64,000 bases of DNA from Ascoidea asiatica JCM 7603 (taxonomy: Eukaryota; Fungi; Ascomycota), in contig BCKQ01000002.1 of assembly GCA_001600695.1 (NCBI GenBank), forward strand, positions 827,184 through 891,183. Direction: 5' to 3'. Each line of letters begins with the position of its first letter. The stretch's first letter is position 1. Shown here in pieces: positions 1-64,000 of the stretch. The notes below the pieces were generated by a model, which was not told the origin of the DNA, ran no database searches, and saw nothing but the letters and a program-made list of their open reading frames with translations. The translations under genes and the position numbers were made by a program.

Positions 1-742
1 GAAGACATATCAGTTGTTGAAATTGAAGGAATTCTATTATGAAAATTATTATTTTTTGGAGTTGAGGGTGGATAAGTAATTGAATGATTAACTTTTGTAT
101 TTATTATAATATCTTTTTGAATTTGATTTTGATTATCATTATAGTTTATAATTTTTTTAGATAAATCAGTTAATTCATAATAAGTAATTGAATTAATATT
201 ATTAATTTGAAAATTTGAATTAATAATAATTGATTTAAAAATTGAATTTTTTGAATAAGATAATTTAATTAATTTTAAATTTAATAAAGAATTACCAAAT
301 TTTTCAATATCACTTATTGAGAATTGAGATTTAGAATTATTTGATTTTAAAAAATTAGAAAGATTAAAATTTGTAAAATTTAAATTATTATTGTTATTGT
401 TGTCATTGGTGTCATTGTTAATATTATTATTATTGATTGAAATTTTTTTATTTAAGAAAATTATTTCATCATTTAAATCAGATAAAAAGTTTTTTAATTC
501 AATGAAATTATTAAAATTTGAAACACCAATAGATAAAGGATAATTGAATGTATTTATTATTAAATCATCATCACTAATTTTTTTTGGTGGATCTGATTGA
601 GAATTTGAAATTGAATGAGAAATGGAATTAGATCTTGAAAGAGAATTAGATTCATTAAAAGTCATTGATTTTGAGAAAGATTTAGATAAAGATTGAAAAG
701 GAGATTGATTAATGTTATTATTATCAGAAGTTGTAGCGGTGG

Positions 743-773
<31 letters not shown>

Positions 774-1475
774 GATGGTGGTTGAAATTGAATTTGAATT
801 CATTGGAGATTGAAACTCATCATATAATTTATATTTATTAAAATAATCTAATTGTAAAATTGATAAATTTTTTAAAATATTATTATAATCATTTAAGAAA
901 TCAGAGAAGAAATTTGAATTTAAAATTATAAAATTATTAAAATTTTTTTTAAAATTAATTAAATCATTTAAAAATTTTGAATTAATTTGTAAAATTAAAT
1001 TTTTTTTAAGAAAATTAATATCATTTAAATTATTTAAATTTAATTCAAAATTACTTAATAAAGATCTTATTGTTTTTTTATTATTTTTAATATTTTGATT
1101 AATTTGATTATTTGATTTAATATTATTTATAAATGATTTTTTATTTGAAGAATCTATAATATTTAAATAATTATAATTTAATGGGAAACCATTAAATTCA
1201 TTTCTTTCAATTATATTAAAATCATCATCAATTATTGATCTTAATTTATAAAAATCATTAAAAAAAGCAGATTTATTTTTTAAAATTAATGGATTTGAAA
1301 TTGAATTAATTTTTTCATTAAATTCAATAGATATTGAAATTGATTCTTTTATTGAATTTATGAAATTAATAATTTCAATTAATTCATTAAGTGAAAGATT
1401 TAATCTATTTAATAAATTATCAATTTGAAATTTATAATCTCTATTTGAAGACCAAAATGAATTTGCAAATCTCAT
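1..1475 (-). CDS. F-BAR/DEP-domain Rho GTPase-activating protein, Rgd2/Rgd3-like (3' part runs off the window start)
   Basis: Not in the ORF track because it has no stop in the window. ATG at 1475 gives MRFANSFWSSNRDYKFQIDNLLNRL, resembling the F-BAR start of Rgd2-type proteins. The frame was spot-checked open at ~1200 and ~500 (YPLSIGVSNF..ELKNFL; SISDIEKFGNSLLNLKLI is DEP-like). Confidence 0.65.
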
Positions 1476-2601
1476 TATTATTATTATTATTGAAATATGT
1501 GTATATAAAGAGAAAGTTTTAAAGCAGTTTGAAGTTGAATAGCTAATGATAATTTAAAATAGGAATTTAGAATATCTATTTATATTATTTCAATTTGATT
1601 TGTTTTAACTTGAATTAAATTGATTTACCTAGTTTTAACTTAGATTAATCAAAATTTTCTGAGTTGATTTGAGATTATTATAATATGAGAAATGAAAGAA
1701 CTGAAAAAAAAAAAGAAATCAAATAACTCTAAGGTGAAGATTATTAAATGATTATGATATAATTAATCATTTATTGAATATGATATAAAAAATTCAGTCT
1801 TAAGAGTTGTTCTTTTATATTAATACTCAAAATATATTTAAAATAGTTCCAAAAATACGTATATAAAACATTATATTTTCATACTATTTTTATTAGATAC
1901 CTAAGAGTTACTCAGAGATGGTTTTTGGTGATTGAGCGTTACAGCTAGCGCTAACAGTAACAGCATTTAGCACTGGCTGGCGCTAACGTCGACGTTACCT
2001 CTTTGTTTGTTTGTTTGTTTGTTGTTACCATCCTCAGGGCTCCAATCGAGCAGAAGCCAGAGTCACATGGGCAATAGGAGAAGACCCTTACAAGTGGTGT
2101 CCGGTTCATAAGGACTAGGTTATTGATATTCGAGGACATAATCTATTTTAGGACAAGAAATAAGAAGAACCATGTATTTGGTCTCAGTCTGGGTTTTCGT
2201 TTGTGTATAGCCAGCTGCAAACCACAAAACTGAGACTTTCCTAATTGGGAACAGCTCTTTTGAATGATTTATCCATTGATAGAAGAAGCAGAAGAAGCAG
2301 AAGAAGTATCTTCATTTCCTTAATTACTCACAAAAGTACTGAATCTATAATGCTTTGTGATGACTTGTATGTTACTCCTTTTGAAATGACTGTTCTTCTT
2401 CTTCTGCCTTGGTATTTTCCCTTTATTTGAAGTAGTATTTTTATACTCTAATACTCAAATGAAATAATCTAAACATAATCAAAAGATATTATATTATTCA
2501 ATTAACAGTCAAATAATCTTAAAAAACTTTAACTTACATTATATTATTACTATTTCAATAAACAATTATATATCATTTATTATTCATTTCAATCAAAAAA
2601 A

Positions 2602-3339
2602 ATGTTTTTTTTAAATATTTCATTGCTTATATTATTATTATCTTTAATATCATCAATTTATTCAATTAAATCTAATGATGAATTTAATCCAAATCATTTA
2701 ATTAAAAGAGAATTTAATAATTTAGATAAATTAAATAGTGTTAATAAACTTATTAATACTCAATTACCTTTTTATTCAAATAAAAATTTAAATAATCAAC
2801 AACAACAACAACAACAACAATATCAAGAACAAGAACATAAAAAACAAAATCAAGAAATTCAAGAAGAACAAAAAAAATTTCATTTATTAACAAATTCAGA
2901 ACCTAAAAATTCTTTAACTCCCACAATTCCTACTTCTTCTTCTTTTTCTTCTTCTTCTACTACTTCATATTCCCCAATTTCAACAGTAATTTGGGTAACT
3001 GGTACTGATTCTGATGGTATTACAAAAACAACTCAATCTGTTTTCACTCAATCTTTTTTAAAAATTAATTCAAATTCACTTTCTAAAAATTTAAATTTAA
3101 TTCCAACTGGTTCAATTGCTTTACCAAATAATAATAATTTAGATTATATTAATGATATAAATAAAGATATAATTGATTATAATAATCAATTTAATTTAAA
3201 TGAAATTGATAATAATTATAAAAATAAAAATTTAAGACAATCAAATAATTCAATTAGTTCAAAATTATTGAATTTAAATTTAAATCTATTCATATATTTA
3301 TCTTTTCTTTCTTTTATATCCTTTTTAATTTACTTATAA
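2602..3339 (+). CDS. KRE1: Kre1-like GPI-anchored cell-surface protein (beta-1,6-glucan / killer-toxin receptor family)
   Basis: Signal peptide, Kex2-type KR site, Ser/Thr tract, Kre1-type motif VIWVTGTDSDGITKTTQSVFTQSF..PTGSI, hydrophobic C-terminal GPI signal. Confidence 0.7.
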   Translation: MFFLNISLLILLLSLISSIYSIKSNDEFNPNHLIKREFNNLDKLNSVNKLINTQLPFYSNKNLNNQQQQQQQQYQEQEHKKQNQEIQEEQKKFHLLTNSEPKNSLTPTIPTSSSFSSSSTTSYSPISTVIWVTGTDSDGITKTTQSVFTQSFLKINSNSLSKNLNLIPTGSIALPNNNNLDYINDINKDIIDYNNQFNLNEIDNNYKNKNLRQSNNSISSKLLNLNLNLFIYLSFLSFISFLIYL

Positions 3340-3444
3340 CTCTAAAATCTTAGTTTAGTTTCAAGTCTTTATTCTATATTGTTAATTTTTATATACTAAT
3401 AAATGAATAAATAAGTAAATAAATAAATAAATAAATTAATATTC

Positions 3445-6400
3445 TTATAATGCACAGATTTCATAATCTTCTTCTTCTTCTTCTTTTTCTTCATCTGTTT
3501 TAAAATCATCATTGTATCCATCGTTATATTCATATTCATTAATATCTTCATTCATAGTATCACTTTTTTTAGTATCTAATTTCAAATTATTATTATCAAA
3601 ATTATCAAAATTATGATAATTATATTTCTCAAATCCATCAAATTCTCCATTAAATGCCATTTTTAACCACCAAAATATTTTATTATAAATTATAAAATTT
3701 CCATTATGATAACTAATACTATGATCACTATCTGGAAATACCATTAAATCAAATTTATTTTCAATAAAATTTAAATTAAATAAATCAATAATTTTTAAAA
3801 AATTTTGAAAATGAACATTATCATCTCCTGTACCATGACAAATTAAAAATCTTTTTTTATTTTCAAAATTCTTTATACTTATTTTATTACCAATACTTGT
3901 ATTTAAATATCCTTCTAAATTTTCTTCTGGTGTATGCATATATCTTTCTGTATAAATTGAATCATAAAATCTAAAATCTGTAACGGGAGCAACTGAAATT
4001 CCATATTTAAATACATTCTCAATATCTTTTTCAAGAGTTTTCAATGTCATAAATCCTCCATAACTCCACCCCCAAATTGCTGTTCTTTCTTCATCAATAT
4101 AATCTTTTTTTGAATAAATTTTTCCTGCTGAAATTTGATCAATAACTTCATAATATCCTAATTTATCTCTAACAATAGATCTAAATTTTCTACCTTTAAA
4201 TCCAGTACCTCTACCATCAACTGTAACAACAATAACTCCTTGAGATGCAATTAGATGTGAAAATCCAACTGAATATCTTTTTTGAACTAATTGTGATATT
4301 GGTCCACCATAAACATAAAATAATAAAGGATATTTTTTATTTGGATCAAAATCTTTAGGACGAATTTCTTGACAATTTACAATAATATCTTCATTATTTT
4401 CATCTTTACCTAAATTTAATTCTTCATTAAAAATAGTTATTGGAATATCATATTCTTCAAGTAATTCACTTAATTTTTCATTTTTAGTTATAATTTTTCT
4501 ATCAATTTTTTCATTTACACTATCATTATCATTATTATTTTCATTATTATCTGTAAAATCAATTAATTCTTGATATGGAATTTTAGGACCATTATAACTT
4601 AATAATAAATATTTTGAATCTTTTGAAAAAGAAGCTGAATACCAACCAGGTTTTGAATCATCAGAAATTGATTTTAAATTTAAACCATTTAAATCTATTG
4701 AATATAAATGTCTTTCAATTGAAGATTTCATTGTTGATAAAAAATAAATTAAATTTTTATCAGAATCAAAAGCAATTACACCATTTGTAACTTCCCAATT
4801 ACCAGAAGTTAAAATTTTTTTTGGAATTGTTGATTCTGGTGGTGAAAAATAAGCTAAATGATCATAACCATTATTTACAATTACATCTATATAACCATCA
4901 TTTAATCTACCATTTTTAATATCTTTTGGTATAAAAAAAGTATTATGAGTTATTTCAAACCAACCTCCATCAATTGAAGAATCTTCTTTTCTAATTAAAT
5001 TTATAGATAAATCAATTGAATTAATTAAATAAATTTTTAAAATATCACTTGTTCTATTTGTTACTCTTAATAAAATTTTTGAATTGCCAACCCATAAAAC
5101 ATCAGTGATTAAATTATCTTTTTTAATTGGAGTATCTAAATTTATATCAAATTCAGTTAAATTATCATTTGATAAATTATATAAAATTATTGAAACTATT
5201 GGATTTTTTGAACCAGATTTTGGATATTTAATATTTAAATAATTTGGATAAATTTGATTTTTATTTTGAAAAAAATAAGTTAATTTATAATCATTAACAA
5301 AAGTTTCATTAGTTTTTAAAAATGATAAATATTTACCATTTGGAGACCACCACATAACATTATCATTTTCGAATACTTCTTCTTCATAAACCCAATCAGG
5401 TTTACCATAAAATAAATCTTTATTACCATTAAAAGTTAATTGATTAATATTATTTGAAATTATATTTTTTATATAAATATTATTATTATAAACAAAAGAT
5501 AGATGAATTGAATCTGGAGACCAAGAAATTGTTGAGATTTTATTTAAATTAAAAATTGGAGTAAAAATTAAGTTATTAAAATCTAATAACCAATAAATTG
5601 AAAATGAAGAATGTCTATAAGATTTAGTTTTATTTGATTGAATTAAAGCATAATTAAAATTTGGAGAAGCAATTAAATTATCAATTTTATAAGAAATATT
5701 ATTATAAATAAAAGAATTTGAATTATTTTCTGGTTTATAAAGAATTTTATTATAATTTATATCATTAATTTTTTTAATAATATAAGTATTATTTTTATTA
5801 ATTAAATAAGTTCCAGAACTGTTGGTTGAATTTGATTGAATCCATTGAAAAGATTTGAAATCAGGTTGAAAAGTACCATTTTTTAATAAATTTAAATTTA
5901 AATTCAATTTACCTTTGTTAGAATGATTTAAATCAAAAGGTTGTAGTTTTTGGTAATCGTTATTATTGTTATTGTTATTGTTATTGTTATTTCTATTTCT
6001 ATTTCTATTCAGTTGATCAATGATTAATTTATTTTGATTTGAAATTGAAGATGTAGGTAAAGGTTTTGACAAAGATGAATAAGTAGATATAGATATCGAA
6101 TATGGCAATGAATTAGATATGAAAGTGGAGTTTGAATTTGAATTAGATAAAGATAATGAAAACAATCTAATTTCTCTGATTAATAGAAAAGAACCCCAGA
6201 TTAAGAAAGTAAATAATATTGAGAAAAGTAAGTAATTCTTAGAAGAGTATAATGATTTTATATTCTTGATATTTTTATTATTTCTTTTTCTTTTAACTTT
6301 CAATTTCTCATTACATTTTTCATTATTCTTATTATCATTATTGTTATCAGAATCTGTATATATCAGTTCAACTTCATGATCACTTAAAAGTAAATAATTT

Positions 6401-6462
6401 ATATCATCATTATTATGAATATTATTAGAAATTGAATTTGAGATTGAATTTGAATTAGACAT
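3445..6462 (-). CDS. DAP2: Type II membrane dipeptidyl aminopeptidase (S9B, Dap2/Ste13 family)
   Basis: N-terminal TM anchor, PDWVYEEEV, catalytic GWSYGG, HGTGDDNVHFQN, FPDSDHSI. DAP2 versus STE13 is not firmly resolved. Confidence 0.85.
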   Translation of the reverse strand: MSNSNSISNSISNNIHNNDDINYLLLSDHEVELIYTDSDNNNDNKNNEKCNEKLKVKRKRNNKNIKNIKSLYSSKNYLLFSILFTFLIWGSFLLIREIRLFSLSLSNSNSNSTFISNSLPYSISISTYSSLSKPLPTSSISNQNKLIIDQLNRNRNRNNNNNNNNNNNDYQKLQPFDLNHSNKGKLNLNLNLLKNGTFQPDFKSFQWIQSNSTNSSGTYLINKNNTYIIKKINDINYNKILYKPENNSNSFIYNNISYKIDNLIASPNFNYALIQSNKTKSYRHSSFSIYWLLDFNNLIFTPIFNLNKISTISWSPDSIHLSFVYNNNIYIKNIISNNINQLTFNGNKDLFYGKPDWVYEEEVFENDNVMWWSPNGKYLSFLKTNETFVNDYKLTYFFQNKNQIYPNYLNIKYPKSGSKNPIVSIILYNLSNDNLTEFDINLDTPIKKDNLITDVLWVGNSKILLRVTNRTSDILKIYLINSIDLSINLIRKEDSSIDGGWFEITHNTFFIPKDIKNGRLNDGYIDVIVNNGYDHLAYFSPPESTIPKKILTSGNWEVTNGVIAFDSDKNLIYFLSTMKSSIERHLYSIDLNGLNLKSISDDSKPGWYSASFSKDSKYLLLSYNGPKIPYQELIDFTDNNENNNDNDSVNEKIDRKIITKNEKLSELLEEYDIPITIFNEELNLGKDENNEDIIVNCQEIRPKDFDPNKKYPLLFYVYGGPISQLVQKRYSVGFSHLIASQGVIVVTVDGRGTGFKGRKFRSIVRDKLGYYEVIDQISAGKIYSKKDYIDEERTAIWGWSYGGFMTLKTLEKDIENVFKYGISVAPVTDFRFYDSIYTERYMHTPEENLEGYLNTSIGNKISIKNFENKKRFLICHGTGDDNVHFQNFLKIIDLFNLNFIENKFDLMVFPDSDHSISYHNGNFIIYNKIFWWLKMAFNGEFDGFEKYNYHNFDNFDNNNLKLDTKKSDTMNEDINEYEYNDGYNDDFKTDEEKEEEEEDYEICAL

Positions 6463-7388
6463 TATTTGTCTATAATTATTTGAAATTTTATAGCTATTTT
6501 TATTTCTATATCTAGAGGTGTATCTGACTCTTAAGATACCGTTATTGAAGTTAGAAATTATTAATGATTTATAAACATGTAATTGAAAAGAATATATATA
6601 TTCACTTTATTGAAAATAATGAAATTTAGATATAATTGGATTTGTTAAAAAAAAAAAAAAGTAATTTAGGTTAATTGATGAATAGCTAAATAAGTAGCTA
6701 GAGTATGAAATTGGATCCAAATGGAGAAAAAAAAAAAAGGATTTGGTAATAGCAAATAAGAGTCCTTTGAGTAGTACTTCCTGGTGAAATGAAAGAAAAG
6801 AAAAGAAAAGTACTCACACAAGAACCTAAAGAACTGGAAGTAGAAGCAGAAGAAGCAGAAACTGAAGAACAAAAGAAACAAAAACATAAAAAGCAAAATG
6901 AGAGCCGAATGAGAACTCAAAAAGAGAAAGAGAAACAGGAAAAGCATGCGCGTTTGTTTACAAGCAAAATGCAGCGGGTCCTGAGGCGGGTGAAGTTTAA
7001 AAAAGGAGGCTGGTGACGCCAGATTTGTGGTTATTTTTTTAATGCAAGTAAATGTTTTAATAGTTAGGGCAGAGTGTAAAATACGTTAATATACAGTAGA
7101 TGACATCCGCCCGGTCCGAGACTCTCGGAAGCAGCCGGCCCCCTCCGTGCACTTTCCCAAGTGAATTTGAGTGGATCTAAAGTTCCAGGTTTTAACTCGC
7201 AGAATGTGATTATATTCTAATAAAGGATTTATTCCTTTGTTTTATCTATTTGATTTATTTAATAATCGATATTGAATATATTTATTCAAACAACTGTCAA
7301 TTATTATTATATTCATTCACCAGTTTTATAAATATTATTCACTTTTCATACATCATCTCATTAATCTGTTGCTACTGCTGTCCTTTGA

Positions 7389-7728
7389 ATGAAGATGGCG
7401 CTTATTGACTTACAACCAATTTCCTTGATTCAAGCTTATCTTAATCAATTCTATCAATCACAAGATAATAATAATCCTCAATATAATCTTCAATCTGATT
7501 CTCAAAATAATTTAGAAACTAATTATTCAAATGATTTACAAAATCAGTCTACTTCTATTTCTAATAATTCTATAAAATCAAATGATGATTCAAACTTAAA
7601 TTTAAAATTAAATCAAAAAAATATTGCAATTAAAGGTTTATATGATCATCAAGTTCAATATAATTATGCATCTGAATTGGATTCAAGCGATGAAGATTAT
7701 TCATCCGAAGCAGAAACTGTAAATTATG

Positions 7729-7781
<53 letters not shown>

Positions 7782-9440
7782 CTTACTAATAGTTCAAACC
7801 AAGTCAATGAAAACAATAATTATCCAATTTTACTAAAATTATCAAATCAATATTTATTATATGAATTATTTAAAATTAATGAAAATTTCAAAGTTTATAT
7901 TAATTTAAATTCAAATTTTAAAACTTCTTTAATTAATTTATTTGATAATTATCTTTTAAAAATATATAATTTAAATTCTTCTATATTCAATAAGACTATT
8001 ATTACTGATAACTTTATTTCAAATAAAACTTTATTAAAATGGTCAAATTTTTATAATTTTAAATATTTCTTTTCAAATTATAATATCTCTAACCAACACA
8101 ATAATGATAATGAAAATGATGATCAAATTTTAATTGATTTTTTTAAAATATTCATTTCCGCTTTAATTATTCAATCTGATGATAATTTAATTCCATGGTT
8201 AAATAATTTAATTAATTTTGAATTATCTAAATCTTATACTAAAATTAATTCAATTAATCAATTATATAATCTATCATTATCTAAAATTTCATATTTACCA
8301 AATTCTGAATCTTCAAATATTATTCAAATTGATAATATTAAATTCAATCCAAATTTTAAATATTCTTATAATTCAAATAATCAATTAATTAAAACTGATT
8401 TATTTATTTATAATCAACTTATTTTATCATATCCTTCAAATTTAACTACAAATAATAATAGTAACAAGAACTCCTTAACTAATATTCAATTAATTAATGA
8501 ATATTTATTAAACTCATTGAATTTAAATAAAAGTTCAATTTTGATGAAAATTAATAATTTTTTAAATCTTTTAACTTTTAATTATACTTCTATAATTAAT
8601 AAAAATTCAAAATTAATCAATTTTCCAGAATTTTCATCTACTTTGTCTTTAAATAATTCAAATTCAATTAAATCTTTTTCTATAAAAAATTTAAAACTAA
8701 TTATAAATAAAAATGAAAAAATTTTTTTTGAAATTTATAATTTAAATAATAGTACTAATGATATTCAAAATGAAAATGATGCTTTAAATGATTTTCATAA
8801 TAAAAGTAAAGGTAAAGATAAAGATAAAGGAAAAGAAAAAGAGAAACAAAAAGAAAATAGAAATAAAAATGACTTCAAAAGTGAAAGTGAAAATGATATA
8901 ATTCAATCTCAAAATAAAAATTACCAATTACCAACTTTTGTTGTATGTTATAAAATAAATAATAGAGGAATTAAAGAAAAATTATCTGTTGGTTCTGGAT
9001 GGGATTATAAAGATGCTTGTGAAAGAAGTTCATTGATTGCAGTTCAAATTATTGATAAAGAAAATGAAATTCCAAAACCATATGAAAAAGAAAATACTGA
9101 AATAAATTTTATTACAAAAGTTGTATTAAAATATGGTGATTCAATAACTTTTAAAAAATTACAAAAGCCATGTACTAAAACTGACTGTTTAAAAAAAAAT
9201 GCAACTTGTACTTTGGTACCTTATGTTTCAGCATGTGTTTTTACTCAAAAAAATAAACATATTATGCTTGGTGTTGGTTTAAGTATGAATGAAAAAGAAA
9301 GTATTGAAAAGGCTTGTGAAGTTACAATTAATTCAAATTCTGATATTTCAATTGATAATGAAAATCCATGTGGAAATTTTAATGGTATGAAAGATGTTAA
9401 TAAATGTGATAATGTTGATTTCAGTGAAAAAGATTTTTGA
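7389..9440 (+). CDS. Degenerate, probably inactive RNase III (Rnt1/Dcr1/Cdl1-like) protein with up to three dsRBD-like domains
   Basis: Collinear matches to recalled S. cerevisiae Rnt1: KVYI~KVYL; TSLINLFDNYL~ERLEFLGDSIL; SNKTLLKWSNFYNF~SNEQIKQWSIMYNF; ILIDFFKIFISAL~LYADVFEAYIGGL; PWLNNL~KWLRKL; NSINQLYNL~NAKRQLYSL. Two C-terminal LxxGxG/GxS + helix dsRBD-like segments. Confidence 0.75.
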
Positions 9441-10146
9441 TACTTGAATCAAACTATGAAACTCTTTGTGTAATATTTCAATTTTGTTTAATAGTTTTAT
9501 ATGATCCCCAAAATATTCTTTTTTTAATTGTTTCAAATGTTTTTTTTTTCTATTTCCTGTTTTTATGGTTTGATTTATGACATTAAATATTCCTTTTTCA
9601 CAATATTTGTTTATATTATTTATTTATATTAATTCTTTCAATTATTATGTTATACAGTATTTAGTTTTTCGCTTTCAAAGTGTCCTCACCGAACTCCGTA
9701 GGTGCTAAATTCTAAACTGTATTTAGAATTTAGGATTTAGAACTTCTAACCCTAAATGGTTTTTCCGAAATAGTTATTCCGATAATTATTCCGAATTGAC
9801 ACAAAAAGGAAAAAATGAAAACAGTTTCAAGGAATGAATTATTGGAAAGGAGAGAATTCAAAGCTTTGAATAAATTCGAAAAATATCTGATAAAAATGTT
9901 CTTAGTAACCTTTTACATTTTCAAATTTGCAACTCAAAAACTATAAATTTAATCTTTTATTATCTATTAAAGGTTTAACTATGAAACTCACTACTATTTA
10001 TATTAAAAAAACTATTTATATAAAAAGAACTACTCCCTGTATTTGGTCAATAATACCATAACATTTAAATTAAGAAAAAAATACGAATTAAGCAACTACT
10101 ATAGAAAATAAAAATTAATTAATTGAAAGCAAATAATTATTATTGA

Positions 10147-13100
10147 TCAATTAAAAATAAATGATAAATCACTGCGATACTGTTCATCAATAAAAATTAA
10201 ACTTTGGAATTTTCCGCCAGAAATGTGATCAATTTCTCCAAAAGTTTGTTTTAATAATTCCTTCAGATTAATTGTATGGACAGGATCTGTTTTTCTTAGT
10301 TCACTGTATCTGAAAAATTCAGAGGTTTTCCATTTTTCTTTGGAACCAATAATTGAAGTTGAAAATTCTAATTCAGGATAAAGATCTTCTAAAATATGTT
10401 TATGGTAAACTTCACAATCTCCATTTGAATTTTCATTAATTTCATTAAAAAAATCAACCAATATTTGGAAAAATAAACTAGAAGCATTCCTTGAGTACAC
10501 AATGCTTTGCAAATTGTGAAAATTTTTATCTTCATTACCACTAACTGGTAACTTTAATAACATTATAATACCCAATGCTATGATTTTTCTAATCTTTGGT
10601 GTCTTGAAATTAATAAAATCTATACAGTTAAGCCATGTATTAATTAAATTTTCTATAACTTCATTACTTTCCAATTCTGTTTCCATGAAAAAAAATGGAT
10701 AATAATCAAATCCAAAATATAAAATTCTTGACATTAAAATAAATCCTCTTTCTATATTAATTCTTGATTCACCTTTATTACATAAAAATTGCATACCTGA
10801 TAAAAATAATCCAGATTTTGAAAAACAACTAAAAAATTTATCTTTTATTAATTTATCTGATTCATTATTAACTTTAACAAGTAAAATATCCAAAATTGAC
10901 ATGATTATTGTTAAAATTTCTGTTTTCAGATTTGAAAGATATTTTTTAATTATACTAAAAACATCAAATAAAAATGAAGTACCATTTTGATCATCAACAA
11001 GCCAATTAAGAGGGAAAATTAAACTAAAACTTCTAATAATTGAAAGAGGTAAATCCAAATGTTCTGTTTGATTTTCGCAAGCATATAAAATATAAGATCT
11101 TTTTTTGAAAATTTCGGCTAAAATAATTTCATGATTATTCATTTCATTTAAATCTAGAGGTAAACGACGAACCAACGTATCAAATAATTCAAGTCCATCT
11201 TCAAATAACATATTTGCAGAATTTGGGTTGTTAATTGTATCTAAAGAAATATCTAATAAAGGGAAAGTAACATTCAAGGCTAATTGCGAGTCATTTAAAG
11301 AAATGATCAAAACTTTTAATAATCTTAAAATTGAAGGCATAAGAATTTCAATTTTATTATTTACTGCATAAGTCCAAAACATTTGAATAAATTGTAATAA
11401 CTTACTTGTGAATAATTCACTAATTTTAGTTGAACCTTTCATTAAAACCAATGAAATCGTATCAACAATAAACAATTGACTTTCAATTGAGTTCAAGTCA
11501 CCACTAAATAAATCCATTAATTTATCTAAGAATAAGGAACTAAAAGAACTAAATAATTCAATTTTAAATTCTTTATTATCCAAAATAAATTTCAATGAAT
11601 ATAAAACAGATAATTTTATAACTTGATCATTTAAGTGGTTAGTTTGATCCAAAAAGGATAATAATAAATTAAAAACAAAATCGGAATTTTGATCATTAAT
11701 TTGGTTATTCCAATATCCAAGAATTAAAACTATTCTTCTTCTTAAAATAATAAGGTTATTATTGTCAGAAATATTTGAAGCATTAGAAATTGAGGATATT
11801 GGAATTAAAATATTTTTTAATAAATCATTTAAATTGATTATAATATTATTATTAGTATTTAAATTATTTGAAAATTGAATTAAAGTTAAATTGGATTCCA
11901 TACTTATAGTTGATTGTAAATCTAAATTTAGATTTCCATTTGATAAAGATGAATTTAATTGGTTTATATTTGTTAAAATTAATTCTGAAAGATTTGAATT
12001 AAAGATTTTTAAAAAAATATTAAAAAACATTTCAACAGAAGGATTAATTTCAGATTCCCAATTTGAAGAAATTTCTTTTTGGAAAAAATCTTCTGGATCT
12101 TCTTTCCAATTAAATAAATTGATTAAATTTAATTTCAAAAAATTATTATAAAATAAATTAAAAATTTGGATAATTAAATCTTGATTTGAAAATAATTTTT
12201 GAAGATAAATTAAAGGTTGATTATTAACATCATTTTGAGAGATTGATAAAATACTTAAATGATTTAAAATTCTTTTTAAAGATATTATTGATTTTATAAT
12301 TGTTATTTTTTGAGTATTATAAATATCATCAAATTCATCGAATTCATCAATGTTTTGAATATTATTTATTTTTAATGAATTTCTATGTAATATTGTTAAG
12401 AATAAAAATAAAATTTCTTTTGAAAAATCAGTACCACCATTATTGGAATTAGAGTTAGTATTATTTATTGAAATTTTCAAGAAATTATTCAAATGTTTTA
12501 ATATAAGATTATGATAAAGTTTAATATGAGATTTGATAAATTTTTCATAAAAAAATAAAATTTTATGATTTTTTTCATTATTTGAGTTTATAGTTGATAA
12601 AAAATGATCTAAATTTAAAAGTTTTTTTAAATCAATTATAGAAATATTTAAAATTTGATTAATTAAAAGATTATTATTTATAGAAATATCTTTTAAAGAA
12701 TCTGCAATAATTCTTCTTAAGATTTTTAAATTTAAATAATTAATTTTTATTAATTTTATATTTAAAACTTCAGATACATTAAGGGTTGAGTTTGAGTTTG
12801 AATTGAGTTGAGATAATATTTGATACCATTTATTGAATAAGAATTGATAAGATTTAATTAAGTTTGGTATAATAATGATTATTTTTTCTGATAATTGTTG
12901 TCTAATTTTACCAATTTTTACAGAAGATAAAAGTTTTATAATTTGATTTAAAATTATGAATAGATTATTTAAAAGAATTAAATTATTTGAAGATAATGAA
13001 TTTTCTAAGAAACTATTTAATTGATGAAATAAATCTGGCCAATCATTTGGGAATTCAATTCTTGAAATTCTTGAAATGGTGATTGCTAAATTACTTATTA

Positions 13101-13428
13101 TAAGATTATCATCAATTGGAAAAATTTGATTAGAATCAATATTATTAAATAAGTTTAATCTAATTTTAATTTTTTCTTCATTATTGATTGCATTTAACTT
13201 TGATGATTTCCAATATTTATTTACCCCATTTTTTAATTCAATTATTGATAATTTTCTTAAATTTAAATCAATATTTGGAGTTTGATAAATATCTTGTAAT
13301 AAAGAGTAATAACCTGGAGTTATTCTCCATTCATCTAATTGATTTTCAGATAATTTTACAGAGGCATCCCTTGATGGATTTGAGACTGTTTGTAATATAT
13401 TGACTAAATTTTGTTTATTGAGATCCAT
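10147..13428 (-). CDS. KAP120: Importin-beta family karyopherin Kap120 (importin-11)
   Basis: IBN_N region IIELKNGVNKYWK..NAI..EEK, RIEFPNDWPDLF, C-terminal DPVHTINLKE. Confidence 0.88.
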   Translation of the reverse strand: MDLNKQNLVNILQTVSNPSRDASVKLSENQLDEWRITPGYYSLLQDIYQTPNIDLNLRKLSIIELKNGVNKYWKSSKLNAINNEEKIKIRLNLFNNIDSNQIFPIDDNLIISNLAITISRISRIEFPNDWPDLFHQLNSFLENSLSSNNLILLNNLFIILNQIIKLLSSVKIGKIRQQLSEKIIIIIPNLIKSYQFLFNKWYQILSQLNSNSNSTLNVSEVLNIKLIKINYLNLKILRRIIADSLKDISINNNLLINQILNISIIDLKKLLNLDHFLSTINSNNEKNHKILFFYEKFIKSHIKLYHNLILKHLNNFLKISINNTNSNSNNGGTDFSKEILFLFLTILHRNSLKINNIQNIDEFDEFDDIYNTQKITIIKSIISLKRILNHLSILSISQNDVNNQPLIYLQKLFSNQDLIIQIFNLFYNNFLKLNLINLFNWKEDPEDFFQKEISSNWESEINPSVEMFFNIFLKIFNSNLSELILTNINQLNSSLSNGNLNLDLQSTISMESNLTLIQFSNNLNTNNNIIINLNDLLKNILIPISSISNASNISDNNNLIILRRRIVLILGYWNNQINDQNSDFVFNLLLSFLDQTNHLNDQVIKLSVLYSLKFILDNKEFKIELFSSFSSLFLDKLMDLFSGDLNSIESQLFIVDTISLVLMKGSTKISELFTSKLLQFIQMFWTYAVNNKIEILMPSILRLLKVLIISLNDSQLALNVTFPLLDISLDTINNPNSANMLFEDGLELFDTLVRRLPLDLNEMNNHEIILAEIFKKRSYILYACENQTEHLDLPLSIIRSFSLIFPLNWLVDDQNGTSFLFDVFSIIKKYLSNLKTEILTIIMSILDILLVKVNNESDKLIKDKFFSCFSKSGLFLSGMQFLCNKGESRINIERGFILMSRILYFGFDYYPFFFMETELESNEVIENLINTWLNCIDFINFKTPKIRKIIALGIIMLLKLPVSGNEDKNFHNLQSIVYSRNASSLFFQILVDFFNEINENSNGDCEVYHKHILEDLYPELEFSTSIIGSKEKWKTSEFFRYSELRKTDPVHTINLKELLKQTFGEIDHISGGKFQSLIFIDEQYRSDLSFIFN

Positions 13429-13602
13429 TTTTGAAATAGATAAGAATTAAAGAATTTGATATATCTTTTCAAATTAAGAACTATAATAGATAAATATATA
13501 TAATCTTGAAATATGAAAGAATAATGCTACTAGTAGTTAGTTAATCATTCAGAAACAAAGAATAAAAAGGAGAAAACATTCTTTGATATGAATATTAGGA
13601 GC

Positions 13603-13610
13603 CTTTTATA
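13603..13610 (-). promoter_or_regulatory. TATA box (TATAAAAG) of KAP120
   Basis: Consensus TATAWAWR about 175 bp upstream of the ATG. Confidence 0.45.
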
Positions 13611-14181
13611 GTCTTGTCTATCTGGCAAATACCCCTATTACTTTAGAAAAAAGTAGAAAAGGACCAAGAATCTGTTACAAGTTTCAACAGCAGAAAAGTC
13701 TTCTGCTTCACCAAAGAAACCAACAAATTTGCAAAATCTCAAGCGAAAGTTTTAGCAGAGTAAAAATTAGTTCAGCGCTGTGGAACTCTGTCTCGCAGCG
13801 CAACAGCAGAGAAAAGTGACTCGGGAATAGTGTCCTGAGGTTGAGTGGACTTGTCCTATCCCCAGGAAACTGTTAGGACGTTAAAAGAAAAGAATCTAGG
13901 AACACCCGATTGTTATTCAATCCTAAACTTTAATCTGAGAGTATTATGTTCATGGGAATTATTCTACAATTGTCATTCAAAAGGAATATATATTTATTAT
14001 TGAAAATAAAATAAGGGTTTTCTTTCGTTCAAATTAATATATAAGAATCTTCAAACTTCATTTTCACTAACGGTTTAGACTCTTTTACTGATATTGTCCT
14101 TCAGCTTTTTTCATTTTTTACTTATCGCATTTGTTATATTATCTCCTGGACAAGTAAATACATTGTTTTATAAAAAAAGTA

Positions 14182-14382
14182 ATGAATAAAATGAATATTG
14201 GTTTTGTAATACAAAGTTATGCAAAAAACATTTGTTTAAAATTGGTTTGTAGCAAAAACAAAACTGAAACTGAGGTTGCACCGCCACAAATTCACTCAGC
14301 CTTTGAAAAAAATCTAACCACATTTAAATTAACAAAATCTTTTTTTGAGGATCTCACAAACCCACCAATAGGACGTTGGTGA
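14182..14382 (+). CDS. Possible small orphan protein (66 aa)
   Basis: ATG in an A-rich context and non-repetitive sequence; no recognisable homology. Confidence 0.2.
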   Translation: MNKMNIGFVIQSYAKNICLKLVCSKNKTETEVAPPQIHSAFEKNLTTFKLTKSFFEDLTNPPIGRW

Positions 14383-15038
14383 CACCTAAACCTTAACTTT
14401 AATTCATTACTTTACTCAACGAAATTTAGAGTAGCCTTAATCCATGACAAAGATGAAATATAATTGATTATTCTTTATATAAGAAGTCTATTTGCCTAAT
14501 ATATGTTTATAGATAGCATTATAATTAGCTAGGCTTAGATACATTGTTAACTATCTAGATAATGCTCAGTTTTCTATAAGTATGAGTAATTATAAGATAA
14601 TTTCAAAACTAACTATAAAAGAGGTCTTCATTCAGTTTTCCTAACCTAAATAACACTGAAAAACTATAAAAAAAGTAGCAATATGTTTTGAAGATATAAG
14701 AAAATTCTAGATTTTTATATTTTACACTTTATTCTAATTTTGATGTCTTTTACTTTGTACTATTTGTTTTTTTTGGTACTCCTGTTTGCTTGTTTGTTCC
14801 ATTGCAGAATGGGCTTTTATTTTAATGAAATGGAAAACACAAACAATAAATGCGAAGTTTTTCAAAATATTCGTAGAATCACTATTTGGGCTATTTTTCA
14901 TTCGTTATTAGATTTTTAAGCTATAATCAATATTTCATTAAACAATTGAAAAAAAAGATAAAGTTATATAGTATTAATCCCAAAAGTTCAAATTTAATGT
15001 AACATTAACATTAACTATCACTAAAACTAAATTGATGC

Positions 15039-15617
15039 TTATGTTCCTTTGCTGGGGTCAAATTCAACTGTTAAAAGGTAAAAGAATGCAATAATAAAAA
15101 TTGGCCAAAAGGAAAATATATAAAAAGCCCAGCTAATAATCGATGATACAAGAAACAATATTGGTTTTGAAATTCTTTTTAAATTGAAAGAGAAAACTAA
15201 AGCTAATAGCATGTTCCAAAATCCTAATTTTTCTAAAAAAAACAAAGGTACAATTTTCAAAATGAATAAAGGAAAAGCTAAAAAATTTGAGCATCTCTTA
15301 GTACAATTCTTTGTAATGAAATTTTGTTTAGATATAGCATTGATAACAGCACTTTCACATGCAGCCTCGAAATCACTACCAGCACCAGTACTTAAAAGCA
15401 ATCTCGAATGAGCTATATCTTCTTTGACACAAAAACATTCAACAAATTGGATATCTGAAATTTCAAGTTTTTTTTGAGTGAGCTGAGTAAATAAAATTTT
15501 CCCTTTTGAATTTTTTTCTAACTTTTCTACTATTTTGAGAGTAAATATATTATGGGGCTGCTTGAGGTTATATAAATCTATCGACTCATTAAATGATTTT
15601 CCATCCATTTCTTTCAT
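15039..15617 (-). CDS. dsRBD-like domain protein with hydrophobic C-terminal tail; paralog of a dsRBD in the 7389 gene
   Basis: Good start context (aaataaaATG). QFVECF...LSTGAGSDFEAACESAVINAI matches TFVVCY...LSVGSGWDYKDACERSSLIAV of the 7389 protein. The last ~80 aa are strongly hydrophobic. Confidence 0.6.
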   Translation of the reverse strand: MKEMDGKSFNESIDLYNLKQPHNIFTLKIVEKLEKNSKGKILFTQLTQKKLEISDIQFVECFCVKEDIAHSRLLLSTGAGSDFEAACESAVINAISKQNFITKNCTKRCSNFLAFPLFILKIVPLFFLEKLGFWNMLLALVFSFNLKRISKPILFLVSSIISWAFYIFSFWPIFIIAFFYLLTVEFDPSKGT

Positions 15618-16634
15618 TTTATTTATTTGAATAATACTTTTCTGTATTATTAATGGATGTAGAACAAGATTTTTAAATAGATCTTGACTATATTATAGCA
15701 AAAAAAAAAGGAAAATGAATTTTTAAATATCATTACTCAACTCCTGATTAACTTAAAAAAAAATTTTGGGTAGTTTATTTCCAAAAGAGGTATCTTTAAT
15801 TTGATTACTTTATAATTAGAATTGTAAGTTTTTGATAAAGCAATTCATTCATTATCCTTTTCAAAGTAGAAAGTTTAAAATTTTCCGAAATTGATATTTT
15901 TTAAAAGTTTCCTTTTTTTGATTCATTAAAAAAAAGAAAAGATATGTAGGGATAATTCTGTGGGAATATAAACTAATAGTTTCAATTAGTTTGAAGTGTG
16001 GGACTAATAAAACACATATCTTTGAAAGATGAATATGAATTTATAAGAGAAAGCAAGTTATAAGTTTAGTTGAAATAATATTAAAATCAAAAAGCTGTGA
16101 AATTGAAATAATTACAAAACATAAGATCAAAGAACAGGATCAAGGCAAGTGTATGTGGGACACTTTTTTTTTTTTTAAGTCTACATAATAATTCTTTTGT
16201 ACCGCTTTTGGTTACACGATCCCCAAAAATGGTCTTGGTCTGACCGGAATTCCGGGATTACTCAATAACGTGATTTATTAGACCTCTACTAACAGACCCC
16301 TGTTTAAAGGCTGAGTGCCGGTTTTTGTTTTATCTGGCTTCTTTTTTCTGTTTTCTTTTTACAGTGTCAAATTCTCCTATTTATACTTAAACAACAAGAT
16401 ACGGTTAACTGTACTTGATCAAAGCCATTTGGAAGAAATCGTAATTGTAGATTAGATTAATAGAGATCACCAAAGATAGGTTTCTTAAGCACAAGAAATA
16501 ATTAAAATATAAACGCATTGAGCTTTTTTATTTTATTATCAATCAATTAATCAATCAAAACTTATCATAGGAAACCTATTGAGATTTAAAAACAAAACAG
16601 AATAGCAAATATTAGATCAGATAACAAATAAACA

Positions 16635-18695
16635 ATGGATGAAACTCTTATTTCTACAATTAATAAATTGCAAGATGCATTAGCACCATTAGGAGGAGGT
16701 AATGGCTCTCCTGTAGATTTACCTCAAATCACTGTAGTTGGTTCCCAATCTTCTGGTAAATCTTCAGTATTAGAAAATATTGTTGGAAGAGATTTTTTAC
16801 CAAGAGGTACTGGAATTGTTACTAGAAGACCTTTAGTTTTACAATTAATTAATAGAAGACCAAATAAAAGGGCTTCTCAACAGTTAATTGAAATGGAAGG
16901 TGAGAATAATAAAGATGAATGGGGTGAATTTTTACATATACCCGGTAAGAAATTTTATAAATTTGAAGATATTAGAAATGAAATTGTTAGAGAAACTGAT
17001 AAAACAACTGGTAAAAATGCTGGAATATCTCCATTACCAATAAATTTAAGAATTTATTCACCTTTTGTTTTAACTTTAACTTTAGTTGATTTACCTGGTT
17101 TAACAAAAGTTCCTGTTGGTGATCAACCAAAAGATATTGAAAAACAAATAAAAGATATGCTTTTAAAATTTATTTCAAAACCAAATGCCATTATATTATC
17201 TGTAAATGCTGCAAATCAAGATTTAGCTAATTCTGATGGTTTGAAATTAGCTAGAGAAGTTGATCCAGAAGGAACAAGAACTATTGGTGTTTTAACAAAA
17301 GTTGATTTAATGGATCAAGGTACCGATGTTATTGATATTTTAGCAGGTAGAGTTATACCTTTAAGATATGGTTATGTACCTGTAATAAATAGAGGTCAAA
17401 GAGATATTGAACAAAAAAAAACTATAAGAGATGCTTTATATGATGAAAAGAAATTTTTTGAAAATCATCCTTCATATAGTTCTAAATCTCATTATTGTGG
17501 TACTCCATATTTAGCAAAAAAATTAAATTCAATTTTATTACATCATATTAAACAAACTTTACCAGAAATTAAACTAAGAATTGAAAGTGCTTTAAAAAAA
17601 TATCAAAATGAGTTAAGTAATTTAGGTCCTGAAATTGTTGATTCACCATCTTCAATTGTATTAAGTGTTATAACAAGTTTTTGTAAAGATTATAATAGTA
17701 TTCTTGAAGGTGAATCAAAAGATATAAGTTCTCAAGAATTAAGCGGAGGTGCAAGAATTTCATATGTATTTCATGAAATTTTTAAAAATGGTGTAAATGC
17801 TTTAGACCCTTTTGATCAAATTAAAGATGCTGATATTAGAACAATAATGTATAATTCATCAGGTTCAAAACCTTCATTATTTGTTGGAACTGGAGCCTTT
17901 GAAGTTTTAGTTAAACAACAAATAAGTAGATTTGAAGATCCAGTTTTAAGATGTGTTACATTAATTTTTGATGAATTAGTTAGAATTTTAGCACAAATTT
18001 TATCATCTCCACAGTATTCTAGATATCCAGCATTAAAAGAAAAAGTTTCATTAGTATTTATACAATATTTAAAAGAAAGATTAATACCAACAAATGAATT
18101 TGTTATAGATATTATTAAAAGTGAAGAAACTTATATTAATACTGCACATCCAGATTTATTAAAAGGTAATCAAGCAATGACAATGGTTGAAGAAAAATTA
18201 CATCCACCAAGAACAATTCAAGTTGATCCAAAAACTGGTAAACCATTAAAAAATTCTCCAAGTCCATCAATGAATGGAACTGCAACACTTGGACAAACAC
18301 AAGATGATAAACAAAGTGGATTCTTTGGAGGATTTTTTTCAACAAAAAATAAAAAAAGATTAGCAGCAATGGAAGCACCACCACAGATTTTAAGAGCTTC
18401 AGGATCTATGTCAGATAGAGAAACAATGGAAACTGAAGTTATTAAATTATTAATTCAAAGTTATTATAGCATTGTTAAAAGAACAGTTGCAGATATAATA
18501 CCAAAATCAATAATGTTAAAATTAATTGTTAGATCTAAAGATGATATTCAAAAAATTTTATTAGAAAAATTATATGGATCAAATGATGTTAGTGATTTAA
18601 TTAAAGAAAATGAATTAACAGTTCAAAGAAGAAAAGAATGTAAGAAAATGGTTGAAGTTTTATCTCACGCAAGTGAGATTGTTTCAAGCGTTTAA
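16635..18695 (+). CDS. VPS1: Dynamin-like GTPase Vps1
   Basis: [30 protein letters not shown] motifs; GED domain; C-terminal EIVSSV. Confidence 0.97.
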
Positions 18696-19678
18696 GATTA
18701 ATTTAAATAATATAAGAAACATAAAAATCAAATACCAAATTTTTAAAAATATTCCATCATTTTCTTTTACTATATTAATTAACTTTTAATAGTAATTGAT
18801 ATTAGTATTATCATTTAATTTTATCTAATTTCACTTTTACTTTTGAATTCACCTTTTCTTTTACTTTTGCTTTTGCTTTTTAGTTTCTATTAATCTTTAT
18901 AAACCATTCATATAAATAATTATTTGGTAATTTAAGATTTTTAATTATTTTTCAGATATATTTCAAGAGTCTCAATGTTTTAATAATTCGAAATTTTATT
19001 ACATATTATAATTAATTTCCAGCTGTTTTCGGATACATCTATATAGTTTTATATATAAATATGAATAAATACAAATAAATATTTCAATCAATATTAAAAA
19101 CTTTATATATTTAATTTAAATCTAGGTCCTATATCCGCAAATCCCAACCTATTTTTTAGAGTTTAGGATTGTTTTGCGGATTTAAAATCCATAAAAGGTA
19201 ATTTTTGAGAAAGACTTAAGAAAAATGAGAAAACGGAAATACATCACGGGACATAACTATTGTGGCAAGTGCTTTATCCACACCTCTTTTAAAGAAGACA
19301 TGTCCTTATCGTGGCGGTGTCTTCTACTTTCTTGATTCCGTGGAATGGAGCTAGGCTGGCACTGAGAGCAAAACTGAGAAAGATGATCGCAGTGGTGGTT
19401 TTGGTGAAAATGGTGAATGTGACAGAATAAACCAGAATAGAATAATGAGAAGAGAACCTATTTGGTAGGTTTGGTAAGATATTAGTAAGTCTTTGGTGAT
19501 AAATATTCTTTTTTTTTAGTTTTTAAGGTATATTCTCATTCTTATTCTATTTATTATTATTTTTATTTATATTAATTAGGTGGTGATTATTTGTAGTATA
19601 TTCATGTTTGTTTTTTAAGAAATTTATTGTTTTTTTTAAAAATTTCATCATTGATTGTTTTTTTAAAATATTTTAAAA

Positions 19679-20251
19679 ATGGGTAAAACAGCCTCTAAAT
19701 TATCTAAAGATGATATAAATACATTAAAATCTAAAACATATTTTGATAAAAGAGAATTACAACAATGGTATAAAGGATTTTTAAGAGATTGTCCAAGTGG
19801 AAAATTAACAAAAATTGAATTTATAAAAATATATAAACAATTTTTTCCATTTGGAGATCCAACAGATTTTGCAACATATATATTTAATGTATTTGATACA
19901 AATAAATCAGGATCAATAGAATTTAAAGAATTTATTATGGCATTGTCAATAACTTCAAGAGGTGATGATAAAGAAAAATTAAGATGGAGTTTTAAATTAT
20001 ATGATTTAAATAATGATGGTAAAATAGAATTTAATGAAATGTTAACAATTTTAAATGCAATTTATAAAATGATTGGTACAATGGTTGAATTAAATGATGA
20101 TGAAAATACTCCAGAAAAAAGATGTTTAAAAATTTTTAAAATTATGAATAAAGATAAAAATGATTTTATAACTTTAGAAGAATTTGAAGATATAAATAAA
20201 ATTGATCCAAGTATTTTAGATGCATTGAAATTATATAAAGATTTAGTATAA
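19679..20251 (+). CDS. FRQ1: Frequenin/NCS-1 EF-hand calcium sensor
   Basis: Myristoylation start [24 protein letters not shown]-hands, 190 aa. Confidence 0.96.
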
Positions 20252-20272
20252 TATTTATATAATTTATATAAT

Positions 20273-21091
20273 TTATACATATTCACAAGTTTTAATTGCA
20301 CCTTTACAAATTATTTTTATAATATCAGTAATTAACCAATATGGTACAGCAGATTTTGCATCATTTTCAATTGCAATATCTAAATGTTCTAATTCTTGAT
20401 CTCTAAAAATTTTAATAGTATTTTTTAAATTTTCAATTTCATTACTTTGTAAACCATTTATAAATAATATATTTTCATTATTTTCTTTATCAATTACATT
20501 AACATTATAATTATTCATTAAATTTCTTAATTGATCATTATAATGATTACCAATTACAGTTTCAACAGCTACAGTACAAGCCATTGCACATTCTTTACTT
20601 ACCATTCCAGTTACAAAACCTAAACCAATAGCACCAATTCTCCAAAATGGAGTTATTAATGAAGGTCTAACTCTATATTTTGTTTGTAAATTATTAAAAG
20701 TATTATGATGATGAACTTCTTGTTCCCACATATGAGTTAAAATTTTTTTTAATTCTGGTTTTTTATGAATTAAAGCAAAAATTTGTCCTTGATAAATATA
20801 ATTTGCACCTAATTCTCCAGCTTGATCAACTCTTATAACTTTATCTAAAAAAAATTTTTGATTTGAATTTAATTCTGTGAATTGAAAATTATCATTTTTG
20901 AATTTTATTAATTCATCTTTTTTATTTTCATCATTTGAAATTTCTTTTAATTTTAATAATTTTTCATTTTTAATCTCTTCTGATAATTGTTTTAATGTTG
21001 AAAAATTTGATTTAAAATAAAATTGATTTGATTTAAAAAGTAATTTGGATAGCGCCGAATGAGATTGATTTATAGATCTTGTGGAATACAT
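20273..21091 (-). CDS. COQ7: Demethoxyubiquinone hydroxylase Coq7/Cat5
   Basis: Mitochondrial presequence; RVDQAGELGANYIY, EQEVHH, AVETVIGNHYNDQ, FRDQELEH di-iron motifs. Confidence 0.95.
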   Translation of the reverse strand: MYSTRSINQSHSALSKLLFKSNQFYFKSNFSTLKQLSEEIKNEKLLKLKEISNDENKKDELIKFKNDNFQFTELNSNQKFFLDKVIRVDQAGELGANYIYQGQIFALIHKKPELKKILTHMWEQEVHHHNTFNNLQTKYRVRPSLITPFWRIGAIGLGFVTGMVSKECAMACTVAVETVIGNHYNDQLRNLMNNYNVNVIDKENNENILFINGLQSNEIENLKNTIKIFRDQELEHLDIAIENDAKSAVPYWLITDIIKIICKGAIKTCEYV

Positions 21092-21109
21092 TTTCTACAT
21101 TCATCCTAC

Positions 21110-21152
21110 AATTGAATTGAATTGAATTGAATTGAATTGAATTGAATTGAAT
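21110..21152. repeat. (AATTG)8 microsatellite in the COQ7 5' leader
   Basis: Read directly from the sequence. Confidence 0.9.
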
Positions 21153-21603
21153 AACAATAATTCAAATCATTTTCTTTTGAATCAATTGATTCTCTTTGAT
21201 AAGTGATTTATCAATCGACAATCCCCAACCCCAAACATACTAAAACAATATCCACTAAAACCTCATACAAATTACAAATTTCATTACCAGCATAAAAATC
21301 ACCATATGAAAATGAAAATCCGCAGAGGATGGTAACTATTACGTAATCTCACGTTTTATTCCTCATCTAAAAAGACTTTGAAGCAATTGTTGATGAAATT
21401 GACAATTACAAGAAACTACAAAAAAACTACAAATAAAATATTTAATTTTATAAGAAAAGAGTTATCATTTATTATTTGTCTAGCTATATGCTTTACTAAT
21501 TTAAAGTAAAATAAACAAAATTGATAATTAAGAAATAAGTATTTTTAAAACGAAAAAAAATACTAAAGCATACTCAAAGATATTCAAAGATAATGAAAGA
21601 TAT

Positions 21604-22515
21604 CTAAAATTTACTCCATTTAAAGTAAGATTCATTTGGATTAATTAATTCTTTTTCATTTGAAGAAAATGATAAACCATTATCAATACCTTGAGAACCA
21701 ACAACTTGTAAATAAAAGAAAAAATCTTGCATTCTAAAACCGTTTTCTTTTAAAGTTAATTGAGCTTTTTTTAAAGCTTCATCATTTGATAAATAATTTT
21801 TATTAATTTTAATATTATGATTTTTTTCATAATTTTCAATAACATCTTCTTGAGAAATTAAATCAGAAAAAATTCTAATTTTATTTGGTAAAATTTCATA
21901 ATTATTTTTAAAATTTGTAATTATTGAAGCAATTGAATTTCCAATATCTTCAATTTTTGAAATTGCAAATTTTAAATTCTTTGGTTCTATTAAATTTGCA
22001 GATTTTGAATCAATTTCTGGATTATAACCAACAGAAAATAAAAGTTCATATAAAAATACATTTGGAATTGCAAATAATGAAGTTATAATATCAATTGTTT
22101 TAATATTTAAAGATCTTGATTTATTTGAATGTAAAGTTTTTTCATTTAAAATTGGTAAATATTTTTCAACTTTTGAAATTTCCATACCAAATTGAGATGG
22201 TATATATAATTTAATTGAATTTTTATTTAAAACCATTGCATCTAAAATTAAATTTTGATCAAAAGCAAATGGATTTGTTAAATTGATTACAACATTAACA
22301 TTTTTAAAAGAATCTTTTAAAGTATTAATTTCTGATTTTGAATCAAATTTTTTATAAATAATTTCATTTGAATCTTTAAATTTTGATGGATCTCTTGTTA
22401 AAGCAATAACTGGTAAATTAATTGAATTTTTAAAATTATCTGAAGTTAAAGCAGAAATTGTTGATTTACCTAAGAAACCATTAATACCTAAGATTGCAAC
22501 AGTTGGTAATGACAT
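21604..22515 (-). CDS. CIP1: NmrA/isoflavone-reductase-like oxidoreductase (Candida Cip1-like)
   Basis: Rossmann VAILGINGFLG, ALTRD, YIPSQFG, C-terminal ELINPNES..KW as in Cip1. Confidence 0.75.
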   Translation of the reverse strand: MSLPTVAILGINGFLGKSTISALTSDNFKNSINLPVIALTRDPSKFKDSNEIIYKKFDSKSEINTLKDSFKNVNVVINLTNPFAFDQNLILDAMVLNKNSIKLYIPSQFGMEISKVEKYLPILNEKTLHSNKSRSLNIKTIDIITSLFAIPNVFLYELLFSVGYNPEIDSKSANLIEPKNLKFAISKIEDIGNSIASIITNFKNNYEILPNKIRIFSDLISQEDVIENYEKNHNIKINKNYLSNDEALKKAQLTLKENGFRMQDFFFYLQVVGSQGIDNGLSFSSNEKELINPNESYFKWSKF

Positions 22516-23385
22516 TTTAAATTTGATAAATAGTTAATAAGATTGAAAGACTAATAGATTGATTAAATTGATTGATTGATTAGATTAATTGAATTAATTG
22601 ATTGATTGATTGATTGATTGTAGTAAAGGAAATGAATTGATTGAAAACAAATATGACCTTAAAAGCTCATATTTATATTAATTATTATTCATTTAACCTT
22701 TCATTTGATTATTCATTTAATGATTCATTTGATTAATCATTGAAATACCAATTAATTGTCGAATTGCCATTTAATTGTCAGTTGAGTACATTGATTACCT
22801 ATTCAATTGAATAATTATTTATTCAAATGTAAGTTGATTAATAAGTAATTGACGATTATCTATGAAATGATTATAAATTCAATTACAAATTAAATAAAAT
22901 ATAGGTTAAATAAACATTACTTTGCTAATCTATTGTTGGTGTTACTAATAATATTAATAATAATCAAAAGGGTCCTTGTCAGGTGACTGACATCAATTAG
23001 TAATGATTTGTAAGTGGCGGTGAAACTGAATTAGGTCTCCGAGGCTGAGTAAGAGCTTAGTCAGCGGGAAATTGTTGAATTTGGAACTCATCTCACATAT
23101 GCCAATCAATGGAAACTGATAAAGTAATAAAGTAATAACAATAAAGTACAATTGATTGCAATAGACACTACATTATTACAATACTTTTCAATCTTTTTTG
23201 ATGTTTTAATTCATAACTTTCAAGAGAATATTAAATTAAATAATCTAGGTCAATATATTACAAAACAATTCTTGCTATATAACTTTCAATTGCTAATTAA
23301 TAATCAATAAATATCATTCATTCATTTCCCTCATCCAGAGTTATCCATCAATCAATTCATCAATTCATCTTTAGATTTCTAAACG

Positions 23386-26283
23386 ATGAATTCAGTTACA
23401 AATTTCTTAAATTCTTGGGATATATCAAATGATTCAAATGATACTCAATCAAGTAATAATACTCGTCCAATAACTAGGTCTACTACAAGTAGATCTAATT
23501 CAATTGCTACTAATAAAAGTAATAATATATCTTCTTCTTCCAATGATGATTCTTTAGCTTTTTTAAATTCAGGTTCTCATTCAAAATCAAATTCAAAATC
23601 AAATATATTAAATATTAATAATAACAATAATAACAATGACTTAAATATAAAAAAATCTGTAAAATCTTCAAAATCTTCAAAATCTCCTAAATTATTAAAT
23701 AAATCAAAATCTTCAAAACTGTCTAAATCTCCTAAATCACATTCAAACTCGAACTTAAATTTAAAATCAAGTTCAAAATCTAATTTAAAATCAAAATCAA
23801 AATCAAAATCAAATTATTCAATACCTTTTACTCAACAATTAACTGATAAATTCATGGAAAAATTATTTTTAATGGTATTACCAACTTCTTCGGAATTTAG
23901 TGAAAATAATGTTAAAAAAAGAATAAAAATTTCAAAAAATAGACCTCAACTATCAATTCCATTAATGTCTAAAAATGTAATATTATTAAATCAAAGATTA
24001 TCAATTCCATTTAATATTATTGATAATATAATTTTATTAATAAATTGGGAAAATCCATATAAAAATATTTTTTTATTATTAATCTTATCTCATTTTATTT
24101 TAAATCCAATTCCATTATTATTTTCTTTTCCTTTTTTTTATATTATTTTTATATTAATATTACCTGCTTATTTAATAAAATATCCTATAAATACTTTAGA
24201 TCCAATAAACACATCAAATTCATCAAATTCTGATATTATGAAACCAATAAAAAAACCAATTTCAATAAGTCCAGTTCCGGAAATTTCAAAAGAATTTATA
24301 TTAAATTTAACTGATTTACAAAATCATACTTTATTATATGTTATTGCTTTTGATTATATTTCAAATATAGTTAATTATTTTGCATTTTGGGAAAATGATT
24401 CAATTTCTTCATTTTCTTTAATAGTCTTCTTAAGTTTATCAATTTTTAATTTATTCATTCTACCAAAGATTTATTTTAAAATTTTACCAATTTTAAAGAT
24501 TTTTACAATTTTTTCTCTCTGGTTTTTAGCAATTTTAAGTCATCCAAAACAAAGAAATAAAAATTCAAATAATATTTTAAATTTTTTCAAAAAATCAAAT
24601 TATTATAAAACAAGAAAATCTTATATTAATAAAAATTATATAAAATTTCAATTGAAACTTTTTAATCATATAAAAAATCAATTTAATCTGAATTTAATTA
24701 GTAATTCAAATTTAAATTTTTTAAATATTTATTTAAATGATTTAAAATTAGTTGAAATTTTTGAAATTCAATATTTTAATAATATTGAAAAAGAATGGAG
24801 TTCAACTATTTATTCAACTGATTTTTTCACTAAAAATTCTTCAATTAGAAAATTTAAAAATTTACAAAAATTAAAATTTTTAAGAAATTCAAATAAAAAT
24901 AATTTAGATTCAAATCATAATGATTTAAATCTTGATGATAATAATCAACCTATAAAACCTTTAGTTTATTCAAATGATTTAAGACTTATTGAACCTCCAA
25001 TTGGTTGGACTTTTTTAACTGATGATGAAAGTGATTCTAATCAACAAAATAATAATCAAATTACTACTAATACTGATACTGTAGAAAAAAATACTATAGA
25101 AAAAAATGAAAGTTTAGGTGGTAGCTTGATTGATTCAATTACAAATACAATTATTGGAAATAGTGAAAGTACCGATCATAAAATCACTAATAAAGATAAA
25201 GATCAAATTTCGAAAAATGTTAATGAAATGGATAAAAAAATATCAAAAAAAAAATCATTAAATTTATTAAATGAATCAAATCTGAAATCAAATCCAAGAT
25301 CTTTATCAAATCGTCGTAAATCAAATCCACCAAAACCAAAACCACAATTAACAGAAAAAGAAAAAATTAATTCTAATTCTTTTATTAATGAAAAAGTAAA
25401 AGCAATTCCAGATTCAAATTATCATTGGTGTTTAGATTTAAATCCAGAAAAATGGTGTAAAGAAAATTGTGTTTATGATATTTTGGATATTGATAATGAT
25501 GAAAAATGGTGTTATGATATAAATGAATCTACTGGTATAAAAAGTTATGAATTCAGAAGAAGAAGATGGTTACGTTATGTGACTAGAACTACAGATTATA
25601 ATGAAACTGATCTAAAAAATGAATTATCTAAAAGAACATTTGAAAAAGAAATAAATAAATTGAACTTATCATTAGATGAAAACTCTTCTGATATAGATTC
25701 TGATTATAGTTCTGATTCAGATTTACATTCAAATGCTAGTTTAAATTCAGATTCAAAATCAATTAACAGCTCAGCAAATTATACTGATGATGATGATAAT
25801 AATAATGATTCAGATATGAGTGAGGATAATTCTATGAGTCGAAAAACAACCAATTCAAGTCATAATGAACTTGATGAAAATAATCTTAATAATGAACTTT
25901 ATAATTTACTTAAGACCAGCTCCTATGAGGATAATAAACAAAATAATTCAACGAATGCATCACCTTTAGGAGCTTTAAATTCCTTAAATACTCTTCAAAA
26001 ATTCAATCCATTGTATGGCTCTAAAAATATGATCAACACAAATGGTAGTAACAACAATAATAATATTCTGGAAGATAATCTTTTGCGGAATGGAGGAGAA
26101 TCCAATAAAGAGAAACGAAAAACAGCAAGCAGCTTATTATTTGATTTATTTACTGAAAATGAAGAAAAGTTAGATAAACAAACGGCTGTAGTAAATTCAA
26201 ATTCTGCATCAACTGGTCCTTTTACAAAATGGACTAAAAACTTAACTGATTCTTATACTAAAAGAAACACTACACATTTTTAA
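23386..26283 (+). CDS. PEX29: Pex24/28/29-family peroxin (reticulon-like + dysferlin domain)
   Basis: LTDKFMEKLFLMVLP..RPQLSIPLMSKN..INWENP, TM segments, VEIFEIQ, PPIGW, WCLDLNPEKW, FRRRRWLR. Confidence 0.8.
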   Translation: MNSVTNFLNSWDISNDSNDTQSSNNTRPITRSTTSRSNSIATNKSNNISSSSNDDSLAFLNSGSHSKSNSKSNILNINNNNNNNDLNIKKSVKSSKSSKSPKLLNKSKSSKLSKSPKSHSNSNLNLKSSSKSNLKSKSKSKSNYSIPFTQQLTDKFMEKLFLMVLPTSSEFSENNVKKRIKISKNRPQLSIPLMSKNVILLNQRLSIPFNIIDNIILLINWENPYKNIFLLLILSHFILNPIPLLFSFPFFYIIFILILPAYLIKYPINTLDPINTSNSSNSDIMKPIKKPISISPVPEISKEFILNLTDLQNHTLLYVIAFDYISNIVNYFAFWENDSISSFSLIVFLSLSIFNLFILPKIYFKILPILKIFTIFSLWFLAILSHPKQRNKNSNNILNFFKKSNYYKTRKSYINKNYIKFQLKLFNHIKNQFNLNLISNSNLNFLNIYLNDLKLVEIFEIQYFNNIEKEWSSTIYSTDFFTKNSSIRKFKNLQKLKFLRNSNKNNLDSNHNDLNLDDNNQPIKPLVYSNDLRLIEPPIGWTFLTDDESDSNQQNNNQITTNTDTVEKNTIEKNESLGGSLIDSITNTIIGNSESTDHKITNKDKDQISKNVNEMDKKISKKKSLNLLNESNLKSNPRSLSNRRKSNPPKPKPQLTEKEKINSNSFINEKVKAIPDSNYHWCLDLNPEKWCKENCVYDILDIDNDEKWCYDINESTGIKSYEFRRRRWLRYVTRTTDYNETDLKNELSKRTFEKEINKLNLSLDENSSDIDSDYSSDSDLHSNASLNSDSKSINSSANYTDDDDNNNDSDMSEDNSMSRKTTNSSHNELDENNLNNELYNLLKTSSYEDNKQNNSTNASPLGALNSLNTLQKFNPLYGSKNMINTNGSNNNNNILEDNLLRNGGESNKEKRKTASSLLFDLFTENEEKLDKQTAVVNSNSASTGPFTKWTKNLTDSYTKRNTTHF

Positions 26284-26895
26284 ATATTTGGTGAGAATAT
26301 CAGCTGTAAATATGAATATGATTTAATGATCAAAAACTAAATACTTTCAAGTATATAATGTATTAATGAATTTAACGGATTTTTATGACTCAAGAAAATT
26401 GGTGGCCGAAACTGTAAAAAATACAAAAAAAGATATTACGAAAATGAATTTATTGATATTGAATATCGTCAAAAAAAAAAAAAAAAAAACATTAATGGGA
26501 GGTGATTCGACTCGCAAGCTATATATTTTGTAGTGTTCCAAAAATAAGAAGAAAAATAAAATGCCAGGATAAATAATTATAGATGATTTTAAAGATTTAA
26601 AGAATGTTAAATTGTTTTACAAAGCAAGAATAAAAATAAAAGAAAAAATTAAAACCTTAAAACAAAAAGAAAAGTAAGCAATAATCTAAAACAAAAACCA
26701 GTTAATCTCATTCCATAAAAAACGATATTTAGACTCTTAACAAAAAATTAAAATTAGAAACAAATACGAAAATTATTGAAAAAAAAATTAAAATTAAAAA
26801 AATCTAGCGGGGTTTGTTTATAGCAACAACAAGAAAACAAAGCAAAGAAATAAATATCATATATCAGAAAAAATGAATTTTTGTTCAGAAAACTT

Positions 26896-29800
26896 TTAGG
26901 AATTGGACCGTGAAGTTTTATATTGTCCAGAATTATCTAAAATATCTTCCACAGAATTACTGAATTCATATATGTTATCATTTCTGGGGTTTATACTTTG
27001 CCTTTCAAAGTCAAAGTCATCAAATTCGTCATCATCAGCAATGGTAGATACTAACCTGGAATTTCTTCCATTAGATAAGCCAATCGAATCTGTAGTACTT
27101 ATTACATCAAATGTAGATGCAATGCTGGATCTATTGACATTTCTTATTATTTTTGGAGGTTCTGAAATTCTATTTGAAGGAATTGATCGTCGACTTAGTG
27201 ATCGGAAACTATTTTCTTCTACTATGTCTTCTTCCAGTATTCTATGATGAGCAAGATCATTATATTTGCCTTGATTTAGGTCAATTACATTATTGAATGA
27301 AGTCTGCTTCAAATTTCCTATATTTGCTTTACTAAAAGTAGAATTCATATCATCTAAATAACTAGCTCTGAAACTTGCAGGAGTTTTAGGCGTTATTAAA
27401 GGTTCATTATTTGAATCAGAAGGAGAAGGCTTATCCAGTTCAATTCCCAATGCACTTCTTGGCTGAACAACTAATTGATGAGGTCTCCTTACTTGAAACC
27501 CACTAGATCCAAGTGCTTTAATATTATCTTCTGGTTTTTTCAAACCCAACTTCACTAAAACATTATCAAATATCTTTTTATTGATCCATTTGTCAACATT
27601 AACACCATTGGAATGTTTTAAAACAGGTTTTTCATCAAGAGGATTCGCCAATTTATCTGTAGTCTTATCTCTGGCATCCCAAAGTCTTTTGACTTCGGGG
27701 TCTGGATCTAAAACACTTCCTCTATATTTATATATATCACTTTCTCGAACAGTATAATCAACATCAGATCTTTTTTGATAAGGTCCTAATAATAAATCAT
27801 ATGAAGTATGTTTACTTGATGAATTAATTTGAGAAAAATTATTATCAGATGAATCTCTTCTTAATAAATGTCTACTATCAGATAAATTTGTTGAAGGAGA
27901 TTTTGAATAATAAACTGACAGAGCATGTGGTGTTCTATAAAAAGCAGAATTATTTCCACCATAAGTTGGAGATAATTCATTTAAAAGTGGATTACTATTC
28001 CTAAGAGATGCTGTAGTTGAAGTTCTTTTTTCAGGATCTAATGAATTTGATAAATTTCCAGGAATATATGAAATACTTGTTGAATAATTAATTCCAGATT
28101 GATTTTCATTTGTTTCTGAATTTTCAATATATAAAGTTCCATTATTATATCTTCTTATACTTATTATTGTTTGAGTGAAAGAATAAATTGATTTTAAAAA
28201 AATTAAAAGAATTAATAAAGCATGTAATACAAATTGAGTTATTGCAATATATGATTTCTTTCTTTCAGATATATCTAATTGATTTAAAAAAGCAATATTA
28301 AAGAATAAAGTACTAATTTTAAAAATTGAAATCAAAGAACAATTAAAAGATTTACCAGATTTTGCAAAAAAAGGCTGAATAGTTAAAATTGCAAATAATT
28401 GTAAAACTTCTAATACTGATAAAAATATAATTTGAGCTAAACCAGATTTTTGTAAACAAGAAATAACAACAGATTTTAAAAAAGTTAATAATAAATCAAT
28501 TGAGATATAATATAATCTATTTGGAGTATATGAATTAAAAATAACACCATAAACGGAAATTAATTTTAAAGAAGAATATATTTTTCTTTGATTAAAATTT
28601 TTCTTATTAAAAATATATTTAGATGCAAAATAACAAGCATTTATAACCCAAAATAGAACTAAAATTAAACCTATGATACTTGTAACTATAGAATATTTAG
28701 GATAAAAAGAATCTAATGGTTGTGAAGAACCAACAATTAAATCTGAAGATGGAGGAATTTGATGATCATTATAAAATTTTTGATCAATAAATATATAAAA
28801 TTGATATAAACTTATGATTAAAAAAGGTGAAGAGAAATAGATATAAAAACTTCTAAAAAAAACTCCGAGACAAAAAAATAAAATTTTTAACCAAAATTTA
28901 GAAAAAATTTCTTGATTTATAATTTCAGTCTGAGTTGTTTTTGTAGAAGATACTGAATTTCTATTTTTTCTATTATTTATATTATTGTTTAAATTGTATA
29001 AATTATTATTACTATTATTATTACTATTATTTTTGCTATTGTTATTACTATTAGTATTACTATTTGGATTACTATTATCTATATTAGTATTAATTGTACT
29101 ATTAATGGTACTATTATTATTATGAAAATTAGAGAAAAAACTTAAAGATTTTGAATGATCTCTTGAATGATTTCTTGAATGAGGTATTGAAGGAATAGAT
29201 AAATGATTTGGTAATAATTTTGAAGAATGTTTTTGAGGATTATTATCATAAATATCTTTATCATTTGAAATACTATTTCTTTTTTTATTACCAATATTAT
29301 TAGTATCAGTGGTAATAATTGTAGTATTATTGGTAATGATTTTAATTAATAAAATTATAATTGAATAAAATAAGAAATAAAATATATTTATAATTGCTAA
29401 AAAAATCATAAAATTTTTCCAAATATTATTAATTGTAAAAGAATTTAATAATAAATTAAGATTATTTGAATTTAAATAAATATTATCATTTAAGAAATAA
29501 TTTTTAGTAAAAATTTTTAAAAAAAAATCATAAAATGATAAAGTTGACCAATTTAAAGAATTTAATAAAATTGGTTGATAAAAACCAGGATAATTTAAAT
29601 TTAAAGAACCATTAAAATAAATAAATTGATAATAATTTAATAAATCTGAGAAAAATGGATTTAAATGATTTAATAAAGATTCATTACAAATTGTTGAGAC
29701 TATTAAAAGAAAAGGATTTTTTGATTCTTGATATGGAGAAAAAATTAAAGTAAAATTATTAAATAAATAAATTAAAATTAAAATAGTTAATGGTATGATT

Positions 29801-30744
29801 AAAATTATTAAAGATAAAAATTTTGGTAATTTTGGAGTTATAATTGATTTTATACAAGATAATAAATTTGAATTTTTTTGATTTGATAATATTGAAAATC
29901 TTAATGAAAAAGAACCTAAATTTGTGAAATTTGATAAAGATTGAAAATAATTTATATCAAAAATATTTGAATTATTAATTGGACATATATCTTGATTATA
30001 AGAGAAATTTAAATTTGAAGATAATTGATAAAAATTTGGATTAAAAGAATCATAATCATATAAAGGAGGAAAAATATTATTAGTATTTGAATTTGAATTT
30101 GAATTTTTTAATAGCTTATTATTTTTATTATTTTTATTATTATTATGATAAGATTGATTAAAATTATAATTTGAATTTGAAGATATTGAATTTAAAGATA
30201 ATTTATTTGAAGTTGAATCATTATTTGAGTATGGAGAAGATATAATATTACAAAATCTAATATATTGATCTAAAACATCACCGGAGATGAATTCTAATTG
30301 AACATGTAAAGTTGTATATTTATTTGAAGATTGATTAATATCAGTAATTTGAGTTAAATTAGTTGCAAAAGATTGATTATTATTATTAATATTATTTTGT
30401 ATAGTATTATTATTATGATTATTAAAAGATGGATTGAAAATTGAATTTAATTTTATGAATATATCATTATAATGAGGATTATAATAAGCATGAATTTGAG
30501 GTATTTGAATATTTAATAAATCATTTGAATTTGTATATGAATCATAACAATTTATTGGTTTTATTAAAGCAGAATTTATTAAAAATATATTAAAATTAAA
30601 AATTATTAAAAAAATTAAGATTGAATTTAATTTTAATGAATTTAATATATTTGAAATTTTGAAATTTTTTTTCTTGAAATGATTTTGATTATTATGATTA
30701 TTATGATTATTAAATGATATTATTGTAGAATTAAGCGATTGCAT
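26896..30744 (-). CDS. Flc/Pkd2-like TRP-family membrane protein
   Basis: YTTLHV..RFC ML-like N-domain, YQFIYFNGSLNLNYPGFYQP, multiple TM helices, DYTVRESDIY tail motif. Confidence 0.75.
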   Translation of the reverse strand: MQSLNSTIISFNNHNNHNNQNHFKKKNFKISNILNSLKLNSILIFLIIFNFNIFLINSALIKPINCYDSYTNSNDLLNIQIPQIHAYYNPHYNDIFIKLNSIFNPSFNNHNNNTIQNNINNNNQSFATNLTQITDINQSSNKYTTLHVQLEFISGDVLDQYIRFCNIISSPYSNNDSTSNKLSLNSISSNSNYNFNQSYHNNNKNNKNNKLLKNSNSNSNTNNIFPPLYDYDSFNPNFYQLSSNLNFSYNQDICPINNSNIFDINYFQSLSNFTNLGSFSLRFSILSNQKNSNLLSCIKSIITPKLPKFLSLIILIIPLTILILIYLFNNFTLIFSPYQESKNPFLLIVSTICNESLLNHLNPFFSDLLNYYQFIYFNGSLNLNYPGFYQPILLNSLNWSTLSFYDFFLKIFTKNYFLNDNIYLNSNNLNLLLNSFTINNIWKNFMIFLAIINIFYFLFYSIIILLIKIITNNTTIITTDTNNIGNKKRNSISNDKDIYDNNPQKHSSKLLPNHLSIPSIPHSRNHSRDHSKSLSFFSNFHNNNSTINSTINTNIDNSNPNSNTNSNNNSKNNSNNNSNNNLYNLNNNINNRKNRNSVSSTKTTQTEIINQEIFSKFWLKILFFCLGVFFRSFYIYFSSPFLIISLYQFYIFIDQKFYNDHQIPPSSDLIVGSSQPLDSFYPKYSIVTSIIGLILVLFWVINACYFASKYIFNKKNFNQRKIYSSLKLISVYGVIFNSYTPNRLYYISIDLLLTFLKSVVISCLQKSGLAQIIFLSVLEVLQLFAILTIQPFFAKSGKSFNCSLISIFKISTLFFNIAFLNQLDISERKKSYIAITQFVLHALLILLIFLKSIYSFTQTIISIRRYNNGTLYIENSETNENQSGINYSTSISYIPGNLSNSLDPEKRTSTTASLRNSNPLLNELSPTYGGNNSAFYRTPHALSVYYSKSPSTNLSDSRHLLRRDSSDNNFSQINSSSKHTSYDLLLGPYQKRSDVDYTVRESDIYKYRGSVLDPDPEVKRLWDARDKTTDKLANPLDEKPVLKHSNGVNVDKWINKKIFDNVLVKLGLKKPEDNIKALGSSGFQVRRPHQLVVQPRSALGIELDKPSPSDSNNEPLITPKTPASFRASYLDDMNSTFSKANIGNLKQTSFNNVIDLNQGKYNDLAHHRILEEDIVEENSFRSLSRRSIPSNRISEPPKIIRNVNRSSIASTFDVISTTDSIGLSNGRNSRLVSTIADDDEFDDFDFERQSINPRNDNIYEFSNSVEDILDNSGQYKTSRSNS

Positions 30745-31810
30745 AATAAAAAAATTATTAAATATGAAAGCATATATATTTTATAATATATTCTTTATAT
30801 AATGTTATGTTTTTATACATAAATATTTATTTAAATATGGAAGTGATTAGTGATTCATTTAGATTTTTTATATGAGATTTAAAATTGAAATTAAGATTGA
30901 TTAAGATTGATTAAAATTGATTAAAAATGATATAAAATTGAATTGGATTATAAATTATGAAAATATATACTGTATATATAAATGAAGAATATGAATATGA
31001 ATACAGATTTTGAGATTTGAAGATATTGATTGAATCTTTCCTTTATTGAATTCTTGTAATCTTTTGGATTATGTATTCTTTATGATTATATTCTTTGATA
31101 TATTTTGATGTATTTTTTGATATTGTATTATTCTTTGATAAAAGTATTACTTTCTGATAAAATATTTGATATAAGTTATAATAAAGATTGTTGTTAGATT
31201 ATTTATTCAAAGCAGCTTTGTCAGATACCAATTAGTCCATTCATTTAATATATTGAAATATTCCAGCACTCAGAGCAGGAGCAGGAGCAGGAGCAGAAAC
31301 AGTAACTGAACAGTAACATTGGTAACTAAGCAGTTAGCCTTAGATTGCTACTAAAAAAATAAAATAAAGGCTGAGCACTCATCCAGAATCACCCAGAAGC
31401 ACGGGGAGCCACCCCTGGCGCAGGTGCAGGCACTGGTGCACCGGGAAGGGTGCCTCGAGGTGGACTCGTGTAACCCACCGGTATGGTACAACCACATCCA
31501 TGGATCTAAATAAGACGAGTCAGCATTGCCATAATATTACGTAATTTTGAATGTCAGCTGACTGACCGGATTTCAATTTATAATATTACCCTAAAAAGAA
31601 AGTGATCCCGTGCCAACAGACTCTTGCTTTGGACTACTCTATTTAGGCAGAACTATACCTGAGGCCACGTCCCAGGGTTGCCTTACTTCTGGCCAATCAG
31701 CGTGCGCGGGCCTTGTCGAAAGCAGTTAAAACATATACACTTCTCGCTTCTCGCTTCGAGTCTGTTTCTCGAAGCCTTTGTGCTACTGCGAAGAAAGTGA
31801 CAAGCAAGTA

Positions 31811-31885
<75 letters not shown>
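31811..31885. repeat. (ACTT)~18 microsatellite
   Basis: Read directly from the sequence. Confidence 0.95.
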
Positions 31886-31886
<1 letters not shown>

Positions 31887-32861
31887 TGTTAGCTACTTCT
31901 TTTGCTTTCTTTCATTCAAATGGATTTTTATCTCTTTTCATCCCATTCCAGTTTCACTTTAATCATTTCACAGCAATTCATTTACTCATTCATCGATAAT
32001 TACTAAGTACTATCAATCTCCATTCAATCTCCATTCAATCTCCATTCACAATCAATCCAAATCAAATCAAATAAACAAATAATCAAATCAAATTAAAACT
32101 TCTTTTAAAAAAAAAATCACACCATTATTTGAACTATTCTAATTGTTTTAAATTTTATTTCTTCTCAGGTAATTCATGGAATTATTAACAAAATAATAAT
32201 TTTAAGCAACTCATGGAAAAAAAAAAAATAAAATAATACTTCTCCAATAATAAATTATTCAAATGTAATAAATAAATAATTATATATTTCAAGTACTCAA
32301 AATTTTCTTATATTTCGATAATAATTTATTCCCTTATTCTTTCTTTTATCTACCGTATAATAAATTCTATGTCTATGTCATGATATCCATTTTATTATTA
32401 TCGACATAATATCGATAATTATATTAAAGACGAATCGTATTTCCTAATCCGGTATTCTTTCCTTATATATTTCATATTCTCTATTTCATTCATATTCTTA
32501 TTGCTTTAATATCGAATATCAAATAATCATCGAATAAAGAACTAAATCAATTAATAAATTAATGAATTTATTATTCTATTTTTTATTAACTTATTCCATA
32601 TATGAAATTATAATCATATCATATCATATCATATACTATATCTTATCTTGATTTATTTCTTTATCTATATACTTATTCCATACTATAATTACCACTATCA
32701 CTATTACTCTCACTATTAATATTGCTATTATTGATTATATATAAATACTTTATTTCCTCCATTTACTTTTTATATTATATTCTTTATCTTCATATTATTC
32801 ACTTACAATCCATATACTCAAATATATATAATTAAATATAAATACAATTAATTACTTCAAA

Positions 32862-34157
32862 ATGTCAACTGCTCAAGTTTTACCAAATATTCCTCTTAAA
32901 AAATCCGATTTAATATCTTTATCAAATCCAATTGCAGAAGAATTATTTGAATTAGAAAAAAGATCTTTATTTAATACTTCTTGGATCTTCATATCTCATA
33001 ATTCAATATTTAAAAAAATTGGTGATTATTTTCAATTTCAAATTGCAGGTTTAAATTTTTTTTTAATTAAAAATAAAGAAAATAAAATTAATGCTTTTCA
33101 TAATGTTTGTCGTCATAGAGCATATCCTGTAATTAGAAAAGAACATGGTTCTTCAAGAATCTTAGGTTGTAAATATCATGGTTGGTCTTATAATACTGAT
33201 GGTTTATTAACAAAAGCTCCTCATTTTGAAAATGTTAATGGTTTCATTAAAGAAAAAAATTCATTATATAAAATTCCAAGTTTTATTACTGATCAAGGTT
33301 TAATTTTTATTAATTTTGATGTTTCTAAAAATCCATTATCTCCAGAAATTCCATTTGATAAATTTTTCTCAAATTTAGAAAATTCTTTACATGATTTTGA
33401 TTTTAATGATTATGAATTTAATCAAACTTATACTTTAGAAGGTAATTTCAATTGGAAATCTTTTATTTTATCAAATAATATTAATTTTGATTCAAATTTT
33501 GAATCAAATTTTAAAATTTCAAATTCAATTTTAAAAAATACAATTGATTATTCAAAAATTTTAAAAGAAAAATCTGATGCAGAATCAACAACCACTACAA
33601 CCACCACCACTGCTACTAATACTTCATCTTCTTGGTTCAATTGGTCATCATCACCATCAACAACAACAACAACAAAAGATACCAATGAATCAACTGAAAA
33701 TAAAATTGAAATTGAACCAATTACAAAAGAATTTAAAAAAACAACTTTTCAATTATTTCCATTATCTTCAATTAATTGTTTTGAACAAGCTTGGTATTCA
33801 ATAAAAATTTCTCCAAGTGAATCAAATAAAACTATAATAAAATATGATATTTTTACTAAAAAAGAAGGTTTATCAAATTTTAAAAAAAATGAATTTATTG
33901 AATTTATAAAAAAATTTGAATTAAATAATTTTAATAAAATTAATGATTCAATATTAATTGAAAATTCTTTAATTTTAAAAAATTCAAAAATTTCAAAAAT
34001 TATTAAAAATCATTTTGATTTTGAAACTTCAAATGGTCAACAATTTAATCCAGGATTTGTTGGTGGTAAAGCTCCTTCAAAGGCTTCTGAAGAATTAGAT
34101 GAAATATGTAAAGCTGTTGAATGTCAAAGTAATAAAGAATTAAATTTCGATTGGTAA
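32862..34157 (+). CDS. Rieske [2Fe-2S] oxygenase alpha-like protein (choline/carnitine monooxygenase family), catalytic domain degenerate
   Basis: C83-x-H85 (NVCRHR) and C103-x2-H106 (CKYHGW) are intact; NWK is present but the following ExYH..H iron ligands are missing. Confidence 0.85.
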   Translation: MSTAQVLPNIPLKKSDLISLSNPIAEELFELEKRSLFNTSWIFISHNSIFKKIGDYFQFQIAGLNFFLIKNKENKINAFHNVCRHRAYPVIRKEHGSSRILGCKYHGWSYNTDGLLTKAPHFENVNGFIKEKNSLYKIPSFITDQGLIFINFDVSKNPLSPEIPFDKFFSNLENSLHDFDFNDYEFNQTYTLEGNFNWKSFILSNNINFDSNFESNFKISNSILKNTIDYSKILKEKSDAESTTTTTTTTATNTSSSWFNWSSSPSTTTTTKDTNESTENKIEIEPITKEFKKTTFQLFPLSSINCFEQAWYSIKISPSESNKTIIKYDIFTKKEGLSNFKKNEFIEFIKKFELNNFNKINDSILIENSLILKNSKISKIIKNHFDFETSNGQQFNPGFVGGKAPSKASEELDEICKAVECQSNKELNFDW

Positions 34158-34384
34158 ATATTTTCTTTAAAATTGAACTAAAAATTAAAAGTTAAATAAA
34201 CATTTAAAAAATTCAAAAAATCTCTTTTTAAAAAAAAAAACAATTCATGGCTTATATTCTTTCTTTTCTTAATCTCATTTTCTTTTTTCCATACTAATTT
34301 TACTTATCTTGCTTTTTATTTATTTATTTATTTATTTACTTTCTTATTTATTTATTAATTTCAATACATATATTACTTATAAAT

Positions 34385-35656
34385 TTAATCAAATGGAATT
34401 CTATGTACTTTATTCTTTTGATTTTCAAATTCACTTGCAGCTATTGCACTTGGTAATTTAATTCCACAACAATCACCCCAAGTATGAATATGATTTGGTA
34501 TACCCATATCAGAATCCGGATCTAAAATTGAATCATTATTTTTATTTAAATTTAAATTTTTTAATTTTTCATTTAAATTTATTGTACTTGGAGTATTACC
34601 ATCAATTATAATATTTTTTGGAATTGAAACATTATTTGGAGCTGGTAAAATATTACCAAAAAAGAAATGTTGAATAATTGGTAATTTATTTAAAACTTCA
34701 CCTTTATACATTTTAATCATACCTTGGTTAACTTTTTTCCAAGTTTTAACAATTGAGATATCATCTAACATTGGAGAATGCCATCTTAAAGAAGAATTTG
34801 ATTTAATTTGATTAATAAAATAAATACAATGAAAATACATATATTTATCTTTAAATAAATCAATATAATCATTATTATGAATTGAATTTGGTTTTAAATG
34901 TTTATGAGTTGATAATTGTGATGAACCAAATAAAAATGGTAAAAAATGATAATCATCTAAACCCCAAACACCATGAGAACCAGCAGGTTCTAACCAATAT
35001 TTTTTTTGTAAAATTCTCATAATTTTTATATATTTATTAAAAATTTTTAAAATTATTGAAATTGAATCAATTTTTAAATTTAAAATTTTAATTTTTTTTA
35101 AACATAATAAAAATGAAATAAAATTTAATTCATGACCTGAACCATAATCAATTCTAGTTCTATTTCCCCAAGATTCATTAAAATATCTAGTTAATTCAAT
35201 TCTTGGATCATTTTTAGGATCATTATTTTTATCAATTAAAATTTTTAATGAATTTATTTTTAATAAATAATTATTTGAATTTTTTGTAATTTGATCATAA
35301 AAAGATCTAAATTCAATTTTACCAAATCTTGAAATATTTTTATCTTTTAAAACAGGAAATTTTTCAATATCATTAATTACAAAATCTAAAATTTTTAAAA
35401 TATCTTTCACATTCTCAGAAATTTCACAATCATAATCATTATCTTTACCAATTACAGAATCTGATAAATTTTGAATAAATTCTATAAGTTCATTATAAGT
35501 TGAAGAATTTATCCATTTTTTTAAATCATCATCAGTTATTATTCTTCTTATTGGAGTTATATAATTTGTTATTAATTCAGGATCTGAAATTTGATTATTT
35601 TCATTATTATTTATCTTTTGATCTAAAGTAATTTGATGTTCTGAAGAAGTTGACAT
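34385..35656 (-). CDS. RRD2: PP2A activator (PTPA) Rrd2
   Basis: SRFGK, RIDYGSGHELNF, WLEPAGSHGVWGLDDY, HTWGDCCGIKLPSAIAA..PFD. Start moved from the track's TTG to the ATG at 35656. Confidence 0.93.
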   Translation of the reverse strand: MSTSSEHQITLDQKINNNENNQISDPELITNYITPIRRIITDDDLKKWINSSTYNELIEFIQNLSDSVIGKDNDYDCEISENVKDILKILDFVINDIEKFPVLKDKNISRFGKIEFRSFYDQITKNSNNYLLKINSLKILIDKNNDPKNDPRIELTRYFNESWGNRTRIDYGSGHELNFISFLLCLKKIKILNLKIDSISIILKIFNKYIKIMRILQKKYWLEPAGSHGVWGLDDYHFLPFLFGSSQLSTHKHLKPNSIHNNDYIDLFKDKYMYFHCIYFINQIKSNSSLRWHSPMLDDISIVKTWKKVNQGMIKMYKGEVLNKLPIIQHFFFGNILPAPNNVSIPKNIIIDGNTPSTINLNEKLKNLNLNKNNDSILDPDSDMGIPNHIHTWGDCCGIKLPSAIAASEFENQKNKVHRIPFD

Positions 35657-36301
35657 GTTTTGGAAATGAATTATCAATGATATTTAATTATATGAAAAAA
35701 CAGTTAAATAGTTTGTAATCTATTAATCAATTGATCAAGCATGAAATGAGTTAATATATATAATGATAATCTGAAATAATTACGAATGATTATAAAATTG
35801 GAATGATTTAAGTAGTTATGGAAGATGAAGAAACAGAAGCAGAAGTACTGTCATGATGAACATCACCCACCACTTGCTCTGGCACTTTCTCTGGCACTTT
35901 CTTTAGCACTTTCTTTAGCAATCAAATCCGGGACAGAGCAGTACGGAAACACATACGGATAAGTTGCAAAAACCAAAGGTGTGGATCATGCAATATAATG
36001 TATTTTAATGTAATCTACTACGGTTAGTTGCATATGCTTCTAAATGTGATAATATGTGCTACAATGTTAAAATATGTAGTATTCAGATTTATGGTACTAC
36101 CAGCCATGTGGATGTTAATCAACTCAATTTATTTTGACAGTTCGAAGTTGATAATCAAATATTTTATTAACTCATTAATGAATAAAGAGATAAATCAAAT
36201 AATAAAGAAATGAGCAATCAATATAAATTGATCATAAATAAATACAGTAGATAATAATCAATTCATTAAAAACTACTTATCATTAAACATATTATTTGAG
36301 A

Positions 36302-37141
36302 ATGACTGAGCAAATGGAGAAATGTTTTGGAAAATTGTCTTTAGTTGACAATTCTATGCTAGAGTCTGAAGATCTTTTAACTAATCAAGATTTTAATCAA
36401 GATATGCTTTCAGAAAAGATAATGAGTCAATCAATGAACATTACTGATAACAATAGCGACAAAGAAATAATTGATATATTCGAACAATATTTTGATACAT
36501 TAGATCAAATATATCAATTAACAATTAGTATAAATACCTATTCTTCTTATGCTTTTTTAAATTTAGCAAGAGCAAATTATTCAAGTTTTAATTCTTCATA
36601 TAATAAAAAATATGGTCAATTAAATTGGGATTTAAGAAATAGAAATGAATTAGTTAATATAATAATAAATAATAATAAAATAGGTACTCAAAATAATTTA
36701 ACTTTTGAATTATTCAATAATTTACCAAATTTAACAAAAAATGATCAATTAAATGAAAATTTAAACACCTCAAATAGTTCAAGTACTTCAGATACTTCAA
36801 TAAATGAAAAAAATAGTGAAAATAATAAATCTCAATTAAGAAATAGATTAAATAATTCAAAATTGATTAAACAAGAAATAAATGATACAGATAAGGAAAC
36901 CGGTTTAAATGATTCAAATAAAAAGAAAAAATTAAGTAAATTTGATCCAATAAATATGTTTGGTGGTCCTTTAGTTAATCATCAATTAAAACAATCTCAA
37001 TCTTATTTCAAAAATGAATTAATTCAATTAATTCAATTACATAATTTGAAATTATCATTAAAAAACTTATCTATTAAATTACTCAATCTTAGTCAAAATG
37101 ATAATATTGATAATAATATTGATAATAAATTATATAAGTGA
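36302..37141 (+). CDS. VMA22: V-ATPase assembly factor Vma22/CCDC115
   Basis: FLNLARANY, YGQLNWDLR, DPINMFGG..LKQSQSYF. First ATG at 36302. Confidence 0.8.
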   Translation: MTEQMEKCFGKLSLVDNSMLESEDLLTNQDFNQDMLSEKIMSQSMNITDNNSDKEIIDIFEQYFDTLDQIYQLTISINTYSSYAFLNLARANYSSFNSSYNKKYGQLNWDLRNRNELVNIIINNNKIGTQNNLTFELFNNLPNLTKNDQLNENLNTSNSSSTSDTSINEKNSENNKSQLRNRLNNSKLIKQEINDTDKETGLNDSNKKKKLSKFDPINMFGGPLVNHQLKQSQSYFKNELIQLIQLHNLKLSLKNLSIKLLNLSQNDNIDNNIDNKLYK

Positions 37142-37152
37142 TTTTAAATATC

Positions 37153-39192
37153 TTACACAATTATCATTATTAATATCATACAACTTAAAACTTTTGTTAA
37201 AAATAAATTATCATGAATAAATGAACTTCCAAAATTCTGACTAACATCCGATGTCTGAACTGATCCAGATTCTGTCGTTGTTGCTGAACTTGAACTTTGT
37301 TCGGATGTAGATGTAGACTTAGATACAGAAGAAGATGAAGAAGAAGAAGATAAATCAGTTAAAGAATTAGTTGTAGCAGCATTTGATGTCTCATTAATTA
37401 TAGATTTATTACTACTATTATAATTCCAACAATAATTATCAAAACATTCATTACAAATTTTTGGTAAAGTTTCATTATTTTTATCAAATGATCTTTTTAA
37501 TAATGCACATCCAATACATGTTGACCAATTTTTATCTAAAGTATTATTATTTCTTGTTGAAGTTTCAAATCCATTTTTAACCATTTTTAATTTTTCATCT
37601 TGTGTATAAACTAATTTAGTTGTTGAAGTATTTGAATTATATGAAAATTTAGAATTTGGTATATAAACAATTAATGGTGGTATATTTGATAATTTTGTGA
37701 AATTTTTTGAATCACATCCAAAAAATGCTGGATTTTTATTATATCCTAAATTTATAAATTCTTTTGTTGTTGGTACATATGGAAATGAAGTTCCATTACC
37801 TTGAATTGTAAATTGTCTTTCATATGTTGAAACCATTGATGAACCATTTGGCCAATTATAATTTGTATCATCACTATTATCAAAAGCTAAAATAAAATCA
37901 ATATTTCTTTCAGGTTGAATTAATGGTGAAAATGGTATAACTTGATTATCATAACCACCATCAACTAAATATAAACTTTCTGAATTTTTTAAAGATTTAC
38001 TTGAACCAAAATTTTGACCTTTAAATGGATTTGGTTCATAAATTGCAATATCATTATTTTCACCATTTGAACCATCACCTAAATCATCTAAAAAACTTGA
38101 AATAAAAGTTTTAATTGTATTTGATAAAGATGCAGATTTAATTAATTTAGATATATTAAAACTTGTAAAAATTGATGATGATGTACCCATTATAAAACCA
38201 GCATTATCAAAACCTGAAATACATGATTCATTATTATATGGTTTACCATTTGTAACATTAGAACCTAAATATTTTATATCAAAAAATGAATTTAAAGATT
38301 TATCCCAAGAACCAATTTCAAAAGGATTAAATTCAAAAACAGTTGAATTAAAATTAAAAATTTTTGAACCTGGAGTTCTACCTAAAGCTAAAGAAAATGG
38401 TAATGGCATTTTACCATTTAAAAATACCCTTGAATTTCTTAAAGTTGACCAAGTTAAAGCAGAACCATAATCAAAATTTGATAAATTTGTAAAAAATTGT
38501 CTTGATAATAATCTACCCCAAGCATCAGTTAAACTTACATTAAAACCAGCATCTTTTTTATCATTTAAATCATCATTTAAATCATTATAAATTTGATAAG
38601 TTGAAGATAAATTTGAAGTACTTAAAGAAATATTTGTATTAAAAATTGAATTATTTAAATCCCAAATATTATTTTGTTCGAAAATTAAATTTTGAATACT
38701 TGTCCAATTATTCATTGCAATTGTACCAACTAACCAATTACCACCAGATAAACCAGATATATAAGTAAAAGTATCTAATAAACCAGCTAATTTACCATCA
38801 TTAAAAGCATTTAAAGTTCTATTATCTAAAGCAGATAATTGACCAGCACCTGCTAACATTGCTCTAAAACTACCACCAGAAAATGCAACAGATGATCTTA
38901 TTGGATTTTTAAAATTATCAATTTTTTTAATATAAGTATTTGAAATATTTGTATTATAAGTTAAAAATTTTTTTAAATTTATTGAAGTAAAATTATCTCT
39001 TTTTAAAAGCCAATTTTTTTCAGATTGACTTATTGAAGAAGCATTTCTTAATAAAATTGAAGAATTTAAATTACTATTTATTGGACAAGAAACTTTTCCA
39101 GGAGCATAAGAATTTGTTGGAGACCAAGCTTTAATCAAATTAAAGAAAGTAAAAAGAATTAAGAAATTAGAGATAAATTTTATATTTTTCAT
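37153..39192 (-). CDS. PLB1: Secreted/GPI-anchored lysophospholipase (phospholipase B)
   Basis: Signal peptide + WSPTNSYAP, SGGxxRAM, GLSGG nucleophile, LVDGG, Ser/Thr tract and hydrophobic C-terminus. Exact paralog is uncertain. Confidence 0.88.
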   Translation of the reverse strand: MKNIKFISNFLILFTFFNLIKAWSPTNSYAPGKVSCPINSNLNSSILLRNASSISQSEKNWLLKRDNFTSINLKKFLTYNTNISNTYIKKIDNFKNPIRSSVAFSGGSFRAMLAGAGQLSALDNRTLNAFNDGKLAGLLDTFTYISGLSGGNWLVGTIAMNNWTSIQNLIFEQNNIWDLNNSIFNTNISLSTSNLSSTYQIYNDLNDDLNDKKDAGFNVSLTDAWGRLLSRQFFTNLSNFDYGSALTWSTLRNSRVFLNGKMPLPFSLALGRTPGSKIFNFNSTVFEFNPFEIGSWDKSLNSFFDIKYLGSNVTNGKPYNNESCISGFDNAGFIMGTSSSIFTSFNISKLIKSASLSNTIKTFISSFLDDLGDGSNGENNDIAIYEPNPFKGQNFGSSKSLKNSESLYLVDGGYDNQVIPFSPLIQPERNIDFILAFDNSDDTNYNWPNGSSMVSTYERQFTIQGNGTSFPYVPTTKEFINLGYNKNPAFFGCDSKNFTKLSNIPPLIVYIPNSKFSYNSNTSTTKLVYTQDEKLKMVKNGFETSTRNNNTLDKNWSTCIGCALLKRSFDKNNETLPKICNECFDNYCWNYNSSNKSIINETSNAATTNSLTDLSSSSSSSSVSKSTSTSEQSSSSATTTESGSVQTSDVSQNFGSSFIHDNLFLTKVLSCMILIMIIV

Positions 39193-40025
39193 TTTAAATA
39201 ATTAGCTTAGCTTATGGTTAATAGATAGTAGATTATAAATAATATGATAAGAAAAAGCAAAAAAAAAAAAATAGATAACAATTATTTTCAATAAATATAT
39301 ATAATACAATGAATAGTTTATTTAAATAAATTTCAATTTCAATATTGTTGAATAATGAAAATAAGAAGAGGAATATAAACTTTATTATAAATTTATTCAA
39401 ATACAGTATATTTATATTGAGAGATTATTGAATAATATGAATAATTTGATGAATAATTGAACTATTGAATATTGAAAAATAAAGTCAACAAACTTTTTTA
39501 TTAAATTTATTAGATTTATTCAACAATTGGCAATTGAAATACTCTTTAAACAAGGTTACCTACTTAGTTATTATAAATAATCGAATAATTGAATATCCAT
39601 GTATATGGAGAGCAGTGTATTTACTTTCAATTCATAATTATTGTTAATAATTCTCCTCGAATGATTAGTAATAATAGTTAAAAATTGCACCTATTTTTGA
39701 TATATTGAAGATATATTTTTTTTGATTGAACAAGAACCATAAAACAGGAACTGCAAACAAAGAAACTACTTCAGGAATAAGCAAGATTCTATCATCTTGG
39801 TATTTCAGTTGTATTCTTTGATTGTTTATCATCTTTTGTTATTTTATTAATACATTGTTTGATTGATAGACCATTACATGTGCATAATATTTCAAGAGTG
39901 GTTGCTGATATCACTTTCATATGGCAAATTCAACAGTTTTTTTCTTCAATTCGCTTTCGTAAAGAAATAAAGGTTTAAAAGTTTATAAACGTTGAAGCAT
40001 TGAGAAGCTTCGAAGTTGGAGGTTT

Positions 40026-40034
40026 GCTCATCGC
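40026..40034 (-). promoter_or_regulatory. PAC element (GCGATGAGC) upstream of BUD22
   Basis: Perfect PAC motif about 370 bp upstream of a ribosome-biogenesis gene. Confidence 0.65.
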
Positions 40035-40399
40035 TCGAGCAAGATCAGCCTCACCATCCAGATCCAGCAACATCAAGCCACAGAGGGGAGGTGCTATTTC
40101 GAGGGTTATTCGGATAATCACATGACTGATAATGTAATATACTGCTGTTTAAAGTATTTGTCAGTACTAAAACATAATAGTACATTAGACCCTTCTTTCT
40201 GGTTATTAGATTCAAAACCATCAGTTTGGATCCTAAATATTTCGATATTTTTTTTTTTTAGTTTGATAAAAGCTAAAGATTAAAAGTAATTTATTTCAAT
40301 ATGTTTCAATCTTATTGAATATTTCAAATAATATTTCAATTAGGTTATCAGTTGATTTATTATATTACAGGAAAGAATCTTTTCAAATAGATAAACAAA

Positions 40400-41941
40400 A
40401 TGAAAGAAAGGTCAACTGATGCTCAGTTGCTACGATTAGATATTTTAGAATCTTATTTTCTTAAATTACCAACAAGATATTCAAAGACAACTTTATTAAT
40501 AAATAAAAGACAAAATAAATTACTTTTAAAAAATAAGAATGAAGCAATTGAAGAAATTAATTATTTAAAAAAAGAATTAATTAATAAAAAAATATATTAT
40601 TTCATAAATAAATTAAATAAACTTTTAAAAATTTCAATTAAAGAAGAAATAAATAAAATTAATTTAAAATTAAAAACAAATGAAAAATCAAATATTAAAT
40701 TGAAATTAAATGAAAAACAAATTGAATTATTAAATTATGAAAAAAATTTATTAAATTTAAAAAACTCAGATGATTTAGATTTAAATAAAATTTTCAATAA
40801 TGATGGAATTCAAATTATTTCAACACAAAGAATTTTAAAAATTTTTAAGAATTTATTTATAAAAAATTGTAAATTTTTTAAAAATGATAAAAATCATTTA
40901 AATAATGAATTTAATTATATACCTGAATGGGTTAAAGATTCTTTAATTAATGATAAAGATAAATATAATCCATTTAAATTTAATAAAGATTTCAATAATA
41001 ATAATATAATAATCAATTTATTATCAAGATTAATTAATAATAAAAAAATTAAAGAATTTTTAAATTTATCAAAATTATCTTTAAAGATTATTAATGGACC
41101 AGTTTCAAAAATTGATAAACAAATTTTAAATAAAAATAATTTTGAAAAAGAATTGAATAGTGATATAAATAATGATATAAGTAATAACATTGATCAAAAT
41201 TCAATTGAAGATTCATCAAGTGATGAAAGTAAAGTTGAGAATGTTAAAGAAAAAGAAGAAGAAGAGGAAGATTTAGATATGGAATTTTCAGGATATGATA
41301 AGATGATTGTAGCCTCCTCGGATGAAGAATGTGAAGATAATTTAGAATCTAAAGATATTAATTATAATACTGTTACAGACTTAGAAGAATCTGAAGTTGA
41401 ATCAGATAATGAATCGGATAATGAATCAGATGGTGATTCTATGTTTGAGAGTGAAATGAGTGAAAAAGAAGAACCAAAGAAAGAGAAGAAGATAAAAAAA
41501 GAAAAGAGGAAAATAATATTACCAGCACTTACAATTGGATATATTTCTGGAAATTCAGATAGTGATATAGATGATGATAAAATTGTTAAAAAAATTACAA
41601 CTGAACGTAAAAATAGAAGAGGACAAAGAGCAAGACAAAAAATTTGGGAAGAGAAATATGGTAATAAAGCAAAACATTTAAAAAAAGAGATTGAAAATAG
41701 AAGAGAAGAAAGATTAAAAAAACAAAAAGAATTTGAAGAAAGAGAGAAAAAAAGAAAAGAAAAAGCTAGAAATAATCCAAATTTAAAAGAAAAAAGTAAC
41801 TTTGATAAAGATAATAAAGATAAAAACAAAGTTGATAAATTTAAGAGTATTGGAAATAATGAAATGCATCCATCATGGATTGCAAAACAGAAAGCAAAAG
41901 AAGTTATTGCAAATACTAAATTTCAAGGTAAAAAGATTGTC

Positions 41942-41947
<6 letters not shown>
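40400..41947 (+). CDS. BUD22: Ribosome biogenesis factor Bud22
   Basis: LPAL..GYISG, RKNRRGQRARQKIWEEKYG, HPSW, FQGKKIVF. Confidence 0.92.
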
Positions 41948-41986
<39 letters not shown>

Positions 41987-42007
41987 ATGTGTGTGTGTAT
42001 GTGTGTG
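41947..42007. repeat. Compound (AT)n(GT)n microsatellite between BUD22 and OAR1
   Basis: Read directly from the sequence. Confidence 0.9.
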
Positions 42008-42035
42008 ATTGAAGATAATATATAATGGTATATAA

Positions 42036-42950
42036 TTAAGTAGCAGTATAACCATCATCAATAATAATTGATTGAGCATTAATATTTTTTGACTTAATTA
42101 AGAATAAAACAGTATTTGCAATTTCTTTTGAATTTATATAATTATTTTTTAATAAATTTTTTTTATAATAAAAATTAGAATCTAAGTTTGAAGTCATTTT
42201 TGAATTTACTAAACCTGGACAAATAGAATTAACTCTAATTTTTTTTGAAGATAATTCAACAGCTAAAGATTTTGAAAAAGATAATAAAGCACCTTTTGTA
42301 GCTGAATAAATAGAAGTACCTGAAATTCCAGTTATTGCTAAAATTGAAGAAATATTAATAATTATATTATTAATATTATTATTAATATTATTATTAGATT
42401 CTTTTTGTTTAATAATATTTCTTAACATGAATTTAATAATTTTTTTAGTTAAAATTATTGGACCAAGAAGATTTGTATTTAAAATTGATTGAATTTGATT
42501 AATATTTGAATTTAATAATAATGAATTTTGAGAAATTCCAGCATTATTAATTAAAATATTTACATTTTTTAAAGAATTATTATTTAATAATGAAATTTTT
42601 TCATTAATTGAAATTGGATCAGATATATCACAAACTATATATGAATGATTAGAAATATGATAATTATTTAAATTATTTAAATAATTTATTGAATTTTTTA
42701 ATAAATTTTCATTTCTTGATAATAATATACAATCACAACCTAATTTTGCTAAAGTTTTTGCAATTTCAAAACCAATACCTTGTGAAGAACCTGTAATTAA
42801 AGCTGTATTATTAATTAATGGTAAAATTGAATTATTTAATGAAATTTTTGAAATTGAGAAATATCTTTTATTTATTAAATAAATTGAATTTAATTTGAAA
42901 TTTTTTCTTATTATTAAAGGAAATGAAATGATTTTAGAATTAAGTATCAT
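42036..42950 (-). CDS. OAR1: Mitochondrial 3-oxoacyl-ACP reductase (SDR, FabG-like)
   Basis: Basic presequence, TGSSQGIG, NNAG, YSATK, RVNSICPG. Confidence 0.78.
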   Translation of the reverse strand: MILNSKIISFPLIIRKNFKLNSIYLINKRYFSISKISLNNSILPLINNTALITGSSQGIGFEIAKTLAKLGCDCILLSRNENLLKNSINYLNNLNNYHISNHSYIVCDISDPISINEKISLLNNNSLKNVNILINNAGISQNSLLLNSNINQIQSILNTNLLGPIILTKKIIKFMLRNIIKQKESNNNINNNINNIIINISSILAITGISGTSIYSATKGALLSFSKSLAVELSSKKIRVNSICPGLVNSKMTSNLDSNFYYKKNLLKNNYINSKEIANTVLFLIKSKNINAQSIIIDDGYTAT

Positions 42951-43828
42951 TAGAATTGAATTGAATTGAATTGAATTGAGTTGAGATTATGAGATAATAA
43001 CTTTAATTGTGATAGTAGTTGAAGAGTATGCCTGGTTGCTTGAAGAAGATGAAACTGATTGACCTTCAGCAAGAACAGCAAAAGATGGTGCTTTTGAATC
43101 TAAAACTGTTTCATTTCTCAATTCCCTCGTTCAGACTCGAATCCTCGGCTGCTTGTCCTAGAAAGAAGAGTATCCTGAATATTTGACCCAAATAATACTA
43201 AAATGTGTCCTAAGCTTCACTATACATTGAAAAACAGAATCATACATATGCCAACATAATCCACCACTGAGGTACTACCACTGCTAAGGTTACAATAACT
43301 TGTTCTTTTTACTGTCCGTGTCCTGCCTGTTATCTGTCCCTGGCTTCCTTTCTGCTTCTCTGTTACTGCTTCTCTGTTACTGCTTCTCTGTTACTTTTAG
43401 CTTTGCTCTGCTCTCTGCTCACTTCTTACTCGAATAGAAAAAAAGGCATTTGCATTCCCAATCTGAAATCAAAAAATCAAAGCAGAATCACTCTAAATCT
43501 CAAAGCTTAAGCTCACCGGTATCATATCATTATCAACTAATTCATTAAATTTTTATAAAAAATGAAGTTAAATTCATAAAAAAAGTTAAAACCCTCTCTC
43601 TCTCTTTCATTTCATCTAAAAAATATACAAAATTATTCATTTTTATAATATGATATATTACTATATCTAAATAAAAGATATAATTAAATAAACAAATAAT
43701 TAAACAATTATTTAAAAAAAAATATTTCAAATCTTACATATGTTAATCACTTAAACAAACAAACAAACAAACAAACAAAAAAAATAAATAAATAAATAAA
43801 TAAATTCCATAAATTTAGCTAATCAATA

Positions 43829-46800
43829 ATGTCAAATCCATCAAATTTTACAAGTATAAGAATTCAAGAACCTCCAAAACCTATAAAAATTAAAAAAATT
43901 AAATTAAAAAAAAATAATGAAAAAATTAATTCAAGAAATTCTTTTTCAAAATGTAAAAATCTTTTATTAACTTCAAAAGAATTAAATAATTTAAATAATT
44001 TAAAAAATGGTAAAATTCCTGCTTATACTACTGTTTCTTTAAAAATTTTATCTCCCTTAAATAATATTAATAACTCTAACTCTAATAATAATTCTAATAA
44101 TGAATTAAATGATTCAAATACTTTAAATATTAATACTATTTTAGATACAAATTCAAGTATTCTTTCAAATAATTTATCTTCTTTAAATGTATCTGAAAAC
44201 TCTTCTTGTATTAATTTAAATAATAACAATAATGATAAATCTACAAAACTTAATAACATTAATAATAAAAATAATTCATCAATCATTAATTCTTTTTCTT
44301 CTAATTCTAATAGTTCCAATAGTATTCTAACTAATAATACCAATAATACCAATAATACCAATAATACCAATAATACTAACAATAGTTGTGATAATTTCAT
44401 ACCAAGAATCTCTTTTGATACAGTTAATATAAGTTATTCATCATGTCCAAAATATGATTTTTATAAACATTATGATGATACTCAAGATCGTAATCAAGCT
44501 ATAGCTCATTCAATGGATTATATATCTCCATCTGGTAAAAAATATAATTCATATGGTACTCCTGAAATTAATAATTTACCAAATAGCTTTTTTTATCTGA
44601 TTAATGATCAACAAAAGACTTTTCAAAATTTAAAAAATAAATTATATAATTTAGATGGTCCAATTTTAAATTCAAAAAAAATTAATGAAAATGATAAATT
44701 TTTAAAAACTTATATTTCTATAAAAACTCATAAAAATTTTAAAAATTTATATTCAATTTCAAATCCTATAAAAAATTTAAAACCAATTTTACCTGGTAGA
44801 GTTATCATGGTTTATATTTCTGGTAGAAGACATACTTGGGTCTCTTTAGATTGGGTTATTCATAATCTTTTAGAAAATGGTGATACTTTAATTGTTTTAT
44901 CTGCAATTCGTGAAGAAGCTATAAATAATAATAATAATAAAAATAATTTCATCTCAGGTTCAACTTATTTTCAAAAATCAAAAGATTTATCTTTATCTCC
45001 TAAATTTAATTCAAATTCTAATAACTTTAGTAATGATTTTGATGATTTATATCCAATTAATTCTTTAAATTCAATTAATAGTAATAGAACTTTAAGTCCT
45101 TCTGTACAAAGAGGTCGTTCAAGATCAAATTTTAGATCAAATAATTCAACAAGATCTCCAACTCCAATAAGATCTCCAACTCCAATTTTAAATAAACTGA
45201 ATTTTAATAATAAAATTAATAATAATAATATTAATTCAAATTTAAAAACAATTCAAAGTGTTCCATTATTAAATAATAATTTAAAAAATAAAATTTATTA
45301 TGATAATGAAAATTCATTAAAAAAAACTGCAGATAATTTAATGGATTATATTTTTAAAATTATTAATCCAAATTTAATTATTAAAGTTATATTAGAATTT
45401 GCAATTGGTAGTACTAAAATTTCTTTAGAAAAAGCAATAGATTTATATAAACCTTCAATGTTAATTGTTTCAATAAAACCAAGAGTTAATCTTGAATCAA
45501 AAACTAAATGGTCAAGTAGAAGATTAACTGATCGTTTAGTTAAAAATTATCAATGTCCAATTGTTATTGTACCTGCTTTAAAAATGGATGATTTTGAAAT
45601 TAATTTATTTAATGAATTAAATAAAAGATATAATAACAATAATAATAATAATCATCAAGAAGAAGAAAAAGAAGAAAAAGAAGAAAGTAATAATAATAAT
45701 AATAAAAATAAATGTGGTAATAAACCTGCTTTACATCTTAATGAAACTAGTACAAAATCTGCTCCTGCATTATTTTCAACTATAAATAATCCTTCAAATT
45801 TAAATATTGAACCAATAAATGATTCAATAAGTTCTGTTTTAAATTCAGAGAAAAGTTCAGAAAAGAGTTCTATAAATTCTCCAAAATATCCAAGTTCAAT
45901 AATTAGTAATAATTTTTCATCAACAGATTCCGAAGAATATAATGAAGATTCAGAAAGTGATAGTGATTGTAATAGTTCAGAATCTAGTGAAAATGGTGAT
46001 GATGATGACGATGATGATGATAGTGATAGTGATGAAGATTATAATAATATCAGTAGAAAAATCATTCGAAATCATAAAAAATCTCGTCATACATTAGTTA
46101 AACTTGATGCATCAGCACCAGATGATATACTTATAGAAAGAATTGGTGAAAGAGTTGAATTTTATGAAGATTGGCTTAATAAATCATTAAATGAAATTGA
46201 ATTATTTAATAATAAAAATATTAAAAATATTAAAAATATTAAAAATACTAAAGATAATAAAATAAATGATGTTAATGAAATTAATGAAGTTAATGAAAAT
46301 TATTATACAGATAAATTAAAAATGATTTCAGATTGTAATTTACATTTATCTCAACAACTTAAATTTTTAATTAAAAAATTACCACCTTCAAGTGATGGAG
46401 CAAAATTAGTTAGACAAATTACTGGTGATATTACAGGTAGTGAACAAAAATTTAAACCAATGATTCCAATGATTACATTAGCTTCAGATACAAAATCTAC
46501 ACCAAATTTAAGAAATTCTAAAATTTTAAATTCTTCAGGACCTTTCTTATCATCAACAAATTCAAATAATAATAGACCTCCAATGGCAAGTAGATCAAAA
46601 TCTTCAAATGCAGTTATTTCAAAAAATAAATTTTCAAAAAATTCTTTATCACCACATCGTTCTTTAGAACAAAGAGAAAAAAATCAAGAAAGATATGAAA
46701 GATCTGGAAGATCATTATCACCATTTTTTTGGAGAAGTAGTTCAAAAGAACCAAAAGGTGAAAATAATCGTTATTTTTCACCAGAAAAGAAATCTGGTCT

Positions 46801-46831
46801 CTTTGGTAAAGTTTTCAAAAAAGCAAAATAA
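43829..46831 (+). CDS. Universal-stress-protein (Usp)-domain protein, Ser/Asn-rich
   Basis: PRISFDT; RVIMVYISGRRHTWVSLDW..LENGDTLIVL; AIDLYKPSMLIV..LTDRLVKNYQCPIVIVP. Confidence 0.7.
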   Translation: MSNPSNFTSIRIQEPPKPIKIKKIKLKKNNEKINSRNSFSKCKNLLLTSKELNNLNNLKNGKIPAYTTVSLKILSPLNNINNSNSNNNSNNELNDSNTLNINTILDTNSSILSNNLSSLNVSENSSCINLNNNNNDKSTKLNNINNKNNSSIINSFSSNSNSSNSILTNNTNNTNNTNNTNNTNNSCDNFIPRISFDTVNISYSSCPKYDFYKHYDDTQDRNQAIAHSMDYISPSGKKYNSYGTPEINNLPNSFFYLINDQQKTFQNLKNKLYNLDGPILNSKKINENDKFLKTYISIKTHKNFKNLYSISNPIKNLKPILPGRVIMVYISGRRHTWVSLDWVIHNLLENGDTLIVLSAIREEAINNNNNKNNFISGSTYFQKSKDLSLSPKFNSNSNNFSNDFDDLYPINSLNSINSNRTLSPSVQRGRSRSNFRSNNSTRSPTPIRSPTPILNKLNFNNKINNNNINSNLKTIQSVPLLNNNLKNKIYYDNENSLKKTADNLMDYIFKIINPNLIIKVILEFAIGSTKISLEKAIDLYKPSMLIVSIKPRVNLESKTKWSSRRLTDRLVKNYQCPIVIVPALKMDDFEINLFNELNKRYNNNNNNNHQEEEKEEKEESNNNNNKNKCGNKPALHLNETSTKSAPALFSTINNPSNLNIEPINDSISSVLNSEKSSEKSSINSPKYPSSIISNNFSSTDSEEYNEDSESDSDCNSSESSENGDDDDDDDDSDSDEDYNNISRKIIRNHKKSRHTLVKLDASAPDDILIERIGERVEFYEDWLNKSLNEIELFNNKNIKNIKNIKNTKDNKINDVNEINEVNENYYTDKLKMISDCNLHLSQQLKFLIKKLPPSSDGAKLVRQITGDITGSEQKFKPMIPMITLASDTKSTPNLRNSKILNSSGPFLSSTNSNNNRPPMASRSKSSNAVISKNKFSKNSLSPHRSLEQREKNQERYERSGRSLSPFFWRSSSKEPKGENNRYFSPEKKSGLFGKVFKKAK

Positions 46832-47424
46832 TGTTCAAAAGAAAAAACCAATTAACAATATTTACTTTTTTTTTTTTAATCAGATTCCCTTTTTTTTCTT
46901 CCTTTCCACTTTGTTGTTGTTATTTCTCTATTGTAATTATTAATCAGTTTTCCTTTTTTTAAGATCCTTTATTTACTCCACTGTTTTCTTGTTTTTCTAT
47001 GCTTCTGTTTTATTCTACGATCTTTTTTCTTTTCTCTTCTTTACTTTTACGAACTTCCTACATATAGATCTGAATTCCAATTCATATATTTATTTATTTA
47101 TTTTGTTATTCTTTACATTCTGATATTTTTCATCTTCTCCAGTTTTTGCTCTTCGGTAAACATCGACATTTTCAAATCCGAATCACAAAAACCAAAAACA
47201 TCTTTCGGTGATCACCGAGAATTTAGTATCACGGGTAATTACGTAATTCCAACAGTTGCATATATTTATCCAACTATTTTCCATTTTCCGTTTTTGGTTT
47301 AAATTTTAAAAGTATTTTTGGAGAAGTCCAAGAAGTTCAAGAAGTTGATACAAATCATTAGAGGAATATCATTTGAAATATCATAAAGAATATCATTTCA
47401 TTATTATCTTATTTTATAAAAGCA

Positions 47425-48027
47425 ATGGACAAAGCTTTAATACAGACATTTCCTCAATTTTCTGAATATAGAATCTTGATTTCTTTATTTACAAATGTTA
47501 AAAATTCAAAAGAAATAAAGGAAAATTTAATTTCAAAAAATGATAATTATAATTATACTTTTATAAATCCAAAAAACATTCTAAGTGAAAAACAATTATT
47601 TTTATCAATTTATAAGACTTTGATTAATATTAAAAATTCAAATTTAAAGACAAATTCAATAATTACTGAAATTTTATATAACTTATCAATATTTAAAAGT
47701 ATTATGGATTCAATTAAAAAATTTGGTATTAATGATACTTTAAAAGATTTAATTGTAATAAAAATAATTAAAATTGAAAATGATAAGAAATTTGATGAAA
47801 TGAATAACGATGATATAAATTATCATTTGAGTAATTTATTTGAAATCATTCAAGGTGATTTAATTCAAATTAATAATAATAATTTAAAAAAATTAACTGA
47901 TTTAAATTTATTATTCAAAAATTATAAATTGAATAATATAAATGATAAATACCTAAATTCATCTGACTTAAAAAAAAATAATAACTTATTATTAAATCAT
48001 GTATTAGGTTTAATTCAATTAAAATAG
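47425..48027 (+). CDS. CGI121: EKC/KEOPS complex subunit Cgi121
   Basis: FPQF, LFTNVKNS, LKTNSIITEILYNLS..SIMDSIKKFGI. Convergent with AMD1, as in S. cerevisiae. Confidence 0.88.
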   Translation: MDKALIQTFPQFSEYRILISLFTNVKNSKEIKENLISKNDNYNYTFINPKNILSEKQLFLSIYKTLINIKNSNLKTNSIITEILYNLSIFKSIMDSIKKFGINDTLKDLIVIKIIKIENDKKFDEMNNDDINYHLSNLFEIIQGDLIQINNNNLKKLTDLNLLFKNYKLNNINDKYLNSSDLKKNNNLLLNHVLGLIQLK

Positions 48028-48073
48028 ATGATGCCAATTATTTATTTATCTACTTGATTATTTATCTATTTAT

Positions 48074-50785
48074 CTATTTATTTATATAATATTTTTTTAA
48101 ATTAACATGTCTTTTAATTAATTCTTTTTCTGTCATTAATGTTTCATATCTATATGCTAATCTAATATTTGGTACATTAGTTTTTTCAATATCATTACCT
48201 TCTGGTCCATAAAAATCATATTTTTTACCTAACCAATGTTTTTTTAATTCATCTTCAAATCCACTCATTAAAACTGAATTTCTTGCCAATTCACACATAT
48301 CAACATTTGATAATTTATAAATTTGTGCTGCAACTGAATATTCTTCAATTAATGGTTCTCTTGTATATGAAAATTGTAATGGATCATCTGTTGATAAACT
48401 TACATTTAATCCTCTTTTAAAATAATATGGAAATGGATTTTTATCATATGTTAAAAATAATGCATTATTACTTAATGGTGACATTGCAATTCCAATTTGA
48501 TCTAAATAATAAAGATATTGAACAAATGGTACTTTTCTTAATAAAATTCCATGACTTATACCTTCTGCTAATAAATACGCTGAACATAAATGTTCTGGAT
48601 CTCCTGCTTCTCCACAATGTGGTCTTAAAACTAATGTATTAAATTTTCTTCTTTTACGAAATTCATTTAATGAACTTAAATTTCCAAATAAATAATATAA
48701 ATAATAACTATATGGAGGATTTTGTTTAAAATTCCATAATTTTGGTACTGGATATTTTTTATGAACTCTTCTATCAATTTTCGATTCATCATCAACTGAA
48801 TCAAATCCAATAACTCTTTGTAAAAAAATATGTAATTTTGGATGACTTGATGGATTTTTTGTAACTTCAAATAGTGGTTGAAATAAATTTATTAAAATTT
48901 CTTCAAAATTTGAAACAATTTTACCTTTATTATAAATATCATATAATCTTGGTACTTGAATTAACCATCTAACATTATGACTAAAAATTTTATTATCAAT
49001 AATCCATTCAGCTAATTTATCCCATTCATTAATTGATTTACCATAAATTGAAATTCTATATTCTGCCATTTGATATTTACTTTGTTCTAAATCTGTAAAA
49101 ACTTCTTTTGTAACATCTGCTAAATATTTACCTTTAATAAAATTATCAGTTTTAAGAAAAATTTCTCTTAATCTTGACTCTCCAATTGGATTATATTTTA
49201 AATTAAATTTATCAAATCTATGAAATGTATCTTTATGTGCATGCATATCTAAAGTATCAATTGATAAATCATATGCTGTAAGATTTAAAGATTTAAAAAC
49301 TTCATCTAATGTTAAAATTTTATTATCTCTAAATATAACTTGTTCATTTGATGAATGTTTCATTTTATGTTTAATAAATCTTAATAAATGTTTTTGATTC
49401 ATACATGCAGAATGATGAACATGTGTATCAACTTTTCTAACATTATAAAAATCTCTATGTGGATTTTTTTTTGAATTTTCAGTTTCTTGATATTCATTTA
49501 ATAAACTATATAAATTCCATCTTGCTTCTAAATATTGAAGTCTTTTAAATGCAAAAGATTTTGCAGGACCATCTGATGATATTGAGATTAATTGTTCTAA
49601 ATCAATATAATAATCTCTAATTGTTGGAACATCAATTAATGGTTTTATATTATTAATATTAATATTATTTTGTTGTTTAGTTTCTTCATTATCACTTGAT
49701 TTTTCTAATTCCTTCAATTTTGAATAATCTTCAGAAGAATAGATTTGATAAATTCCATTATTATCTAATTTATAATCAATTGAATCATCATTATTTGGAA
49801 CATGACAAAGTTCAAATTCAAAATCTTCATCAGAAAATGTAATTTTTGGTTGTTTATCCATATGAGAATCTGAAAATTTCTTTTCATCTTTATTCCAAAC
49901 AGGTTTTGGTGGTTGAGGATATAGAGACCAATCTTCTGATTCATTTTTTGGATTATCTTCAGGAAATTGTAAAGATACTTTTTGATATTTTCTTCTAAGA
50001 TCTAAACATATTTGAACATCAGAATATAATTCAATTAATTCCACGGATGGAGCTTCTAAAGGAACATCATCTTCTCTTGATGATTGTTGAGATTGTTTTC
50101 TATTATGTTGAAATGTTCCACGTTGTTTTGAAATTGAAGAAGATGGTGTCATTCCAAGAGCATAATTTGATCCATTTCCATCTTCATTTTTTAAATGAAA
50201 ACCCGATTGTAATTGTTCTGTTAAATGAATCATTCTTGTACCACCAGGATTTGTTATAGTCGATTTTCTTGATAATGGTCTTGGAGAGAATCTTGAAGGT
50301 GGTGGTGGTGGAATTGAATCTTGAACTTTTGGATTTGATGGATTTAATATTGGAGAACCAACTGATTTTAATAATTTCATTTTCATATCATTTTCACTGA
50401 TCATTTTATCTTCACTATATGAGAAATTAGTTGAACTTGACATTGAACGATTAATAAATGCATCTGAGTGATCATTATCATCACTAATCTTATTATCATT
50501 AGTATAATTATAACCTTTATCTAACTTGAATTCATCATCATCAACTTCTTGAATAACATCCAGATCGTCATCCTCATTACCAGCAAAACTTGAGTGACTT
50601 TCTTCTTTGTCAGAATCACCTTCTTTTGAAGTATAAGTTAACTTATTTTCATCATCATAGAATACCAGGTTGTTGGAATATGGATGAGCAGAATCATTGG
50701 AATTTGATGAATTTTTAGATTGGGTGTCAATTGATGGCAGGCCTGCTAATCTTTCTGAAAAAGATTTTCTCTTTTGGTTAGGCAT
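48074..50785 (-). CDS. AMD1: AMP deaminase
   Basis: [48 protein letters not shown]. Confidence 0.97.
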
Positions 50786-52048
50786 TGAACTTATGTATTT
50801 GAATTATTGATTTAATTTATTGATTTGATTAAAATTTGAAGAATGATAAGTATAGTTAAAATGTATCAATTAAAATATAACCGAAAAAAGTTTCAATTAA
50901 AATCACTGAGACTTAGATGCTTGGATATATTCTTTAAAAGCAAAGGGGAACACTATAACCTACAATAACTCAATTATATCTCAACTCTGAATAAATTGTC
51001 TATGAATATATTCTCCTTTTATTTCTGAAACTTCTCGAGTAATTGTCAAGAATTGTATGGCTTATCTGAAAAATAATGTAAATCTACTTGAACTGGAAAA
51101 TACTCACGAAATGTGACTGAATCTCGAGAAAATCGCACTAATTTTTCTGGTAAGGATTTTGATAAGAAATTAAACCGAAAGGGGTCTGAGACTGTAAAGC
51201 TATGCCAGATAAACTTGAATTTGAATATATTTATCTGATACAATCGAGTAAAAAATGAAATAAACAAATACTGGTTGATGGTAAAATGTTGATTGAGAAT
51301 AGTTAAAATATCACAATCAGTAATCTAGTTTTTAACATCAATTTATGTGTTTTCAATAGTAAATTTGGCACAATGAAGGTTTAGATCATGGAGAAATTTG
51401 GAAACTACTCAAACTGAATAATTTCTAATCAACGTCACCCAACTAACAAATATCAACTAAAATGTCAAATTGTATTTTTTCGGAGTTAAAAAAAGAGTAA
51501 ATGGATATTTATATTTTATGCAATTACTCAATCAAAATTTCAATATGGGGTACTTTTTTTATATCGTCATAAAAAATAATTCATAAGAAAATACTTTTCG
51601 AAAAATCAGCTAAAAAAATATTGAAAACAATAAAGAGTTATTTAACATAAAATGCTTCAACAATTAAATTTGAAGCCCTTCTATTAAAGTTCTATACTAA
51701 CATATTACTATACATACATTTAGTGCCTCTTACTTCTCAGAAACAGAGTTTTATTCTATTTTAAAAATAAACTTCGCAAAAATAGATTGAATATAACTCA
51801 ATCATTGTTTAAAGATTAGTCATACAACTATTTTTCATGAAGTACAAAGACTTTTTCAATGATTTTTTCTATTTTAAGAAAGCTTGTTTCCAAATCATTA
51901 TCATCATCACTAACATAATCTTTCTTGTTGTTCACTAAAAAAAAAAACTTTAGTCAAATCTGATTGACGAAAAATTCATTTGAAATATGAAATTTAAAAT
52001 TTCTATTCAAACATCTATCTAAATTTTAATACATTGAATCTTGTAACT

Positions 52049-55000
52049 TCAAGTATTAAATAAATCAGGAAAATAAAAATCCCAATTTTCATCAGTTGTA
52101 TTATTTGAAGCTGTCATTAAAACAGGAGGTCCTCCAATAAAACTTGGAAAAGTAATCAAATTCCCATTATTTATTTCTGGATTAACAAAAAAAGAAAAAT
52201 CTGAAGTTTTTGTACCATTGAAATTATTTTCATAAGGTCCTTGATTTTGATATCCAATTTGATTTTCTGGTAAAAAATTAGACTTATTGTTCAGATTGAG
52301 ATATTGCTCCGAATATTTATAATTCTCAGTTCCATTACTATAAGCATTTTCTAAACTATTATTTTCATTATATTCAGAATTTCCATTATTATTAAATTCA
52401 TAATTATTATTTAGGTTCAAATTCTGATTATTCATATTCATATTCATATTCATATTCATATTCATATTCATATTCAGGTTCATGTTCATATTTATATTCA
52501 TATTGGTATTCAAATTTGCATTCATGTTTACATTCATATTAGCATTTAAACTATTAGAGGCATCTTGTGACTGGGGTATGAATGCGTGATTTAAGTTCAG
52601 ATATGCACCATTAATTTGTTGATTTGAATTAGATATATTATTATCTTTTAATCTCTCTTCATTTTTATTTATATATTCGGATTGATTTTGATTCATAACA
52701 TAATTGATATCAGTTTGCGTATGATTGTATGCTCTGATATTAGAATCATTAATAACTTGATTGTTTGGACCATTTATAATTTGAGTATTTGAACCATAGG
52801 ATATTCCAGAATATTGATTATTAATTCCTGCAAAATTCTTCCTGGCGTCTTGTTGAAAGTCATTTTTATTAATTATTTTATTGACTCCATATTTAGGTCC
52901 ATGAGCAAAAGCTTGTCCAGAATTTAGTACAGGTGCATTTATAGCAAAATTTATTTCACTTGCTTTCTTTGTTTGATGATTTTGAGTAGGATTTTTGGAA
53001 AAATTATTTTCTTGAGGGATATTTTGTTTTGATTCAGATATAGATATATTTTTATTAACTTGCACTGGATTGTTAACTAAAACTTCTGGACTTATCTTAT
53101 TTGAAGTAGGATTCATAGAAGAACAACTAAAATTATGAGTATTTGATTCATTATTGGGTTTCTCTTTTTTTAAAATTTTCTCATCATTTGTTTTTGTTAT
53201 ATTATTTTCTGTTTGATTCGATGTTTTTGTTTTATTATATTTACCTTTATTCTCTAACCAATCATCATATTTTTTCTTTATCAATTTATAAGCTTTTGAA
53301 GCTAATTTCCAAGTCATTGAACTATCCTTTAACACATTTAAAAGAAAGATTATTTTTTTTTTATATTCATTACTTTTTATAGAACTAATTGGTTGAGTTA
53401 TTATAAGTAATATTATACTTGAGCCAATAATACATAAATAAACACCAGTAATTGAAATATAATTAAAGCCACCATGTTCTTTTTTAAATGAATTTAAACA
53501 TATATATAAATCATCAATAATATTTTCACAAATTGCCAATGGAGAATATTTTTTTGGATCTTTTAAATTTGAATAAGATTGATTATATTTAATTTCTTTT
53601 GAAATAAAAGGTCTATTTAAACATAAAGCTATTAAATAATAATAAAATTTAAAACTATTTTGAGTTGGATTTGAACCAATATCTACTAAAGATTCTTTTG
53701 TCCACATAAAATCTTTTGATAAATTTTCTTTCCATTTTAAAATATCATAATTATATTCACTTAATTTTTCCATTCTTTTTTGAATAAGTTTAAAATTATT
53801 TTCAGAAGAATTATTACCATTTAAATCATTAATATTTGAAAATAATTGATCTAAAATTTTTTCTGAAATTCCACTTAAATTAATCATTTGAATAATTAAT
53901 CTAAATTGATTATATTTATCATTTGGATAAATAAAATCATTAATACCTTCACCATAATAATTTGGTAAATTATTTGTGTCAGGTACACTTGTATCATTAA
54001 TTTTTAAAGTTATTGGTCTACCTAATAATAAACTAATATAATGATCAAACATATAACAACTCCAATAAAATCTTCTTCTAACAAGAATCTCTTCTTTTGA
54101 TAAAGTATTAGTATTATTTGAACTATTATTATTATTATTATTATTATTATTTGAATTATTTAAAAACCAATTTGAAGGATCAAGTTGAAAACCTAAATCA
54201 AAACCAATTCTAAAAGCTAAACCAGATAAATTCCAAGCTTTTGAATTTTCACCATTACCAATATGATAATAAGATAAAATTAAAAGTGATTGAACAGTTG
54301 TAATTAAAGGTTTTTCAAGTTTACTTAAAATTAAAATATTTTTTGAAATTGAATAAAATAAATGAGATTTATTTCTAATATTTAAATTCTTACTTAATTT
54401 TGAACCAATTGAACAAATAGCTAAGATTAATTCTTCTGAACAAAATAAAGTATTTAAATTATGATTTAAGAAATCTTTTAAAAAATAATCTCTATAAATA
54501 TAAGTATTTAAATCTAAATAAAGATATAAAAAAAATAATTTAATTGATTCAATAATTATTGGATCTTTTGTTAAATTATTTCTATCAATATTTAATTGAT
54601 TATAGAGTAAATTAATTTGATTATAAAATAAATTATAATCATTTGATATTAAAACAGATTGAGGATTATTATTATTTATTATTGGAATTGAATCTCGACT
54701 TGTATTTGAATTAGTATTTAAAGGTTTATTTATATTGGCGCTTGTATTAGCGCTTATATTGGCGCTTATATTTGAATTTGAAATTGAATTTATATTGTTA
54801 CTTGGAGTTATACTTTTATTTGAATTATTAATATTTTTTATATTTTTTATATTATTAATATTATTTATATTATTAATATTATTAATATTATTTGATAGAT
54901 TATTTTTTAGATTTAATTCAGTTAATGAATCATCATAATATACACTTGTTGGACCATAAACAGAAATTCCAAAATCATTTTTACTGAATTTAATTAATAC

Positions 55001-55858
55001 ATCATTATCAATTTCTTTTTTAATTTTATTATCATCATTTATATCATTATCAATTATGTTATCAATATCAATATTTTTAATATATTTAATAGTTTTCTTT
55101 GATAAATTATTTGAATTTAAATTTTTTAAATCATTTAATTTATAATTATTAATTAAATTTGGATTTTTTTTAAAATTATTAAATAAATCATATAAATTAT
55201 TTAATTTTTTTTCAAGTTGAATAACGTAAGAATTTTTAAATCTTTTACTTCTACCATCACCAATTGCTCTATCACAAAATAAATTAAATTTCAAACAATT
55301 AGGACATGGAGTTTTATCTTTATCACATTTTATCTAGAATATTAATGAAAAAAAAATGATATTATTTGAAGTTAGTAAATTGAAGTGAAAAAAAATAAAA
55401 ATTGAACAAATTATGATTTTTATACATACTTTTTTTTGTCTACAACGAACGCATCTAATTTTGAGTTAAATAAATAAATTATGGTTAATAATATTAAAAG
55501 GTTAGTAAATTTAATATTTCAATATAATGAATAATTTTTTTTCTTTAACATACGATAATGAATAATGAGCTAAATTTCTTTTCCTTAGTTCCTGACTTGT
55601 TGCTGTTGCTGTTGTATTTGCTATATTTGAAGCTGGCAAACTTGGGGTATTTGTTGTTGATGAGGATGTATTTGAATTCGAAGATATAAAATCATGTTGA
55701 AGATTTGAGGGTGAATTTTCTAAATTGATATTATTATTATTATTATTTGGAATATTATTTTGATAATTATTATCGGAAACAGTAGATGAATTAGATGAAT
55801 TATTTATATTTTCATTTATTTGAATTGAATTTGAATTAGGAAATGAATGATTTTTCAT
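52049..55858 (-). CDS. Zn2Cys6 transcription factor, Cha4/Tea1-like; exons 55858-55554, 55454-55430, 55333-52049 (1204 aa)
   Basis: Splicing restores SCVRCRQKKIKCDKDKTPCPNCLKFNLFC in frame. Also has YGPTS, FCSEELILAICSIG, AWNLSGLAFRIGFDLGFQLDP, RRRFYWSCY..DH, GGPPVLM. Confidence 0.9.
52431..52500. repeat. (ATGAAT)n hexamer repeat encoding poly(Asn-Met) in the transcription factor C-terminus
   Basis: NMNMNLNMNMNMNMN in the translation. Confidence 0.85.
55334..55429 (-). other. Spliceosomal intron 2 of the Zn2Cys6 gene (96 nt)
   Basis: GTATGT donor, TACTAAC branch (55371-55377), TAG acceptor. Confidence 0.9.
55455..55553 (-). other. Spliceosomal intron 1 of the Zn2Cys6 gene (99 nt)
   Basis: GTATGT donor, TACTAAC branch (55501-55507), TAG acceptor. 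Confidence 0.9.
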
Positions 55859-56197
55859 TATTTTGTAAAAATAGTTTTATAAAATTTATTAAGATCATAA
55901 AGATCATATACTGTATATTTAAAAATGATGAAAATTGTGTAATAAAGATTTTAAAAAACCACAAATTTGAATTTAAATTTGAATTTAAATCTGAATTTAA
56001 ATCTACTATTATTGAGAGATTCCAAGTAAGTGAATATATATATGTGTCTGATTATATTATTTTAATCTACTCTATTTTGCTCTATTCATGAGATGATCTT
56101 CTTCTGGTGTCAGATTCAAATTCGTCTTTATCTTCTCAAAACCTGGGAGGTTCTTTTTAAATCATGCTTCATGCTTCAGTGGAAGTGAGTGCCTTGA

Positions 56198-56199
<2 letters not shown>

Positions 56200-56245
<46 letters not shown>
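56200..56245. repeat. (ATT)~15 microsatellite
   Basis: Read directly from the sequence. Confidence 0.9.
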
Positions 56246-56624
56246 CGATTGCAGTGTTTGTTGAGTGGTACTGTCACGGAGCAGCCGATCACGTTCAGAT
56301 TCCATGAGACGGCTCAAATGACAGGGATTTGATTGTTATTAATTGATACTATTTCTTGGTGCACTTCGTTGACAAGAAGACCCGCGAACATGGTCTCCAA
56401 AATAGTATCCAAAAAACTGGTCTCGTTCTATGAAATTCAGAATCTTCAGCTTTTGCTGCTTTTGCTGACTTTGATTTTGATGTTGGTTCTTCTGAGGAAA
56501 TAACACAAAATCAACATGAGAAACCATGATTAGAAATGAAAAAAATGCATTGAATTGAAATATACAATAAGACTATCTAATTGCAAAGTTATATAGTATT
56601 TAAAAAAGCAAAATATACTTCCTA

Positions 56625-58796
56625 TTATCGTGGTTCCAGAGGTGGTAAAAGATATCTGTTTGATAATGGTTTATCTATATAATCATCATTATCTGTATCA
56701 CAATAATTTTCTTTATCACTCTCTTCTGATGATAAATAAACAATTTCTGGTGATGAATGATTTGATACTGTATTAGAATTTGAATTATTATCTTTTTTCT
56801 TTTCAAATTCATTTCCTTCATTTTCATTTTCATTTTCATTTTCATTTTCATTTTCATTCTCAGTATCACTGATGATAATTTCATTTCCTTTGGTTCCAGA
56901 GATTTCATTATCTTTTTCATCATTGGAATCATTATTAGAATCATCTTCTGTTTCATCTTCAGTTTGTTCAACAATATATGAAAAATCTTCATCAAATTCA
57001 AGTTCTTTTTTATTTATTTCTTCTTCTTTTTCATCATGTTCATTTTCTTTCTTATTATCATTACTTTTATTACAATTACCATTATTATTACCATTTTCAT
57101 TTTCATCTTCATCAGAACATGATCCATTATCTGAAGATGAACTTAAAATTTGATCATAAATATTTTCTTCAGGTATATCATCATCAATATTTAATTCATT
57201 TTCTTTAACCCAACATCTTGAAATTATAGAAACTTTAAAAAATTCTTCAATTGAATATTTTTTAAAAAATTCAATATGAATAATTTTTTTTTTTAAATAT
57301 TTATATGTATTAATAATTATTCTTTTAATATCTTCAATATTTTTACAATCAATTCTATTTTTTATATTAAATAATAAATTAAATAAAATTTTTTTTGTCA
57401 TTAAATTATTTTTTTTAAAATTAAAAATTTTTATTGTTAAATACATTACTGCAATTGAACAATTTGATGGTAATTCACCAATTGATTTATTATTTAATAA
57501 AATACATTCACTTAAATAATTACTTAAAATTACAAATTTTTTTTTTTCAATTGAATTTAAATTTAAATTATAAAATTTTTTATTATTATTAATATTATTA
57601 TTATTTGGATTAAATATTAAATTATTTAATAATCTTGATAAAAAATCTAAAATTGTTGGATTATTAAAAATATTAAATTTTAAAACATTTAAAATTCTAA
57701 ATTCACAATTTTTAATTTTTAATTGTGTACAAGATTCTTCAGTTTGATGTTCAAAATATTCAATTGAAGGTATATTACTTTCAAAATATTTTGAAGATAA
57801 AAATAATGAAGTTATACCTAATAATTGTAAATTATCAATTTTAAAATAATTATTTGGATAAAATGTTAAAACTCTATCAATTAAATTAATTGTTAAAAAT
57901 AAAGTTTGTGGAGATAAATTAAATTTTAAATGAACTTGAATTAACCAATCATATAAAATTATTCTCATTTTATTATTTAAATTAATTTGATTTTTAAAAG
58001 AATTTTTATTTATAAAATTATTTGATTTTAATTGTAATTTATATAATTGATTAAAAGAATCATGAACATAATCAAAAGAAAGATTATTAAAATTTGAATT
58101 TGATGATAAATCATTATAAAATAAATTATTTTGAATATATGAAAAATATAATTCACTCTCAGATTCTTTTTTAATTTTTTTCTTCTTTTTAACTGGAGAT
58201 TCAATATCCGATATATAATCTTGTTGTTGTTGTTGTTGTTGTTGTTGTTGAACTTCTTCTGGGTGGATTTCTTGTTCTTGAAGATTATTATGAATAACAA
58301 TTGGAGATGGAGTTGAAATTAAAGATGATTTTATTGGGGTTAAATTATTTAATTTTCTTCTTGAATTTGAATTAAAATTTGAAATTGATTTTTTTAATTT
58401 TGAATTTGGAGTTAATAAAACATTAAATTTTCTTTTTCTACTATTTATTTCATTATTATTAGTAGTAGTAATAGTATTATTATTATTATTTTGAATGAAA
58501 TTGGATTTAAGTAATGGATTTTTATTTGAATCAGAATTAATTGTGAATGAAGTTTTTTGATTTTGATTTAATATACATGGAGATGAATTTATATATGAGA
58601 TTTTATTCTTATTTTTATTCTTTGATTGATTATTGAATTGATTATTTTTTATATCAATTAAAACATTTCTTGAATTTTTTTTATCATTAATTTTATGAAT
58701 AGTTTGATTTTGAAAAGCTGGTAATGGATTTGGTTTCAAAATATTTAATGGAATTGAATGATGATTTTGATTAGTTTGATTATTTTCATTATTCAT
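56625..58796 (-). CDS. Divergent B-type cyclin, copy A, with acidic C-terminal extension
   Basis: D-box RNVLIDIKN; MRIILYDWLIQVHLKFNLSPQTLFLTINLIDR; LQLLGITSLFLSSKY; KKYS..FFKVS. Confidence 0.88.
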   Translation of the reverse strand: MNNENNQTNQNHHSIPLNILKPNPLPAFQNQTIHKINDKKNSRNVLIDIKNNQFNNQSKNKNKNKISYINSSPCILNQNQKTSFTINSDSNKNPLLKSNFIQNNNNNTITTTNNNEINSRKRKFNVLLTPNSKLKKSISNFNSNSRRKLNNLTPIKSSLISTPSPIVIHNNLQEQEIHPEEVQQQQQQQQQQDYISDIESPVKKKKKIKKESESELYFSYIQNNLFYNDLSSNSNFNNLSFDYVHDSFNQLYKLQLKSNNFINKNSFKNQINLNNKMRIILYDWLIQVHLKFNLSPQTLFLTINLIDRVLTFYPNNYFKIDNLQLLGITSLFLSSKYFESNIPSIEYFEHQTEESCTQLKIKNCEFRILNVLKFNIFNNPTILDFLSRLLNNLIFNPNNNNINNNKKFYNLNLNSIEKKKFVILSNYLSECILLNNKSIGELPSNCSIAVMYLTIKIFNFKKNNLMTKKILFNLLFNIKNRIDCKNIEDIKRIIINTYKYLKKKIIHIEFFKKYSIEEFFKVSIISRCWVKENELNIDDDIPEENIYDQILSSSSDNGSCSDEDENENGNNNGNCNKSNDNKKENEHDEKEEEINKKELEFDEDFSYIVEQTEDETEDDSNNDSNDEKDNEISGTKGNEIIISDTENENENENENENENEGNEFEKKKDNNSNSNTVSNHSSPEIVYLSSEESDKENYCDTDNDDYIDKPLSNRYLLPPLEPR

Positions 58797-59521
58797 ATTA
58801 ATAAAATAAGTTATAAATAAATGTAAATAGTTATTAATAGAAGATAATCAAATGAATTAACTAAAAAAGATAAAGAATAATGATAATAATGATTAAAAAA
58901 AAAGGAGAATTAAGAAAAAAAGAATAAGAATATTTGTTAAAAGAAAAGAAATAGTTAATAAATAGTGGTGTAAAAGATGAAAGTTTTCATATGAATAAAA
59001 AGATGAAGTAAATTTATATAAAGGAAAAAAAAAAAAACAGGTTTAATAAAAAGAAATAAGTAAGATAAAGTAATGAAGTGATTAATCAAGAAGAATAAAA
59101 GAATAAATATAATATAAAGTAAAGTAGAGTAAAGTAAATAGAATTTAGTAAATAAGCGCCAAATTGAAATGATTAAAATTATTGAAATAATGAAATAATG
59201 AAATAATTGAAATAAATAAATAAAATATTTGTAATAAAATTGTAAAAGTGAGAAGTTAGTTAAACGAGTAGTGTTATAAAGAAGATAAATAAAAACAAAT
59301 AAAGGTAAATATAAATATAAATATAAATATAAATATTGATTTTTTATTTTATATATTTATTCATTACCTATTTCAAAAGATGTTTATTATCATTGTCAGA
59401 TCTTACCACTAAACCACCATCTCTTTCTTCAAGTTTGGTGGAGTTGTTCAGTATTTATTGATTAATCACCATTTGATTCAAGTTCAATATTTGATTATTT
59501 CATTGATTTAATTTTCATGTT

Positions 59522-59564
59522 GTAAACAAATAAACAATAAACAATAAACAATAAACAATAAACA
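59522..59564. promoter_or_regulatory. Array of six forkhead (RTAAACA) sites upstream of cyclin copy A
   Basis: GTAAACA followed by five tandem ATAAACA. Confidence 0.55.
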
Positions 59565-59692
59565 TCAAAACACAAATAATTGTTCATTGTTATTATTATT
59601 TATTTATTTATTTATATATTTATTTATGTCTGTGGGATCAAATCTGATTTTTTTCGTTCTTTCAACGTGACCACAGGCCTGGTCCAAGAAAG

Positions 59693-59777
59693 TTTCGAGT
59701 TTTTTGGTGTTTTCGTGTTTGTTGATGTTTAAATATGTTTATTCGTGTTTATTCGAGTTTGTTTCGTGTTTACGCGT
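59693..59777. promoter_or_regulatory. SCB/MCB/forkhead cluster (G1/S-type UAS) upstream of cyclin copy A
   Basis: TTTCGTG (SCB) at 59711 and 59762; near-SCBs at 59693, 59741, 59751; ACGCGT (MCB) at 59772; TGTTTAY at 59736, 59746, 59767. Confidence 0.6.
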
Positions 59778-59877
59778 TGGGTTCCACAAAGGAGAGCCGT
59801 AGAAGTGGTCTCATTTCTTCAAAAAAAGGTATATCAACACCAATTAAATCTATAATATTTATTCAATCTAAATTTAT

Positions 59878-62013
59878 TTATTCAGAATCTGATCCATCTA
59901 AACCTTCAAATTTGTTTTCTTCTTCTGAACTAAGATACACAACTTCAGGACTTTCCTCATCATTTTCATTATTTTCTTTGTTTTCATCATTTAAAGACTC
60001 TTTTTCATCATCATCTTCTTCCTCTTTTTCAAGTACAGTATTTGAATTCAAATTATTTTCTTCTGATAAAGATTCTACATATGAACTACTTCTTGTACCA
60101 TTTGAATATATACTTGTAGATTCAGATTCTGAATTTGATGTACTTGAATCACTTAATACTATCGGTGATGATATTGGTGATGACCATATTTTCACTTCAT
60201 TCTCTTTTATCTTCACACTATCATTATCATTATCATTATCATTATCATTATCATTATCATTATCATTATCATTATCCGAGGATGACAAAGAAGAAGAACT
60301 ACTGAATGAACTATCAAATTCATCTTCATTATTTAAATTATTTTCATATTCTTTAAAAGGTAAATCTTCATTAATAATATCTTCAAAATTTTTATTATTA
60401 TTTAAAATTTTAAAATTTTTAATATAACTTCTAGTTAATATTGAAACTTTAAAGAAAAAATCATTTGAATATTTTAAAAATAATTCTTTTAAAATAATTT
60501 TTTTATTTAAAAATTTAACTAAAATTAAAATTATATTTTTAATTTCAATTAATTGATTTAATTTAAAAATTTTATTTGAATAATTGAATAAATTTTCTTT
60601 AAAATTAAAACTTTCATTATTACTATTATTATTATTATTATATAATATTTTAAATGATAAATAAAATGAAACTAAAGATAAATCCGAAGGTAAATTATTA
60701 ATTAAATTATTATTTAATAATAAAGTTTCATTTAAATAATTTATTAAAAAAATTTGTTTTTTATTTTTAATTTTATTTAAATTTAATAATCTTGAAGAAA
60801 AATCTAAAATTGTTGGGATTTTAAAAATATTAAAATTAAATAATTTTAAAATTTTTAATTCAAATTTTAAAATTTTTTTAATTGAATAAAAATTTAAAGT
60901 TTCATTATTAAAATTTTCAATACTTGGAAATAAATTTTCAAAAAATTTACAAGAAATAAATAATGAAGTTATACCTAATAATTGTAAATTTTTAATTTTA
61001 AAATTTTTATTTAAATTATAAATTGATAAATATTTATCAATTAAATTTATTGTTAAATATAAAGTTTGAGGAGATAAATTAAATTTTAAATGAATTTCAA
61101 TTAACCAATCATTTAATATTGATCTCATTTTATTATTTAAATTTTTATGTTTATTATAACAATTTAAATTTGGTAATGAATTTTTTGAATTGAATTGTAA
61201 TTTATATAAATAATTAAATAAATTTGAATTTGAATCATTATTTATAGATATATAATCAAAATAATAAGAATTATTTATAATATAATCAAGATAATCATCT
61301 CTTGTTAATTGATTTTTCTTTTCTATATAATTATCAATATGATGATAATTGTTTTCGTTATTGTTATTGTTAGTATTAGTATTATTATTATTAATTGAAT
61401 GAAGTTGAGGAATTGGATAAATTTTATCTTTTAATGGTGTTCTATTCTTAATATTATTTGTATTAATTGTATTAATTGGACTAATACTTTTATTTAATTT
61501 AAAGTTATTTTTAGTTAAACTTGAATTTGAATTTAATTTTGAATTTAATTTTTGTTTTTTAATTGAATTTTCAATATTTATATCATTATCATTATTAATA
61601 ATAGGAATGTTATTATTAATAGATAATTTTTTTTTTGAATTTGGAGTAATTAAAACATTAAATTTTCTTTTTTTTAAAATTGTTGGACTTGAATCTAAAT
61701 TTGAATTTAAAAATTTATTTATAATAATATTATCTTTCTCTTTATTATCTTTGTTATCTTTGATATTTTTGATATTATTATCATTATCTTTTAAAATAAT
61801 TAGAGATTTTGGACTTTTATTTATATTTTCAGTTAAATCAGATAATGCATTTCTTTTTAAATATTTATTTGGACTTTTTAAAGGATTTAAAAAATTAATT
61901 TTATTTTTACTATTATATATTTTATTTATATTATTTTCATCATTTATGTTACTTTTATTATTATTATTAATATTTGATAATTTTATAGGACTTTTTCTTC
62001 TTGGAGGAGTCAT
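59878..62013 (-). CDS. Divergent B-type cyclin, copy B, with acidic C-terminal extension
   Basis: D-box RNALSDLTEN; MRSILNDWLIEIHLKFNLSPQTLYLTINLIDK; LQLLGITSLFISCKF; LKYS..FFKVS. Confidence 0.88.
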   Translation of the reverse strand: MTPPRRKSPIKLSNINNNNKSNINDENNINKIYNSKNKINFLNPLKSPNKYLKRNALSDLTENINKSPKSLIILKDNDNNIKNIKDNKDNKEKDNIIINKFLNSNLDSSPTILKKRKFNVLITPNSKKKLSINNNIPIINNDNDINIENSIKKQKLNSKLNSNSSLTKNNFKLNKSISPINTINTNNIKNRTPLKDKIYPIPQLHSINNNNTNTNNNNNENNYHHIDNYIEKKNQLTRDDYLDYIINNSYYFDYISINNDSNSNLFNYLYKLQFNSKNSLPNLNCYNKHKNLNNKMRSILNDWLIEIHLKFNLSPQTLYLTINLIDKYLSIYNLNKNFKIKNLQLLGITSLFISCKFFENLFPSIENFNNETLNFYSIKKILKFELKILKLFNFNIFKIPTILDFSSRLLNLNKIKNKKQIFLINYLNETLLLNNNLINNLPSDLSLVSFYLSFKILYNNNNNSNNESFNFKENLFNYSNKIFKLNQLIEIKNIILILVKFLNKKIILKELFLKYSNDFFFKVSILTRSYIKNFKILNNNKNFEDIINEDLPFKEYENNLNNEDEFDSSFSSSSSLSSSDNDNDNDNDNDNDNDNDNDSVKIKENEVKIWSSPISSPIVLSDSSTSNSESESTSIYSNGTRSSSYVESLSEENNLNSNTVLEKEEEDDDEKESLNDENKENNENDEESPEVVYLSSEEENKFEGLDGSDSE

Positions 62014-62682
62014 TATTAATATACTTTTATATGAAATTGGTATGAATCTTTAAAGATAGTTAAGTAAGTGGATTGAATTCGAAAGCAAAAAAGGATAGGG
62101 AATATAATATAGTTGATTCAAACAAGCTTCAAATGATGATGGCTCTGATGCTTCTGGTGTTACTTCTGGTGTTACTTCTGATGGTGGTTCTAATGATGGT
62201 TGTGTTGGCGGTTGTGGTTCTGATTCTGGGGATTCTGAATGTGGTTGTTATAAAAGAATCTGAGACTGAAGAAATTGAATCTAAAGTGTGAAGCGATCCG
62301 AATTTGAATTGAACGCTGCTGGATTTGAGACTGAGCGTGAAACAGAACCAAAACAAATGAAAACAAAACAAAGAAGGAGCAGACGGCGCACGTGAAAGTA
62401 ATCAAATGACCGTGACAATAAAAAAGATATTGCACGCAGTACTGCGCAAACACCGCTTCTGTTGCAGTATGCACACGGTGTAGAATTGAACACGAATATA
62501 CTTTTGAATACATCTTTATCCTCGGCTGATTGGAGAGGGTTTGATTCGATTGATTTAGCCCCATTGGACCCGTACAAATGGCTACAGGGTTCACTGCGGC
62601 GTGTTTGGTCCTGACTGGTGGACAACGTTATTGGGCCATCTCTTGTTTTGGTGAGTATTTAACAAGGTCTGTATACAATTCT

Positions 62683-62715
62683 TTCTTCTTCTTCTTCTTC
62701 TTCTTCTTCTTCTTC
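62683..62715. repeat. (CTT)~11 microsatellite
   Basis: Read directly from the sequence. Confidence 0.9.
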
Positions 62716-62866
62716 CTTGTTTTTCATTCTGTCTTTGTTGATCCTTTTAATCCTTCTGCTTTTGTTGTTTTTGTTGTTTCTGCTGCTTTTGGTGATCAGC
62801 GTTTAATTATCCCGCCTTTTCTAATTCTGATTTGTATTTTGTCTTGTTTTCTTCTGGTTTAAAATT

Positions 62867-64000
62867 ATGTCCTTACAGAATTCAAATAATTTGAATAGAA
62901 ATAAAATCAATGATAATAATCGAATTTCAAATCCAAGTATTAAAAAAGGTAGAAATATTGTAATTTGTTTGGATGGAACTGATAATAAATTTGGTCCTGC
63001 TCCTTTCACAAATGTTCTTAAATTATTTAGATTATTAGAAAAAGATGAAGAAAATCAATTATGTTATTATAGACGTATTTATCACCTTTTTTTTTTTTTC
63101 ATTTTAACTTATGTCTTTATTCAATTGAATAAAATAACATGTTTATTAACTAATTAATTAATTCAATTCAATTTAATTCATAAAATTAAGCTGGTATTGG
63201 AGTTTCATTAAGCGCTGAATCAAATTCTCGTATAAATTTAAATAAATTTCATTCAATTTATTCAAAATTAGATTCAATGTTTGCATTTACTTTAGATTAT
63301 CAAATTAAAGAAATTTATAAATTTTTAATATCTTCATATGAAAAAAATGATAAAATTTTCATTTTTGGTTTTTCAAGAGGTGCATTCACAGCAAGAGTTT
63401 TATCTGGAATGATTGAAAGAATTGGTTTATTAAATAAAGGTTCTGAACATTTAATAGATTTAGCTTATAATTCATATATATCTTGGGAATATTATGGTCA
63501 ACAAAAAAAACCAGATTTAACTTTAATTTTAATTAATGAATTTAAAAAAACTTTTTCAAGATTAAATGTTAAAATTCATTTCTTAGGTTTATGGGATTCA
63601 ATAAATTCTGTTGGAATTCTTAGAGATAGATTATTTCCATATGATTTAAGATCAAATATTATTAAACATATTAGACATGCTGTAAGTATTGATGAAAAAA
63701 GAGGTAAATTTAAACAAAATACTTTTCAAGATCAAAATCAAATTATTCCAAATATTCCTGATGATAATGATAATGATAATGATAATGATAGTCAAAATAA
63801 TTGTATTTCAAATTCTTCTGATAGTTCAAATAATTGGCATAATACTTTCCTTCAAAATGAAAATGAAAATGAAAATGAAGATAATAATGACTCAATTATT
63901 CCATTAGTACAAAATCATTTAAATTCAATTCATTCATTAAATTCAAATTCAAATTCAAATTCAACTTCAAATTTTAATAATAATGATTTTAATAATAGTG
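62867..64000 (+). CDS. DUF2235 (Tle1-like alpha/beta hydrolase, YEL023C-like); exons 62867-63074 and 63191->64000; 3' truncated by the window end
   Basis: RNIVICLDGT..TNVLKLF..QLCYYR/PGIG after splicing; FGFSRGAFTARVL, FLGLWDSINSVG, RHAVSIDEKR. Confidence 0.9.
63075..63190 (+). other. Spliceosomal intron (116 nt) with non-consensus signals
   Basis: GTATTT donor, TATTAAC branch (63144-63150), AAG acceptor. Removal restores the conserved YxPGIG in frame. Confidence 0.82.

Follow-up and report, generated by a model that had tools for sequence, protein, structure and literature searches.

An open reading frame at positions 7,389 to 9,440 of the window (the whole 64,000-nucleotide stretch of Ascoidea asiatica JCM 7603 DNA analyzed here) encodes a protein that has the fold of RNase III and has lost its metal ligands. 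It belongs to a set of nine large paralogous frames in which lysine commonly stands in place of a catalytic glutamate, and in which dsRBD-like units follow the nuclease fold. Our tentative reading, to which we give a probability of roughly 40%, is that these genes make up a birth-and-death family of non-catalytic dsRNA binders that may recognize foreign RNA. The features on which this reading draws, and one related fragment elsewhere in the window, are as follows.

7101-7200, no strand: GC-rich island, 56% in 100 nt, between the frame and a divergent DAP2-like gene
7389-9440, plus strand: pseudo-RNase III gene with three dsRBD-like units, an intact single-exon frame of 683 aa
7389-7817, plus strand: low-complexity N-terminus rich in Asn, Asp and Ser, with a poly-Asn run and without the Rnt1 N-terminal domain PF18497
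7818-8234, plus strand: catalytically dead RNase III domain, aa 144-282, from profile and structure matches
7920-7955, plus strand: degenerate signature helix, with Glu replaced by I182, Gly replaced by F185, and D186 in an ambiguous register
8124-8147, plus strand: second acidic cluster, with Q246 at the Rnt1 Lys, D250 kept, and the catalytic Glu replaced by K253 (AAA at 8145)
8235-8543, plus strand: unit 1, a degenerate dsRBD-like stretch at aa 283-385, with weak support
8670-9062, plus strand: dsRBD 2, aa 428-558, like the first dsRBD of Rnt1/Dcr1 in type, from structure and profile
8754-8924, plus strand: 57-aa charged insertion inside dsRBD 2, found in this frame and one paralog
9096-9338, plus strand: dsRBD 3, aa 570-650, closer in type to the second dsRBD of Dcr1, with a loop that contains Cys
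15039-15617, minus strand: family fragment, a 192-aa frame that holds a single unit of the dsRBD-2 type and ends in a hydrophobic tail (E=5.7e-5)

Judged from its sequence, the frame is a real gene that evolves like a constrained one. Its positions, as given in a preliminary description of this DNA, were confirmed by recomputation, and it has 683 codons. A chance frame was rejected, as the longest frame in shuffles of its bases reached 117 codons. An assembly artefact was rejected as well: contigs from two sequencing runs are identical to positions 7,794 to 10,100 with 0 differences, though they are possibly the source of the assembly itself. GC content is 18% overall and 0.25, 0.22 and 0.08 at the three codon positions, like the neighboring DAP2-, KAP120- and VPS1-like housekeeping genes. 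Among single changes to the frame, 6.3% create a stop, and the end branch of its protein in our tree is 0.88 changes per site long, from which we infer that an unconstrained frame would have closed. NG86 dN/dS among family members is near 1 but saturated, and codon-position distances were used in its place. Between the frame and each paralog, with base make-up corrected, second positions have diverged by 0.44-0.74 and third positions by 0.88-1.72, which makes second positions about half as diverged as third. Thirty-six alignment columns are common to at least seven family members, and these mostly hold helix-core residues. Comparison of a paralog with its own relics gave no clear third-position excess.

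The GC-rich island lies about 200-290 nt upstream of the frame, and similar islands precede the neighboring housekeeping genes, so that it is a probable promoter. A 183-nt, depth-2 match to the gene in another organism's sequencing run resembles carry-over. The preliminary description had assigned the DNA to a CUG-Leu yeast. [quoted passage not shown]

Taken singly, the protein found no match in Pfam or the PDB. A profile built from it and seven paralogs gave Rnt1 as its best PDB match (4OOG, E=6.4e-4), followed with weak E-values by the dsRBDs of Staufen, PKR and PACT. Against an alignment of Rnt1 and Dcr1, the family profile scored 84.7% in hhalign (E=6.7e-6, 137 columns), with K253 on the bridging glutamate. 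An AlphaFold model made from family sequences only had a mean pLDDT of 60.9, with 70-88 in its ordered parts; its top Foldseek and VIA matches were the P. stipitis Dicer (Foldseek E=4.5e-4), Rnt1 and K. polysporus Dcr1. The nuclease fold alone matched K. polysporus Dcr1 with Z 9.1 and rmsd 3.8 over 105 residues. Profile and model thus bear out the pseudo-RNase III fold that had been proposed, and with Dicer, Rnt1 and Dcr1 at the top of the structural matches the objection that no such fold would be predicted fails. As single members of the family are invisible to Pfam, similar families have perhaps been missed in other yeasts.

The residues named in the preliminary description (I182, D186, N212, Q246, D250 and K253) were numbered correctly, and both catalytic glutamates are indeed lost, with I182 and K253 in their places. 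Of the two aspartates said to be kept, D250 stands; the register of D186 is ambiguous because the signature helix is 4-7 residues shorter than in the paralogs and two aligners place the gap differently. D250 and N212 are retained in this protein alone among the paralogs. It has neither the four acidic metal ligands nor an intact dimer helix, F185 occupying the place of the signature glycine in the Rnt1 register. The frame has no match to the N-terminal domain PF18497, whose significant matches in the genome fall solely at two other RNase III genes, those on contigs C30 and C17. Dcr1 and Rnt1 (PDB 7DEY, 3RV0, 4OOG, 5T16) are its closest relatives by fold and profile, and dsRBDs 2 and 3 correspond to the first and second Dcr1 types. 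Unlike them, it is without both glutamates, the accessory lysine, the signature glycine and the N-terminal domain, and an additional unit follows its nuclease fold.

Up to three dsRBD-like units had been proposed, and two of them hold up in both structure and profile. Support for dsRBD 2 is solid: its modeled structure matches TRBP dsRBD3 (Z 8.4, rmsd 2.7, 72 aligned), in profile comparison it scores 87% (E=3.6e-6) against the first dsRBD of Rnt1 and Dcr1, it is the most conserved C-terminal part of the family, and it retains the lysine and arginine of the Rnt1-type last helix. For dsRBD 3 the support is moderate. Folded alone it draws dsRBDs throughout its match list, with Z 6.5 to 7DEY; the top Foldseek rows are Rnt1 at E 0.2, and its profile scores 50% to the second dsRBD of Dcr1. 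Unit 1 is weakly identified as a dsRBD: the AlphaFold model predicts a strand-strand-strand-helix order and its language-model neighbors are dsRBDs at 0.82, scores reachable by chance, and comparison with dsRBD profiles gave no sequence-profile support. In the dsRBDs of the frame, aromatic and acidic residues have taken the place of most canonical KKxAK lysines. The layout, thought unusual, is not unique, as the third dsRBD is shared with three paralogs. Functional weight for the Cys-rich loop in dsRBD 3 was rejected, the loop not being conserved in paralogs.

We searched the Ascoidea asiatica JCM 7603 genome (20,313,720 bases in 71 contigs, a draft with gaps) for related genes. The nine large family frames, including the one described here, are 23-33% identical, with four on contig C2, two on C36 and one each on C45, C57 and C14. 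There are in addition at least five relic loci, on C36, C48, C57, C66 and C45; all family counts are lower bounds. Damage affects several of the large frames: a copy on C2 has a broken 5' end, and that on C45 carries a frameshift that may be a mutation, an assembly error or recoding. Paralogs with particular structures are located as follows.

L024:6175-7881 and L024:5892-6203, minus strand: C45 paralog, in which the frameshift parts the third dsRBD from the main frame
L020:6743-9382 and L020:4011-5822, minus strand: tandem paralogs with a Ski2 arch (PF21409), at about 2010000-2015400 of contig C2

Duplication is recent or ongoing, given that the young relics at L039 (contig C66) and L025:4237-4971 are 81-89% identical in DNA to the C36b paralog. 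The C14 paralog (L045:4716-6176, plus strand) is the most basal-looking, and in it both acidic residues of the second cluster are lysine. The signature glycine is replaced by Phe, Thr, Ser or Trp in all eight members that span the motif. For the fragment at 15039-15617, we found no RNase III part or upstream relic and no DNA-level match to the main frame; the C57 paralog likewise ends in a hydrophobic stretch.

A word search of 5.8 billion proteins with the protein and the family alignment found no relatives of the family, and the family profile, run with HMMER against all of 1.84 billion representatives, gave 0 matches. The family appears to evolve fast and is, provisionally, found only in the Ascoidea asiatica genome, a restriction that is provisional because the 1.84-billion collection is without the host's own proteins and unannotated close relatives lie outside its scope. 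The frame itself is less singular than had been supposed, as it shares both its layout and its Glu-to-Lys change with paralogs. Dead RNase III proteins are already known (Cdl1, RNC1, KREPB4-10, mL44), including ones with a basic residue at the catalytic glutamate. In the literature searched, which took in few subscription journals, there was no account of an expanded family of dead RNase III genes in a yeast, of this layout or of a fusion to the Ski2 arch.

The change from glutamate to lysine at the position of E. coli E117 and Aquifex E110 was borne out, with K253 aligned to the bridging glutamate. Lysine occupies this column in seven of the nine paralogs and is always encoded by AAA, and only two of 39 Lys-dominated columns reach seven members. 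The change is an old trait of the family, and likely a selected one. Part of this conservation may be bias: at 18% GC no change comes more easily than GAA to AAA, and AAA acts as a mutational sink; AT pressure both favors the codon and preserves it. To call the change a classic case of binding without cutting is an overstatement. The rnc70 protein (E117K) is an otherwise intact enzyme with a single change (PMC10037077, PMC3621894), whereas here the changes extend to the signature glutamate, the glycine (F185), the length of the helix and the N-terminal domain. RNase III with E117K binds but does not cleave, and it gives plants protection against a dsRNA virus (PMC3621894). Like the protein studied here, rnc70 and Aquifex E110K have lysine at the glutamate that bridges both metal ions, but they are engineered single mutants that form intact dimers with proven binding, while in our protein the site and the dimer helix are remodeled and binding is putative. 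By analogy, a closer natural precedent than rnc70 is the trypanosome set KREPB6, KREPB7 and KREPB8, also a natural paralogous family of pseudo-RNase III proteins with a basic residue, an essential arginine, at the catalytic glutamate position (PMC6800513). Pseudo-RNase III dimerization in KREPB6-8 needs the signature glycine, for which valine is no substitute (PMC6800513). Unlike the Ascoidea family, KREPB6-8 keep that glycine and work in pairs with active endonucleases; they are essential, their number is stable, and none has tandem dsRBDs. Further non-catalytic RNase III folds that serve in RNA binding, chloroplast RNC1 (PMC3867540) and mitoribosomal mL44 and mL57, differ from the family in being old, conserved, single-copy organellar proteins. 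The Ascoidea genome has its own mL44- and mL57-like genes, and this identity was rejected for the frame.

Budding yeasts have been described with one to three RNase III genes. The genome check for an active RNT1 or DCR1 found an intact enzyme gene on C30 (L027:7699-9693, plus strand). Its product keeps the four acidic residues and the N-terminal domain and has two dsRBDs; the gene is the sole intact Dcr1/Rnt1-type gene of the genome. A broken tandem copy with 85% DNA identity (L027:4505-6407, plus strand) precedes it; in this copy a part of the N-terminal domain occurs three times and the signature residues are altered. Two further Dcr1-like genes are dead and have two dsRBDs each: C6 (L029:2975-5377, plus strand, 801 aa) keeps the signature glycine and has no PF18497 match, and C17 (L044:3868-6312, minus strand, 815 aa) keeps PF18497 and has a barely recognizable nuclease fold.

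Unrooted trees were made from the nuclease fold and the next domain, with the 5'-broken C2 copy and Candida Cdl1 left out. With C17 omitted, a branch at 99/99 separates the eight family rows from the others; with it included, seven form the starred clade, and the tree does not settle the placement of C14 and C17. A clade of the frame with C6 is rejected (p-AU 3e-8) and one with C17 is not (p-AU 0.084), in a comparison where the frame and C17 are both long, composition-biased branches. Simple orthology to Cdl1 had been foreseen as the finding that would make the gene less novel. The separate C30 enzyme and the two Cdl1-like genes, C6 and C17, argue against it; nine paralogs exclude a one-to-one relation in practice, and the clade with C6 was rejected, in a tree that held no Candida Cdl1. 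To our knowledge, no function has been found in more than ten years for Cdl1, the single dead budding-yeast RNase III. Candida Cdl1 (PMC3579876, PMC11047096) is likewise a budding-yeast RNase III relative with altered catalytic residues and dsRBDs that exists beside an active Dcr1, but it is a single gene with the Dcr1 layout and two dsRBDs, while the gene described here is without the N-terminal domain and has three units and some nine paralogs.

Two of the tandem paralogs have captured a domain of another RNA-handling protein. Ski2, the antiviral helicase of the exosome, touches both RNA and the ribosome through its arch. Both paralogs end in the beta-barrel of this arch (PF21409, E=8.8e-10 and 6e-6; PDB 4A4K). 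The copy at L020:6743-9382 is an intact frame of 880 codons with a Lys/Glu repeat insertion, and that at L020:4011-5822 is the one broken at its 5' end. A separate full-length SKI2-like frame of 1293 codons lies on C1. The fusion is confined to these paralogs and is not present in the main frame.

We propose that the family descends from a two-dsRBD gene of the Dcr1/Cdl1 type. Loss of the N-terminal domain and of the catalytic residues, together with the gain of a third dsRBD-like unit, would have preceded the spread of this gene by birth and death within the lineage. The dsRBDs may clamp double-stranded or structured RNA, a proposal that draws on the lysine and arginine kept in dsRBD 2, and the lysine at the former metal site may touch the phosphate backbone instead of binding Mg2+. 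RNA would then be held or marked without being cut, probably by a monomer or a non-canonical oligomer. The weakest step is the role. Most probably it would be an Argonaute-independent defense in which the RNA of viruses or retroelements is sequestered or passed on to Ski/exosome decay. That the RNA is foreign is a guess prompted by the rapid divergence, the births and deaths, the shuffling of the Ski2 module and the precedent of plant protection (PMC3621894). A non-catalytic binder is supported by the RNase III fold with its dsRBDs, the lysine column, the codon-position pattern, the nine paralogs with their relics, the 99/99 branch, the Ski2-arch fusions and the E117K and KREPB6-8 precedents; it is weakened by the replaced KKxAK lysines, the many broken copies, the AAA bias and the restriction of the Ski2 fusion to paralogs. 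A bolder version, in which the family would be a lineage-specific, Argonaute-independent dsRNA immune system whose diversifying non-cutting Dicer derivatives recognize viral or retroelement RNA, and in which some of them, fused to the Ski2 arch, would send that RNA to decay or stop it at the ribosome, seems to us doubtful. A genome search for a totivirus polymerase relic recovered none, and its control also gave no match.

The replaced lysines also fit a different account, in which the dsRBDs are of type B, like TRBP dsRBD3 or Staufen dsRBD5, and the protein is an interaction scaffold that has lost RNA binding. Among dsRBD-only structures, unit 2 is best matched by TRBP dsRBD3, Loqs dsRBD3 and Staufen dsRBD5, and the RNase III domain is charge-neutral, with 11 basic and 12 acidic residues. 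Yet the Z gaps among these dsRBD matches are within about 1, which is a tie; the RNA-binding dsRBD of Rnt1, which unit 2 most resembles by profile, is also without the canonical motif; and the capture of a Ski2 arch by paralogs points to RNA. We regard a scaffold as doubtful too. Nor is it likely that the protein regulates the C30 enzyme, whether as a heterodimer that nicks one strand or as a competitor for rRNA or snoRNA substrates, in the manner of KREPB6-8. Such an enzyme exists, the basic residue at the catalytic glutamate follows the KREPB6-8 pattern (PMC6800513), and helix-core positions are conserved across the family. But the dimerization glycine (PMC6800513) is lost in every motif-spanning member, which disfavors the heterodimer with Rnt1 or Dcr1 that the preliminary description had suggested; the helix is shortened and the N-terminal dimerization domain absent in the frame; and the Cdl1-like C6 gene, which keeps the glycine, is a better candidate partner.

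Modulation of RNA interference, also suggested there, is left without a pathway, since no Piwi domain was found in the genome (draft, with gaps) by a profile search whose controls were positive. PAZ and ArgoN were blank genome-wide as well, but their controls gave no match either. The blank Piwi search agrees with most Saccharomycotina being without RNAi (bioRxiv 2025.04.25.647736), and such a role is very improbable, even though the two dsRBDs of the C30 enzyme are arranged as in budding-yeast Dicers. Finally, the frame could be functionless debris, a slowly decaying survivor among the dead copies of a duplication-prone genome. Many copies are frameshifted or truncated, the active gene has a broken tandem copy, branches are long, and NG86 dN/dS, though saturated, is near 1. 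We consider this improbable: the 683 codons have stayed open in spite of the frequency of stop-creating changes and the length of the end branch, all larger insertions are in frame and in loops, and the codon-position pattern is that of a constrained gene. If the copies were merely decaying duplicates, they would be a curiosity of one genome. A yeast with a dozen or so dead RNase III genes, a common Glu-to-Lys change, captured Ski2 arches and no detectable Argonaute offers a natural series in which to ask about the role of dead Dicers, and it would be a candidate for RNA defense after the loss of RNAi.

Elsewhere in the window, long frames lie on the strand opposite to genes at 41365-41922 (minus strand), 59726-60424 (plus strand) and 61421-62050 (plus strand), and these are probably by-products of low-complexity coding sequence.
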